Shown here in pieces: positions 1 to 64,000 of a DNA stretch of 64,000 nucleotides (the first letter of the stretch is position 1; each line of letters starts with the position of its first letter). The stretch is from Mizuhopecten yessoensis (Eukaryota). The stretch lies in NCBI RefSeq assembly GCF_002113885.1, contig NW_018404851.1, positions 69,113 through 133,112 of the forward strand, in the 5' to 3' direction. The translations under genes were made by a program, and so were the position numbers. Below the pieces are notes generated by a model, which made no database searches, was not told the origin of the DNA, and was given only the letters and a program-made list of their open reading frames with translations.

Positions 1-160
1 AGGCTGCACGGCTATGTTTCTAACAGAAAGGCTGCACGGCTATGTTTCTAACAGAAAGGCTGCACGGCTATGTTTCTAACAGAAAGGCTGCACGGCTATG
101 TTTCTAACAGAAAGGCTGCACGGCTATGTTTCTAACAGAAAGGCTGCACGGCTATGTTTC
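1..160. repeat. 28-bp minisatellite (AGGCTGCACGGCTATGTTTCTAACAGAA)n, ~5.7 copies, truncated by window edge
   Basis: Identical units start at 1, 29, 57, 85, 113 and 141. Confidence 0.97.
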
Positions 161-2983
161 GTCTAATATCTCATACAATCTAATCAATGGATGTAGAGGT
201 ACAATGTAGCAACTGTACTGTGTGCTTTTCCTGTCGAACGTGATCACACCATTTCTGAATAAACTTTTATACCTAAAGATACCAAACAAATCAGACTACT
301 CTATTAAAAACTGTAATATTCTGAAAAACAATAGCATACCTACCAATAGCATACCTACCAATAGCATACCTATCATTTGAAAAGTAACAAACGAAAATAT
401 TAATGTAACCCGCCTTTTTGTTTTGAAATTAACGCAGAAAATAAACGGGAAGACGGTATAAACAGAAAATCACGTATTCATAGTTTCTTTTTTCATAGAT
501 TCGAAATATTATAAAGTATAATTTGTTAGGTAATTTTGCTTAGACATCCCTAACTGTCATATATGTTACTTTAAAACAGACTAAATCACATATAACAATG
601 TGTGTGCGTCATCTATTTCCTGCCATATAAAGTTATTCGACTAATTTAGGACTAGTTGGCAGATTTTTATTTTTACGGAGTGCCCGTGCTGGCGTGTGTC
701 TGTCAACGTCTCATTACATTTATGTTAAGTACGATGACGACAATGTTATTCCGGAACCCAGACAATACCAATAACTAGTCAGCTATTGCGTAATGTCTAC
801 TCAGGCGTGTAATTATTGACATGTATATGGTGCTGAAGTTCTCACGTAATCTGTCTGACCAGACACCGATCAGCACAGAAACGGGCAGTGTAAGTTATGT
901 CTCCCGTAGAACAATTAACAATACACAAGTTACGAGATATTAGACTCTCAGGAATAAAAACGACGTTTGAAAAGATTCAGCAATATCTATAATTTCACAT
1001 TTGTTTTTGTGCTTAGTTACAAGTTTAGTGATTGAACAACTGTTACTATTAGCATGAATGGCTGTTTTGCTTTTCCAAGGGACTTCTATATAGAATTTTC
1101 GAATCCCGCTGGCATGGACATTGGGTAAATGTATCACTTGTGTGGCGAAAATAATAAAACAAAACTAATAGACTTACAGACATATGATATGAATTTGACG
1201 TCACAATGTAATAGGTAATGATCTCTTGGGTGAGGAATAGATATAACAACAATCTGAGTTTACGTAGAATTATTATTGATATAAAATTATAAGCATTTCT
1301 TAACCCACATGTAATCGAGTAAAAAACCAGGGTTTTTCTTAGGGAAAACATGACAGACTTTACATAATCAATCCTAGGAGACCATTAAGCTCCAACAAAG
1401 TATCGCTTAAACTATGCTTAGCTAAAGTATTTGTAAGTATTAGTGTACACGGTAATTGTGGTTGTCGATAGTTGGAATTCTCTTATAAAGGCGTACAAAA
1501 ACTGTACACATAACAAACGGAATCTTTGCAATTTTGTGTCAAAATAATTTTGCCCACACTGTTTGGCTGTCGGACTTTGTATCCTGTTCCATAGTACCAT
1601 ACATTTTGTCGTTTTATGACATTGTATCGCGCTCGTTGTATTTTTTGATTATGTCTTTTTGAAACACTGTATAGAGATCTAGATCCGTATAACTATGCAG
1701 TTTGTCGTTGTGTAACATTGTACATTTTAATTTGTACTCGTTGAGACCTCTTCTTCAATTTATCCTATATTTTAAATTATAATTATGTAATTATGTCCAT
1801 TCACATCGTGAACATGTAGTTGTTATGTTTATAAAATTGAAATGAACCGGATGTATCCCCACCGAATGACATCGGTTAATACATCAATCAGGTATTTCTG
1901 AGGTCGGTAAATAAATATTCATTTTACAAACGGAAGAAATTATCCCTTCTTTATAGCATTGCTGTCATAAAAATGAGTTGATTGATAATATAACTTAATT
2001 AGTGTAGAGTTATTGCCCACTAACTCCTAATTACGTCACACATCACGGTAATGTTTAACGATGTGTACACAGGAGCGAGCCTTGAATGTTACCTTTACTT
2101 TATAAAGGTGTGCGGGTAGACTCGCTATATATTTTACTTTGTTTTTATAGCATTCGCTTCTTATTGTCAACATCAAACTTTCCTTTGTTGTTTCACTCAT
2201 TTTTTGGGCGAAAAAAGTTAACGCACAACGTCAGAAACTCAAATGATATATAAATGCTTCTATTCATATATGGTTGGAACATTACATTAAAATAGACAAT
2301 TAAATATATTTGAATGTCGAATCCCGTACTGCGCTACGAAGATGTTAAAACGATATAATTAGATTAATAAAAAAACATGTTATTGAAGATACATGTCCTG
2401 AATGCCAATGATGATGTCAATGTGAAAATGTGTTTTAAAATGTATATATTATCAAGTAACTCAAAACTGTCGATTATCGGTATTTTTAGCGTTGTCCGAG
2501 TTCATTTTGTATGAAATGGATTTATCGCTTTACTTTTACTGTATACTTTGGAAGCCGTTCCACAACCGGCTCTTCTCACGGTCTACGTCAATACTGATAG
2601 TATAACGGCGTATAAATAGCGACTGATTGTCAGTAAATCATCAACATTGACAGCCAACACTTAGGACATGAGCACTCTCTAGGGACAGTGACTAGTAGAG
2701 GTATTACTGTTTCTGACATTACTATGTCAATGACGTGCATTATGCACATCGATGACAGACGTATCGTTGTAACAGACATTATATATCGTATATTGTTGGT
2801 CGGGATTGTATATATGGAATGGAAAAGAATAAGTATACCAATAATTTAAGTGATACTTACAAAGAAATAACAATCTGCACATTCACGGCCTGTGATGTTA
2901 CTTTTATATATCAATTGTCATATGTTTACGTTATATTTGGTATGTGTTTCTATAACGACGATAATGAAAAAATAGAAAAAGGT

Positions 2984-3476
2984 TCTGAACTACAATCGTA
3001 TCTAACAAAATCAGTTAATACCGGTTATATGAAAGAAATTGCTCGACTTAGGCTGTCAGCTCACAAATTAAACATTGAATCTGCGCGTTATGTTGGCACT
3101 GTTAGAACTAATAGATTATATTATGTACAAAGTGTAATCTTAATGACATAGAAGACGAGTTTCATTTTGTTTTTAGATTACACAAGATATACAGATTTAA
3201 GACGGAAGTATTTAAAATGTTACTATAGAAATAACCCTAGTGTATATAAACTTTTTCAATTACTTAATACACAGAATATTAAAGAATTATGTAATCTTGG
3301 AAAGTATCTGATAGCGGCAAATAAGCGCCGATCAGATATATGACAGTTTATTTATGTGTGTTGTGCATTCTCCTGTGACCAATTCGGCTTTTTGTACATA
3401 TGTAAATATCCTGTTTATTATATTTTTACACTGATAAGTCGCAATACTTTAAGTTAATAAAGAACTTGAACTTGAA
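2984..3476 (+). mobile_element. 5'-truncated, frameshifted non-LTR retrotransposon 3' end (RTE-X-like)
   Basis: Across frameshifts it reads ..LQSYLTK..IARLRLSAHKLNIESARY..LCTKCNLNDIEDEFHFVF..YTDLRRKYLKCYYRNNPSVYKLFQLLNTQNIKELCNLGKYL..*. This is the C-terminal zinc-knuckle region typical of RTE-X ORF2. It ends in AATAAA followed by a GAACTT-repeat tail at 3456-3476. Confidence 0.8.
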
Positions 3477-3945
3477 GTTCGGGGCGTGGGTGGAGCGTAA
3501 GACTTTTGATGGTAGTCTATATCAACCACTGATAATTATGTTATGTTTACTTTTTCTCCCCTTTTAAGGTTATCATTATCAACTTGAGTGAATCCAGAAC
3601 CCATGTTTGATCATACTGTAGTTATAATTGTAACATATAAGACCAATACATTCATGACAAAAAGGTATATGAATAACAAATATATAAATCCATTTATTAT
3701 AAAAGCAGAAAATTGATCCTTACGGACGAAGAAATAATATAAAAAGAAAAAAATCTCAACAACGAGATGAAAATACTAAAGACTCGTTGTTGAGAATTTG
3801 TTTTTAAATATATCTATATATCTATAAAAGTTATTGCCCAGTGAATTTGATGTGCCAACGTCAAAGGAAGCGAAATACCGATTCTTGGTTTCCTGGTATT
3901 GACGATTTTATTTTCTCTTCTGCGTTTTACCTTGTTGGGTGTGGG

Positions 3946-4531
3946 TAGTCCGAATTATTCTGACGTTTTATCGACTTTTTTATATCCGTCTGTCGTCGAT
4001 TAACGTCAGAACTCCGTCCCTCTATAATATGCCGGAAATATGCGACACGCGCCCCAACAAATCGTCACTTTCACACACATGTCGCACATGGATCGAAAGA
4101 TCTATTCTTTATGCACTAGGTGGTATCAATAAGATGTTTCAAAGATCATTACGAAAAGCATTTTCCAACGTTTTCTTTTCCAACCCATGTTTTTTATGGA
4201 AATTAGGCCATGAGAAATGTCACATGACTTGACGAGATCTCGCGTTACCGAAGGTATTTCCCAACGTTATGACGTAGGCCGGCGAGATTTTAGTCACGTG
4301 ACATTGGAAGGCGGGGCTATCAAAAAACTAGAGTAAAACAGAGTAAGTTTGAAAAAATATGTTTTTAATGATTGTATTAGTTGTTNATTGTAAATTGTAA
4401 ATGAAATATGCGACCCGCTCCGGGCGCGGGTCGCATATTTCCCGCATATTATAGAGGGACGGAGTTCTGACGTTAATCGACGACAGACCGATATGAAAAA
4501 AGTCGATAAAACGTCAGAATAATTCGGACTA
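3946..4531. mobile_element. Non-autonomous hAT-type DNA transposon (MITE), complete copy
   Basis: ~100-bp terminal inverted repeats (TAGTCCGAATTATTCTGACGTTTTATCGAC... / ...GTCGATAAAACGTCAGAATAATTCGGACTA). Perfect 8-bp target-site duplication GGTGTGGG at 3938-3945 and 4532-4539; an 8-bp TSD is characteristic of hAT. Confidence 0.9.
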
Positions 4532-6304
4532 GGTGTGGGGGTATCTTCTTTGCTCCTGTAGTCATATTTTCTTTTTGTTTTGTTTTCTGTTTTGTTCTGT
4601 TTCGAACCATCACCACTTCATGTATACATTCCACACATGGATGTGTAGGTTGGCGGACAGAACATTACCGTCGGGAACAGTCACATGTAGTGATGATAGA
4701 TACGTTTAGGCTATGTTAGTAATTTTTCTGTGACAATGTAAGAGACTATTTAGATTTGTACACACTTCCGTTTCCGTAAGAGATTTTTGTCAAGGTCTCT
4801 TTAATTAAGATAATTTAGACTAATACATTTTAGTAAATCTAATCTATGAAATAATGTTTCCCATTTGAATACCATGTACATCTATCCCACCAGTATAGCA
4901 GAATACAGACATTTTATCACGAGTGCGAGGCACAAGTGAATCGATCTGTAACAGTTCTGCCATTTCAGTGATATATGAGGGGTATTCAATTGAAAAAAAC
5001 AGTACATCATTCTATCTATTAAATTTTAAAATTAGATAAATGTTACCGAATCAAAACATTGTGGTATTAAATATCGTAATATTTGGTGCCAAATTCGAAG
5101 TACTTGACAACAAGGCTGCCGGCATGGGATACATGATTCTACTAAAATCTGATAATAAACATATAGGTACTCCTATCAATCGTGTAGTCAAGTGTTATTC
5201 GAACAGTCAGATCGATATCTTACTGTATATAGCAAAGATGTACCAAAACAACAACTTATTTTGCCGTAGAACAACATCATCGTTGATATTTTAATGATAA
5301 TGATCCTGGGGTTCTCCGAAGACAATTCCGGGATGTGTAATTTGCGGTGCACATTGATGCTGATATAATGATATATCATTCTACTCAAGGACGATATAAC
5401 GTTATAACAGACCGAACAAGCATACTTCAGCCATCAAGTTTCTGGAAATTTGAAAGTTACATAATTTGATTTTTTTAACCTTTTTCATTTAGCCTGAAGC
5501 ATGAACGTAACACCCACACCCACCCACACATACACACACACACAGAGGTGACTGCTAACATTTGGTAATACGTGTATATACTCTTCGCCAAAACATAATT
5601 TCATTGCAACACATCGCTACAGCTGTTTCGTCCTTTTAGGAATTTGAGGGTGATGATAGGGACCAAAGAGTTGGAAATCAAAGTTTTCTAAACTACTGTT
5701 AAAACAGAGGGACTGGTAACCCATGAATCTAAAAAATGAAATATTTAGAGGATATTGGTTAATTTCAAACTAAATAATATGTCCAGTGTGTATAATATTA
5801 ACTGTGCCACTACTCAAGTTTTAGCAAACCAGCAGTGTCTACCACCTTGTGTATCTTGAAACATGATGTAATCTTTTTGTGAAGTTCATCATGGTTATTT
5901 TTGTACTTTGGTAATTAAGAAAGCTTTAAATGTTTAAATACAGGCTTTGAATACTATATTTAAGATTCCGATCAATACATACCAGATGTCGGGAATACGT
6001 GACAGTAACAAGACGTTACAGTATGCTATTACAGATACTGCTATGATAATACGGTAAATATATGGTATTTTGTAACGTTTACACAAAACATTTAATATCA
6101 AAACTTTACTTGATACACAAACAATGTACGCATTAAATGTGTCACAACGTTTCAAGCCCGACTGGTCCCTTTGACAATTACTATGACTATGGAGTCATAG
6201 CTTTACAAAGAGACCAGTAGGAAACGATACAACACGTTTAGTACGCTCATGATTTGTGTTAAAGTAAAACTATTAAATACATCCAAACTGATGAATGTTA
6301 TTTA

Positions 6305-6666
6305 AGAAAATATTTATCAAAAATTATGAAACAAGTTATTTCAACTTATATTAATCACTCTTGTTGGCCCGTATGTTAGCGCGCGAGGGTTCTTAGTGTG
6401 GAAGGTAACCAGAGTACAAGGAGAAAACTCACGTGATCGGATAGGTGACCCCATACCTTTTCACGTCCGATCGGGGAATCGAACCCCGGTAACCTTGGTG
6501 AAAGGCAANTGCGAGGGTTCTTAGTGTAGGAGGTAACCGGAGTACAAGGAGAAAACTCACGTGATCTGATAGGTGACCCCATAACTTTTCACGTCCGATC
6601 GGGGAATCGAACCCCGGTAACCTTGGTGAAAGGCAAGTGCGCTTTCCACTGCACAATCCGACCACC
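6305..6666 (-). mobile_element. tRNA-derived SINE with V-type central domain; contains an internal ~128-bp tandem duplication
   Basis: The minus strand has a tRNA-like head with A/B boxes (GGTTCGATTCCC), then GTTTTCTCCTTGTACTCCGGTTACCTCC, resembling the V-SINE core. The tail is shared with the copy at 28218. The duplicated halves meet at an N (6509). Confidence 0.8.
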
Positions 6667-8053
6667 TTAGGTGTTATTTAGTAAAAGAAAATATGTCCAG
6701 TCTACATTAACATTCACTCAATAACCATAATTCCCTCAAAGTGGAGTTTTCATCCTATAACCTGACCGTAGAACGTGACAAGTTTCCATATGACGTCAAC
6801 AACAATATATGTTGGTGGAGCTGTGCAAATTTTCTTCAAACGAGACACAATTATATGCGACGTCATCAACAATAGATGTGGGCAGAGTTAACCAAGGGTT
6901 ATGCAAATTTCAGGCTATTACTTTTATTGAACCGATCAGGCGTTAATATGCTTTGAAAATGCAATCTGTGTCTGCTGACAAGTCTAAAGAATAAGATAGT
7001 TTTTAAACATTCACAGAAATGTACGGTAAATATAAGGAATGTTTTTTTTTTTTTTTATTTCGGTCAGGCTATGAGCATGAGGTAATTCATTATTCAATGT
7101 TACGCCTGCTGAACTGGAGTGATCACCTCATAACGTCCATAACCAGACCAACACATGAAGTTATTCCTTAAATAATAACTACGATGCAAAAATAATCACA
7201 AATAACACTTACACAATCTACTTGTGAATAAAAACAATGCTATATATCTCCTTTGGTTCCATACCTTTACAAATCTTGTTGACAGATAATATTTGTTCTA
7301 AATTCGGTCAGTTGACGTGAGAAGTTGCAATGCAAAGTTTAAGTCTAACACGTCTACTGAGCTGAGAACATCATGGCGAATCGTGGGCTCAGATTTGACA
7401 CTAACGTGTATATAACCTGATTATCCCAAGGTACTAAGCTATTAAATGTTTATTCATCAACGTATTATTTAATTTCCAAGATATGAATGTCATTTTAATT
7501 ATACAGTTATATACACGTTCTTGGTTAATGACCTATAACTGTTTATCTGTGTCACGTAACTACAACGTGGCATTCCAAATATTTCTGTTCTATACCTATT
7601 ATAAAATGGTTGTCAAAATGAAAAAGGGATCTATTTGAAATAAGATATACGTAATGTACACAGACACGTAGGTATATCGTGTAATCCTTTAATATACTAT
7701 TCCTAGATGGATGATCTGTTGCGATTACGTATAACCTCATACAAAGTAAAGCAAAACAGTGTAATTAAGTATTCGGGACGTTACCGTTAATACAGTGTAT
7801 ATTGGAGGTACATGATATTTCGAGTGAGACAGTAAGATATTTGTGATAATGAGTCAAAGTTAGTTTACTAATGGTATTAAAGAGATCGAGTTAACATGAA
7901 CATACTGATAATATGTAAAACAATCTGATATCCAGATAAAAATTAATGAACTAATATTGAGTTAAGCGTTAATATACTGACGGTATGAATGATATCGAGA
8001 TAATCATGATCAAACTGCAGGTAATTTGCAGTTACAAAATTGGCAATATTTGT

Positions 8054-8851
8054 GATATCGAATTGCACATTAATGATATCGAGTTACACTTTTATTTACT
8101 GGCGATATTAACGATATCGAGTTAGACGTTAATTAACTGTCGGTACTAACAATGTCGAGTTACACTTGTATTTACTGTCGGTATTAACAATGTCGAGTTA
8201 CACTTCTATTTACTGGCGACATTAACGATATCGAGTTACATTTTTATTTACTGGCGATATTAACGATATCGAGTTAGACGTTAATTAACTGTCAGTACTA
8301 ACAATGTCGAGTTACACTTTTATTTACTGGCGGTATTAACGATATTGAGTTACACTTTTATTTACTGTCGGTATTAATAATGTCGAGTTAGACTTTTATT
8401 TACTGTCGGTATTAACAATGTAGAGTTACATTTTCATTTACTGGCGGTATTAACGATATCGAGTTACACTTTTATTTACTGGCGACATTAACGATATCGA
8501 GTTACATTTTTATTTACTGGCGGTATTAACGATATCGAGTTACACTTTTATTTACTGGCGATATCAACGATATTGAGTTACACTTTTGTTTACTGTCGGT
8601 ATTAATAATGTCGAGTTAGACTTTTATTTACTGTCGGTATTAACAATGTAGAGTTACATTTTCATTTACTGGCGGTATTAACGATATCGAGTTACACATT
8701 TATTTACTGGCGGTATCAACGATATTGAATTACACTTTTATTTACTGGCGGTATTAACGATATCGAGTTACACTTTTATTTACTGGCGGTATCAACGATA
8801 TCGATTTACCCTTTTATTTACTGGCGGTATCAACGATATCGAATTGCACAT
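8054..8851. repeat. 38-bp minisatellite (GATATCGAGTTACACTTTTATTTACTGGCGGTATTAAC)n, ~20 copies, with degenerate copies from ~7790
   Basis: 38-bp period visible directly (e.g. units at 8075 and 8113). Confidence 0.95.
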
Positions 8852-9773
8852 GGAGTAAAACGTGAATCTACAAACGGTATTTTTGATACCCCGTTTAACG
8901 TAAATACAATGGCGGTACTTGTGAGAACGTTATAAACTTAAATACAATTTTGGTATTGAATATATCGGAACATTTAAAACCTTAATTTACTGTGGCGATT
9001 GGATATATCAGAATCTGTAAATATCAATAAACTTATGAACAGTCGTTTCGATGGGGTCGTTAAGGAGTCTGTCCTATGACAATACGGTAATACGCTCTTC
9101 TACCAAACTAATCTGAATAGCGTTCACATGATCAACACATCTTTCTACCAGACAAAGTGGCTGACATTTACAAATACACCACGTCGCTCACAAACAGGTC
9201 TTATAATGTGTCAGATATTTATATTTTAAGAAGAAAAACAAGAACTCACGGGCTGGCTTCCATCTAAGGACGTGATTTTGTATGTTTTGACAGTAAACAT
9301 TGTTTAACAAATGTATCTATTTATTCCGATTTAGCAGACAAAGTGACAGATTTGTCTTTGTCGAGCCAGCGTATAACCAATAATACATGTTCTTACCGCT
9401 TAAATATATGCCTATATCGACCGGCTAGTCTATATAGGGTTGATTTATGACACTGGACATCATTTTAGTATCCCTGGGTTCAAATTCTGGAGACCTGTCA
9501 ATGCCAGCGGCACCATAATAACACAACACCTTCGGCGCAGTGAGCTATTATCTGACGTGTATTCAACACTTAACCACGTAGGTTTTCATTAGATTACAAA
9601 TAAGTTTGTTTTTTCATATATTTAATTTTTAATATCACAGTTCGTGAGATAGTTTCTCCTAAACATTGTTTCTCGCATTAGTCGATGTGAACAGATAACT
9701 CGATTTGTTTATTTTCACTTTCGCATCGGTACTGTTAATGACCCATATTATTAACAAAGATGATAATATGCTG

Positions 9774-10430
9774 TAGTCCGAATTATTCTGACGTTTTATC
9801 AACTTTTTTCATATCGGTCTGTCGTCGATTAACGTCAGAACTCCGGCCCTCTATAATATGCGGGAAATATGCGACCCGCACCCGGAGCGCACTTCAAACT
9901 GATATTTTAGAAACAAATCGTCACTTTCACACACATGTCGCACATGGGTCGAAAGATCTAATCTTTATGCGCTAGGTGGCATCAATAACATGTTTCAAAG
10001 ATCATTACGAAAAGTATTTATCAACGTTTTCTATACCAACCCATGTTTTTAATGAAAATTAGGCCATGAGCAATGTCACATGACTTGACGAGATCTCGCG
10101 TTACCGAAGGTATTTCCCAACGTTATGACGTAGGCCGGCGAGATTTTAGTCACGTGGCATTAAAAGGCGGGGCTATCAAAAAACTAGAGTAAAACAGAGT
10201 AAGCTTGAAAAAATATGTTTTTAGTGATTGTATTGGTTGTTTGAGGCATGTTATGTATGTTTATCTTGTGCATAAAGAATAGATATTTCGATCCATGTGC
10301 GACATGTGTGTGAAAGTGACGATTTGTTTCTAAAATATCAGTTTGAAGTGCGCTCCGGGCGCGAGTCGCATATTTCCCGCATATTATAGATGGGCGGAGT
10401 TCTGACGTTAATCGACGACAAACCGATATG
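9774..10430. mobile_element. Second copy of the hAT-type MITE; right terminus truncated by ~35 bp
   Basis: Begins TAGTCCGAATTATTCTGACGTTTTATC and is collinear with 3946-4531. Its inverted arms are longer (>200 bp). The right arm stops at ..CCGATATG. Confidence 0.88.
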
Positions 10431-11224
10431 ATAATAATAATCCAGGAAACATGAATTACAAATCAAGATTTAAAATGCCACTTTAAGTATATCTGTATTT
10501 TGAAATTTCCCTTATCTGTTCATATATGAAAATTTAGTGTACGCGTTGTGGTTTGAAGATGAAAATAGTGTATATCTGATGGTTTTCATTATTTTTGGCT
10601 CTAAGAAATAATTTGTTTTCCCAACGTCACCTACTGGTAAATATGTGTAGGTGACTAGAGAGTTCTTAAAATGTTTCGATCTCATGTTACTACTTTAATC
10701 AGGAACAATACTGCCATCAGTAAACCTAGTCAAAACTCTGAAACTTGACTTTTTATTTAAGCAACGTAATTGTCGTCAATGCGTGGCAAACTTAATCTAA
10801 ACATTAAACGTGGTAAAAAGTGTGTTGTTCTGACGTTAATCGACGACAGACCCCCCCCNCTACGTCACAATGCGGGTTTGCCTCCTGGTTGTCTATCAGT
10901 CTCTGAGACTGACAATAACTTTGTAGCTGGTATGTGTTCTGAAGGGTCCACATGATAAAAAGATATCGCTGGTAGAAAATGATAACATAATTTGTGAAGT
11001 TATAAAGACTTGATTTACAAGTTATGTGTCAGAACCTCTCAGACACGGATTTCATTAGGCTGCCTTTGTTGTACCACTGACGAGCTATGAATGGACCAAA
11101 ACGTCACATAAAAAGGTGCGGTACCGGTTAACCTTGTTTGTCTTGTTACAGTGTATATCTTATTTTGCATTTGCTGTAGGTTAATTTGAGAATTGAATTT
11201 CTGTTACCCTGGACAGATGTATCC

Positions 11225-11580
11225 GCACTTTTACCGGTGTGAGATTTCCCTGTCTCAACCTAACCTAGGGTTGAGACGGGGAGATTCCCCTATTCATAAC
11301 AATGGCTGGACGTCACTTCAACAATACAATGACGTCACGTCAACAATCCATCATCATCATGTCAAACCTGCATTTAGCATGTAGCGTTATCATTGCATTG
11401 TGTATATGATACACAATAGCTAAACAGGGTAAGAGAAAAAAAATAATTCACCCCCTTGTGGGTGAGATGGGGGAATCTCAACCCTCAGGAAAGATTCTTA
11501 AGTTGTCAAACACTCGGCAAAGCCCCGTATTTGGCAACTAAAGAATCCCCCCTCGGGTTGTGATTCCCCTATCTCATGGA
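11225..11580. repeat. Hairpin-rich dispersed repeat (probable non-autonomous DNA element, superfamily uncertain)
   Basis: Internal stem-loops CCCTGTCTCAACC..GGTTGAGACGGGG and GAGATGGGGGAATCTCAACCC..GGGTTGTGATTCCCTATCTC, plus GACGTCAC motifs. A related fragment interrupts the 44-bp array at ~55910-55998. Confidence 0.45.
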
Positions 11581-12229
11581 AATAAATCCCACTGAATCAT
11601 CCAGGGTTGGGAATCGCCTTCATATTATACATGTTACAAACTGATTTATTTACAGAAAGACTCATCATAATATTAACTGTGAAATAATTTCACATGTCAA
11701 TACCTTACAGTAAACACATCACACATATAACTACCATGAAAATAATAATTAACTTCATTGTCCCAGATTTTCTATAATTGTTTTAAAACATGTAAACTGT
11801 ACATCGCCGAATATGTCATATGGGTTTTTAGAGACAAGATAAGTAAGTATTTACTTTCGTAATGGAATTAAGGAAGTAATTAACTGCAATAAACGTAAGA
11901 ATTAACATGGACATGGACGTTTATGGGGTCACGTCTTGTTTAAAGTATATCACGGATCACATCTCATTCTTGAACAAATGACCTTTTATTACAATAAAAA
12001 GCGGAATAATCTGGTCATTCTACGAGATGTCATATATAATTGTTTTTTTCCGAGAGTCTCTTCCATCTACATGTTAATTTCTAGAGTGCTTGCAGCTATT
12101 AATTAACCGAAGTACTGTCTGTCTGACATTTCTGCCGACACCTTATGAGCAGATTCATATCATAAGACCTTCTGTATCAGATAACGATAATGATAAATGC
12201 ATTTTGTATCATGTGCTTTCAATTTAAAT

Positions 12230-12422
12230 ACTTTGTACCAGAAAAATCGGACAGTCAAACTTTCGCCTTTCCCTTGTATATTTCATATTCGCCTAACATT
12301 AATTTTGCCCTTAACTTAAATGATTCCATATTGTATGTTGTTGATTGAAATTCGCTGTCAGATTTTATTCGCCCTCATTAAAGAAGGTGAAAAAGGCGAC
12401 AGTTAAACTGCGGAATACAGTA
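12230..12422. mobile_element. Degenerate MITE with TACTG/CAGTA-type ends (Tc1/mariner-like), same family as 23030-23254
   Basis: Shares GTCAAACTTTCGCC and ATTCGCCCTCATT..GTGAAAA motifs and a TACAGTA end with the 23030 copy. Confidence 0.45.
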
Positions 12423-13854
12423 TTCTAAAGTGATTACATATAAAACATCTACAACATTTAGTAGGATAGAGGTACATATGTATGTAAACAATCTAAATGT
12501 ATTACACTGTAAAGCATTACGTAGTTAAACCTATACATTTATTTGTAGGAGTGTCTATTGGAAAAAGAGTTTTATAAGTATGGGCGTTCAAAATGATTCT
12601 GGTGCAGTAGCTTAACTTTTAAAGAACTGTTTACACCACTACCCAAAGCAATGTTGGAAGACGACTGCTTCGAATCCCTGCAGCTGATTCATTGATATTT
12701 CAGTTTCTAAAGCGTGTTTTTGGAACAACCAGTAAAGCGCAAAAATGTTGCTTCACAAAGGAAAGCAAAATGGCTGGAGATCCTCAAAACATGTAAGACA
12801 CAATTGTACGAGAGACGATTTTCTACTGATAGCCAGGGCAATCCTATTGGAATGCCCCAGTAGAACTATTGAACAAGAAAGACAACCAATGAACATATGC
12901 CATGGAAGATTTGTTGTGCTTTTAGAGTTGAACACAAAATGCCTTCCGGGTTTATCACGGCTTAATTGTATCCCAATGTAGCCAAACCAGACATGGATGG
13001 TCAATAAGCATGCATCATTCGAATGGGGAATATTTCAGTTGTCCTGAGGTCTGAGGACAATGTACACATAGTTAAACGTTACAACAACAAAGCCTTTGGT
13101 CTGATGTCTGCAATTCCTTTTTTTATATCGAAAATGCTTTCTGGTCCAAGTACAGATCCTGAAAACCCACCAAAATCAATAATTCTGTCATGTGGTACAG
13201 CATTGCTTTTTTTCTGCGGCCACTCTTTGTATCTGTTTTGTTGAAACAATACCTGGTCAAGATAGGTTTGTCGACAGATATCAATTTTGATTATCTTAGA
13301 CACGTGAATAGTATTGCATTATCAAAGGAAATTGATGCAGTAATCGATTTTATTATAACTGAATAGTTTTATCCAAACAAGACTTTCGCAATTGCACGGT
13401 ACACTCTATCAGAACGTTTTATGTTGAGCGACTTTGACGGCATGTTGATAAAAAAAAACTGTCATCTAGATGGTTTTTTTTTTCTTTTTTTCTTCTTCTG
13501 GATTCCCGACACAAGTCGGAAGTGGTAATTCGTTCATATCATAACTAAACTCACGATGGATTTTGAAATAGGATGGAACACAGCCCTGGAGAGCTGTACA
13601 CTGGAAATGTGTTGATTTTGGAACTGTTCCGTAGGAATATTGCCAAGTTCACATTTGCTTGGCGGATTTCTAAACCTGTATCATATGCTCATCTTTAAAT
13701 CTAATAATAGGCGATAAAGATGCAAAAGTGATGGCGACCATTTTTTAACGATAAACTGTGCTGGATAAGTGAAACTTTGTACATATAGGTTATATTCAAA
13801 GACACCATTAATCATCCCCCCATCGGAAGAGCTGTAAGTTCTAAAGTTTATGAC

Positions 13855-14385
13855 ACAGGAAAGGTCAATAGTCCTATTGTGTTAACATCGGTCTACTATG
13901 TCACAGGAAAGGTCAATATTCTTATTGTGTTAACCTCGGTCTACTATGTCACAGGAAAGGTCAATAGTCTTATTGTGTTAACATTGGTCTACTATGTCAC
14001 AGGAAAGGTCAATAGTCCTATTGTGTTAACATCGGTCTACTATGTCACAGGAAAGGTCATTAGTCTTATTGTGTTAACATCGGTCTACTATGTCACAGGA
14101 AAGGTCAATAATCTTATTGTGTTAACGTCGGTCTACTATGTCACACTAAAGATCAATAGTCTTATTGTGTTAACATCGATCTTCTATGTCACAGGAAAGG
14201 TCAATAGTCTTATTGTGTCAACATCGGTCTACTATGCCACAGGAAAGGTCAATAGTCTTATTGTGNCATTGGTTTAACATCGGTCTACTATGTCACAGTA
14301 AAGGTCAATAGTCTTATTGTGTTAACATCGGTCTACTATGCCACAGGAAAGGTCAATAGTCTTATTGTGTTAACATCGTTCTACT
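13855..14385. repeat. 48-bp minisatellite (ACAGGAAAGGTCAATAGTCTTATTGTGTTAACATCGGTCTACTATGTC)n, ~11 copies
   Basis: 48-bp period. It generates the spurious 16-aa-repeat ORF 13879-14277. Confidence 0.96.
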
Positions 14386-17300
14386 AATTCTGTACAAATG
14401 AAAAATGCTTCTTTGTAAATTCGTAGTCCAGTGTATTATGACTAAATAGAGAGTCAGTGTATTATGACTAAATAGAGAGTCGAATACCAGAAAATGTTCT
14501 CCGTCTGCCGAAGGTCAAGGCCAAAATCGAGGTCATATATCAGTTTCTTTTAATGCTTTTAATTCCATCGTGCAAAATTGAAATACAAAGTTGTAATTCT
14601 GTATCAAAAAGATTCGGTGTTTGTTTGAAATACTATTTAATGAAATTTTCAGAATGGCGAAGTTGTCAAAATGCCGACATAAGTGAGACATCCTGTTAAC
14701 ATAACTGATCTTTGTACGCCCTTGGTTGCTTCAATTCATAATACGGTCACCTGGTGATCCTGATGTACACTCATTTTATCGTCTTTTTCCACCTTTCGTA
14801 TAATTCCTTACAGAAATAGGCAAGAGAGAGAGGGGTTGGAGGTTCACTGAGGTATCTATGTGACCCCAAACTGACCCGATCGATAAATGATAGCCTTGCT
14901 CACCGAGGAGAGGTAACTCCCCCACATCAGCGAATGTGATTCTGTCCCAGGACCACGTAGACAGTTCATCACTTGATTAAGCTGTCATCAAATAGTCTCT
15001 GCAATAGGTCACTAGTTAAAAGGTTGACAAAGGTATCAGTCAATACATAAACGTAGCATCAGTAGGTATACTACAAATGTATATGTATTACGTGTTGATA
15101 ACCTCGTCAAAATGCTAAAACATAATTCATGTTCTGTGTGTGTTGTATACATTGTATATACATGTGTATTCACTTAATCTTCTGTATGTGTTTGTGTGCT
15201 TAATCGTGCTCGTATCAGTGCTGACTTTTAGTGTGTGTTAGTGTACAATATTTATTTACGGTACAATGTTGTACATGTTTTAGTAAAAAAAACATAAATC
15301 TTTTATATTGACTTGGCTTTCAGTCTTTTATTTCTGATGTATTTAATGTTGTTGTTTTATTGAGTTTATCACACTACATGTATACTGCAATATTATTTAT
15401 CTTATCTTATCAAATCTTATATTATTACATATACTTAATCGTCTGTGTGTGTTTGTGTGTAAAATTATACACGCATCAGTGCTGATTTTCTAGGTGTTTG
15501 TACAAAATGTATACGCTATGATATATTAATTTCATGTGTATATAAATTTAATCTTCTGTGTGTGTTTTTGTATACATTATTATATATACATGTGTATAAA
15601 CATTCTGTATGTGTGTATAGTTATATGAGTACTGATTTTCTGTGAGTGTCTCTATGCAGTGTGTATATCCTTATTGTTATGATTTTGTTTGTGTGTATTT
15701 GCTGTGTTTGCAGTACATTGCTATTGATCATAACCTTTTATGCGTTTCGCCAAATGGACGCTTATGATATGGAAGTCTGACCTTTCTACTGGACTACAAA
15801 GGCCAGACACACTTACGGAACTAGGTCAAATATTAGAGTGTGTTTTTACTAACATGTCGACCCAATGTGTACACAACAGTATCGAAGTATTAAACAGTGG
15901 CTAACTTAAGCTTTCACGGAGGTTTTATTTTAGTTGTATTCCGTAGTCTATTTGGTGACCTATAGTACTTGTAAACATTCAAATAACGAGGACAGTATGT
16001 TTTATGTATGAGACACAAAAACATTCAGGTACAACACACAAAAACGTCAACGTTTTGGATGGAAGCAACGACCTACAATATCAATAACTTATCAGAACGG
16101 CAACTACGTTGCAATGAAGCTAACTACAAGCGTGAGCGTTGATCGTATGGACAATTGTGTACCAAAACGGCAAACTCACGAACAGACTCTATACCAAAAG
16201 TCGATAGAAACGACAGCATTTGAAACAAAGAAACATCTGAATAAAGAATAAAAATACCGGAAAGATCCATGGTAATATATTTATATAAAAACATACATAA
16301 AATTGATATGATGCGTTTTTGTAAATTTACAGAATTATAATAACTTTTAAATTACCGTACGTTAATTGATTGTGAGGGTCTCCTAGCAATGCTTTTAATA
16401 CAGTGTCAACGATATTGAATACACTATTTTTATCTGTGTTTGGTTAAATGCAACAATTGCTTTTTCATTCTCTAACACCATCATCAATAAGCAATACATG
16501 TTTTATCATTATTCATTCGTTGACGTGCCGTTCGTTTATCCTGAATGGAAATACCTGGGTTTTGTATCTGTGTGTATGCTAATTTGTTTTAAATAATCAT
16601 AACACTTATCAACATGTCTTATTTCATCAGTTAGCGATACTACCTATTTTCTCGAGCCACGTCTCGAATTGCGATGTCGGCGTACAGTTGTAAATAAGGT
16701 CCAATCTGACCGCGCCCTTACGTTAATGTCGTATTATTCCTATCTGAAAGATGTATGATGCGGTCGCGATCTCTTACTTAATTACCTAAATTATGATATA
16801 AAATGAAAGATGGAACATTTATTTGTATCCAAACCAGCAGGTTACATAATTTTGCTAGAAGAAATATGGTCATGTAGTTCAACAGCCTATTTACATGAGC
16901 CTTTCGAAGGCAAATAATCAACAACGTTTGTTAATCAGATCGTCCAGAGATGTAAAAGAGGTATGTTAGTCTTTTAATAATGATCCATGGTCCATTTTCT
17001 GTTCATTTATTAACATGTTAACGACAATATCTGTGCTGCTATTTCTCGAGACCACATAAGTTCTACTATCTAATTTAAGGTAATATGACTGTTAATAAGT
17101 GACCTCTTCTGACGAAAAAAATATCCTCCATCTTTATGCAGCGCCCAGTTTTGGAATTAAATATGACGTCGTTATTGCAATATATGTAATAAAACAACAA
17201 ATACATGATAGACATTAAACACATACAAAGATATGACGTCATGATAAAACAACACAACATATAAAGATATGATGTGTATGGAATCTGTAGTCATTGTAAC

Positions 17301-20300
17301 ATCGTAAACTAAGCTTTCTGTCAATGGACTCGTTCAAACAGCACGTGGTTAATAAAGAGCAGTAAATCTGGATTCTCGTCACAGTAACAAAATACCAGCC
17401 TGTTAAATTTTTATCTTTGTTACTCGATGGAATTGCAAATGCAACAATTTAAGTTATACCGAATAAATTTGTGGGGTGCCATCCGCATTAAACCACTGAT
17501 ACAGAAATGGCGACTTTTATTAGTATGCACCTACAACTGTTTGTTTCTAGCAGCAAGTGTATCAACAGGTTTGTTCCGGTCTAATGCATTTTAAAAATAC
17601 AGCAATTATCAAGAGCGGCGGCATGGGTCCAACTTCTTTCTATATTTAGAAGACATGACAAATGATGAGGTCTTAAAATATGTTATTTTGTGCCAAATGT
17701 ATAATGTCGACAAACATTTTTCAGGCATGATACATATGTTGCACTGGTTTTTCTTTTCATAGCATGTGTGTTTGTGAATAACGTGTAATTATATTGTATA
17801 TGTTTGTATGTTTAGATGGTCACCCAATGGTGATAGTATTCCGTGAGCTTTACAATGACAGCAGGAATCTCTGTCCGCCGGTCTGTGTAATGATACATTA
17901 CAAACCCCGTTTGATTGATATTCATAAATACTGCTGTTATCTGAGTAGATATCTAATAGTATTTCCTTATTACTACTGAAAGAACATTTCTGATGTTATA
18001 AGTAGGCGTGACATTTTGTTCTTATGGACAAAAAATACTGCTGTTTGTTAAGCAGATGTTACGCTAGATCAGACTCGACCTAGAAGGTAAGGGGACTGTA
18101 TGTCAAACTTGGTATAATAGGTAATTCACAAGTCTTCGTCGGATCTTAGAGTTTACTGCCAAGTTCTGGAAAAATGCGATCTCGATGAAGGCAGACGAAG
18201 ACCTGTCGTTAAGCCGCTGACATTACCTAACAGTGTGTGTGTCTAGTCGGACAAGACAGATGATAGCTCCAAACACAGCACACATCGCTAACTTCGATAA
18301 CGATTGTAGTTTTACATGTACTTTTGAAAACGATTTCTTCCTCAACAAATGTTTTCTTGAGAGTGTACCAATATTGTAGGGGCAAACAATACGTGTTATA
18401 TAAATCAGTCAACAGATATGTATAAAACACGAACACGATTTTAAACACATACTTTTCTCTTTGATGAATAAATGTGCATGTATTATCACTGGCAACAAAT
18501 GTGTAAAACATATATCGAATAATTGAATTTTCATTTTGCAAAACGTGTAGCAAACATCATGGTTATGGCTTACATTGTATTAACAACAATCGCTAGAAAT
18601 ACGGTAAAAAGATGTACCTATATGAATAATTTGTTAGTAGATTCAGAAAGCCTAGCAAAGTTAACAGCTTACTGCACCACGTGGTCATTTCGTCCACTCA
18701 GGAAGAATGCAAATGTGTCATGTTGAATGACTTATACATGTAATATATTCTACAGAGTACCACAGAAGAGAACAGCAGGCTGTGAAAACAACTTGACTAT
18801 AGATATGATACATTGGTTGAAGCTTACCTATTGTTATTTATGATACAAGCCCAGTCACATAAGAGGAATTCTACTCAGTAATGTGTGTTAATGTCCAGAC
18901 AAGGGACAAACTGTTGTTACGTTAGTCTTCCGGTCCTGTCTCATTTCGACCCCTTTTAACCCGCCAGTAATTAATAATAACGAAAGTAGGCTATATCATA
19001 CTTGTTATTCTAAAGTCATTTCCTTTTTAGAACAAGGTCAACTTAACCGACAGCAGTTTTAACTCTGTATGCATACGACACATTGGTGACATGCTCGATA
19101 TCTATCCCGATTAACAGTCTTTGCTTTGTTGACACAATCATATAGAAATACAAAGACATTATGTTGAAGTATGCTGACAATGTAATTTAAGGAGTATATA
19201 ATACGCCCAATTGCAATGAAAGCTGTTGACTTAAATTAAAGATTTGGTTTCATAAATACGTTTTATTGTTTTACAAATATGTTTTTACCTCTGTAATGCA
19301 ATATGATAATGACTATTATTGTATTTTGCGATACAAAGAAATTTGAATTTTTACTTTTTTAGCGAGCCTGTATGTCTACAGAATTCGGAAATGATTTATG
19401 TTGATGTATCCAGGCCCGATACAAAAGTGTGTTACGTCGTATGTAACATATCAGAGGATGTGAAAAGTATTCATAATTTGGTTTAAACATGTTTGGCATG
19501 GTGATTTGATAATGAGCACGACCTTAAACTTAACGCATTGTTTCATATTTATTCCAACCACGTATAAATGGCGACATCGCAGCAATAGAGTGTTTCGTGT
19601 AAAAACGTGAAACTGCGATTCCCTGTCCCACATGTTCATAACAACAGGTGAGTGTTACTCTCACACTCCTCTTTATTTACAGAAACATTGCATAAGACCA
19701 ATGCATAACCAGTATACAGAGTATAGATACTAATCCTTGCATACATTGTGCCTTTCCATAAGTTCCAGGTAATGCTATTTTCTAACACCAGGGCACACAA
19801 TACAAAACTGTCAAGGGTAGTAAAAGGATGGAAGAAGTTTATATTTTACATCTGATCGAAAATAACATGACGTTATGAACTCGGGAACTTTCCGAGGAAA
19901 TTGCGACACCTTTTGTGTGGTTCCTGGGCAAATATTGGTGACTGGAATGAGAGAACAAAAACTGTTTTCATGTAACAAAGGGTTAGGATAAGAAAATTAC
20001 AACACCCGCCTTTTACCCAATTTGAAAACTCCCTTTGTAAAAATTCCCTATCCTTCATCCCCAAGCATGAAGGAGTCATCTAGTCATATAGCATGCGCAT
20101 CAGTCAAGGGTCAACATTTAAGCGTGACGTGAAAGCTCACCGATATCATTAGAAACAGAAGTCAAGAGTCACATGGACGTGTAGGATACATGTATGTCTA
20201 TATGCATTGCTGTCATAAAACAAATGTAGTTCTTCTAAATGCTAAGGGATATTATAATTAATTGTTTTCTATCCCTTTCCGTAAACAGTATCGGTTTTCT

Positions 20301-23029
20301 TGATACACAGATACACAGATTTATCTGACTGTAGGAAATTGTACAATTTCCTCTGCTGCCAGCTCAACTATAAAAGTTACAATAGTACATAAAGTTGGTT
20401 AAACATATTAATAACATGATTTCTGATTATTTTTGCGAGTCCATTACAGATAGCTGCACAGTTCCATAGAGAACAGATGTTCAATGATAAGTAATTATAT
20501 TACAATAACATTGTGAATTGAATGAGTGTGGTTCAAAAATAAAAATGTTGGTTCGTATATGGATGTCTCTACGTTGTTGTAATATTTATTTCTCCTTAAC
20601 ATTTAGGAAACAATCAATGACAAGTGATTTGAGGTAGACACTGAGGAAAACGTATAGTGAGCTCAATACGAGGATATCCGTAACCTATCAGAAATATATG
20701 TCATCAATACTAACTACAACAGACGATTATTATTGTGTGTCATGCTTCATCTGATAGAAGGTATCATGTGTATTTTGGTGCCGACACGAGAACACAAAAC
20801 CTATTAAACGGAATTTTGTAGAGGACAATAGGTACATTTACATTAGGCAAGTATTAAAGCACTAATATCCGGCTATAGCCTGTCGCCGCCAACCAATTTA
20901 TAACTTAACACGAAATAACGCATTCTCTCTCCCAACATAAATTATAAACCATGAGCCTAAATTAATTTTCAGATGTTTTATTTTAAATCCGTGTCAAAAA
21001 GACACAGACACACACGATGGCATTTCCAACATGGTAAATTATGAAAAACATTTGTTTGTGGAATTTATGAAGAAAACATAACCAAAAAAAGGGTTAACAA
21101 ACGAATCATTCAAATCAGGGCACACACAAAGGTACTAGAAAAATAAGTCCATATGTACTTCTACTGCTAAAAGAATAGACATATATGTGTATTCATATTG
21201 AGTTCAAAAGGAAAATACAGTACATGTCCGCGATGATGAATTTATTGAATAGTAGTAGATTCATAAACTAGATAACTACAATTTTGAACAATCGAGAATA
21301 AATATTTGTTTTTAATTAAGCAAGCTTTGTTGCCAAGTAATCAATTGAAGGTCCTGTCCTTGTTTAGATATGTCTGACTGCATTGCAAACTATTTGTTGA
21401 TCTCTTGCACCACTTTCCTGTCGACATACATCCTATAGTGAACCGCAGGCAGTCTTCGATGGTGAAGAACATCTTTGACAACATTGATGACGTGACCCTA
21501 GTTACGCTGTATAAAGAAATGACGCGATGTCAATTTTATTTCTAAACAATAGCGCGTGTTTGCTGTCTTCCCGAGGTTTGTCTCTCCATGGCAAAACGAG
21601 AATACACCTGTAAAATGTTGGAGAATCGCTATTCCGGAAGCATTTCTAGTTTTCAGAATTGTTTGGAAACGTGAGTCTTGCTGAGCACTTAATTGAATGC
21701 GCCTTCCATGAGCAAGTACCTGATTTCTATGTCCGATATCCTTATCGAACTTCCTAAAGATCATCATGCCAACCAATGGTGTAGATTTATAAGAACACAT
21801 TATCATGTTCTTCATTCCTTGATGTTTTGGGTTTTTGATGTCTTACCTTTATGTTTTTATGAATCGCGCGCTGGTTCTGTCTACTTATGTTACCATAAAA
21901 CGGCACATACTCATTAACAGCAATAAGGACTTATCTAAACCCGTTTGTGCCATACAACAAGCAAGTGTCGGGTAAATAGCAATAGTCTACGATGATGTAA
22001 TGTATTCGTTCTCTAAAACCAATGCATGACAGGTAATGTTAAGTGTTTTAATAAATTTGTCAAATTCTATTACTGTTGTGAAATGATTACTGATGCATCT
22101 TACCTAAGTGTTTAACTTGATAAATAGCCTAGCCATGATTGCACATTTGTTTTATAACTTCATGTGATTCATCTAAATATAAGTACATACTTACATATAA
22201 TATCATCTTGCATTTGCAATCTCGTTCTTAGTAAACCAAAACTGAAACATAACCTTAATAGTAAAATTGACAGCAAACCTGCAAAATTGATATTTCCGTT
22301 TTGAATGACAGATGTATGGATGATTGGTTGAATATTGATGTACGACAGAGGCCAGGGGTCGCGTATCCGTCGATTCATCATTGTGTATTAGAATAGGATA
22401 GAAACATTACTGTCTAGAAACTTAATAATTAGTGATTTATGGTGGTAAATGTGGCATATATATGTCAGATCAGAACAAGGTAAATGCATCATACGATACA
22501 TTCTGACATGTAGTTAAGTGACAAAGGTGATAGATCTTTTTGGGAAAAAATCGTTATATTAAAATATAGGTATACTTTCATCAACGTTCTGTCGATTGAG
22601 AATGCATGATTGATTTGTCCAATCATCCCAGGTAACGGACAATATGAAAAGTTACAATAGTACCGATACATGGCTTTACAACATGTATGATAGAGTTACA
22701 AATATATGTTCATCCGTTAATGACATATCGTCTAAATAGGACTGAATAAAAAAAAACTGACTTGACGAAAATGTATTTGCTCATGTAAAAAAAGTAATAA
22801 AAGATGAATGTCGTTTCGTAAATAAATGTCAGTGTTACAATGTATACAGGTATCCGTCCCATTTTCATTACTTAATATGACCTATTACTTAAGAAGACAT
22901 CCAATAAAACATTAGTAATCTCAGGATTTTTGTTTGTTTTAATGGCAGCAAATATAAGCAGGAAATGTTTGAAAGTAGAATATTATCAGAATATAAATCA
23001 TATTTTAGAAGACATTTCCCAATATCTTG

Positions 23030-23254
23030 GTATATATTATACGGGGATATTTTCGCCAAGTCAAACTTTCGCCCTTAGACGGCGAATGTATTTTCGCCCA
23101 GTATTAAATTCACCATTCACACTTAATTACTACGCTGTACGTATATTGCGTTTTCTTTTTTACACACGTTTGCCGTAATGATACATTCGCCCTCATTGCG
23201 GAGAGTGAAAAGGGGGACATTTATATTGTAGCGAGTGTTTCCAGGTATACAGTA
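23030..23254. mobile_element. Degenerate MITE with TACTG/CAGTA-type ends (Tc1/mariner-like)
   Basis: Repeated TTTTCGCC/ATTCGCCC subterminal motifs; ends ..TTTCCAGGTATACAGTA. Homologous to 12230-12422. Confidence 0.5.
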
Positions 23255-26200
23255 TGTATGAATGACGATTCTATTTTTAAGGTCAAATGAGGATTAGAAA
23301 AGCAATGACAACGAATTTGAGCAAATGAACAAACGAAAAAGAAACGGCATATTTATTCCTATATTGTCTTGTATAATACTTCATATGCACTATGATATTG
23401 CTTAATTTTATTGAATTATTGTCGTTCTTAAACCTATATAATTTGTATACCTCAGCATCCATTACGGTACTACTCAGTGTATGAATGTCTATAACGAAGG
23501 GTCAGAAAGTCAAAGGGTACGAACGGACGTGTTCCATAATTCATGATTTAATTGGAGATAATCTGGGTGCAAACCGACAATTTCAGTTGATGCAATCAAT
23601 TGGCATACATATAAGCAGTAGGTGTATCTATAACATATTGATCAAATGTAATTGTGATAAGATGTCTTGAAAATGTAGAATATAAAAGCTATCACGAAAT
23701 GTTCTCTCAATGTTTATAACGTTTTTGTTGTCTCCTTACGATTTGTACTGATGATTTGAGATACAGTTTAGTGACTATAACTTCATTATCTCTTGCCTGA
23801 AGCACTGGGGGAAAATGCTCAATACACGTAGTCATTGTATTAGTATGGTGTTTATTGCCTTATATTTATTATTGTACTACTAGTAATTATAGGTAGGATA
23901 AAGGGATAATTACAGTATTGGAAAGATCACTTTGTATTGTGACCTCATACAAATAACATGTGACTTTGACATCTCGCCAGTGCGGCTTATGTATACACAA
24001 CAAATTCAATAACATTGATAGAACATTCGATGTATATAGCAAAACAGATAATTCAAACCTGGACAGCAATAATGATTAAAAAAATAGACTATTCAGTATA
24101 GATAATGAACATACAAGTCAACGATTTAAGTTGATATATAAAAAATTAAAATGTGGTTGAAGAAATCAATGGTTTCTCGTTTAATACATGATAAACAGAC
24201 ACCTCATCTTTTCTCTCCGAGTTCTACAGAGGCATTGTATCGTGATTAATGGTAACGTAATGAACATTCTATTCGTTTTTACGGTTTTTAGGGCAAAACA
24301 GATTCACAGGTATAATCAGAGGTTTGCAATTAGCAAATAATTCCTTATTTTTGTTGTTATTAATAAAAACAGGCATACCAATGATATCTCGTCGGTACAT
24401 TTGTATAATAAGTAAAAAATGCATTGGTTTCTCATTTATTTATTGTAAACAGAAACTTAATTGGTTTCTTCTTGATAATTTTTTTCAACGTTGTATTTCT
24501 AAATGTTATAATTTCTTTTCTGTTACTAATACTTGAAAAACAAATTGGAAATATCTGCTATAATTTTGAAAATAATGTTAACGGATGTATACCTTAACCA
24601 TTTACCATCTTCAAAAGAATCTAATTATATATCTCTTGCCTACTTAACACAATACTTGACTGAACATATGGTCTGCCTTCAGTTGTAGATATAAATTGGC
24701 TATATCTGGAATATACTGATTTATAGATCAACCAAGTGAGTTATTTGTAAAAGCTAGATGTATAATCTATATTTAAGAGTGCGAATTAGTCTTACTTAAC
24801 GACGTGTTTACATATAATGAACACATTGTAGCCTGTATCACAATACCAACCTTTGACCTACATATGTACGTCTATGGACTGACCGAACATAAAACTACCC
24901 ACACTGACATAACAAGGAATGTGACCTTGACGTAGTGTCTATGTGACGGCGATCAATAAACACACCATTACATAAGGTCATTACGTTTCTCATCGAAATG
25001 TATTGTCACTTGTTTTTTTACCTGACGTCTGTTCAAGCTCGCACTGCTAGTATATTAAATGTACTGTTACATATATACTGTTTCAGGTTCCAACAAGTGT
25101 TGGTTAACACAAGATATCCGGATGAAACTGTCCTGGAGATGGATCTACATCAGTTGTAAAACTTGTTTCCAAATCCAATTTTAACAATTGTGTATTGCTT
25201 TACATTATAATGTTAATGAACACACACAAAAAAAGAAGTTTATGTTAAACTGTGCTACAATCCCATCAAAATATTGTTGTCTAATACTCCGTGCTTTTAT
25301 TTCGCAAATTATCGCTGATCAACTGTCTCAATTTCAGGATTTATTTTTCGTATTTTCTACAACTGTTTTACTTGCAGTTTCATCATGGTATGCTTACCGT
25401 TAAACCATTTCTTTGTCGCCACATTACATCAATAGGGGTGATTGGCTATTAAATATAAGTAAACCTCCATTAGACTAATTTCAACAAAAGATCTAAGACG
25501 AATATCTATAGCATACCATTAAATATTATCTCCGTTATGGTGCGTTATTTCATATGACTAAAACTGATTATTAGAGTAAACTGAGTGATTTAGACAAGCG
25601 TATATGTGTATGACAGAAATACATACGAGAGTTGTTTTTATAAAGCTCGTTAATGCCCATGGTAGATTCGTGGTTAACTAACTTCCTCGCATTTTAGGAA
25701 TGTGACATTTCCTAGATTTAACATAAATTTACTTGTTAGTTGTCGTTGATAAAGACGTTTATCCCAACGGAATTCCTTGTACTTTTGTTAGTATATATAC
25801 AATGTACCTGCAAATCGTTCCCCTGTTTAGACTTTTTCATTTTTCATTTCAACAAATTTTATTTACAAAGTTGATACAAGTCAATTGGATTGAATAACAG
25901 GCAAAGCCTATATAAATTATCTCCATCGGTGGCTAAAGTAACGGATTCTGTTGTTTTGGATTTGATTTAATTGATACATCAATTTTGAAATGAAAACATT
26001 TCTTTTAAAGGGATGTAACGCCTTCTTAATTAACATAACTGATATACAAATACATTCACACTTTTCACATCACACACAAAACACTTCCACAGCTATTATT
26101 TTTTTATAACATTTCACAATGTACAAAATGTATATAAGGTATATAGGTATCAAATCACATGACTTTTTCAAAGCTTTGTAGATGTTGAACTCATAATACG

Positions 26201-26817
26201 TTTTGTCTCATACGGCATTCTCTATTTGTATTACTCCGTCTACCACTCATAAAATCAATCTTTCAACATTTTCCTTAAGATTTTACTTTGTTGATACATG
26301 TATTAAACGCATATTTCACCTAACAACCATAGATGCACATTTGGTTCAGCTTTCATACAATAACTATCAACCTTACATTGTTCATTTATCGATGAACTTC
26401 TCGATGAAACCCATGAAATAAAAAAACCATCGAGTGTTTCCCTCAGTAATGGCCAAACGGCAGTCCAATCGACAGGAGGCGTAGCTAGTACATATAGCCT
26501 TCGTCATTCATATATTTGTTCATATATTCGAGAATTCTTTGTTGAGTTTCTAATAAGATGTGGTGGATAGTACGAGATGTTAATAAATCAGCGGGTCAGA
26601 TTAAACGAGAAATTGCATGCGTCATCAGAAAAAATAAGTAATTATCTTGTCAAAAATATACAATTTATTTTACATACATTATGTGAAAGTGATACATGTT
26701 TTAGAAGGCTAGATATTTATCATGACTCTGACAATGCATTTTATTTCTAAATGGTGCTTTCTTTCTTTTTCAAGTAATAAGGCTTATTATATGCATATTT
26801 CCTCTTATGTTGTATCT

Positions 26818-27004
26818 TACGGAAGAAAACGTTAGGGCCATGTAAAAAAAATGAACTTCATTTTGTCGTGTTACCAGCTCGAAATGTCGAGATTAAGTCG
26901 ACTTTGTATGTTCAAAATTCGATTTATTTAGTCGAAATCGCGAGTTAGTACTACGCTAAAACGATACACATATTTATTCTACTTGACCCTGATGCTTATT
27001 CGAA
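26818..27004. mobile_element. Short degenerate MITE with internal CTCGAAAT/GTCGA repeats
   Basis: Imperfect inverted ends TACGGAAGAAAACGTTAGGGCCA..TGACCCTGATGCTTATTCG flank short internal repeats. Confidence 0.4.
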
Positions 27005-27724
27005 GTATTTCTGTAGGTGTCCTAATAGAAAAATCTCATACTTTGCATTAACTATTAACGTTGTTTAGTTTTCTGCACCGTCAAACTGAATTCCCTAATT
27101 GATGCTTTCTATTACTTCATATTGCTTGATTTTCTTATCTCATAGGTGGCGACTTTTCCATGAAATAGCATTTTCAAAATTTTCTAGAAAAGACTTTAAT
27201 TCATTATAGCAATAGTTGAGATTTCGTAAGGTCAGAAGGATACCTAAGACACACTCCCTTCCTGCTGCATTTATAAATATATTTCCGGACAAATTAGTAA
27301 TTCTTTAAGTTCTATGTTTCTGACCTCTAATCCCGCCGATAATTCCCAAACGGCCATAAAGCAAGTGTTTCCTTAATTTGTACGATTTGTTTAACATATG
27401 TTTTCTCACACCTTGTATACTTAGTCTCTAGTTTGTGTCTGTGGTACAACCTCAATCCCTATGATTAAATATTTATTGTTATAATTTTAGTTGGATACGA
27501 ATCTTGAAATACACACCCATCCGGATATTTACACATTTATCGCTTTCTGTAACAATTTCCTTTACCATTTACGTACTGTTCTGGTATTGCTTGAAGTAAA
27601 CAATACTATAATGTAGAATTCTAACGTGTTTTCGTTTATTCTTGTTGCTGTTGTTGCACGGTTATAAATGTTTATATAACCGTAAACTGATATAGCTCGA
27701 TATCCTTTTACGTGAATTTACATG

Positions 27725-27831
27725 TAGTTTCATAATTTCTTGTTTCCACAACCGTATTTCATTCTAAAGTGTAAACACTGTATACATTTTAGAATAAAAT
27801 ACGGTTGTGGAAATAAAAAAATATGAAACTA
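27725..27831. repeat. ~107-bp near-perfect palindrome (53-bp arms, ~6 mismatches, 1-nt centre)
   Basis: TAGTTTCATAATTTCTTGTTTCCACAACCGTATTTCATTCTAAAGTGTAAACA pairs with TGTATACATTTTAGAATAAAATACGGTTGTGGAAATAAAAAAATATGAAACTA. Confidence 0.9.
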
Positions 27832-28217
27832 ACATATTCAATATCATTTTATAATTATTGACATTAAATGTTGAAAGACACATGACATAATTTCATCTTA
27901 TAATGTCACCACTTCATAGAATTAAATCTTACTTCTCTTAAATGTGATTAAATTAATCGTTTTACCTTTAACATCAGTTTGATTTACATGTATTTTCGAT
28001 TAATTTATGTATTTAAAGTTTTTTGTTTGGTTTTACTTGCAGCCTTTATTTAAGTTAAATTATACCATTGTCTTACATATTTGGTTGAATATACAGTACT
28101 GTATCATATTGTCTGATTGTTCCACTTCAAAACGTCATTCTTGTTTACTGCTCTAGTCTTTATCTGTTCTTCCTCTTTTGGTGATCTGATTTCAAGCGAT
28201 TAACATCACATCTATGG

Positions 28218-28457
28218 TTGGGTGGCCCAGTGGATAGCGCATTTGCGTTTTACCAAGGCGGTCAGGGTTCGACATGCCGATTGAACCTATAAAAAGTTAC
28301 ATCTAACGGGTCACCTTCCCCGTCACGTGGGTTTTCTCCAAGTACTCCGGTTTCCTTTCACATGAAATCCCACGTGCTAACATTTGGTCCAATAAGAGTG
28401 ATTGATATTAGTTGTAAAGCCTTGTTTCATGAATGTTGTAAACTAAATTAAGTTTAT
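28218..28457 (+). mobile_element. tRNA-derived V-domain SINE, diverged copy
   Basis: Head GGTGGCCCAGTGGATAGCGC..GGGTTCGAC, core CGTGGGTTTTCTCCAAGTACTCCGGTTTCC, tail GCTAACAT..CCAATAAGAGTGATT..CTTGTTTCAT. All are shared with the 6305-6666 copy. Confidence 0.8.
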
Positions 28458-28766
28458 AATATATTAACATCACCACTACTGTTTTTTGTCTGGTTGTAAT
28501 AATATAAAGACCTGTTTAATGTTGTATACGGTGCTGCCGTCCTCTTTCCCGGCTACTGCTTTGTATCGTTTGCTTCCCTCTCAATATATAAGCTTTGACT
28601 TTTTATACCCTCCCCTACCCTCCTATGCTTTCTTGGGGGTCCTGCTCTGTTTTCGTCAACCCTGCTAATGACAACGTTCTGTTTAAATTATTTAGTTTTT
28701 ATTTGTATGAACTCTTTCAATAAATGGTCCCTTATGGCTGGATATTTGAGGTTTGCAACGTCATAT

Positions 28767-30181
28767 CCCAGTGGGCACAAAACGTCCTCAAAACGTTGCA
28801 GTTACCTCAGGACACAAAATTGCATTTAGGTAGCAGTAACGTTGCAAATGAAAGTTTGGGGGACGTTTTCATGTAATGTTCGAAAAACGTTTGTGTGTAA
28901 CATTTTGACAACGTTTTATTAACGTTGTACAGACGTTGTCGCCACGTCGTACTTGTAATCTAATATATACAGGGGTTCGTAACAAATATCTGAAATAGAT
29001 ACACATATGCTATACTGATATGAATCATTGCACATCCGCATACTAAGCATATGTATTTAAAAGATATTTGTAACGCACGTTAGACGAATAAAAAACAACA
29101 AACACAGCGTTACAAGTGCAAAATGTTTAATTGGTAGTTTGAATACGTTTGTAAATATCAACTAATTGAATTAATAATTGTATAAAGTTTATGTCGTTCA
29201 GTCTTCATTTTGACACAGTGCAAATAACGTTTTTGGACTACATATAAAGCACAGATAATTGATACGAGAATGCATGTGTCAGATGTTTACACACGCTCTG
29301 TCATTTTGTTTGTAAACAAATATTAAAAGTGTCAAAATGCAAACTGTACGAAAAACTTCATCAATAACTTACCTTAGTTGATATTGAAACATCTTCAAAC
29401 ATTCAGACTGTGAAGCTAGCTATTAATAATAATCAAGTTAGTGTGACCCCCTATGACCAGTGGTCAGTTTGAATCGAATGGGCAAACAAAGAACCGGAGG
29501 TACAAAATACCGCGCAAATCTTTGTGTTATTTTTTCTTTCCGTCTTTTTACATCAATTTCAACATTTACGATGTAAATTATCTTTATTATGATATGTTTA
29601 AGCAACTTGCATGCTATAGATGTCGACAATAAACAAAAATAATTTATTATATTTTATAAGGGAGTGCTGCCCTCTAGCGGACAATTTTTCAAAAATGAGG
29701 GGAGACAACACCAAAGTGATAGGGTCGTTATATTGCTGCTGCAGTAAGAACAGCTTTATTGTTATTGAAATGTTTGTTTAGTCATTACTGGATTAATTTT
29801 TAAATGCAATATTTCAAAAAAGTTATGTCTTTGGAAATATCCTGTTATATACAGTAATTAATATCTATTTTATTTAATTAAAGTAAACAGTTCCCGCATA
29901 AATCTCAATTTCACTCATTCGTATCGCTACGATCATTGTGTTTTATACTGATGATACAAACTCCAAAGTATTCGCATTTCTTTTTTATTTGAAATGATTT
30001 TATCGTCATTACCGTAAAGTTAGTCAAGTAACCTTAGTACAACGTTACTACCACGTCTTTTTCAAACGTTGCCCTGACGTTTGGAAAAAGACGTCCTCAC
30101 AACGTTGTTTTTAAGTGGCGGACGTTGTGACCAGTATAAGACGTTTTCCGGACGTTCTTCGGACGTAGTGTGTCCACTGGG
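28767..30181. mobile_element. Non-autonomous CMC/EnSpm-type DNA transposon, ~1.4 kb
   Basis: TIRs CCCAGTGGGCACAAAACGTCC / GGACGTAGTGTGTCCACTGGG. 2-bp TSD AT at 28765-28766 and 30182-30183. Subterminal AACGTT/GACGTT repeats at both ends. No transposase ORF. Confidence 0.8.
29663..29683 (-). promoter_or_regulatory. CTCF-like motif inside the EnSpm element
   Basis: Minus strand TGTCCGCTAGAGGGCAGCACT closely resembles the CTCF core consensus. Motif match only. Confidence 0.35.
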
Positions 30182-31948
30182 ATACCGATTGTCTTGTTAT
30201 CGTTTTTGTCTTTCACCGTATGAGTTGGAAGGTGCCAATCACTAAGTATTGGTCGCATCAAACATCTATAGACCTCGTTACTGCGACATGCAGCTTCAAT
30301 AGTCTCAATAACCTGTCGATGTCGATATAGATGTTTGATTATTTGTCATTCCATTTAGCAGTGTCAACATTGCCTATTAACAGTGATTCTGCTGGAATGT
30401 GGCAAGTTTCATATTGGAATGGGAAAACCTGTATAATGTAAGGTGTGATACAACTTGTACGGTGGGGAGACAAAAAATCAATATCTAAAGGTCTTTTGCT
30501 ACATGGATCATCTGACAACTATAACAGACATTTTCTTTAAGTCTAGCTCTTTTATAGTGATCTTTTTGATTTTAATTGTATAATAGTAATTAAAATGACA
30601 GATATTATGTTATATTATTACCGTGGATGAGAAGATCGATAACCTCTAAAAGTGCTTCATCATTACAGTCATAACAGTTTGATGTGTAGTTCAGATGTAT
30701 GGATTCTACTGGAGTGATGGAGGCCACATCACCGTATAAAAAACAATGTGTCACGACGAAGAGCTACTAATTGATAATTAATGAGTGGTGTACAGGAAAC
30801 ACATCTGTATTATGTCAGGGCATTATTGTATAACACCAATTATCTCCAATTAATGTTACACGTCAGCATAATTTGTTTAACGATGTTGAACCCTATTCTG
30901 TATTTGTCGGACAGAATTTTATTGATGATAAAGCATTATCTTGCTTGTTGTGTACCATCAAACTTGTTCAAGGGGTGATTTGATTCATTTTACAAGCAAT
31001 ATGATGATTTTACACAATCAGCGTGCATCGTAACGTTTTTTTTTGTAAATTAATATAACCATATGTGTATTATTACTATTTTGTACGATCAATTACAGGT
31101 ATGATGATGATTGTGGTATAAGTACTGCAGTGTGGGAGGGAGTTGTTGTATAGTTCATTTTTCCAGTAAATTGGTCTTCAAAAGATTTATGTTTTTATTA
31201 CAAAGAAAGGCAAAATGTTATTAAAACTATTATACAAAATACATTAAATAGCCTAAGGCGGAACGTTATTCCGTAAGTTTCAATTGACAACATCTTCCAT
31301 TGGTATAAAATAGTGTAATATGAAAAGGCAAAGCCTTAAAAGAGCGTTGCTTTTGTTGATCTCTGATCTCAGAATGAGATAAGATAAGCTTTATCTAAAG
31401 TCGGCAAGTCGAGGAATGACATTAAAACACAATCTCTAATGAGAATTTAAGACTTACATAACAATTATAAATAAATTCCATCCTGAACACCGGGTTTAAA
31501 TTCAAATGTTGTTACACTCAACAATGTTTGACAGGTAAAAATGCCAAATAAAATTATACAGTTTCTGCCTGTAACTAGTTATAATACATGTACGTTGCTG
31601 AAAAATTGCGTTGAACTCAACTCAACATAAATTCATTTTCAATTATTTCTTTTATGAGTTGTGCTGTATAAATACATTGTGTAAAGACTATAAAAAGACT
31701 TCAAATATTTTAGTTATTTCGTTCATATTCTCAACATCTGGCTTTCAAAAGCTGATGAACTTTTAGACGATGAACAAATACATGTACACACGTTCTGACG
31801 TTGACCTGACATCGGTTTAATGTCGGGTCTTTTAGAAGATATCTCCTGGCAAAAATGTTAACAGAAACTGGTGGATGACAAAAAGAATATTCAGAAAAAA
31901 TCCTCATTTTTACTTTTTGTACCTGTGGCAAAAACAGAAATAGATTAA

Positions 31949-32298
31949 AGATACACAGCAGCCGTTATAGATAAACAGCAGCCGTTATAGATACACAGCA
32001 GCCGTTATAGATATACAGTATCCGTTATATATACACAGCAGCCGTTAAAGATACACAGCAGCTGTTATAGATACACAGCAGCCGTTATAGATACACAGCA
32101 GCCGTAATAGATACACAACAGCCGTTAAAGATACACAGCAGCCGTTATAGATACACAGCAGCCGTTATAGATACACAGTAGCCGTTATGGATACACAGCA
32201 GCCGTTATAGATACACAGAAGCCGTTATAGATACACAGCAGCCGTTATAGATACACAGCAGCCGTTGTAGATACACAGCAGCCGTAATAGATACACAG
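31949..32298. repeat. 20-bp minisatellite (AGATACACAGCAGCCGTTAT)n, ~17 copies; outer cap of the left arm of the inverted duplication
   Basis: 20-bp period. The reverse-complement array is at 36698-36865. Confidence 0.96.
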
Positions 32299-33822
32299 CT
32301 GCACTTGCCAACTAATACTCGATGAAAGTGTCATTGGAATCATGCACATGACACGGAAGTCATTTGATAACGGTACATATAATAAACGGTAAAGTGTAGA
32401 ACAACAAATGTTGTAATTCATATACAAATGCATATCCTTTCATGTACAGTTTATAATTTGTTTATTTTTCATTTTTTGTTCTCCCATTGATGTTCATCAG
32501 TCTTTGAATGAGGAATATAGGGAGATTTAAAGAATCCAGTAGGAGAAGTTCAATAACGTTAATAATAAGGCGTCGAAGGCGTAATTATTTTCAAACATTT
32601 TTTTATTCGTAAGAATACCTTATCCTAATATACGAAAAAAAAATAGTAAAAAAGAAATTATTTTTCTTATAAATTATTTACAACCTTATATGCTAAATAT
32701 GAGATCTTCAAAAGACGTCTTAATCACAATATATCGAGACCAAGAATGACACTTTAATGAAAATATTACACGTTTCCGTTTTGTATGAAAGATTACTTAT
32801 TGGAAAATGACGCATTAATGAAAGTTTAGCTTATGAAAAATTGTACATTTAACAATATCATAACATGCCTTTAGGACATCTAATATAATTCTATCGTTAA
32901 TTAACGTAATTTATATCCTAATAACTTTTATTTGAGAGACATGACGAAGGAGTTGATACCTTTATGAAAGCTTTTACCATAAAACATGACATGTCGCTGA
33001 CAGCTTTAATACACGTCACAGTAATGGGAGGGAATTATTTCAATAACCTCAAGTGATCACTTTAATATTTGTCTAATGAGGCAAGTTAATTCGTAATTAA
33101 CGACAGGTGCCCACATTGAAGCACTACTATATTCCATTCTGATGAAAGAAGTGCTAACTGGGGAACCAGTGGTATGGAGAATTCTAACATAAACTATAAT
33201 TTAGATATATATTTATCACAATAACAATGTCTCATCACATATGGTCAAGTGATGTCGTTTACTGTATCATATTGATTACTGCATGTATACTTATATATAA
33301 TTTGAAGGGTGAAACTTTGTTATATATTATGTATTTCAATTAAATAATAATTCACTCATGGTACAATTACTGTTAAGTTGTAAATTTTCGTGGAGGATGT
33401 ATTTTTGCTGTTTTGTGGTCATCACAAATAGATCAAATTTAAATATCAAGCAAGTTTTGATACCATAAAATAATAAAATAAAAAATCCGGTTCAATTTCG
33501 CATTTTTCTTTATTTTGATCACACATTTTAAAACCAATATCCTATCACCCGAACACATACGTGCCCTTCTGTCCGCAACGCTTCCAACTCCCAATGTGAC
33601 GCGAAATACGAGTTGAAGACGAACACATGGCTTAAACAGTAGGGTTTCGTTTTATGAATTTAGTTAACGATCTTTACAGATATACGTGATTCTATTTAAA
33701 ATGCTTACCTCTTACGTTTACAGGCTATCTCCATGCCTGACTGTACCAAAATTTACCAAAAACATTATCAGTCTCACTTTTTTAAACAGCATTAACTGTG
33801 GTAGTTTTAGAATTGATATTAT
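31949..33822 (+). repeat. Left arm of long inverted duplication
   Basis: Reverse complement of 35174-36865 along its length. Inner end ..GTAGTTTTAGAATTGATATTAT. Confidence 0.95.
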
Positions 33823-33914
33823 TTCATTTTTTAATGATTCGCCAAACACTTAGTTCTTGAGATTGATGGGGCGAATCATTGTTGCTATGTTTTTCTGTAT
33901 TACATTTTACCGTC

Positions 33915-34200
33915 CTGAGATGCATGTACTGGTGTGCTGGTCAACTGCAATATGTACCTTGGGTAGGGGAAGCAGACATCAAGAAATGGAAAGTCGTAAT
34001 CGTTCCGCCTATCATACATCTTAGTAGTAAATCGTTATTGTTGGTCATTTAGTAGGTTGAGACAGCTGTAATCAAAAGTCTGTAGTGTCTTTGATTTCAA
34101 GTCGTTGAGGGTATACATGGTCGATGTGGTCAATGGATTTCTTGTTACTTAAGACAGTACATCGTCGATTCATCTAAATGTGAAATTGAAGGTTTTGTAA
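33915..34200 (-). mobile_element. Degenerate Penelope-like element reverse-transcriptase fragment (in the spacer of the inverted duplication)
   Basis: Across frameshifts the minus strand reads KTFNFTFR*IDDVLS..IDHVYPQRLEIKDTTD..TTKMYDRRNDYDFP. This matches the Penelope RT pattern FNFTFRYIDDVLS..IYPxELEIKDTT..LYDKRDDFNF. Confidence 0.8.
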
Positions 34201-34374
34201 CCAGTTATGAGATACAAGTATGATAGACTCGTCAATAAACTCAGCTTTGAATGTAAACAAAAACTAATAACAATAACGAAAAATAATGTTTAAATATCAA
34301 CAGTGACTTTGCCTCTAAGCATGGCATACTTCAACATCAACTTAGTTGAGGTGTTTCTTACTTGACCAATATAT

Positions 34375-34515
34375 GACATTTGATCAAGATCCTTTCAGAA
34401 ATGAAGTCGTTGGAGCGGTGACAAAATGTAACATTAGCACTAATATTAGAAGGTACGAATGCACAAACAAAACGCCATAACACCTCCGCGACTATATCCC
34501 GAGGGGTTCATAAAA
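34375..34515 (+). mobile_element. Possible 3' fragment of a non-autonomous Helentron (HINE)-type repeat
   Basis: ..TTTGATCAAGATCCTTTCAGAAATGAAGTCG..CCATAACACCTCCGCGACTATATCCCGAGGGGTTCATAAAA resembles the short 3' hairpin plus A-run of such elements. Recognised by eye only. Confidence 0.35.
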
Positions 34516-35173
34516 CGAAACGAAAACGGGAGACAAACTATTTGCACTAAATACATTAAAATACATAAAAATACAGCCAATCATCAAATTAGTTACAACG
34601 GTCTATACTGGTAACACACATTATCATACAGATGTACTTGCCCAGCGACACATTTGAAATAATGTCAGAGATGAATCATTTAGTACCGATTCAGGAACAA
34701 CATCAATTATAATGTTGTAATATCCGGTTACAATGTAGATGACAATTCGTAATTGAGAGAAAGCAGAGCGATGGAGAAGACTGATTAATGGGTATTCCAG
34801 ACAGCGTGTAACATACCTATTTACTACGTTACAGTATACATGTAGTGAAGTATTGAGGTGATACATATACAAATCATAACATTAATGCCATCAAGAATAA
34901 TTGGTAACTTCTTCCCGACGTCAATAACATGACATCTATTCATTATTTTCTGTAAAAACGCAATGATCGACACCCGACTTTTAGTAACATTTTGATTCAT
35001 TATTCGTTCACTGGTGTTATTCACCTGCTAATTTTTGCAACAGTTTCCATGTGAATCTTTCTTTTTTGTCATGCTTTGCTCTAGTTTTATCTACTTTGAG
35101 ACATTGTACCTGATTGCTACATTACCCATTGATCAAGAATGTTACTGCATATGGCATTTCAAAAATGTTTAGC

Positions 35174-36865
35174 ATAATATCAATTCTAAAACTACCACAG
35201 ATAATGCTGTTTAAAAAAGTGAGACTGATAATGTTTTTGGTAAATTTTGGTACAGTAAGGTATGGAGATAGCCTGTAAACGTAACAGGTAAGCATTTAAA
35301 ATAAAATCACGTATATCTGTAAAGATCGTTAACTAAATTCATAAAAGGAAACCCTACTGTTTTAGCCATGTGTTCGTCTTCAACTCGTAGTTCGCGTCAC
35401 ATTGGGAGTTGTAAGTGTTGCGGACAGCAGAACACGTATGTGTTCGGGTGATAGGATATTGGTTTTAAAATGTGTGATCAAAATAAAGAAAAATGCGAAA
35501 TTGAACCGTATTTTAAACTTTATTATTTTATGGTATCAAAACAGGCCTGATATTTAAATTTGATCTATTTGTGATGACCACAAAACAGCGAAAATACATC
35601 CCCCACGAAAATTAACAACTTTACAGTAATTGTACCTTGAGTGAATTATTATTTAATTGATATACATAATCTATAACAAAGTTTCACCCTTCAAATTATA
35701 TATAAGTATACATGCAGTAATCAATATGATACAGTAAACGACATCACTTGACCATTATGTGATGAGACATTGTTATTGTGATAAATATATATCTAAATTA
35801 TAGTTTATGTTAGAATTCTCCATACCCCTGGTTCCCCAGTTAGCACTTCTTTCATCAGAATGGAATATAGTAGTGCTTCAATGTGGGCACCTGTCGTTAA
35901 TTACGAATTAACTTGCCTCATTAGACTAATATTTAAGTGATCACTTGAGGTTATTGAAATAATTCCATCCCATCACTGTGACGTGTATTAAAGCTGTCAG
36001 CGACATGTCATGTTTTATGGTAACAGCTTTCATAAAGGTATCAACTCCTTCGTCATGTCTCTCAAATAAAAGTTATTAGGATATAAATTACGTTAATTAA
36101 CGGTAGAATTATATTAGATGTCCTTAAGGTATAGTATCATATTGTAAAATGTACAATTTTGCGTTAGCTAAACTTTCATTAATGCGTCATTTTCCAATAA
36201 GTAATCATTCATACAAAACGGAAACGTGTAAAATTTTCATTAAAGTGTCATTCCTGATCTCGATATATTGTGATTAAGACGTCTTTGAAGATCTAATATT
36301 TAGCATATAAGGTTGTAAATAATTCATAAGAAAAATTATTTGTCTTTTCTTTCTTACTTTTATATGCTTGTATTAGGACAAGGTATGCTTACGAATGAAA
36401 TAATGTCTGAAAACAATTACGCCTTCGACGCCTTATTATGAATGTTATTGAATTTCTTCTACTTGATTCTTTAAATCTCCCTATATTCCTTATTCAAAGA
36501 CGAATGAAGGTCAATGGGAGAACAAAATGAAAAATAAACAAATTATAAACTGTACATGAAAGAATATGCATTTGTATATGAATTAAAACATTTGTTGTTC
36601 TACACTTTACCGTTTATTATATGTACCGTTATCAAATGTCTTCCGTGTCATGTGCATGATTCCAATGACACTTTCAACGAGTATTAGTGGGCAAGTGCAG
36701 CTGTGTATCTATTACGGCTGCTGTGTATCTATAACGGCTGCTGTGTATCTATAACGGCTGCTGTGTATCTATAACGGCAGCTGTGTATCTATAACGGCTG
36801 CTGTGCATCTATAACGGCTGCTGTGTATCTATAACGGCTGCTGTCTATCTATAACGGCTGCTGTG
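35174..36865 (-). repeat. Right arm of long inverted duplication, ending in ~8 copies of the 20-bp minisatellite (36698-36865)
   Basis: Begins ATAATATCAATTCTAAAACTACCACAG and is the reverse complement of the left arm, with scattered substitutions and small indels. Confidence 0.95.
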
Positions 36866-37259
36866 ACCGGTGACTGGTAGACATTTAGATATGTAATTTT
36901 GCTCTTTGGTATGTAGGCGAATTATGGCACTGTTAACATTACTCTGATATCCATTTTCTGATTTGCCAAGATGGCCACTGTATACTAGCTTCTGATATGT
37001 CAAAACTTAGATAGTAACCCTTACTGTTTATTTAGCACGTAAATGCATAATGGCACTACATACTCTATCGGAATATATGTATTCCAATTAGACGATAACA
37101 CCACGTTATAATACTGAATTAAGCATGTAACTAAAATATTTATATTTCACGAAATTCTTTAACTGTTTGCTCTGTGCTGTTTATATTAGACTAGAATTAT
37201 CAAATACGTGCTGTATGTACGATAAAAACTGTACATGTAAAAAATACAACTACAATATT

Positions 37260-37817
37260 ATAAGACTCTTTCATGCCCAGGGGTATAGGATAGGGAAATT
37301 CCAACCAAGGGTTTTTCAAATTTGAAGCCGAGGTTTTTCCCAATTTGAAAATCCCGCAAGTGGAATTTCACTATCTTATACCATTGGGCATGGAAGAGTA
37401 TTTTTCTCTCATTCCAACCAACAGAATAAGATCAGAAACCATGAAGATGCGTTTGGACTGGCCAACATTTTAAACATATCAATTTTAGACGAAAACGAAT
37501 TAGCCAGCCATACTCCATTTTTGCAAACAATGTTTGCGCATGAAAATCAATCTCATCTTTCTAACGTGTACAGTAAATATGGTAAAATATTTTAATTTAA
37601 TCACGTCGCATTTTCCGCATTGCAGCATCGGAGAGTTCCAAATTCGTGACGTCACGTCATTGTTGAGCCATTGTGACGTCACGTCGCGTGAAATGGGGTG
37701 TTAGATTTATAGAATCCATCTCTGATGTGAAGTATGGATAAGGTTATTCAAACCCATAGCAAAGCCTCTGGTCTCCTGCTCAATATTTTATCCCGATCGT
37801 TTGAATAACCTTATCCT
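37260..37817. repeat. Dispersed repeat with a large hairpin at each end (probable non-autonomous DNA element)
   Basis: 5' stem ACTCTTTCATGCCCA..TGGGCATGGAAGAGT. 3' perfect 18-bp stem GGATAAGGTTATTCAAAC..GTTTGAATAACCTTATCC. Internal GTGACGTCAC pair. A related fragment lies at ~19985-20078. Confidence 0.55.
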
Positions 37818-38932
37818 TACCTCACATGTATATCATGTACATAAATGTCTTATATTGCAGTTGTTTTGTGAACATGTACAGTTTTTAAAAAGGGAACATG
37901 TACATAAATGTCTTATATTGGAGTTGTTTTATGTACATGTACAGTTTAAAAAAAGTGTTCATGTATATAAATGTCCTATATTGTAGCTGTTTTGTGTCGG
38001 CTACTATCGGCCATCGTATGTATTTGGTGAAAGAAACGTCAGCTATATCGTAACACCTAGTGTGCTGCTTCTGGATTTTTTTTATAGGACAGGATTTTTG
38101 GTATGCGTGGTGCAGTTTCTTGTATATTGAAAGGTTTCCTAGATTCTTTTTCTCAGTAAAATAGGACTGAAAAAAGTAGATGGTTTACAACAGCGAATCT
38201 ATTATAGTCCAGGTGATGATGTCGTTTGATCATATACGTTAAAAAATATAAATTTCAGTCACTGTCATTATGTTTAATATATATAGATGTTTCTATCATC
38301 TAAATGTGTTAGATATCCATCATAGTTAAAAACCGGAGAATGCTAATTTGACAATTACTTAAAGTAGGCTTCGTCATCAATCCAAGAAGAGACATTTCCA
38401 AATAAAATATTCGTAATGCCAGTCAGTTTCTTAGAATTACATTTTGTTTTGAATGAATTTAGACAGCTCACCCAACGTTCATATCTTCAATGTTAATTTA
38501 TTAATACAAATAAAGGTACCGTATGATCTTCATATCAATTAACGTTTTACTTATTAGATAAAAGCTAAAGGCGTATGATTAAGCCTTCCTTGAGCAAGTG
38601 CGATGGTAATTGTGGTATGTGTTTATTAACTCCGAAAAAACAGGGATATCGCAATGTTTCGAAAAAAGATCCGCTATAGACTAGATTAACTTGGTATAAC
38701 GTGAAAATAAATCCAAAGAAAGATGGCATTTGAAATGTTTATGTTGTGTTTATTGTTTATGTTTTATTAATAAACACTTAATACATCCTGTCAATTTATC
38801 ACTCTGAATGAATTAAAGTTAAGCTCCAATAATGAATAATGTATATTAGAAAACTCGCGCTAAAACTTTACATTTGGTTTTCACAAAGAACGTGTAAACT
38901 TGAAGACACTGTCGGGATAACGTGGTGCATTG

Positions 38933-39143
38933 AGGTGACAAAAGTAGATTATATGATGTCGGTGTTTACATACAGGTGACAAAAGTAGAGTATATGATGT
39001 CGGTGTTTACATACAGGTGACAAAAGTAGAGTATATGATGTCGGTGTTTACATACAGGTGACAAAAGTAGAGTATATGATGTCGGTGTTTACATACAGGT
39101 GACAAAAGTAGAGTATATGATGTCGGTGTTTACATACAGGTGA
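38933..39143. repeat. 41-bp minisatellite, 5 nearly identical copies
   Basis: (AGGTGACAAAAGTAGAGTATATGATGTCGGTGTTTACATAC)x5. Confidence 0.97.
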
Positions 39144-40769
39144 ACGCAGTGTAGGAATAATACCACATACATATTGGTGTGAAGCTGAATGGTGCGAAAG
39201 AGGCTAAAATCTGAGGAGTATCAAGTGATATTTTGACATTAAGGGAAAATGATATTTTCCGAACGTAATCCATCGATACTGTTCAAGGAATAAGACTAGA
39301 ACAAATAATTTATTCTTGTGACAAATCTGAATCGACAACATTACAGAAATTTTGTATCTCAATTTTGACGTCACCATACTCACTGTTTAAACACTCTAAT
39401 AGCATGATGGAATGACCGAAACAATTTCTGACAGTAAAGATTCAATGTAATAGATCCTTGTGTTTCTGTTTCACAACTCCACTAATAAATTATGTAGTAT
39501 ATTTTGAAGGCAGTCCAGAGAAAGTGGTCGGAAATATTAAATATTTCAAATTACTTTACACCATTGTAGACAATATAGGCCTGGAAACAAATGTAGGCAC
39601 CCATTCTTGTGCACCACTGTATAGGATAAGTGAGGTCATGTTACGTCAAATGCACGGCAGGACATGCATTCCTGTCAATTATAAGGTTCATAAAGAAATG
39701 ACACGTAAGAGCCGCCAGTGCAATGCTGCATTCCAACAACATGACTGGACGAGGAATAATTGTCAAAATGTGTTATACACTGTAGAAAGTATTAATGTGA
39801 CAGTTAGCATATCTTTAAAATGGAATTACACATAAACATCGAGAAACATCAAATATCAGTGAACGGTGACATTTTCCTAAAAAACCCACCGCGATTTTCC
39901 TATTTATACCGCCTCACCTTTATCAGTGTAGAAAATATTCGGCAAAAGATGTCTAGACACAATTTTTGTTCCCGCTTCATGGGATAAGTCAGTCAGAAGT
40001 AAATCGGTGCATCATATAAACAACTGGTTATTGATGTACTCTGACAAACGTGTTTGTTTCTGTTTAGTGAGAGGAGTCAGATTTGTCCTGAAAACGTTTT
40101 TGTTCCAGTTAAACAAGCTTAGTAGGTCACAATGTATTCTGTACACAGCATGAACAATCGGTTGGTGACTTGTTCTGATAAAACGATTATCGCTAATGTG
40201 AATGAAATATCGATAATAAGGAAAGCAACATTGCATTAACATATTTGTCGAATAATGTGTGGCATGACACAGTTGCTTCCTTTTGTTGACACCAACGTTT
40301 GCTGATCTTTCGAGCTAAAGGTATTTTGTTTACATTGTCTTCTTTAACAGATGGAGCTTCAACCGTATTTGTGCTGTTTTCAGTCGGGTAGAGCTACAAA
40401 AATTGTTTTCTTCAGTTTAATTTCGCGGCCTTGGAAACTGCGAAAGTAAATAGAGTCCAAGTTAAGTATGACATAGCTGTATAGGAAATGTTTATTTCTA
40501 CATTCCTTCATCGTCTGAAAGTGATACCAAACATAAATTTATTTTTTATTTTCCAAGAACTATATTTATTCTATAGACTCTGATGTCTTTTAACCCACCT
40601 TACCCTTTTTGACGTTATATATATCACGTATTCCATATCATCTATTTGTTATCTGTTTTATCAGTAACCTCCTTTTATTTTTAATTATCTACACATACAA
40701 TGCGAATGCTTTTGAAATGAACCATTTTGTCTGATTTTGTCTTCGCTACTCACATGTTTGTTAAAAAAA

Positions 40770-40999
40770 NNNNNNNNNNNNNNNNNNNNNNNNNNNNNNN
40801 NNNNNNNNNNNNNNNNNNNNNNNNNNNNNNNNNNNNNNNNNNNNNNNNNNNNNNNNNNNNNNNNNNNNNNNNNNNNNNNNNNNNNNNNNNNNNNNNNNNN
40901 NNNNNNNNNNNNNNNNNNNNNNNNNNNNNNNNNNNNNNNNNNNNNNNNNNNNNNNNNNNNNNNNNNNNNNNNNNNNNNNNNNNNNNNNNNNNNNNNNNN
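40770..40999. other. Assembly gap (run of N)
   Basis: Continuous N bases. Confidence 0.99.
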
Positions 41000-41058
41000 T
41001 GGCCCTAAATGACCACAGCCGTCGATGGGCCATTAAACATAAACAAACAAACAAACAA
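41000..41058 (+). mobile_element. 3' tail of a SINE; body probably lies in the gap
   Basis: CCTAAATGACCACAGCCGTCGATGGGCCATTAAAC followed by an (AAAC)n tail. Confidence 0.5.
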
Positions 41059-41959
41059 ATCCAAGAATTATCATGTTGAAGAGTGGGAAGCCCGGGTAAA
41101 ACATGATTCATCGAAGGGAAACATACAATGTAGTATCGTGTGTATATACTGCAAATACAATACATATTTAATTATACCAACATAAAACAAGAACACAATA
41201 GTACAGGTGATCAGGCTTCAGCCATTGTTGTCTGCTTCAGTTACGCAGAAGTCACGTGTTGTCGCTATTGCTCACTCATTTCTTAAAATGCTCCAAATGA
41301 GAAAAAATGACCAGAGAAACGCAAGCACGTGAGGAAACGCGATGTTTGCATTATCCATCATGTGTTCAATAAAATCTAATCATACAGCTTGTGCTAAAGA
41401 CTAGGTATAATATAATCTTTGTAAAGTATCATGTTATATATAGTATGGTACATGTAAAACATGTTAATCGCTATTTTTTTCATACTTAATTATGATTACC
41501 ATCTTTGTCAGCAGCTATTTGGTGTTTACAGTTAGAACGTGACACCCATGTTTATTGCTCTCAGACGACAGCCTCAATTTAATGACTATTTTCGTTTTGG
41601 AATCTAATCTTCCACATATATATGCGAAAATAGATAGACAGTCAGGCCTAAATATAAAATTTTAATTTCAATTTTGATACATCTTACATTGATATTCATA
41701 AATGTATCATACTATTTCTAAAGTGTCGACCATCTTTACATAGTCGAAACCTTAAAAGATTTGTGTATGAATAATAGGTCTTTGAAGTTATGTTAATATC
41801 TAAAACTATCTAGTTGGAATGAAGCATACTTTTATGTCAGCGTAAACGGACAAAATACATATTTGCCTTCTTAATTATGAATAATTGTGATTTGATTCTG
41901 GCGTCAGAAGTCTGTTTAAAAGAGTGACAACAAGTGATAAAAATGTTCATTTTTTAGAC

Positions 41960-42780
41960 ATATCAAATTATCAACATTGACAAATATACGGTATGCAACC
42001 ACACAAATCATCGATTTCGACAAACGTATTGCATACAACCACATAAAACATCTATATCGATATACGTATGGTTTACAACCAAGCAAGTCACTATCATAGA
42101 CAAATAATTGGCATACAACCAGAGACACTTTATGAAATACAACCAAGCAAAACATATTTATATTGACAAATGTATATTCTACAACCACAAATGTAATTGA
42201 CATTAACATTAATATAAGATATATGAACGCGCAAATTATCGATATCGACATAGTATGTATTTCATACATACATCGACATATCTATGGTATATAACCACAC
42301 AAACAATTAATATCGACATATCTATGGTATATAACCACACAAATCATCGATATCGACATATCTATGGTATACAACCACACAAATTATCGATATCGAGTTT
42401 TAAATTTATTCAGCAAGGTAAATCATGGGTATTGACATATATATGGTATACAATCACGCAAATCATCGATATCGACATATCTATGGCATACAACCAAACA
42501 AATCATCGATTTCGATATATCCATGGTATTAAACCACATGAGGCATCGATATCGACATAAATATGGCATATAACCATACATATTTGACACCGACATTTGA
42601 GCTGTATACAACCACATCGATTGTATGATATACATTACGGCATGAAATACTACCACACAGAACATCTTTATTGATAAATGTGCTTTCTACAACCACATAA
42701 TTAGTTTACATTGACAAATGTAAGATACACAACCACACTTCATGGATGTCGATATCAAATAACTGATACAACCGCACAGA
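41960..42780. repeat. Degenerate 40-bp tandem repeat (ATCGACATATCTATGGTATATAACCACACAAATCATCGAT)n
   Basis: Clean units at 42272, 42312 and 42352; units decay outward. Confidence 0.85.
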
Positions 42781-45700
42781 CCATATTACTGATAACTGTA
42801 GGATATTCAAAAGCAATAATAATCAAAATATACAAATGCATCATTTACATCCACAAGAATGAAAGCTAGCAATTATAATCTGATATAGGGAAAATAAGGA
42901 ATGGTTGTAGGTCTGTTAAAAAACAAGATACATGTAGAAATCTGGCAATGAAGATTGATGATTTTTGCCAATGAAACTGTTAGATGAGAAGAACCTATAC
43001 AACATGTATCGAAAAACCTGCAAGACAGATTCGCGTTCTATTCTTATGAGAAAGTCATCAATGTAAACAACAGAATTGTATTTTCCCATGATTATATTTA
43101 TTGTATATCGTTGTAAAGTACTCCAAGCAATAAGATGTATATGTATCACTTTTTGTACTTAAGGTAAGTGCAGCGTAAATACTACTGAATGTTCAAACTA
43201 TCTTAACTTCAGCTAATACTCCTAACAGGGATAATGTGTCCGATTTTCATTAAATGAATTTGACAAACCAACTTTTTGAACTGTGTTATAACTGGAATTT
43301 ACACACAATATGCTTCTTACGTACATGAGGTCACTGTTAGATCCACGAGAACATCCTCCTCGCCTAAACGTTATGTACCTGTAGCCAGAACGACCTATTT
43401 TAGATCTCGTACATTTCCTGTGTTGCGGAATACATTTCACACAAGTGTAAGAAATGCATGCAGTACTCATGTTGTTTTTTAAAGAAAAAATACCTGCACA
43501 AATTATACTGTGATACATGAATAGCTTGTAAATAATTATATGATTATTAGATCGTTTGTATTCTTAACATGTTGTATTTATGTATAAATGCAGGGCCATT
43601 TTGTTAATTATGTATGTCTCCCTGAATAAATAAATATATAAATATACTAATTATTTGTACAACCATACATATTATTATCTATATTAACAAATGGTGAGTT
43701 TAATTAGTTAAACAAATTGGACGCATGCTACAGAAACACTTTTGTACCTCCTCTCCTTTAGCTCTACAGCGTGTCATCCTATACTCCATCGTTAGTGACT
43801 CTAGAGAATTTACATAGAGAGATAAGGTGATCCAAGTTTTAATTTGTTACATTTAACCATTAATTGATCTCTTTAGTTGCTCAAATATATCGTGACAGAT
43901 GAATTGTTTTCCTACTTCCAGTGTCGCAGACGATTCGATATCCAGTGGTTGCTCTGGACATGACGATTTGTGTGATACATGTAGTTGTCGGCTGCTAACT
44001 CAACAGAGTTCGAGAGAAGCACTACTATGTTGACTTTGGATAACTGCTTTATTCGCTTTCTAATGAATCCAATAAATGCTCTATAATGTGTCGTGTAACT
44101 ACCCTTTCATCACTTCACACCTTCCGGAATAACTGTGTGAGCAAATTTATATTCTGCAAAAGTTTCATTGGTTATCGGTTTAATTTGTTGTTTTCCTGTA
44201 TCGTGGAATATTAATGTTCATGGAAGTCAAATTTGGTGACTCACATCTAAACAAAGTAACGGTTGATATTTGGTAGCATTCACCTTAACTACCACCGAAG
44301 GAAATCGTTCGACTTATTTTTATGCACCGTGACAAACACATAAACATTGCAAAGGGTAAAAGTTATGAACGAAACACACCAAGTGAACTGGTACGTGAAT
44401 AATATAGGCATAAACCACAATTAAAAATAAGCCGGGTAAATTTGAATACTCCAAAAATATATAATTGTCAGTAAAGGTGTCTTCTTAAATGTTCTGTGTC
44501 AGTAACACAACTATCTTTCCTTTGTAATTTAGATAAATACCTTGTATTTGTTTTCTGTGTTTCTAACGGTTGTTCTAATTGAATCCCTGTTATGAAATAA
44601 ATCATAAGCTAGGCGAGCGCGTGCAAGGGTAAACCAATGACATGTGATCTGTCTTATTCATGATAATGCGTCGACAAAGTGTTTCCTTTAACTCGGGTTA
44701 GTTGCAAACTTTGATTGAAGCCGCCTTGTCGATTGGTAACACGCAGCGGTTTCCTAAGTGTCAGGTGAAATACATCATCACACTTTAACAACGGTGTTCT
44801 ATTCAAGCCTAAAGGATTAGGGAAAAAGTGAGTGCAACAATGCATTGTCTTCCGGATCAAAGTGTAACGTAGCAGGTTTATCTGCATGCAATGTTTGAAT
44901 AAGAGTTATTTTAATAATAAACTAAATCGCCGATATACAAAACTAAAATAAACAATGCATCCTAAAACGGAAACACGACCACATATAACAGTGCCAATGC
45001 GGAACGACAAGACACACAGCGCCAAAACACAATGACAAACACACAACGGCGCCAGAATAAACAATATCACATCTCCATAACACAACGACGAAACATGTCA
45101 TAGTGACGAAACGCAACAAGAAAACATACAATATCTAACTAAACAACAAAACGTATCACAGCTCCAAAATACATTGCCAAAACATTCCGAAACGGGAGAA
45201 TAGTGCACATGTAATTATAGAACAGTAGTAAAATACAGCACCGCGAAAACACAAAAATAAAACATTCAGCAAAGTAACAAATACACATACCGGTTTGTTA
45301 TTTATTTTTATTTTAATTCGAGCAATAACATGTACAAAAGATAAACAAGGGTATATGCCGATTATTTTGTTGGATTTGCTTAATAACCAGTACACCTCTA
45401 TTTTGTAATTCATAAGTAAATGTAGGGGGTGTTTTGTTACACAGCTCTGCCCCTCTGTTTCAACAGACGTTTAGACCATTCAGATTTTAAACGTATTGGC
45501 CCCTAGCATGTCTGACCAGTCCTAGAAAGACAACTGTAGGATGCAGTGAAAAGTATTTTTGGCTTACTATATATACAAATGTATTACAAAGTTTCAATGG
45601 TTCAATCGCCTATGAGATACGTTCAACTTTCTGAAGTTCGAGAATTGATGTGGCTTATGATTTGGTTTCAAGTGTTACAGTTGATATGTGTTTTGTTTTA

Positions 45701-46321
45701 TTTGGAGTGTTGTATCGTAGTTATGAATGTAAATAGTAGGTGGTTTCTATTGATTGTAAGCGTTGAGATTGTGGTATATGTTATCTTACGATGTTTTAAT
45801 GTAGCGTTAATGCTGTTGCATATGTTTACTGATTTATTTTGAGCGTTGACGATTAAATATAATATTTTAGATATGGGCGCAGAGGATGCGTGTTTTTTAG
45901 GATAATAAGTGATGTGTTCTTTGATTCGCTCGGCCGTTACATTTTTGTTTTGGTGTTTTACTTTGAACCTTAATGTTTTGATATATTTCCTTCTCTTTCT
46001 AAATTCGAGCATCGTGCACATGTATAAATGTTCTTTTTGTGTTTGGCGGATATTATGATGATCTTTTTTTTAATATTTAGGCAGTTGTAATATACGTAGT
46101 ATATGTTTCTTTGTTTTGTGGTGTCGATTAATTTGGACATTTATACTGTGGTATATGTTTCTATTTTATGAGTCGATTTTGCGACGTTTGTTTTTTTACA
46201 TTCTGCTTTGAGTGTTGATGCTGTTTCATATTTTTCGCCCCATGTTAATTTGAACCTTGTTGAATTTGTAGATGTTTGTTTTACTTTTCCAGTAGCCATG
46301 TTGTGTCACCTTTGATGTCCT

Positions 46322-48125
46322 TTCTACTTTATGTGGTGACGGGGTGGTGTCTACTTTATGTGGTGATGGTGTGGTGTCTACTTTATGTGGGGTTTACTTT
46401 ATGTGGTGACGGTGTCGTGTCTACTTTATGTGGTGACGTTGTGGTGTCTAGTTTATGTGGTGACGGTGGGGTGTCTACTTGTTGTGGTGACAGTATGGCG
46501 TCTACTTTATGTGGTGACGGTGAGGTGTCTACTTTATGTGGTGATGGTGTGGTGTCTACTTTATGTGGAGACGGTGTGGTGTATACTTTATGTGGTGACG
46601 GTGTGGGGTCTAGTTTATGTGGTGACGGTGGGGTGTCTACTTTATGTGGGGACGGTGTGGAGTCTACTTTATGTGGTGACGGTGTGGAGTCTACTTTATG
46701 TGGTGACGGTGAGGTGTCTACTTTATGTGGTGATGGTGTGGTGTCTACTTTATGTGGAGACGGTGTGGTGTCTACTTTATGAGGTGACGGTGTGGTGTCT
46801 ACTTTTTGTGGTGACAGTATGGTGTCTACTTTATGTGGTGACTGTGTGGTGTCTACTTTATGTTATGACGGTGTGGTGTGGACTTTATGTGGTGACGGTG
46901 TGGTATCTATTGTATGTGGTGACGGTGTGGTGTCTTCTTTATGTGTTGACGGTGTGATGTCTACTTTATGTGGTTACGGTGTGGTGTCTACTTTATGTTG
47001 TGTTTACTTTATGTGGTGACAGTGTGGTGTCTACTTTATGTTATGACGGTGTGGTGTCTACTTTATTTGGTGACTGTGTGGTGTCTACTTTATGTTATGA
47101 CGGTGTGGTGTCTACTTTATGTAGTGACGGTGTGGTGTCTACTTTATTTGGTGACTGTGTGGTGTCTACTTTATGTGGTGTCGGTGTGGTGTCTACTTTA
47201 TGTGATGACGGTGTGGTGTCTACTTTATTTGGTGACTGTGTGGTGTCTACTTTATGTTATGACGGTGTGGTGTGGACTTTATGTGGTGACGGTGTGGTGC
47301 CTACTTTATGTGGTGACGGTGTGGAGTCTACTTTATGTGGTGACGGTGGGGTGTCTACTTGTTGTGGTGACAGTGTGGTGTCTACTTTATGTTGTGACGG
47401 TGTGGTGTCTACTTTATGTAGTGACGGTGTGGTGTCTACTTTATTTGGTGACTGTGTGGTGTCTACTTTATGTGGTGTTTACTTTATGTGGTGACAGTGT
47501 GGTGTCTACTTTATGTTATGACGGTGTGGTGTGTACTTTATGTGGTGACGGTGTGGTGTCTACTTTATGTGGTGACGTTGTGGTGTCTACTTTATGTGGT
47601 GACGGTGTGGTGTCTAGTTTATGTGGTGACGGTGTGGTGTCTACTTGTTGTGGTGACAGTATGGTGTCTACTTTATGTGGTGACGGTGTGGTGTCTACTT
47701 TATGTGGTGACGGCGTGGAATCTACTTTATGTGGTGACGGTGTGGTATCTATTGTATGTGGTGACGGTGTGGTGTCTACTTTATGTGGTGACGGCGTGGA
47801 GTCTACTTTATGTTGTGACGGTGTGGTGTCTACTTTATGTGGTGACGGTGTGGTGTCTACTTTATGTGGTGATGGTGTGCTGTCTAGTTTATGTGGTGAC
47901 GGTGTGGTGTTTACTTTATGTGGTTACAGTGTGGTGTCTACTTTATGTGGTGACGGCGTGGGGTCTACTTTATGTGGTGACGGCGTGGTGTTTACTTTAT
48001 GTGGTGATGGTGTGGTGTCTACTTTATGTGGTGACGGCGTGGGGTCTACTTTATGTGGTGACGGTGTGGTGTATACTTTATGTGGTGATGGTGTGGTGTC
48101 TACTTTATGTGGTGACGGATTGGTG
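46322..48125. repeat. 27-bp GT-rich minisatellite (TCTACTTTATGTGGTGACGGTGTGGTG)n, ~65 copies
   Basis: 27-bp period with occasional shortened units. Source of the (STLCGDGVV)n and (VVTVWCLLY)n ORFs. Confidence 0.97.
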
Positions 48126-51100
48126 TTTAGGACCCTTTTTTACTAGTGCGGCCGTGTTGTATACTAATATATACGTTCATGCCGTAGTGAAGATTTCGAT
48201 TTTATATTTTACTTTGTATTTTAACTATGTGGTATTTTGTCCTATAATTTCCATGGTGATGATGTGATATATGTACACTAACTTAGTGGCTACAAGCTTT
48301 AGAACAGTTTATTTGTGTTGTTATGTTCCCATTGGACAAATATACAAGTTCTGAAGTGTACGTAATTGACAACACATACAGTGAACATCTATTAGGTATA
48401 AAGTATTTAACTCGGATTGAAAATCCGTTTACAAAAACAGTACGTTCTTTTTTATCAAATATATATTGATAAGTTAGAATACAAAATAATTTTTATCAAG
48501 GTTTACGTGTTATCATTTCCTTCGTGTTATATATCGTGTTGGCTCTCACCTTTGCAGATGCACCTAAATTTAAGTTCAATATACACATTTTCTTGAGGTA
48601 GAAATTTAACTGTGTAATTAAACTATAAGTGTCCAAGTGTACGGCAAAGATAAGTTTAACATTTATTTATGATGTTAGACATATTCATATCCGCTGGCAC
48701 GTTTATGGCTCGGGGACACTTGATATCAGGAGCAATAAATGTTTGATGACACAATAAGGGATTTTGTAGTGCCGGAAACAATGATCTGACATTAAAGATT
48801 AATATAAGGATGTCGTGAAATGTGTCTTTTCATCAAACGAGAGCATGTCAACGTAAACTTGCTGACAACAACGCCTAAGACATGCGTATATGCATCAGGT
48901 TCACCACATCCTATTCAAATCTAATAAGTCCTATTTATACATAAACCTTCTGTTACTGATATGCAATTTTTACAATTAGCAATACATAAATCAATACAAT
49001 TTTTGAGGAATTCGCAGGAGCTGCCTTATCAGGCGCTTACTACTAAACCTATGCCACCTGGCTAATATCCCCATATGTGTGTATGCCTGCGTGTGTGCTG
49101 GATATGTAATGTGTTCTGTTTCCCAATTATTTCACAACCATTTTGCCTTTCTGGAAAAAAAGAAGAAGATGATATGAAATGAGAATAATCAGAAAGCTAT
49201 ACAAAGAAAAAAATATATTGCACCCTGTACTATGGGACATAAACAAACAAACAAACAAACAACGACAATAGAAACTAAAGAGACATTAATAAGCTTGAAA
49301 CCATTAAATATTTCAAATAACAATATCGATTAGAGGAATTGTATCATCTGTGAATACAATATTTATTACAACTTTACCAGTGTAGTGTATGTGTCTGGTG
49401 TTGAAAATAACGTACTACTTGTAGAGCACTTATTATCGTATTTTATCAGGGTATTGCTGAATTGGCGAACTCGCAACATGTGTTAGAGCAAACTTTTCAC
49501 AGAAACTTAAATCATCGCAATCATAAATTAGCGCACTGTCTAAAACGCGATAGCGTTGGCATTAGAACTACGTTAGATATAGAAGTTAACGATTATCTGG
49601 TGATATGTTTCTCATGCTTGTCATAAAGTAATATTTGCACGCGTCACTATCGATTGTATGTGTTTATTAGGTCGGAAGTTATTTGGAATAGATGGAATGA
49701 ATGTTGATGCGTGCTTTACGTTTTAACTCATAGAATGCGTACTGTTGTAATGTTACACTCGTGTTATACTTCTAGTTGTACTACTAGACAACTTGGCTAA
49801 CTTAAAGCCATCAAATTTCAATAAACATTTAAAATGTGTCCTGAAATTGTCCCAAAAATGAAATGTCATCAGACACTAAAGTTCCTATAGGTAGGACTGG
49901 GTCACGCAAAAAAACTCAATGTCATGGGCGAGATAGGCCTAGCGTATCCTGTATACATGATATCTGTCAAAGTCACAAACAATGATGAGGATAAAGGGGC
50001 ATGATTGAGAGGTTTACTTGTAAAGTTATACGAGGTTTCGCTGTTCCTATCCCAAATATACTAAACCTTGTCATTTTTGATTGATCTCACGACAATCTAA
50101 CAATAGAAACTATTGTACTGTTGATCTATTTATGAACATTATTAAAGCGATACACATCTCCACTAATCCTGATATAAAACATAGGAGATAACTGCATGCC
50201 AAATGGTACATATCCTAGAGGAAACGTCAACATAGCTGTCATTACATCAACGTTTTTGTTTTCGAGAGAATTTCGATTTCTTTGACTTCCTCATGCATAT
50301 GAAGTAATTATTTCAAAATACCCAAAGTGAAATTTAGATAGGAAAGTCCATACAGAAAACCAAACAAATTATAGACCTGTACTGTAGTCTATTGTCACTA
50401 CGCTATCAGTTAATAACCAAAAGTATAGAAGCAGCTATTTTGATTAAGTATTTTGGACCCAAGATTAGTAATAGAGTTCAAAGTAATGAAAATCCTAAGA
50501 CAAATCCAATAAATACGTCAAAAATACGACATCACTTGGTGGGGCTATACATTTTTAACAATTGACTACAACAGATGGTATAGCATGTAACTGGTACTGA
50601 CAGTCTGCATTTCAGACACATGAAGCAGCTTACCTCAGGGAATGATAATCCATTAGCAGAGTCAACAACATTGAGACGAAAATATAATGTTCAGAAATAA
50701 AAAGTGAAGAATCGATTATGTTTGAATTCAATAATTGTTTTGCTGTTTCTTGTCCATTTAGGACTTATCAATGGAATTAAATGTTAAATGAATGGTTACA
50801 TATTCATGCTGAAAGATAATCAATAAGGTCAATATAGTTACTCATCGTTTACGTTGTCAATATTATCAAAGGAATAAGGGGAGGTAACGACGTTTTTAAA
50901 CCACACTAATTAATTGTCAGCTTGTATTACGTTTCTAATCATATGTAAAAGCCGGGCAAAGGGAAAATGTGTCTTTTAAACCACCTTTAGACTATCATGT
51001 TTACAACTTTTGACATAATATATCCAGTACACTACCATCAACTATTTACATTTCCTTGTACAGCACTTAGATAAACTTACCAACCAAAAATATGTTCAAG

Positions 51101-53479
51101 TCGTAAACATTAAGGGTCTCTCCGTCTAACAGTTAAAAATAATTGGAATCATGGCATGACGTCAAATTCAAATTATGCTCTTTAGTGCATCATGGAAATT
51201 GTTTGAACTGCAATGTATTGCAAACCATCATAACTGTTAAAGATATGTATTTCAGTTTGGAGAACCAGGTTTTGTAGATCTGTGACAGTTGTTGTAACAT
51301 TAATCTCGAAATGTCGTCATATCTGCTAGTCCATGCCCTAACAAGACTGGACTAGACTTACATTGTTACGTTCCAATGTATCCTTATTGTATGGACAGAC
51401 ATGTTAACTATTTTTATAATTAATTTCATCATGTATAAATCTACAACATACCGCTTGTCTCTCCCACAGCGGAAATGTTGAAGCAGTTTCCGTCACCTGA
51501 TACTGTCATTAGTAATGACTAATCTTGAGCAAGGTTAGCCACATTGTCACGGGCTGCAGTAGCAATCGTCAGTTGTGTTTGTGGTTGGATTGATTAATAG
51601 AATCTTTCCCTGTTACATCCTTAGGTAGGGGATGATCATTTTTCTCACATCCTATTATTTTAGTCACAACTCCACCGACAGTAGTGTAAAAACACATGTG
51701 GGGTATGAATATCGTCATTCACTTTTGATGACGTCACAATTACCGGTGACGCGTTTTTATGACGTCACAATTGAACACGTGCTAATCGGCACGAGGCTGT
51801 CTCCCCTTAGGGGTTGACAAGCTGATTTTTCCCGGATAAAACGGGAGACACACCTTTGAAGGGTGGGAAAAAATATATTCCAAAGGAACACGACAGAACA
51901 GCGCTTACAGAAGCCTGAAGAACCATTCAGGCAGACTACTTCAATAAATCGCAAAGTATCAGATGATGTTTCATATTTGATAAATTTTAAACATTTGTTT
52001 AACTTATTATCAACCGGTTCTTCCGTCTAAATTTTGAATATTTAAAAACGTCTAAATATATGTATATCTCTGAATTTAACATCCTGTATCCCGTTTTGTA
52101 ATTGTTAAAGGAAATACTGTAAGTCGTTAATACAATAATTATCATATCATAACTGATCAAACATACGTTTTAATGAATCACAGGGTGTAATGACGATAGT
52201 AAGATTGTCGGGTTATATACACAAGATAATACATACACATGTATGCTTGAAAAATGGTTAAAAGTGTTATTTATAATCAACATATAGTTTAAGAATAAAA
52301 GGTATTGAATATTACCGTGAAAAAAATTACATACATTATGCCTAAGTTTTTCTGTTTGTTCTTTTTTCAAATAAAATTACCACTTTGTGAATTATCTGGC
52401 AGAAGATACACGAAATATTCATTATTCCCATGGAAGGTCCGCAGAAGAAAGTGTTTTTATTTGTTCATATCTCAAACATTGCTTTAATACTAAGTTTACG
52501 ATACTTAATAGATCATTAATTGAATATAAGCAATTCCCAAGTGCTTTAGGATTAAACCACAAATAAGTGATGACGTCGTATATCGCGCGGTATTCGTAAT
52601 TGTAACTTCAGATTGGTTGACGTTGATCATCGACGATGGAATTACTGCGCAGTGTTTTGTTTTGTGTTAAATCATTGTGAAATTATCTATTAACAAACAT
52701 AAAAACTATCCAACTGTTATGAACAAAAAAGTGTATTCTGTTATTTTGAATTAATGATAAGGGATAGCAATGACACTTTTTATTTTTGGGGTCGAACGGT
52801 ATCTGTTTGCATCTTGCATATGGCGAAGCAGTTTATGCACAAAAGTGCACACACTAACCCAAAAATAATCATGGTTACTACTTAAATGTTTTAATGATTG
52901 ACGTGATAGCACGATTTAGAATATTTAACAATTTCGTGCATTTGATATATTGCAACGATGACAGGACGCAAGCCATTTGATTGTTCCATGTTTTAAATAT
53001 TAGCGTGAAAGCACCTTATGCCATACGTGTCCATTACATGATATATTTCGGCGAACCATTTATAGCAATACGAATATGATTAGTGCAATAGTGAAATATG
53101 GTGTCAACACATAGCTGTTTGTTGAAACTCATCCTAATGGGAATGACCAATCTACTCCAAAAGTCTTTGTTAACTTATTTGTGATATCCGTTACACAAGT
53201 GTTTATATTTTCTCATTTCTACAGATGATGGACCCTCCTTATTTACAGCAGTACTCGGTCTGCGGCCCCGACCATGAGTTTGACACTTTGAGTCAGGAAA
53301 AAAACCGTCTGCAAACATTGCAATGCAAATTTAGTGAAACAACATGTACTTTAGTTTTTGATCATCGATTAAATCAATGGTATGCTACATCCAGTTTCTA
53401 TACGACAATATTATATAGAATGATGAAGGTACGTTACGTTACTCCCTTTCTACGGCAATATAAGATATACCGACCAAAA

Positions 53480-54232
53480 GTGTGTGTCACACACTACCTA
53501 TGTACATCGCCGGGACTAAACCGGAGCAAAAAAAATAACAACAGCGAGAAAAATCGGCAGAGCTCCGGCGAGAAAGCACTTGAAAATTTAAAATTGACAG
53601 TAACCGTACCGTTGTGATACCGTTGTTCTACCGATGTAAGAGCCGATGTGCTACCGAATACCGCTTTTCTGACACCTCAGTGTTACTAATGAGCCGCCAA
53701 TGTTATACCGAGGAGCCGGCGTTGTTCTACCGATGTGTCACCGTTGACCGGAGCTATAGCGGAGTGATACCGTTGCGCTGCCGATATGACGGTAGCTATA
53801 TGTACATTGTTAGTACATCGGCGGCTCATCAGTACTACTTCGGTGGTATTCGGTAGTACTACGGTATCACATCTGTTCCAGTGCGGTACACATTGAGGCC
53901 TCCGGAGAGCAGATCAATTACGGGGCGCTACCGGTGCTCTACCGACATTAAAGAAGCCATACTGGAGTTCTCACGAAGTACTGCCGTTGAAGTCCCGTTG
54001 CTCGCTCCGTAAGCACAACGGCGGACATTTTTGAGCATGTTCAAAAATGTCTACCGTCACCTGCCGTTGTTAAATGTTTCGCCGATGTTCTGACGATGTC
54101 CTGACGATGTCCTGACAGAGTACTACCGTTCGTAACGATATGATACCGTTGCGCTGCCATATTAGTACCGATTCCCGAAAATCGCCAAATTTGTGCTCCG
54201 GCGACCCAAATCGGCTAGGTGTGACAGCTCCC
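53480..54232. mobile_element. GC-rich non-autonomous DNA element, PIF/Harbinger-like
   Basis: Sharp GC-rich island with imperfect inverted ends (TGTCACAC..CGCCGG..CCGGAGCAAA / TTTGTGCTCCGGCGA..GTGTGACAGCTCCC). TTA follows the right end; the left TSD is not clean. Confidence 0.5.
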
Positions 54233-55489
54233 TTACCAAAGTACATGTATACTAGCACCTTTATGACATACATGTGATATATGTACATACACGTTAATAA
54301 CTTAATACCAATGTACTTGTATAATTTCGTAGTCTGTTTTGTTACAGCGTGAACATCTTGCTGATAACTAAATATCATAAATCCTTCTTATAGTTCTCAA
54401 TCTAGCTAAACACGTGTCAGGCTGTTAACTACGTACTGTCCCATTTATTTAAACCAAAAGTTCAACATGATTCAGCACGTCATTAGTTGTTATGACAAAC
54501 CCACGTAAAAAGACAAATCTGCGAACGGAAAAGAAATTAATCGATATCGTGTTTTGTGTCAAAAAAGTAATTACGCTTCATTCAACTTGGCCGTCAACGG
54601 AAATGTAAAGGTGTAGTCACGCCTAAACTCAAAACGCCACAAACAGTGACGACAAGCACTCCTGCAAAACTATAACAGAGTAATTGAACGACAATTTTCC
54701 AAACAAGATTTGTGATTAGATGTTTTCATCAAAACAATAAGCAAACGCATTCATATCATGCAGTCTCATTGTCTTTATTTGTTAGTTTAATATACAGAAT
54801 GCGAACAAGTGTTCTTTGTTAATAGATTAATAATGAAATGTTTTTTTATCGTGCAACTAGTACTTGCGATGAATGTCATTGATACGCATACTTCGATAGG
54901 CATCATTCAACATCGATAATTGTTTACGTACACATGATTAATGCATAGGTAGCACAAACACCCGGAGTTAAAATAGATAGCACTTATTATTAATTACGTT
55001 TAGGACGTACTTTTGTCAACCTGGATAAAATGGTGAAACATGTGTTATGTTCGTTACTTTCTCTGTATATTACGTCTGAAGCAGTGAGGGGATACCATTT
55101 GGCTGACCTCCATCCTCGCTACCTCGGTCGTTGACCATGGAGGCAGACAAACTAATACGTAACTAAAATAAATGTTGCAAAGTTGAGAACATATCATTGT
55201 GACGGACATTCTAGGCGGTAGTAACAACGCCTTGCATGTTAATTACATGTTAAAGTGAAATAGGCAACAGTTTTGCACTCTCATGTTTATGTATAGACGT
55301 ACGTGCTTTAAAGGATACATAGCACCAACGTTCATACACCTATTCAGTATTCATATCATAATTTATTAAAATGGAGGATTTATATGTAAACCGTCAATCG
55401 GGGAGCAAACCACGTAACTACTGCACGAGAAATTGTTAAAATAAATATATTTATTTATACAACTGTAGTTATTTTAGTTAATGTTTATC

Positions 55490-57078
55490 GCTTCACATGT
55501 AGCTGTAGGTATATACAGTATTACATGTTTATATTTACACGTGTAGCTGTAGATAATATTATGTACAGTAATACATGTTTATCTTTACACGTGTAGTTGT
55601 AGATATGTACAGTAATACATGTTTATCTTTACACGTTAAGCTGTAGGTATATACAGTAATACATGTTTATATTTACGCGTGTAGCTGTAGATATGTACAG
55701 TAATACATGTTTATCTTTACACGTTAAGCTGTAGGTATATACAGTAAGACATGTTTATATTTACACGTGTAGCTGTAGGTATATACAGTAATACATGTTT
55801 ATATGTACACGTTAAGCTGTAGGTATATACAGTAATACATGTTTATCTGTACACGTGTAGTTGTAGGTATATACAGGAAGACATTTTTATATTTACACGT
55901 GTAGCTGAAGATTAGTAGAATCTATCGCTACTGGTTGTGTAATATAGAGAAACCTCAACCCGAGGACTAAGATTTTTTGTCCAGAACGAGGCTTGCCGTG
56001 TGTACTGTAATAAATGTTAATCTTAACACGTGTAGCTGTAAGTATGTACAGTCATACATGTTTATCTTTACACGTGTAGCTGTAGGAATATTCTGTAATA
56101 CATGTTTATCTTTACACGTGTAGCTGTAGATGTGTACTGTAATAAATGTTAATCTTTACACGTGTAGCTGTAGGTGTGTACTGTAATACATGTTAATCTT
56201 TACACGTGTAGCTGTAGGTATGTACAGTAATACATGTTTATCTTTACATGTTTAGCTGTAGGTGTGTACTGTAATAAATGTTAATTTACACGTGTAGCTG
56301 TAGGTATGTACAGTAATACATGTTTATCTTTACATGTGTAGCTGTAGGTATATACAGTAATACATGTTTATCTTTACACGTGTATCTGTAGGTATATTCT
56401 GTAATACATGTTTATCTTTACACGCGTAGCTGTAGATGTGTACTGTAATAAATGTTAATCTTTACACGTGTAGCAGTAGTTATGTACGTACTGTATCTTT
56501 ACACGTGTAGCTGTAGGTATATTCTGTAATACATGTTTATCTTTACACGCGTAGCTGTAGATGTGTACTGTAATAAATGTTAATCTTTACACGTGTAGCT
56601 GTAGGTATGTACAGTAATACATGTTTATCTTTACACGTGTAGCTGTAGGTGTGTACTGTAATAAATGTTAATCTTTACACGTGTAGCTGTAGTTATGTAC
56701 GTACTGTATCTTTACACGTGTAGCTGTAGGTATATTCTGTAATACATGTTTATCTTTACACGTGTAGCTGTAGATGTGTACTGTAATAAATGTTAATCTT
56801 TACACGTGTAGCTGTAGGTGTGTACTGTAATACATGTTAATCTTTACACGTGTAGCTGTAGGTATGTACGTACTGTATCTTTACACGTGTAGCTGTAGGT
56901 ATGTACAGTTATACATGTTTATCTTTACACGTGTAGCTGTAGGTATATTCTGTAATACATGTTTATCTTTACACGTGTAGCTGTAGGTATGTACAGTAAT
57001 ACATGTTTATCTTTACACGTGTAGTTGTAGGTACATGTATGTACTGTAATAAATGTTTATCTTTACACGTGTAGCTGT
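55490..57078. repeat. 44-bp minisatellite (TTTACACGTGTAGCTGTAGGTATGTACAGTAATACATGTTTATC)n, >30 copies, interrupted at ~55910-55998
   Basis: 44-bp period (e.g. units at 56111 and 56155), with a recurring shorter variant unit. Confidence 0.96.
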
Positions 57079-58340
57079 TCATATATATTGTAATATATCT
57101 TTATCAATTGACCTGTCATAAGTTATTGTTTCTTATATGTTTATTGATTTTGATAAAACTTCATCAGTACCCGTGTAGTTATACGTATTTATTTGATAAT
57201 TGTTTACCGCTACCCTTGTTATTGTTCGCATATAATTCGATATATTTTTATTTGCGACAAATAATGTTTTACGTATTTATCTAAATAATTACAAATGCAA
57301 TTGACTTATATCGATTGTAATATACATGCTTATCGGTACAAGTGTTGTTGTTAATATAAATATTAATTCATATTTTGAAAGTCAAATAACTTATAACGTT
57401 CTTAAAGAAACAAAAACTGCATTTTATGATTGACATGATGCAGACAACCTGTATGCCCTTAAACTGACAATTCAGGTGGGGTCTGTTGCATGCCACTTGA
57501 TATGTTAAATATCGTGTATCTTGTCCTGGTAAATGTAAATGCATTGGTGATGAATCATATACAGGTTACAAGCATGCAGGTGCACACATATTTGCATAGC
57601 AAAAGAATGCAAGTGAATTTCAAACCCTAACGAATATAGTTGTGTAGTATACTCGTAGTCAGTTTAATGGAAATAAATACAATCTCATCTTTATATTTAG
57701 ATATTAAGATATAATTTTAACATAGTGTTTACTCAACAATATGCAAACGGACAAATATTGCGGTGAACTTAACATTGTGTTACGTTACGTGTTTGTTACT
57801 TGCTTTGTCTAATGTGGTTTTTTTTTGGTAATGTACTGTGATAATGATCGTAATACTTTCGTCGACTAAAGCCAAAATGTCATTATATGAAAAAATTGTA
57901 AACCTCCTTATTTTCAAGAATATAGAATTTAGTCAGATTCAGAATGCTATATAAATAATAATCTCAGCATTCGTTCGTGTTACCTCATGAAAGAATAGTC
58001 CTGTTGCAGTAACTTACCACTTTGCATCCGATAAACGTTTATTTTTAGGCTGCGAAAGCTAGGGTGTTAAAAATCGCTTTTTGGAATAAATTCAGTTTTA
58101 AGTGTTGAATCTAGGAAACACATTTTAATAGCATTATCACTATATACGAACTGGAATCGATTCGATCTATTTACAATGTTAGTAAATTTTGATATGAATG
58201 TTATACATTACTGGATCACTCCTATTACACGTATTATCGCTATCGTCGTATTTATTATCGAGGTAACTGCTCTTAACAACAGCTGTCATCAGGTGTCTTT
58301 AGCAATGGTTCCGGGTTAAGCCTCGTTAACTCCAACAGAT

Positions 58341-59130
58341 GTCCTTTATCACAGCCGTGTGTGTAGGCCCTGTAACAATAAGTTATAAATAAACAACGTC
58401 CTTTATCACAGACGTGTGTGCAAACCCCTGTAACAACAAGTTATAAATAAACAACGTCCTTTATCACAGACTTGTGTGTAGGCCCTATAACAACAAGTTT
58501 ATAAATAGACAACGTCCTTTATCACAGACGAGTGTGTAAGCCCTAAAACAACAAGTTATAGATAAACAACGTCCTTTATCACAGACGAGTGTGTAGGACC
58601 TATAACAACAAGTTATAAATAAACAACGTCCTTTATCACAGACGAGTGTGTAGACCCTGTAACAACAAGTTATAAATAAACAACGTCCTTTATCACAGAC
58701 ATTTGTGTAGGACCTATAACAACAAGTTATAAATAAACAACGTCCTTTATCACCGACTTTTGTTTAGGCCCGGTAACAACAAGTTTATAAATAAACAACG
58801 TCCTTTATCACTAACGAGTGTGTAGGCCCTTTAACAACATGATTATATATAAACAACGTCCTTTATCACAGACGTTTATGTAGGCCATGTAACAACAAGT
58901 TTATTAATAAACAACGTCAGTTATCACAGACTTGTGTGTAGGCCCGGTAACAACAGGTTTATAAATAAACAACGTCCTTTATCACAGACTTGTGTGTAGG
59001 CCCGGTAACAACAGGTTTATAAATAAACAACGTCATTTATTTATCACAGACGAGTATGAATAATCAACGTCCAATATCACAAACTTGTGTGAAGGCTCTG
59101 TAACAACAAGTTATAAATAAAACAACGTCC
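58341..59130 (-). repeat. 57-bp minisatellite, ~14 units; each unit = putative 3' splice site + 6 codons + TGA on the gene strand
   Basis: Minus-strand consensus GACGTTGTTTATTTATAACTTGTTGTTAYAG|GGC CTA CAC ACW CGT CTG TGA TAAAG. Confidence 0.92.
58349..58369 (-). CDS. Putative terminal micro-exon of the Hv3-like gene (GLHTRL*), class I PDZ-binding C-terminus
   Basis: Acceptor TTATTGTTACAG; phase 0 matches the donor after ..DLAE. This is the only unit followed by unique, 3'UTR-like sequence, with a minus-strand AATAAA at 58251-58256. Which array unit is actually spliced is unknown. Confidence 0.5.
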   Translation of the reverse strand, partial: GLHTRL

Positions 59131-59538
59131 GATATCTTTATAAACAAGGAATTGTTATAATTCGGGAACAACATAACTAATGCTTCAGTACATGTTGGTT
59201 AGATAGAGTAGTCTGTTTTGAAATAGTGTTGTGTTATGTTATCGCTATAAAGATGTTTCACAGTAATTGTTTGATATTATTTTAGACAGTACAGAACATT
59301 TTGGATCTTATCCGCAATAGTATGTCAGGCGCCGCTTCGTGGATTACTTGTACATAGTGGGATGGATGCAGTAATAACACTTCCTATTCAACTGTCCTTA
59401 TAAGAAATGTTTATAAAAGAAACAGAACATATCAGACATCAAAATTAGACGCATCGCCTTTTGATATATATGAATAAAACACACCATCAATTTTACATCA
59501 CAGAAATAGGCAATGGTATATGAAACAACATCACCAAC

Positions 59539-59876
59539 CTCGGCAAGGTCTGTAGTGTTCATCTGGTCATATCTAGGTGGTTTAGAACTGTTGCTTGTAC
59601 CGTCAAATGTAAATACTCGTGTTCCACTATTAGGACTATCCATAGGATCAGGCGAGAGACTAAAGGTGACAGGTCCTGACAGCTCACTCTCCGACGATAT
59701 GGACCTTAACAACTGTGCAATGCTGTTGGTTCTACCGATCTGTTTGTCTTCTTCCTCCTCCTCTGATGAGGCTTCGTGCAGGTCAGGAACGCTGGTTCCC
59801 ACCGCACCAATCATGGCTAAAGAGGCAAAGCTTGATAGCACCGGAAACAAACTGCTGCTGCGGCGACGCTGCTTCA
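59539..59876 (-). CDS. Hv3-like proton channel, C-terminal low-complexity exon (vKQRRRSSSLFPVLSSFASLAMIGAVG...SEEEEED...KPPRYDQMNTTDLAE)
   Basis: Acceptor CTTGCTGTTTCAG; phase 1 matches the previous exon (G|TG = Val). 112 open codons, GC-rich. The donor GAG|GTTGGT is inferred and weaker; without splicing the frame runs on to a stop at 59398. Confidence 0.8.
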
Positions 59877-59913
59877 CTGAAACAGCAAGGGTACGTGTAA
59901 CCTTGTAGTCATG

Positions 59914-60059
59914 CAATAACCATGACAGAAAAACCTCTCGTTTACAGCCACAATAACTATGACAGAAAAACCTCTCGTTTACAGCCCCAATAACCATGAA
60001 AGAAAAACCTCTCGTTTACAGCCACAATAACCATGACAGATAAACCTCTCGTTTACAGC
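59914..60059. repeat. 37-bp intronic tandem repeat, 4 copies
   Basis: (CAATAACCATGACAGAAAAACCTCTCGTTTACAGCCA)x4. Confidence 0.93.
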
Positions 60060-61839
60060 TACAACTTTTTTCAGTTCAAAAGTCAATGTATATATGTTGT
60101 TGACACTCGATCCCATTAAGGTATAAATCATGGTATAAACAGTGATAAGTCGAGGTAAGATGTGTAACTGACATTGAACTCTAGGTAATTGCATGTATCA
60201 GTCAATCATAATTGTAATCTGTAATTGGCCATATAGTACTTGTCTTGTTTATTCGCGGATGCATGTATTTATGTTTTTGGCCAGTTAGTCCCCCAAAGAC
60301 CATTATAACGAGTTAAGAAATGAACGTAAATCAATTAAATCGATTTAATTGGCGCAAAGTATAAATAATAGTAAGGTTTAAATGGAGACTCTGGAAAGTC
60401 TGCAAAGATAATAAAACCTGGAGCTCCGACAGAATAAGCGTATTCTGCTTCTTTGTAACTCCATATAAATCTTAGTTAATTTACGACATTAAAACCAGGC
60501 CCGGTGAGGGGTTTCAAACACCAAAAATCACACGTATGAGCAATATTAAAAACGACGATTTCCTTATTCCAGAAAACAACAGAATATTCTCAAATATGTT
60601 CCCGATGTTAGCCATATAGTTTACCCATAGTCGTTAATAATCAGAAAATCTTGTAAACCTGTGTCAGAATTAATCGTTATCTGTTAATGCCACGAATCAA
60701 ATCGGTGAACATCGAACCAAACGCATTGTGTAAACACTGTAGGCGGGGAATCAGTAATGCGCTTTATAGAAATAGAACATTTATGTTCGGAAAAAATTTA
60801 TCATACAGCTGATAAGTAACGTGTCCTAGTGTGCCATGTTGTCAGTAAAGACCAGGGTAAGCGGCTGATGTAGAGGTGGTTATGGCCATGTTTTCTGATT
60901 TTCTAAGACACCATATCGTTGGACTCGGCAAGCTCTTTCCTAACCTGTCATAGTAAGATCATCGACAAATTCAGCCTCATTTAAAGACACGGACAATTCG
61001 ACCATACACATAGTCAGGGTTGTTTCTAAGGGTAGCCTTCGTGTAACAATCTGCTGAAAACGTACCTCTGGTATTGGAGCACAAAGTTTGACGGCAAATC
61101 CGACAGTATGTCAAGTTACATGTAAGTGGCATTTCTAGATTATTGCTTAACTTACAATTGCCATAGTTACAGATCATTTGAAAATATAACTAGTTGTAAT
61201 ACAGAGATGCAGAAATATCATTTTGTTTCGTTTTCGTATTGATGACAGAATCAACTCTTACAGTGATACCTCAAGGATAAACTTCACTAGGAAAGCTAGT
61301 CTGGTTTCTCCCATATATCAAGTATCGATACTTAGGTACACCGATATGTCGAACATAGTCAATGTTACATATAGTTTCTAATGTCGGTCTCTGTCATCGT
61401 CTGTGTTACAAACGCGAAATTGTTTATACTTAACCTGTCAGCGGTAACTGTATATATGTCATTCTATTTTAACTGGACATCGTAGGTCAAGTTCTATTTT
61501 TGCCACTGACCACGACGTGACCAGTGAGGGTCATTGTGTATTATACTAAAAGGAAACAGGTAAGCACGCTTCTCTGCCTATTTCTCTGAGGTATTGTTAT
61601 GGTTCTCCTATAATTAGAGGCAATTAATAAAGCATATCAAAATCAGTGTCATAAATTTAGTTATCGTTATATATGGCAATATTTTACATAATATTTTTTT
61701 AAAAATCGGTATTATAACAATGAAGCATAACCGCGACTAAATAAGTGCGCCGTCGCATATGTAGGATAAAACCCCCCAGCCAAATGGAAAATACAACAGC
61801 AGAAAAAAACAACCTATATCATCTTATGAAAACAAGGTA

Positions 61840-62465
61840 TAGATGGTTAACACTACAAACACGACGCTTTCACACAAGAATAATCCTCTTTTACAAAACA
61901 GTTCACCAACTTGTAGCAATAAACCCCGCATCTATACTCACACCCGTAGATCCTCTATACTCACACCCGTAGACCCTCTATACTCACACCCGTAGACCAT
62001 CTATACTCACACCCGTAGACCCTCTATACTCACACCCGTAGACCATCTATACTCACACCCGTAGACCATCTATACTCACACCCGGCCGTAGACCATCTAT
62101 ACTCACACCCGTAGACCATCTATACTCACACCCGTAGACCCTCGAACCAGACATGCACACCCTTATGCATACAAACACATATCTGCTACAAAGGACACCT
62201 ACAAATCTCCTTCCCACATCAGCAGTACAATGCACAACACTCGCGGAGTTCAAGGAACGCATACCCTATGTAGCCCTTGAAGCCCTCATCACACGCTACA
62301 TGTAGCACACATACGCCAGCTTTTAACCGTTCATCGTATACCCTGCAAAAACAACAACTTATATAATCACTGTAAATAATCCAGTTTTTGCATTCCTCTG
62401 TGCACAGGTTTCCAAAGGCATAATCATCAATATGTTGATGGGGCCATTGTACACTAAAGAAGAAT
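61840..62465 (+). mobile_element. 5'-truncated CR1-group (Zenon-like) LINE 3' end, intronic and antisense to the host gene
   Basis: Reads WLTLQTRRFHTRIILFYKTVHQLVAINPASILTPVDP[repeat]RTRHAHPYAYKHISATKDTYK, typical of the CR1/L2-group ORF2 C-terminus. The 3' end has an ATCATCAATATGTTGATG hairpin and a GAAGAA tail. Confidence 0.75.
61932..62143. repeat. 23-bp minisatellite (CTATACTCACACCCGTAGACCMT)n, ~9 copies, expanded inside the LINE fragment
   Basis: 23-bp period; the LINE reading resumes after the array. Confidence 0.93.
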
Positions 62466-62532
62466 AGCGAAAAAAAGTGGTTTTGAAGCGTGTACATTAC
62501 GAACTAAGGGAGACAACTTATATAAGAATTAC

Positions 62533-62611
62533 CTAGTGGAGCACAGGCAATAATCTCCGCCTCGTCGACTGTGTGTTTCCTACAGAGACCCTGCAGTTGT
62601 CTGGCTTCTAC
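62533..62611 (-). CDS. Hv3-like proton channel, coiled-coil exon (VEARQLQGLCRKHTVDEAEIIACAPL)
   Basis: Acceptor TGTTTCACTTAG, donor G|GTAATT. 79 bp, phase 0 to 1, consistent with both neighbours. Confidence 0.88.
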
Positions 62612-62948
62612 CTAAGTGAAACATACAAATGTAGATATTATATTGTGTTCCCTACACAAATCATCTACACGTATATAACATACTGGATACTCCTTTATTG
62701 CGCGTTCGTGAGTATATCCTATGCGCTATAAAGGTACCATGTAGTTGTTCATTTTAACATCTTAACCATAGCTCATACGGTATAAACACAATATAGGTGT
62801 TTTATTTCATTTCGTTATCATAGATCATACGCTATATAAATTCAATATAGGTGTTATTCATTATAAAAAAACACCTTTGTAGTTGTCAGATTTAGTTTGT
62901 GCGTTGAGGCGCATTATTAAACAATGCACGTGAATGGATAATCCTTAC

Positions 62949-63064
62949 CCGATACATATCCCGTTTCCGCTTCAGTGCCCTGGCCACCTTTATGGCGGAT
63001 CGGTACTGCTGTTTGACAACCTTCAACTCAACCATATCCTTTTCCTTGATGACCAAAACGAAAC
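62949..63064 (-). CDS. Hv3-like proton channel, post-S4/coiled-coil exon (sFVLVIKEKDMVELKVVKQQYRSAIKVARALKRKRDMYR)
   Basis: Acceptor TTTTCTGATTGAAAAG, donor CGG|GTAAGG. 116 bp, phase 1 to 0; A|GT gives Ser after WRIIRIVN. Confidence 0.9.
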
Positions 63065-63447
63065 CTTTTCAATCAGAAAAACAGCCAATAACACCGACAG
63101 CAAATCGTAACTATAAACCTGTTTGATCGTATACACACATACCTGACTTGACGTTCATTAAAGTGTTTTGAGTATATATTTTGCAATAATTCCAAATTTG
63201 AGTTAATAGTTATTTTTATAAACACTTTTCCATTAGTAAACGCTTCTAATTAAAACAAACAAATTCAATTACGGAATGTAAACAAACATTTATTGGATGT
63301 CAAAAAAAAAGAAGTAGATAAGAAACAGGGCATACACATTAATATACCAACAAGACGAGGACTCAAATTTAGTTGATTTATTAATTTGAATTTATTTAAG
63401 TGTTTAAATTCCTTGCAGCAATAATCAATATCAATAAAAGTAATTAC

Positions 63448-63586
63448 TATTGACTATCCTGATGATTCTCCACGGTAAGATGATGATGAGGATGGTTGCA
63501 GCTTCGGTGCCCGGATGTGCCCAGATACCTTCCCAAAATGCAACATCGAGACACCAAGAAACGGTGACGACAAACGCGTCAAAAAC
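63448..63586 (-). CDS. Voltage-gated proton channel (Hv/HVCN1-TMEM266 family, Hv3-like) S3-S4 exon (VFDAFVVTVSWCLDVAFWEGIWAHPGTEAATILIIILPWRIIRIVN)
   Basis: S3 has two Asp 11 residues apart (human Hv1 D174/D185 equivalents). S4 has WRxxRxxN (W207/R208/R211/N214 equivalents). Acceptor ..TTTGAAG, donor A|GTAATT, 139 bp. The S1-S2 exons lie beyond the window. Confidence 0.92.
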
Positions 63587-64000
63587 CTTCAAATTTAAAA
63601 TACATAACGTTAGTTGATTTTAATAGCAAGCGAGAAAAAGTTAAATCTGGGCTTATCCTTTCATCAGTAGATCAAAAGCGAATAACGATTTTCTTTAATT
63701 CTCTGTAGGAACATTCTTGACAGACAACAAGCGAGAAAATTTAAAGATGTGAGCAAGGTGACCCAATTGGAAATCAGCTTTCTAGGGTATTGGTAGGCTA
63801 TCCCAGGGTAAGGCAAACTACGTAGATTATAGATATCAACTTTGTTAACTACCTACTTAAATCAATTGTTTTGTTGTGTATGCCTTTTCCTGAATAAACA
63901 TCATTACTATTATAAGCATGAGAAAACAACATCAAATACGAAAAATCAAGTACAAATGGGTTAGCTATGATTTGATAGAGATGTTAAAGATCTATAAAAC

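What the first reader, a model, noticed from the sequence alone, without database searches (positions are those of the whole stretch)
58341..59130. Minisatellite built from a terminal micro-exon: a tandem set of alternative PDZ-ligand C-termini for a proton channel
Seen: on the gene strand each 57-bp unit is T-rich tract + AG + 6 codons + TGA, in the phase (0) left by the upstream exon (..NTTDLAE|). In transcript order the units give: SLHTSL* (59097-59077, CAG); a truncated unit; three with destroyed acceptors (CCG, CCG, CAT); GLHTR* (AAG); one destroyed (CCG); VLHKCL*; GLHTRL*; VLHTRL*; GLHTRL*; GLHTSL*; a +1 frameshifted GFAHTSVIKDVVYL*; and finally GLHTRL* (58369-58349), which runs into unique sequence. 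Nine units keep AG and six end in T-x-L. Several between-unit changes are synonymous (GGC/GGT, CTA/TTA/CTT, ACA/ACT, CGG/CGT, CTG/TTG). Established: C-terminal S/T-x-hydrophobic is the class I PDZ ligand. Inference: the intron-exon-stop junction was amplified, so acceptor choice or copy-number variation could switch the channel tail between PDZ-competent and PDZ-null forms and change 3'UTR length. I know of no description of this arrangement, but could not search.
Basis: partly seen in the sequence, partly recalled or inferred. Interest (0 to 1): 0.85.

Follow-up and report, generated by a model that had tools for sequence, protein, structure and literature searches.

The report
Tandem decoy copies of last exon
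The last intron of a Yesso scallop proton-channel gene holds about 13 tandem copies of the gene's own six-codon final exon and its splice acceptor, but the assembled RNA I could examine joins only to the last copy, so this is an already described type of repeat ("mirage" minisatellite) and shows no sign of switching protein tails.

Summary
Window 58347-59132 (minus strand) is a 57/58-bp minisatellite of 13 full units and one truncated unit. Each unit holds 28 nt of intron end (branch-like TTATAAC, T-rich tract, AG), 6 codons, TGA and 8 nt of 3'UTR.

The gene is Mizuhopecten yessoensis LOC110446922, an Hv3-type proton channel (LPWRIIRIVN). Its annotated protein ends ...DLAEGLHTRL. The six-codon terminal micro-exon is real and old: Pecten, Ylistrum and Aplysia have it as a single copy behind the same phase-0 intron. 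Of 68 molluscan homologues, 54 end in T-[KRH]-[LM] (52 of them T-[KR]-L), which fits the class I PDZ-ligand pattern.

The "alternative tails" reading is not supported. Spliced RNA contigs from two studies join 59539 only to 58369, the last unit. The array is then intronic, and 3'UTR sequence follows to below 57100. Upstream units look decayed: 4 of the 13 full units have lost the AG, and the codons vary three times more than the intron-like part.

The unit occurs nowhere else in the genome. Such splice-junction minisatellites are already described (amphioxus "mirages", human F7 intron 7). Earlier notes of this scan report several in this genome, on other DNA. Minor or tissue-specific use of other units remains untested.

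The parts
59539..59876 (-). Penultimate coding exon (..VKQRRRSSS...NTTDLAE), ending in phase 0
   Evidence: Sequence. RNA contigs cover 59538-59878 and continue into the upstream exon (loose end at 59878). It is 77% identical to residues 371-482 of the Ylistrum orthologue.
58370..59538 (-). Last intron as spliced in the RNA contigs (1169 nt, GT..AG); it contains the whole array except the coding part of the last unit
   Evidence: The joint 58368/59538 skips 1169 nt, with ends CT..AC on the + strand (cut +1), in X1 (depth 485) and X3 (depth 5.5), which come from two studies.
58404..59132 (-). Units u1-u13 of the 57/58-bp minisatellite: unused copies of acceptor + 6 codons + TGA + 8 nt of 3'UTR (decoy or pseudo terminal exons)
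   Evidence: No joint to any of them appears, where only low-depth contigs (11-27) lie inside the array and one (record 6) runs unspliced through the donor. Four of the 13 full units (u3, u4, u5, u7) lack AG, as does the truncated u2.
58347..58403 (-). Unit u14: the functional 3' splice site (CAG at 58372-58370), the terminal micro-exon coding GLHTRL (58369-58352) and the stop TGA (58351-58349)
   Evidence: RNA joint. The annotated proteins end GLHTRL. The downstream flank ATCTGTTGGAGTTAA matches the Pecten maximus 3'UTR ATCATTTGGAGTTAA.
57100..58348 (-). 3'UTR: a minimum extent, since it continues below 57100 towards the 44-bp minisatellite at 55481-57078
   Evidence: X1 record 1 covers 57100-58368 without a break at depth 485 and overhangs the laid stretch by 51 nt. 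X3 records 8-10 also lie here.
59128..59131 (-). GGAC just before the first unit in the intron; the same GGAC ends every unit in the 3'UTR-derived part (microhomology at the duplication boundaries)
   Evidence: Direct reading..ATCGGAC|GTTGTTT at the 5' edge and ..AAGGAC|ATCTGTT at the 3' edge.
63431..63592 (-). Open frame holding the S3-S4 exon of the same gene, with the Hv3 signature LPWRIIRIVN (these are ORF limits, not exon limits)
   Evidence: The same motif is present in all orthologues examined. The motif is described in PMC10377628.

Best explanation
This is a lineage-specific 'mirage' minisatellite. In the Mizuhopecten lineage a 57-bp segment spanning the 3' end of the last intron (branch-like TTATAAC, T-rich tract, AG), the six codons of the terminal micro-exon, the stop and 8 nt of 3'UTR was duplicated in tandem and expanded to about 13 copies. 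The first duplication probably arose between two GGAC microhomologies; that step is inferred. The spliceosome joins the donor at 59538 to the outermost, last acceptor (58370/58369), which alone is followed by the ancestral 3'UTR. The whole array is therefore removed as intron and the protein keeps its ancestral tail GLHTRL; this step is shown by the RNA contigs. The upstream copies are unused pseudo-exons drifting neutrally; this is inferred from lost AGs, a premature stop, a frameshift and higher variability in the codons than in the intron-like part. The array has stretched the intron from roughly 320-360 nt to 1169 nt with no effect on the product that I could detect. The functional element is the single micro-exon, which gives this Hv3-type channel the family-wide C-terminal T-[KR]-L. 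That tail is most likely a class I PDZ-binding motif of the CFTR DTRL type used for membrane scaffolding; this is inferred from the pattern alone.
For: The RNA joint 59539 to 58369 appears in contigs of two studies. Exon and 3'UTR have high depth (485-920 in X1), against 0-27 across the intron and array, and no other joint is seen. Annotated proteins OWF53052.1 and XP_021347941.1 end LAEGLHTRL, and the locus carries no isoform labels. Pecten maximus and Ylistrum balloti have a single micro-exon and no array. Aplysia has the same phase-0 intron and a 6-codon exon, DSNTRL*. The unit is found only at this locus. The coding columns vary 0.124 per column per unit against 0.044 for the intron-like columns (Fisher p = 0.0007), and 8 of 16 codon variants are synonymous against 35% expected (p = 0.16, not significant). 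About 12% of the window is tandem arrays, 20 in all. Mirage repeats that do not disturb splicing are described in PMC3087553, and silent pseudo-sites in the F7 intron 7 VNTR in PMC1557585. Of 68 homologues, 54 end T-[KRH]-[LM], and 52 of those end T-[KR]-L.
Against: The RNA evidence comes from assembled contigs, which drop rare isoforms. Tissues are unknown, and X3 is only guessed to be RNA, although its GT..AG joint argues for it. The two raw-read runs gave no reads at all, so they are no test. Eight upstream units keep an AG, and u9 has an acceptor context almost identical to the used one, so why they stay silent is unexplained. TGATA is invariant in all units (chance about 0.005) and the intron-like half is well conserved. 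That could mean homogenisation or some constraint on the array itself. PDZ binding of the tail was not tested.
Confidence: 0.8

Rival explanations
1. Alternative terminal exons: different units serve as acceptors in some tissues, stages or individuals. This would give tails such as SLHTSL, VLHKCL, VLHTRL and GLHTSL, or the same GLHTRL with a longer 3'UTR that contains part of the array.
For: Nine units keep AG behind a near-identical T-rich tract, and six of them keep T-x-L. u9 and u11 encode exactly GLHTRL. Contigs cannot show rare isoforms, and the raw runs were uninformative.
Against: No joint to any other unit appears in two studies. Depth inside the array is at most about 5% of the 3'UTR depth in X1, and record 6 there is unspliced RNA running through the donor. 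There is a single annotated product. The codons are more variable than the non-coding part, and several units are broken. Single-copy orthologues show that the array is not needed. Earlier notes of this scan on other arrays in this genome report use of only the last copy; I did not check them.
Confidence: 0.1
2. Cis-regulatory decoy array: the repeated branch/T-tract/AG modules bind U2AF or U2 without being spliced. They would slow or tune removal of the last intron, or 3'-end formation, and so set the channel's expression level. Copy number would act as a dial.
For: The intron-like half and the TGATA-AAGGAC junction of the units are better conserved than the codons. Unspliced RNA through the donor is detectable at about 1-2% of exon depth.
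Against: Unequal crossing-over homogenises arrays without any function. The array is absent from two other scallop genera. The retained-intron signal is ordinary pre-mRNA background. The mirage literature reports no effect on splicing.
Confidence: 0.06
3. Assembly artefact: the copy number, or the array itself, is an error of a fragmented draft assembly (82,659 contigs).
For: It is a draft assembly, and minisatellites are often mis-sized in such assemblies.
Against: The units differ by many substitutions in a consistent register. RNA contigs from an independent sample reproduce 58456-58648 and 58960-59567 with no differences. Six runs of unrecorded type, likely DNA, hold 75-86% of the words of the region.
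Confidence: 0.03

Closest known systems
'Mirage' minisatellites of amphioxus (Adh3, globin genes BflGb6 and BflGb9; PMC3087553)
   Same: Both are tandem, minisatellite-like duplications that span an intron-exon boundary. Many units keep the splice signals, the regular mRNA is still made from the authentic junction, and the units are 81-100% alike with more divergent edge units.
   Different: This one is in a mollusc. The unit (57 bp) contains the entire coding part of a terminal exon plus its stop and the start of the 3'UTR, so each copy is a complete pseudo terminal exon and not just an exon start. Copy-number polymorphism was not tested here.
Human F7 intron 7 37-bp VNTR with silent 5' pseudo-sites (PMC1557585)
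   Same: A minisatellite whose edge unit spans the exon-intron boundary creates a row of identical splice sites. Only the outermost one is used, so the array stays intronic.
   Different: F7 is on the donor side, where the most upstream site is chosen. Here it is on the acceptor side, where the most downstream site is chosen. The Aplysia homologue of this gene has the F7-like donor-side version in the same intron.
Tandem exon duplication giving alternative or mutually exclusive exons (e.g. Dscam1 clusters; from my own knowledge)
   Same: The origin is the same: tandem duplication of an exon together with its splice signals.
   Different: In those systems several copies are spliced and kept under selection. 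Here only one copy is seen in RNA and the others decay.
Class I PDZ-binding C-termini of epithelial transporters, e.g. CFTR ...DTRL binding NHERF1 (established knowledge, not tested here)
   Same: The terminus is X-T-X-L-COOH. Several molluscan Hv3 homologues end in exactly DTRL or DTKL, and the scallop protein ends in HTRL.
   Different: No PDZ partner is known for any Hv channel of this family. The two Hv papers I searched do not mention PDZ.

Membership tests
Mirage (splice-junction) minisatellite | Tandem repeat whose unit spans an intron-exon boundary of the host gene | tested here: met
   The unit is 28 nt of intron end with AG, 18 nt of coding sequence, TGA and 8 nt of 3'UTR. The last unit is the junction actually spliced, and orthologues have it once.
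Mirage (splice-junction) minisatellite | Regular splicing still uses the authentic junction; the repeats stay silent | tested here: met
   The only joint is 59539/58369, seen in contigs of two studies. Rare use cannot be excluded with contigs.
Mirage (splice-junction) minisatellite | Length instability or polymorphism between haplotypes | not tested
Alternative 3' terminal exons / tandem alternative acceptors | Two or more of the copies are used as acceptors in mature mRNA | tested here: not met
   No second joint appears in X1 or X3. X21 and X24 gave 0 reads, so they are no test. For rare isoforms the result is inconclusive.
Alternative 3' terminal exons / tandem alternative acceptors | Purifying selection on the encoded peptides of the copies | tested here: not met
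   The codons are 2.8 times more variable than the intron-like part (p = 0.0007). The synonymous share is 8 of 16 against 0.35 expected (p = 0.16). A stop, a frameshift and lost AGs are present.
Hv3-type (unconventional) molluscan voltage-gated proton channel | S4 signature xPWRxxR (LPWRxxR) lacking R1 | tested here: met
   LPWRIIRIVN is in window ORF 63431-63592 and in P0079. The motif is defined in PMC10377628.
Hv3-type (unconventional) molluscan voltage-gated proton channel | Voltage-sensor fold of four helices, with an acidic selectivity residue in S1 and a long S1-S2 loop | tested here: inconclusive
   Pfam Ion_trans scores 21.6 bits, below the cut-off of 25. S1 with ..SALDASC.. is present in P0079 and P0001. 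No structure was predicted.
Hv3-type (unconventional) molluscan voltage-gated proton channel | Proton-selective conductance | not testable with these tools
   This needs electrophysiology. Only Aplysia AcHv3 has been measured (PMC10911540).
Class I PDZ-binding motif | C-terminal X-[S/T]-X-hydrophobic-COOH | tested here: met
   The protein ends ..HTRL-COOH. Of 68 homologues, 54 end T-[KRH]-[LM].
Class I PDZ-binding motif | Binding to a PDZ domain | not tested
   No partner is known, and no complex prediction was run because no specific pair could be named.

The most novel reading that the evidence does not exclude
The silent copies are not always silent. In some tissue, stage or genotype the donor at 59538 joins upstream units, so that one gene makes channels with PDZ-competent tails (SLHTSL, VLHTRL, GLHTSL) and PDZ-null tails (VLHKCL, GLHTR, the frameshifted tail), or the same tail with an array-bearing 3'UTR. 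Copy-number variation would then change the mix. That would make a mirage minisatellite caught in the act of becoming a set of alternative terminal exons.
Probability: 0.08. Interest if true: 0.6.

Novelty: new member of a known kind. Interest (0 to 1): 0.27.

Why it matters
As it stands the finding matters little for the channel: the protein is unchanged and the array looks like a tolerated by-product of a genome in which about 12% of this window is tandem repeat. Two things are still worth keeping.

First, it is a clean natural test case for 3' splice-site choice. Nine near-identical acceptor modules lie 57 nt apart and only the most distal is seen in use. This mirrors the human F7 donor array, and the Aplysia homologue carries the donor-side version in the same intron.

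Second, the work exposed a family-level feature that the two Hv papers I searched do not mention. Molluscan Hv3-type channels almost all end in T-[KR]-L. In scallops and Aplysia this tail is encoded by a conserved six-codon terminal micro-exon. That makes PDZ scaffolding of these leak-type proton channels a directly testable idea.

Tried and rejected
- Dispersed repeat or transposon origin: rejected, because the unit occurs only at this locus.
- Read-through of the donor to the stop at 59398: only a low-depth unspliced contig (depth 11.7 against 794) supports it, which fits pre-mRNA.
- Splicing to an exon outside the array: rejected by the joint itself.
- Raw-read RNA runs X21 and X24: 0 reads laid, so no test.
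- Search for scallop transcript fragments with other tails, using the exon as query in the length-limited protein search: only three distant fragments, none from this species.
- Exact-product look-ups for P0079, P0016 and P0007: not on record.
- Argopecten irradians genome: no GLHTRL-type micro-exon within 10 kb downstream of the donor, although transcripts in its protein cluster end SEGLHTRL. This is unexplained and was left.
- Peroxisomal PTS1-like reading of T-K/R-L: considered and set aside, because these are multi-pass membrane proteins and T is not a canonical first residue (my own knowledge).
Exons were searched by reference and the full-length proteins came from the databases.
- Complex prediction: not used, because no specific PDZ partner could be named.

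Full report
**1. What is there**

On the minus strand, window 59132-58347 is a tandem array. Tandem Repeats Finder gives period 58, 12.2 copies, 88% matches and score 1020 for 58341-59040. Cutting at the invariant TGATA gives 14 units, one of them truncated to 33 nt.

Each full unit reads AAGGAC / GTTGTTTATTTATAACTTGTTGTTACAG / 18 nt / TGA / TA.

The 28-nt core of the unit occurs ten times in the 988-Mb genome, all inside this array. A 360-nt piece of the array matches only itself. It is therefore a local amplification and not a mobile element. The window as a whole is very rich in such arrays: 20 arrays cover 12% of its bases.

**2. The gene**

The exon 59876-59539 ends ...NTTDLAE in phase 0 and is followed by GT. 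A profile-free search with this exon found full-length proteins. The family search then gave the scallop's own annotated products, OWF53052.1 'Voltage-gated hydrogen channel 1 [Mizuhopecten yessoensis]' and XP_021347941.1 (LOC110446922). Both end ...NTTDLAEGLHTRL.

The S4 motif LPWRIIRIVN lies in the window (ORF 63431-63592) and in all orthologues examined. It is the signature of the unconventional Hv3 group of molluscan proton channels. That group is reported to be much expanded in bivalves, with up to eleven Hv genes found in this very species (PMC10377628). Pfam Ion_trans is only sub-threshold.

**3. The micro-exon is real, old and normally single**

- In Pecten maximus the penultimate exon ends ..ELAE|gtaagt. 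About 320 nt further on comes ..cacattgcag|GGT CTC CAC ACA CGT CTA TGA, once.
- In Ylistrum balloti the intron is about 360 nt and the exon GGT CTC CAC ACT CGA CTT TGA is again single.
- Neither locus has a comparable tandem repeat.
- The Pecten 3'UTR start (TGATAGAGGACATCATTTGGAGTTAAG) matches the sequence after the last scallop unit (TGATAAAGGACATCTGTTGGAGTTAAC).

So the unit ends 8 nt into the ancestral 3'UTR, and the last unit is the one still joined to that UTR. At the other edge the ancestral intron reads ..ATCGGAC|GTTGTTT. GGAC therefore stands at both breakpoints, a microhomology that can explain the first duplication (direct reading; the mechanism is inferred).

In Aplysia californica a homologue (LOC101862058) has the same phase-0 intron six codons before the stop..ttccag|GAC AGC AAC ACT CGG CTG TAG. 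The six-codon terminal exon therefore predates the split of bivalves and gastropods.

**4. The tail**

Of the 68 homologues from bivalves, gastropods and cephalopods, plus a few outliers, 54 end in T-[KRH]-[LM]. The commonest endings are STKL, NTRL, HTKL, HTRL, DTKL and DTRL. The 14 exceptions look like truncated or read-through models.

This fits the class I PDZ-ligand pattern. DTRL is also the C-terminus of CFTR that binds NHERF1 (established knowledge). Neither Hv paper that I searched mentions PDZ. Binding was not tested here.

**5. Which unit is used**

I laid contigs of two RNA data sets from different studies, and raw reads of two further runs, on 57100-59900.

- X1 and X3 each contain one joint, 58368/59538. 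It skips 1169 nt with GT..AG ends on the gene strand.
- In X3 a single 868-nt contig runs from 400 nt of unique 3'UTR (57969-58368), across the joint, through the whole penultimate exon and 127 nt into the exon before it. That upstream exon sits at about 62612-62535.
- The acceptor is therefore the last unit (exon start 58369), and the whole array is intron.
- In X1 the exon has depth 794-920 and the 3'UTR 485. The intron and array have 0-27, carried by short contigs without joints, and one of them reads straight through the donor (unspliced RNA).
- No joint to any other unit was seen.
- The raw-read runs X21 and X24 gave no reads at all on this stretch and are no test.

Contigs drop rare variants. 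The safe statement is that the last unit is the dominant acceptor in two samples, and that other units are used at a few percent at most in X1.

**6. Are the silent units under selection?**

- The 18 coding columns carry 0.124 non-consensus cells per column per unit. The 26 intron-like columns carry 0.044 (Fisher p = 0.0007).
- Among 16 distinct codon variants 8 are synonymous. For these codons 35% would be expected from random single changes (p = 0.16).
- Four of the 13 full units (and the truncated one) have lost AG, one has a premature stop and one a frameshift.
- The units nearest the 5' edge are the most divergent (78-85% to the others), and units u8-u14 are 86-95% alike. This is the usual picture of an array homogenised in its body.

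There is thus no sign that the peptides of the upstream copies matter.

One oddity remains. TGATA is unchanged in all units (chance about 0.005), and the junction GTGATAAAGGACGTTG is the best-kept part.

**7. What it is**

Tandem repeats that span an intron-exon boundary were named 'mirages' in amphioxus. There they occur at both donor and acceptor sides, often keep AG/GT signals and do not disturb regular splicing (PMC3087553). The human F7 gene has a 37-bp VNTR whose first unit spans the exon 7 donor, and the following identical pseudo-sites stay silent (PMC1557585).

Earlier notes of this scan say that several such arrays were found elsewhere in this same genome, on other DNA, and that only the last copy was used where RNA was examined. 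I took the term and the two comparisons from those notes and checked them in the papers. I did not re-examine the other loci.

The present array is a further member of this kind. Its one peculiarity is that the unit holds a complete terminal coding exon with its stop.

**8. How it most likely works**

- *Shown:* the unit structure, its local origin, its absence from two other scallop genera, use of the last acceptor, and 3'UTR sequence running on to below 57100.
- *Inferred:* a GGAC-mediated first duplication, followed by expansion through slippage or unequal exchange. Expansion was tolerated because the outermost acceptor is chosen and the product does not change, and the silent copies then decay neutrally.
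- *Not explained:* why upstream acceptors as good as the used one (u9 differs from u14 by one base in the T-rich tract) stay silent. The only systematic difference is what follows the stop, namely unique 3'UTR in place of another unit.

**9. Verdict**

The micro-exon, the PDZ-like tail and the amplification are right. Alternative tails are not supported, and the claim that the arrangement is undescribed is wrong.

Interest is low to moderate. The useful remainders are a natural nine-acceptor ladder for studying 3' splice-site choice and the family-wide T-[KR]-L tail of Hv3 channels.

Noticed in passing
L008:64827-65073 (Aplysia californica, LOC101862058): The donor side of the same last intron is a 30-bp x 8.2 tandem array (94% matches). 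Each unit is the last 27 nt of the penultimate exon (..SYHIAVSKT) plus GTA, which gives eight in-frame copies of the 5' splice site ACT|GTAAGT. The gene model uses the first one. It is a mirror image of the scallop case, in a homologue of the same gene.
   Followed up: partly
L008:65125-65485: The rest of that Aplysia intron, up to the terminal micro-exon, is a 73/86-bp repeat (about 4.7 copies) of T-rich, branch-like sequence that does not include the exon.
   Followed up: no
L007:31215-41254 (Argopecten irradians): No GLHTRL-type micro-exon lies within 10 kb downstream of the conserved donor, although transcript-derived proteins of the same cluster (P0013, P0082) end SEGLHTRL. The RefSeq model P0081 instead reads through the donor (..SEVGNGDNPISLKI). 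The intron holds two inverted 21-bp arrays (L006 25765-26189 and 27212-27551), which may be an insertion.
   Followed up: partly
window 55481-57105: A 44-bp x 36.6 minisatellite lies where the 3'UTR of the channel mRNA is heading. The X1 contig that carries the 3'UTR runs 51 nt past 57100 towards it, so the mRNA may carry this array in its 3'UTR.
   Followed up: no
window 1-64000: Tandem Repeats Finder lists 20 separate tandem arrays covering about 12% of the window (for example 8069-8849, 13849-14386, 46323-48126). Minisatellites are a routine feature of this genome.
   Followed up: partly
window 58347-59132: Within the units the stop and following bases (TGATA) never vary, and the junction GTGATAAAGGACGTTG is the most conserved part, while the six codons are the most variable. 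This is unexplained; homogenisation or a sequence preference of the expansion process are both possible.
   Followed up: partly
window 59914-60064: A 37-bp x 4.1 repeat ends 37 nt upstream of the acceptor of the penultimate exon (59877). It does not include the exon boundary.
   Followed up: no
proteins P0001-P0077: Molluscan Hv3-type homologues almost universally end in T-[KR]-L, and several end in DTRL, the CFTR-type PDZ ligand. The two Hv family papers I searched do not mention PDZ.
   Followed up: partly
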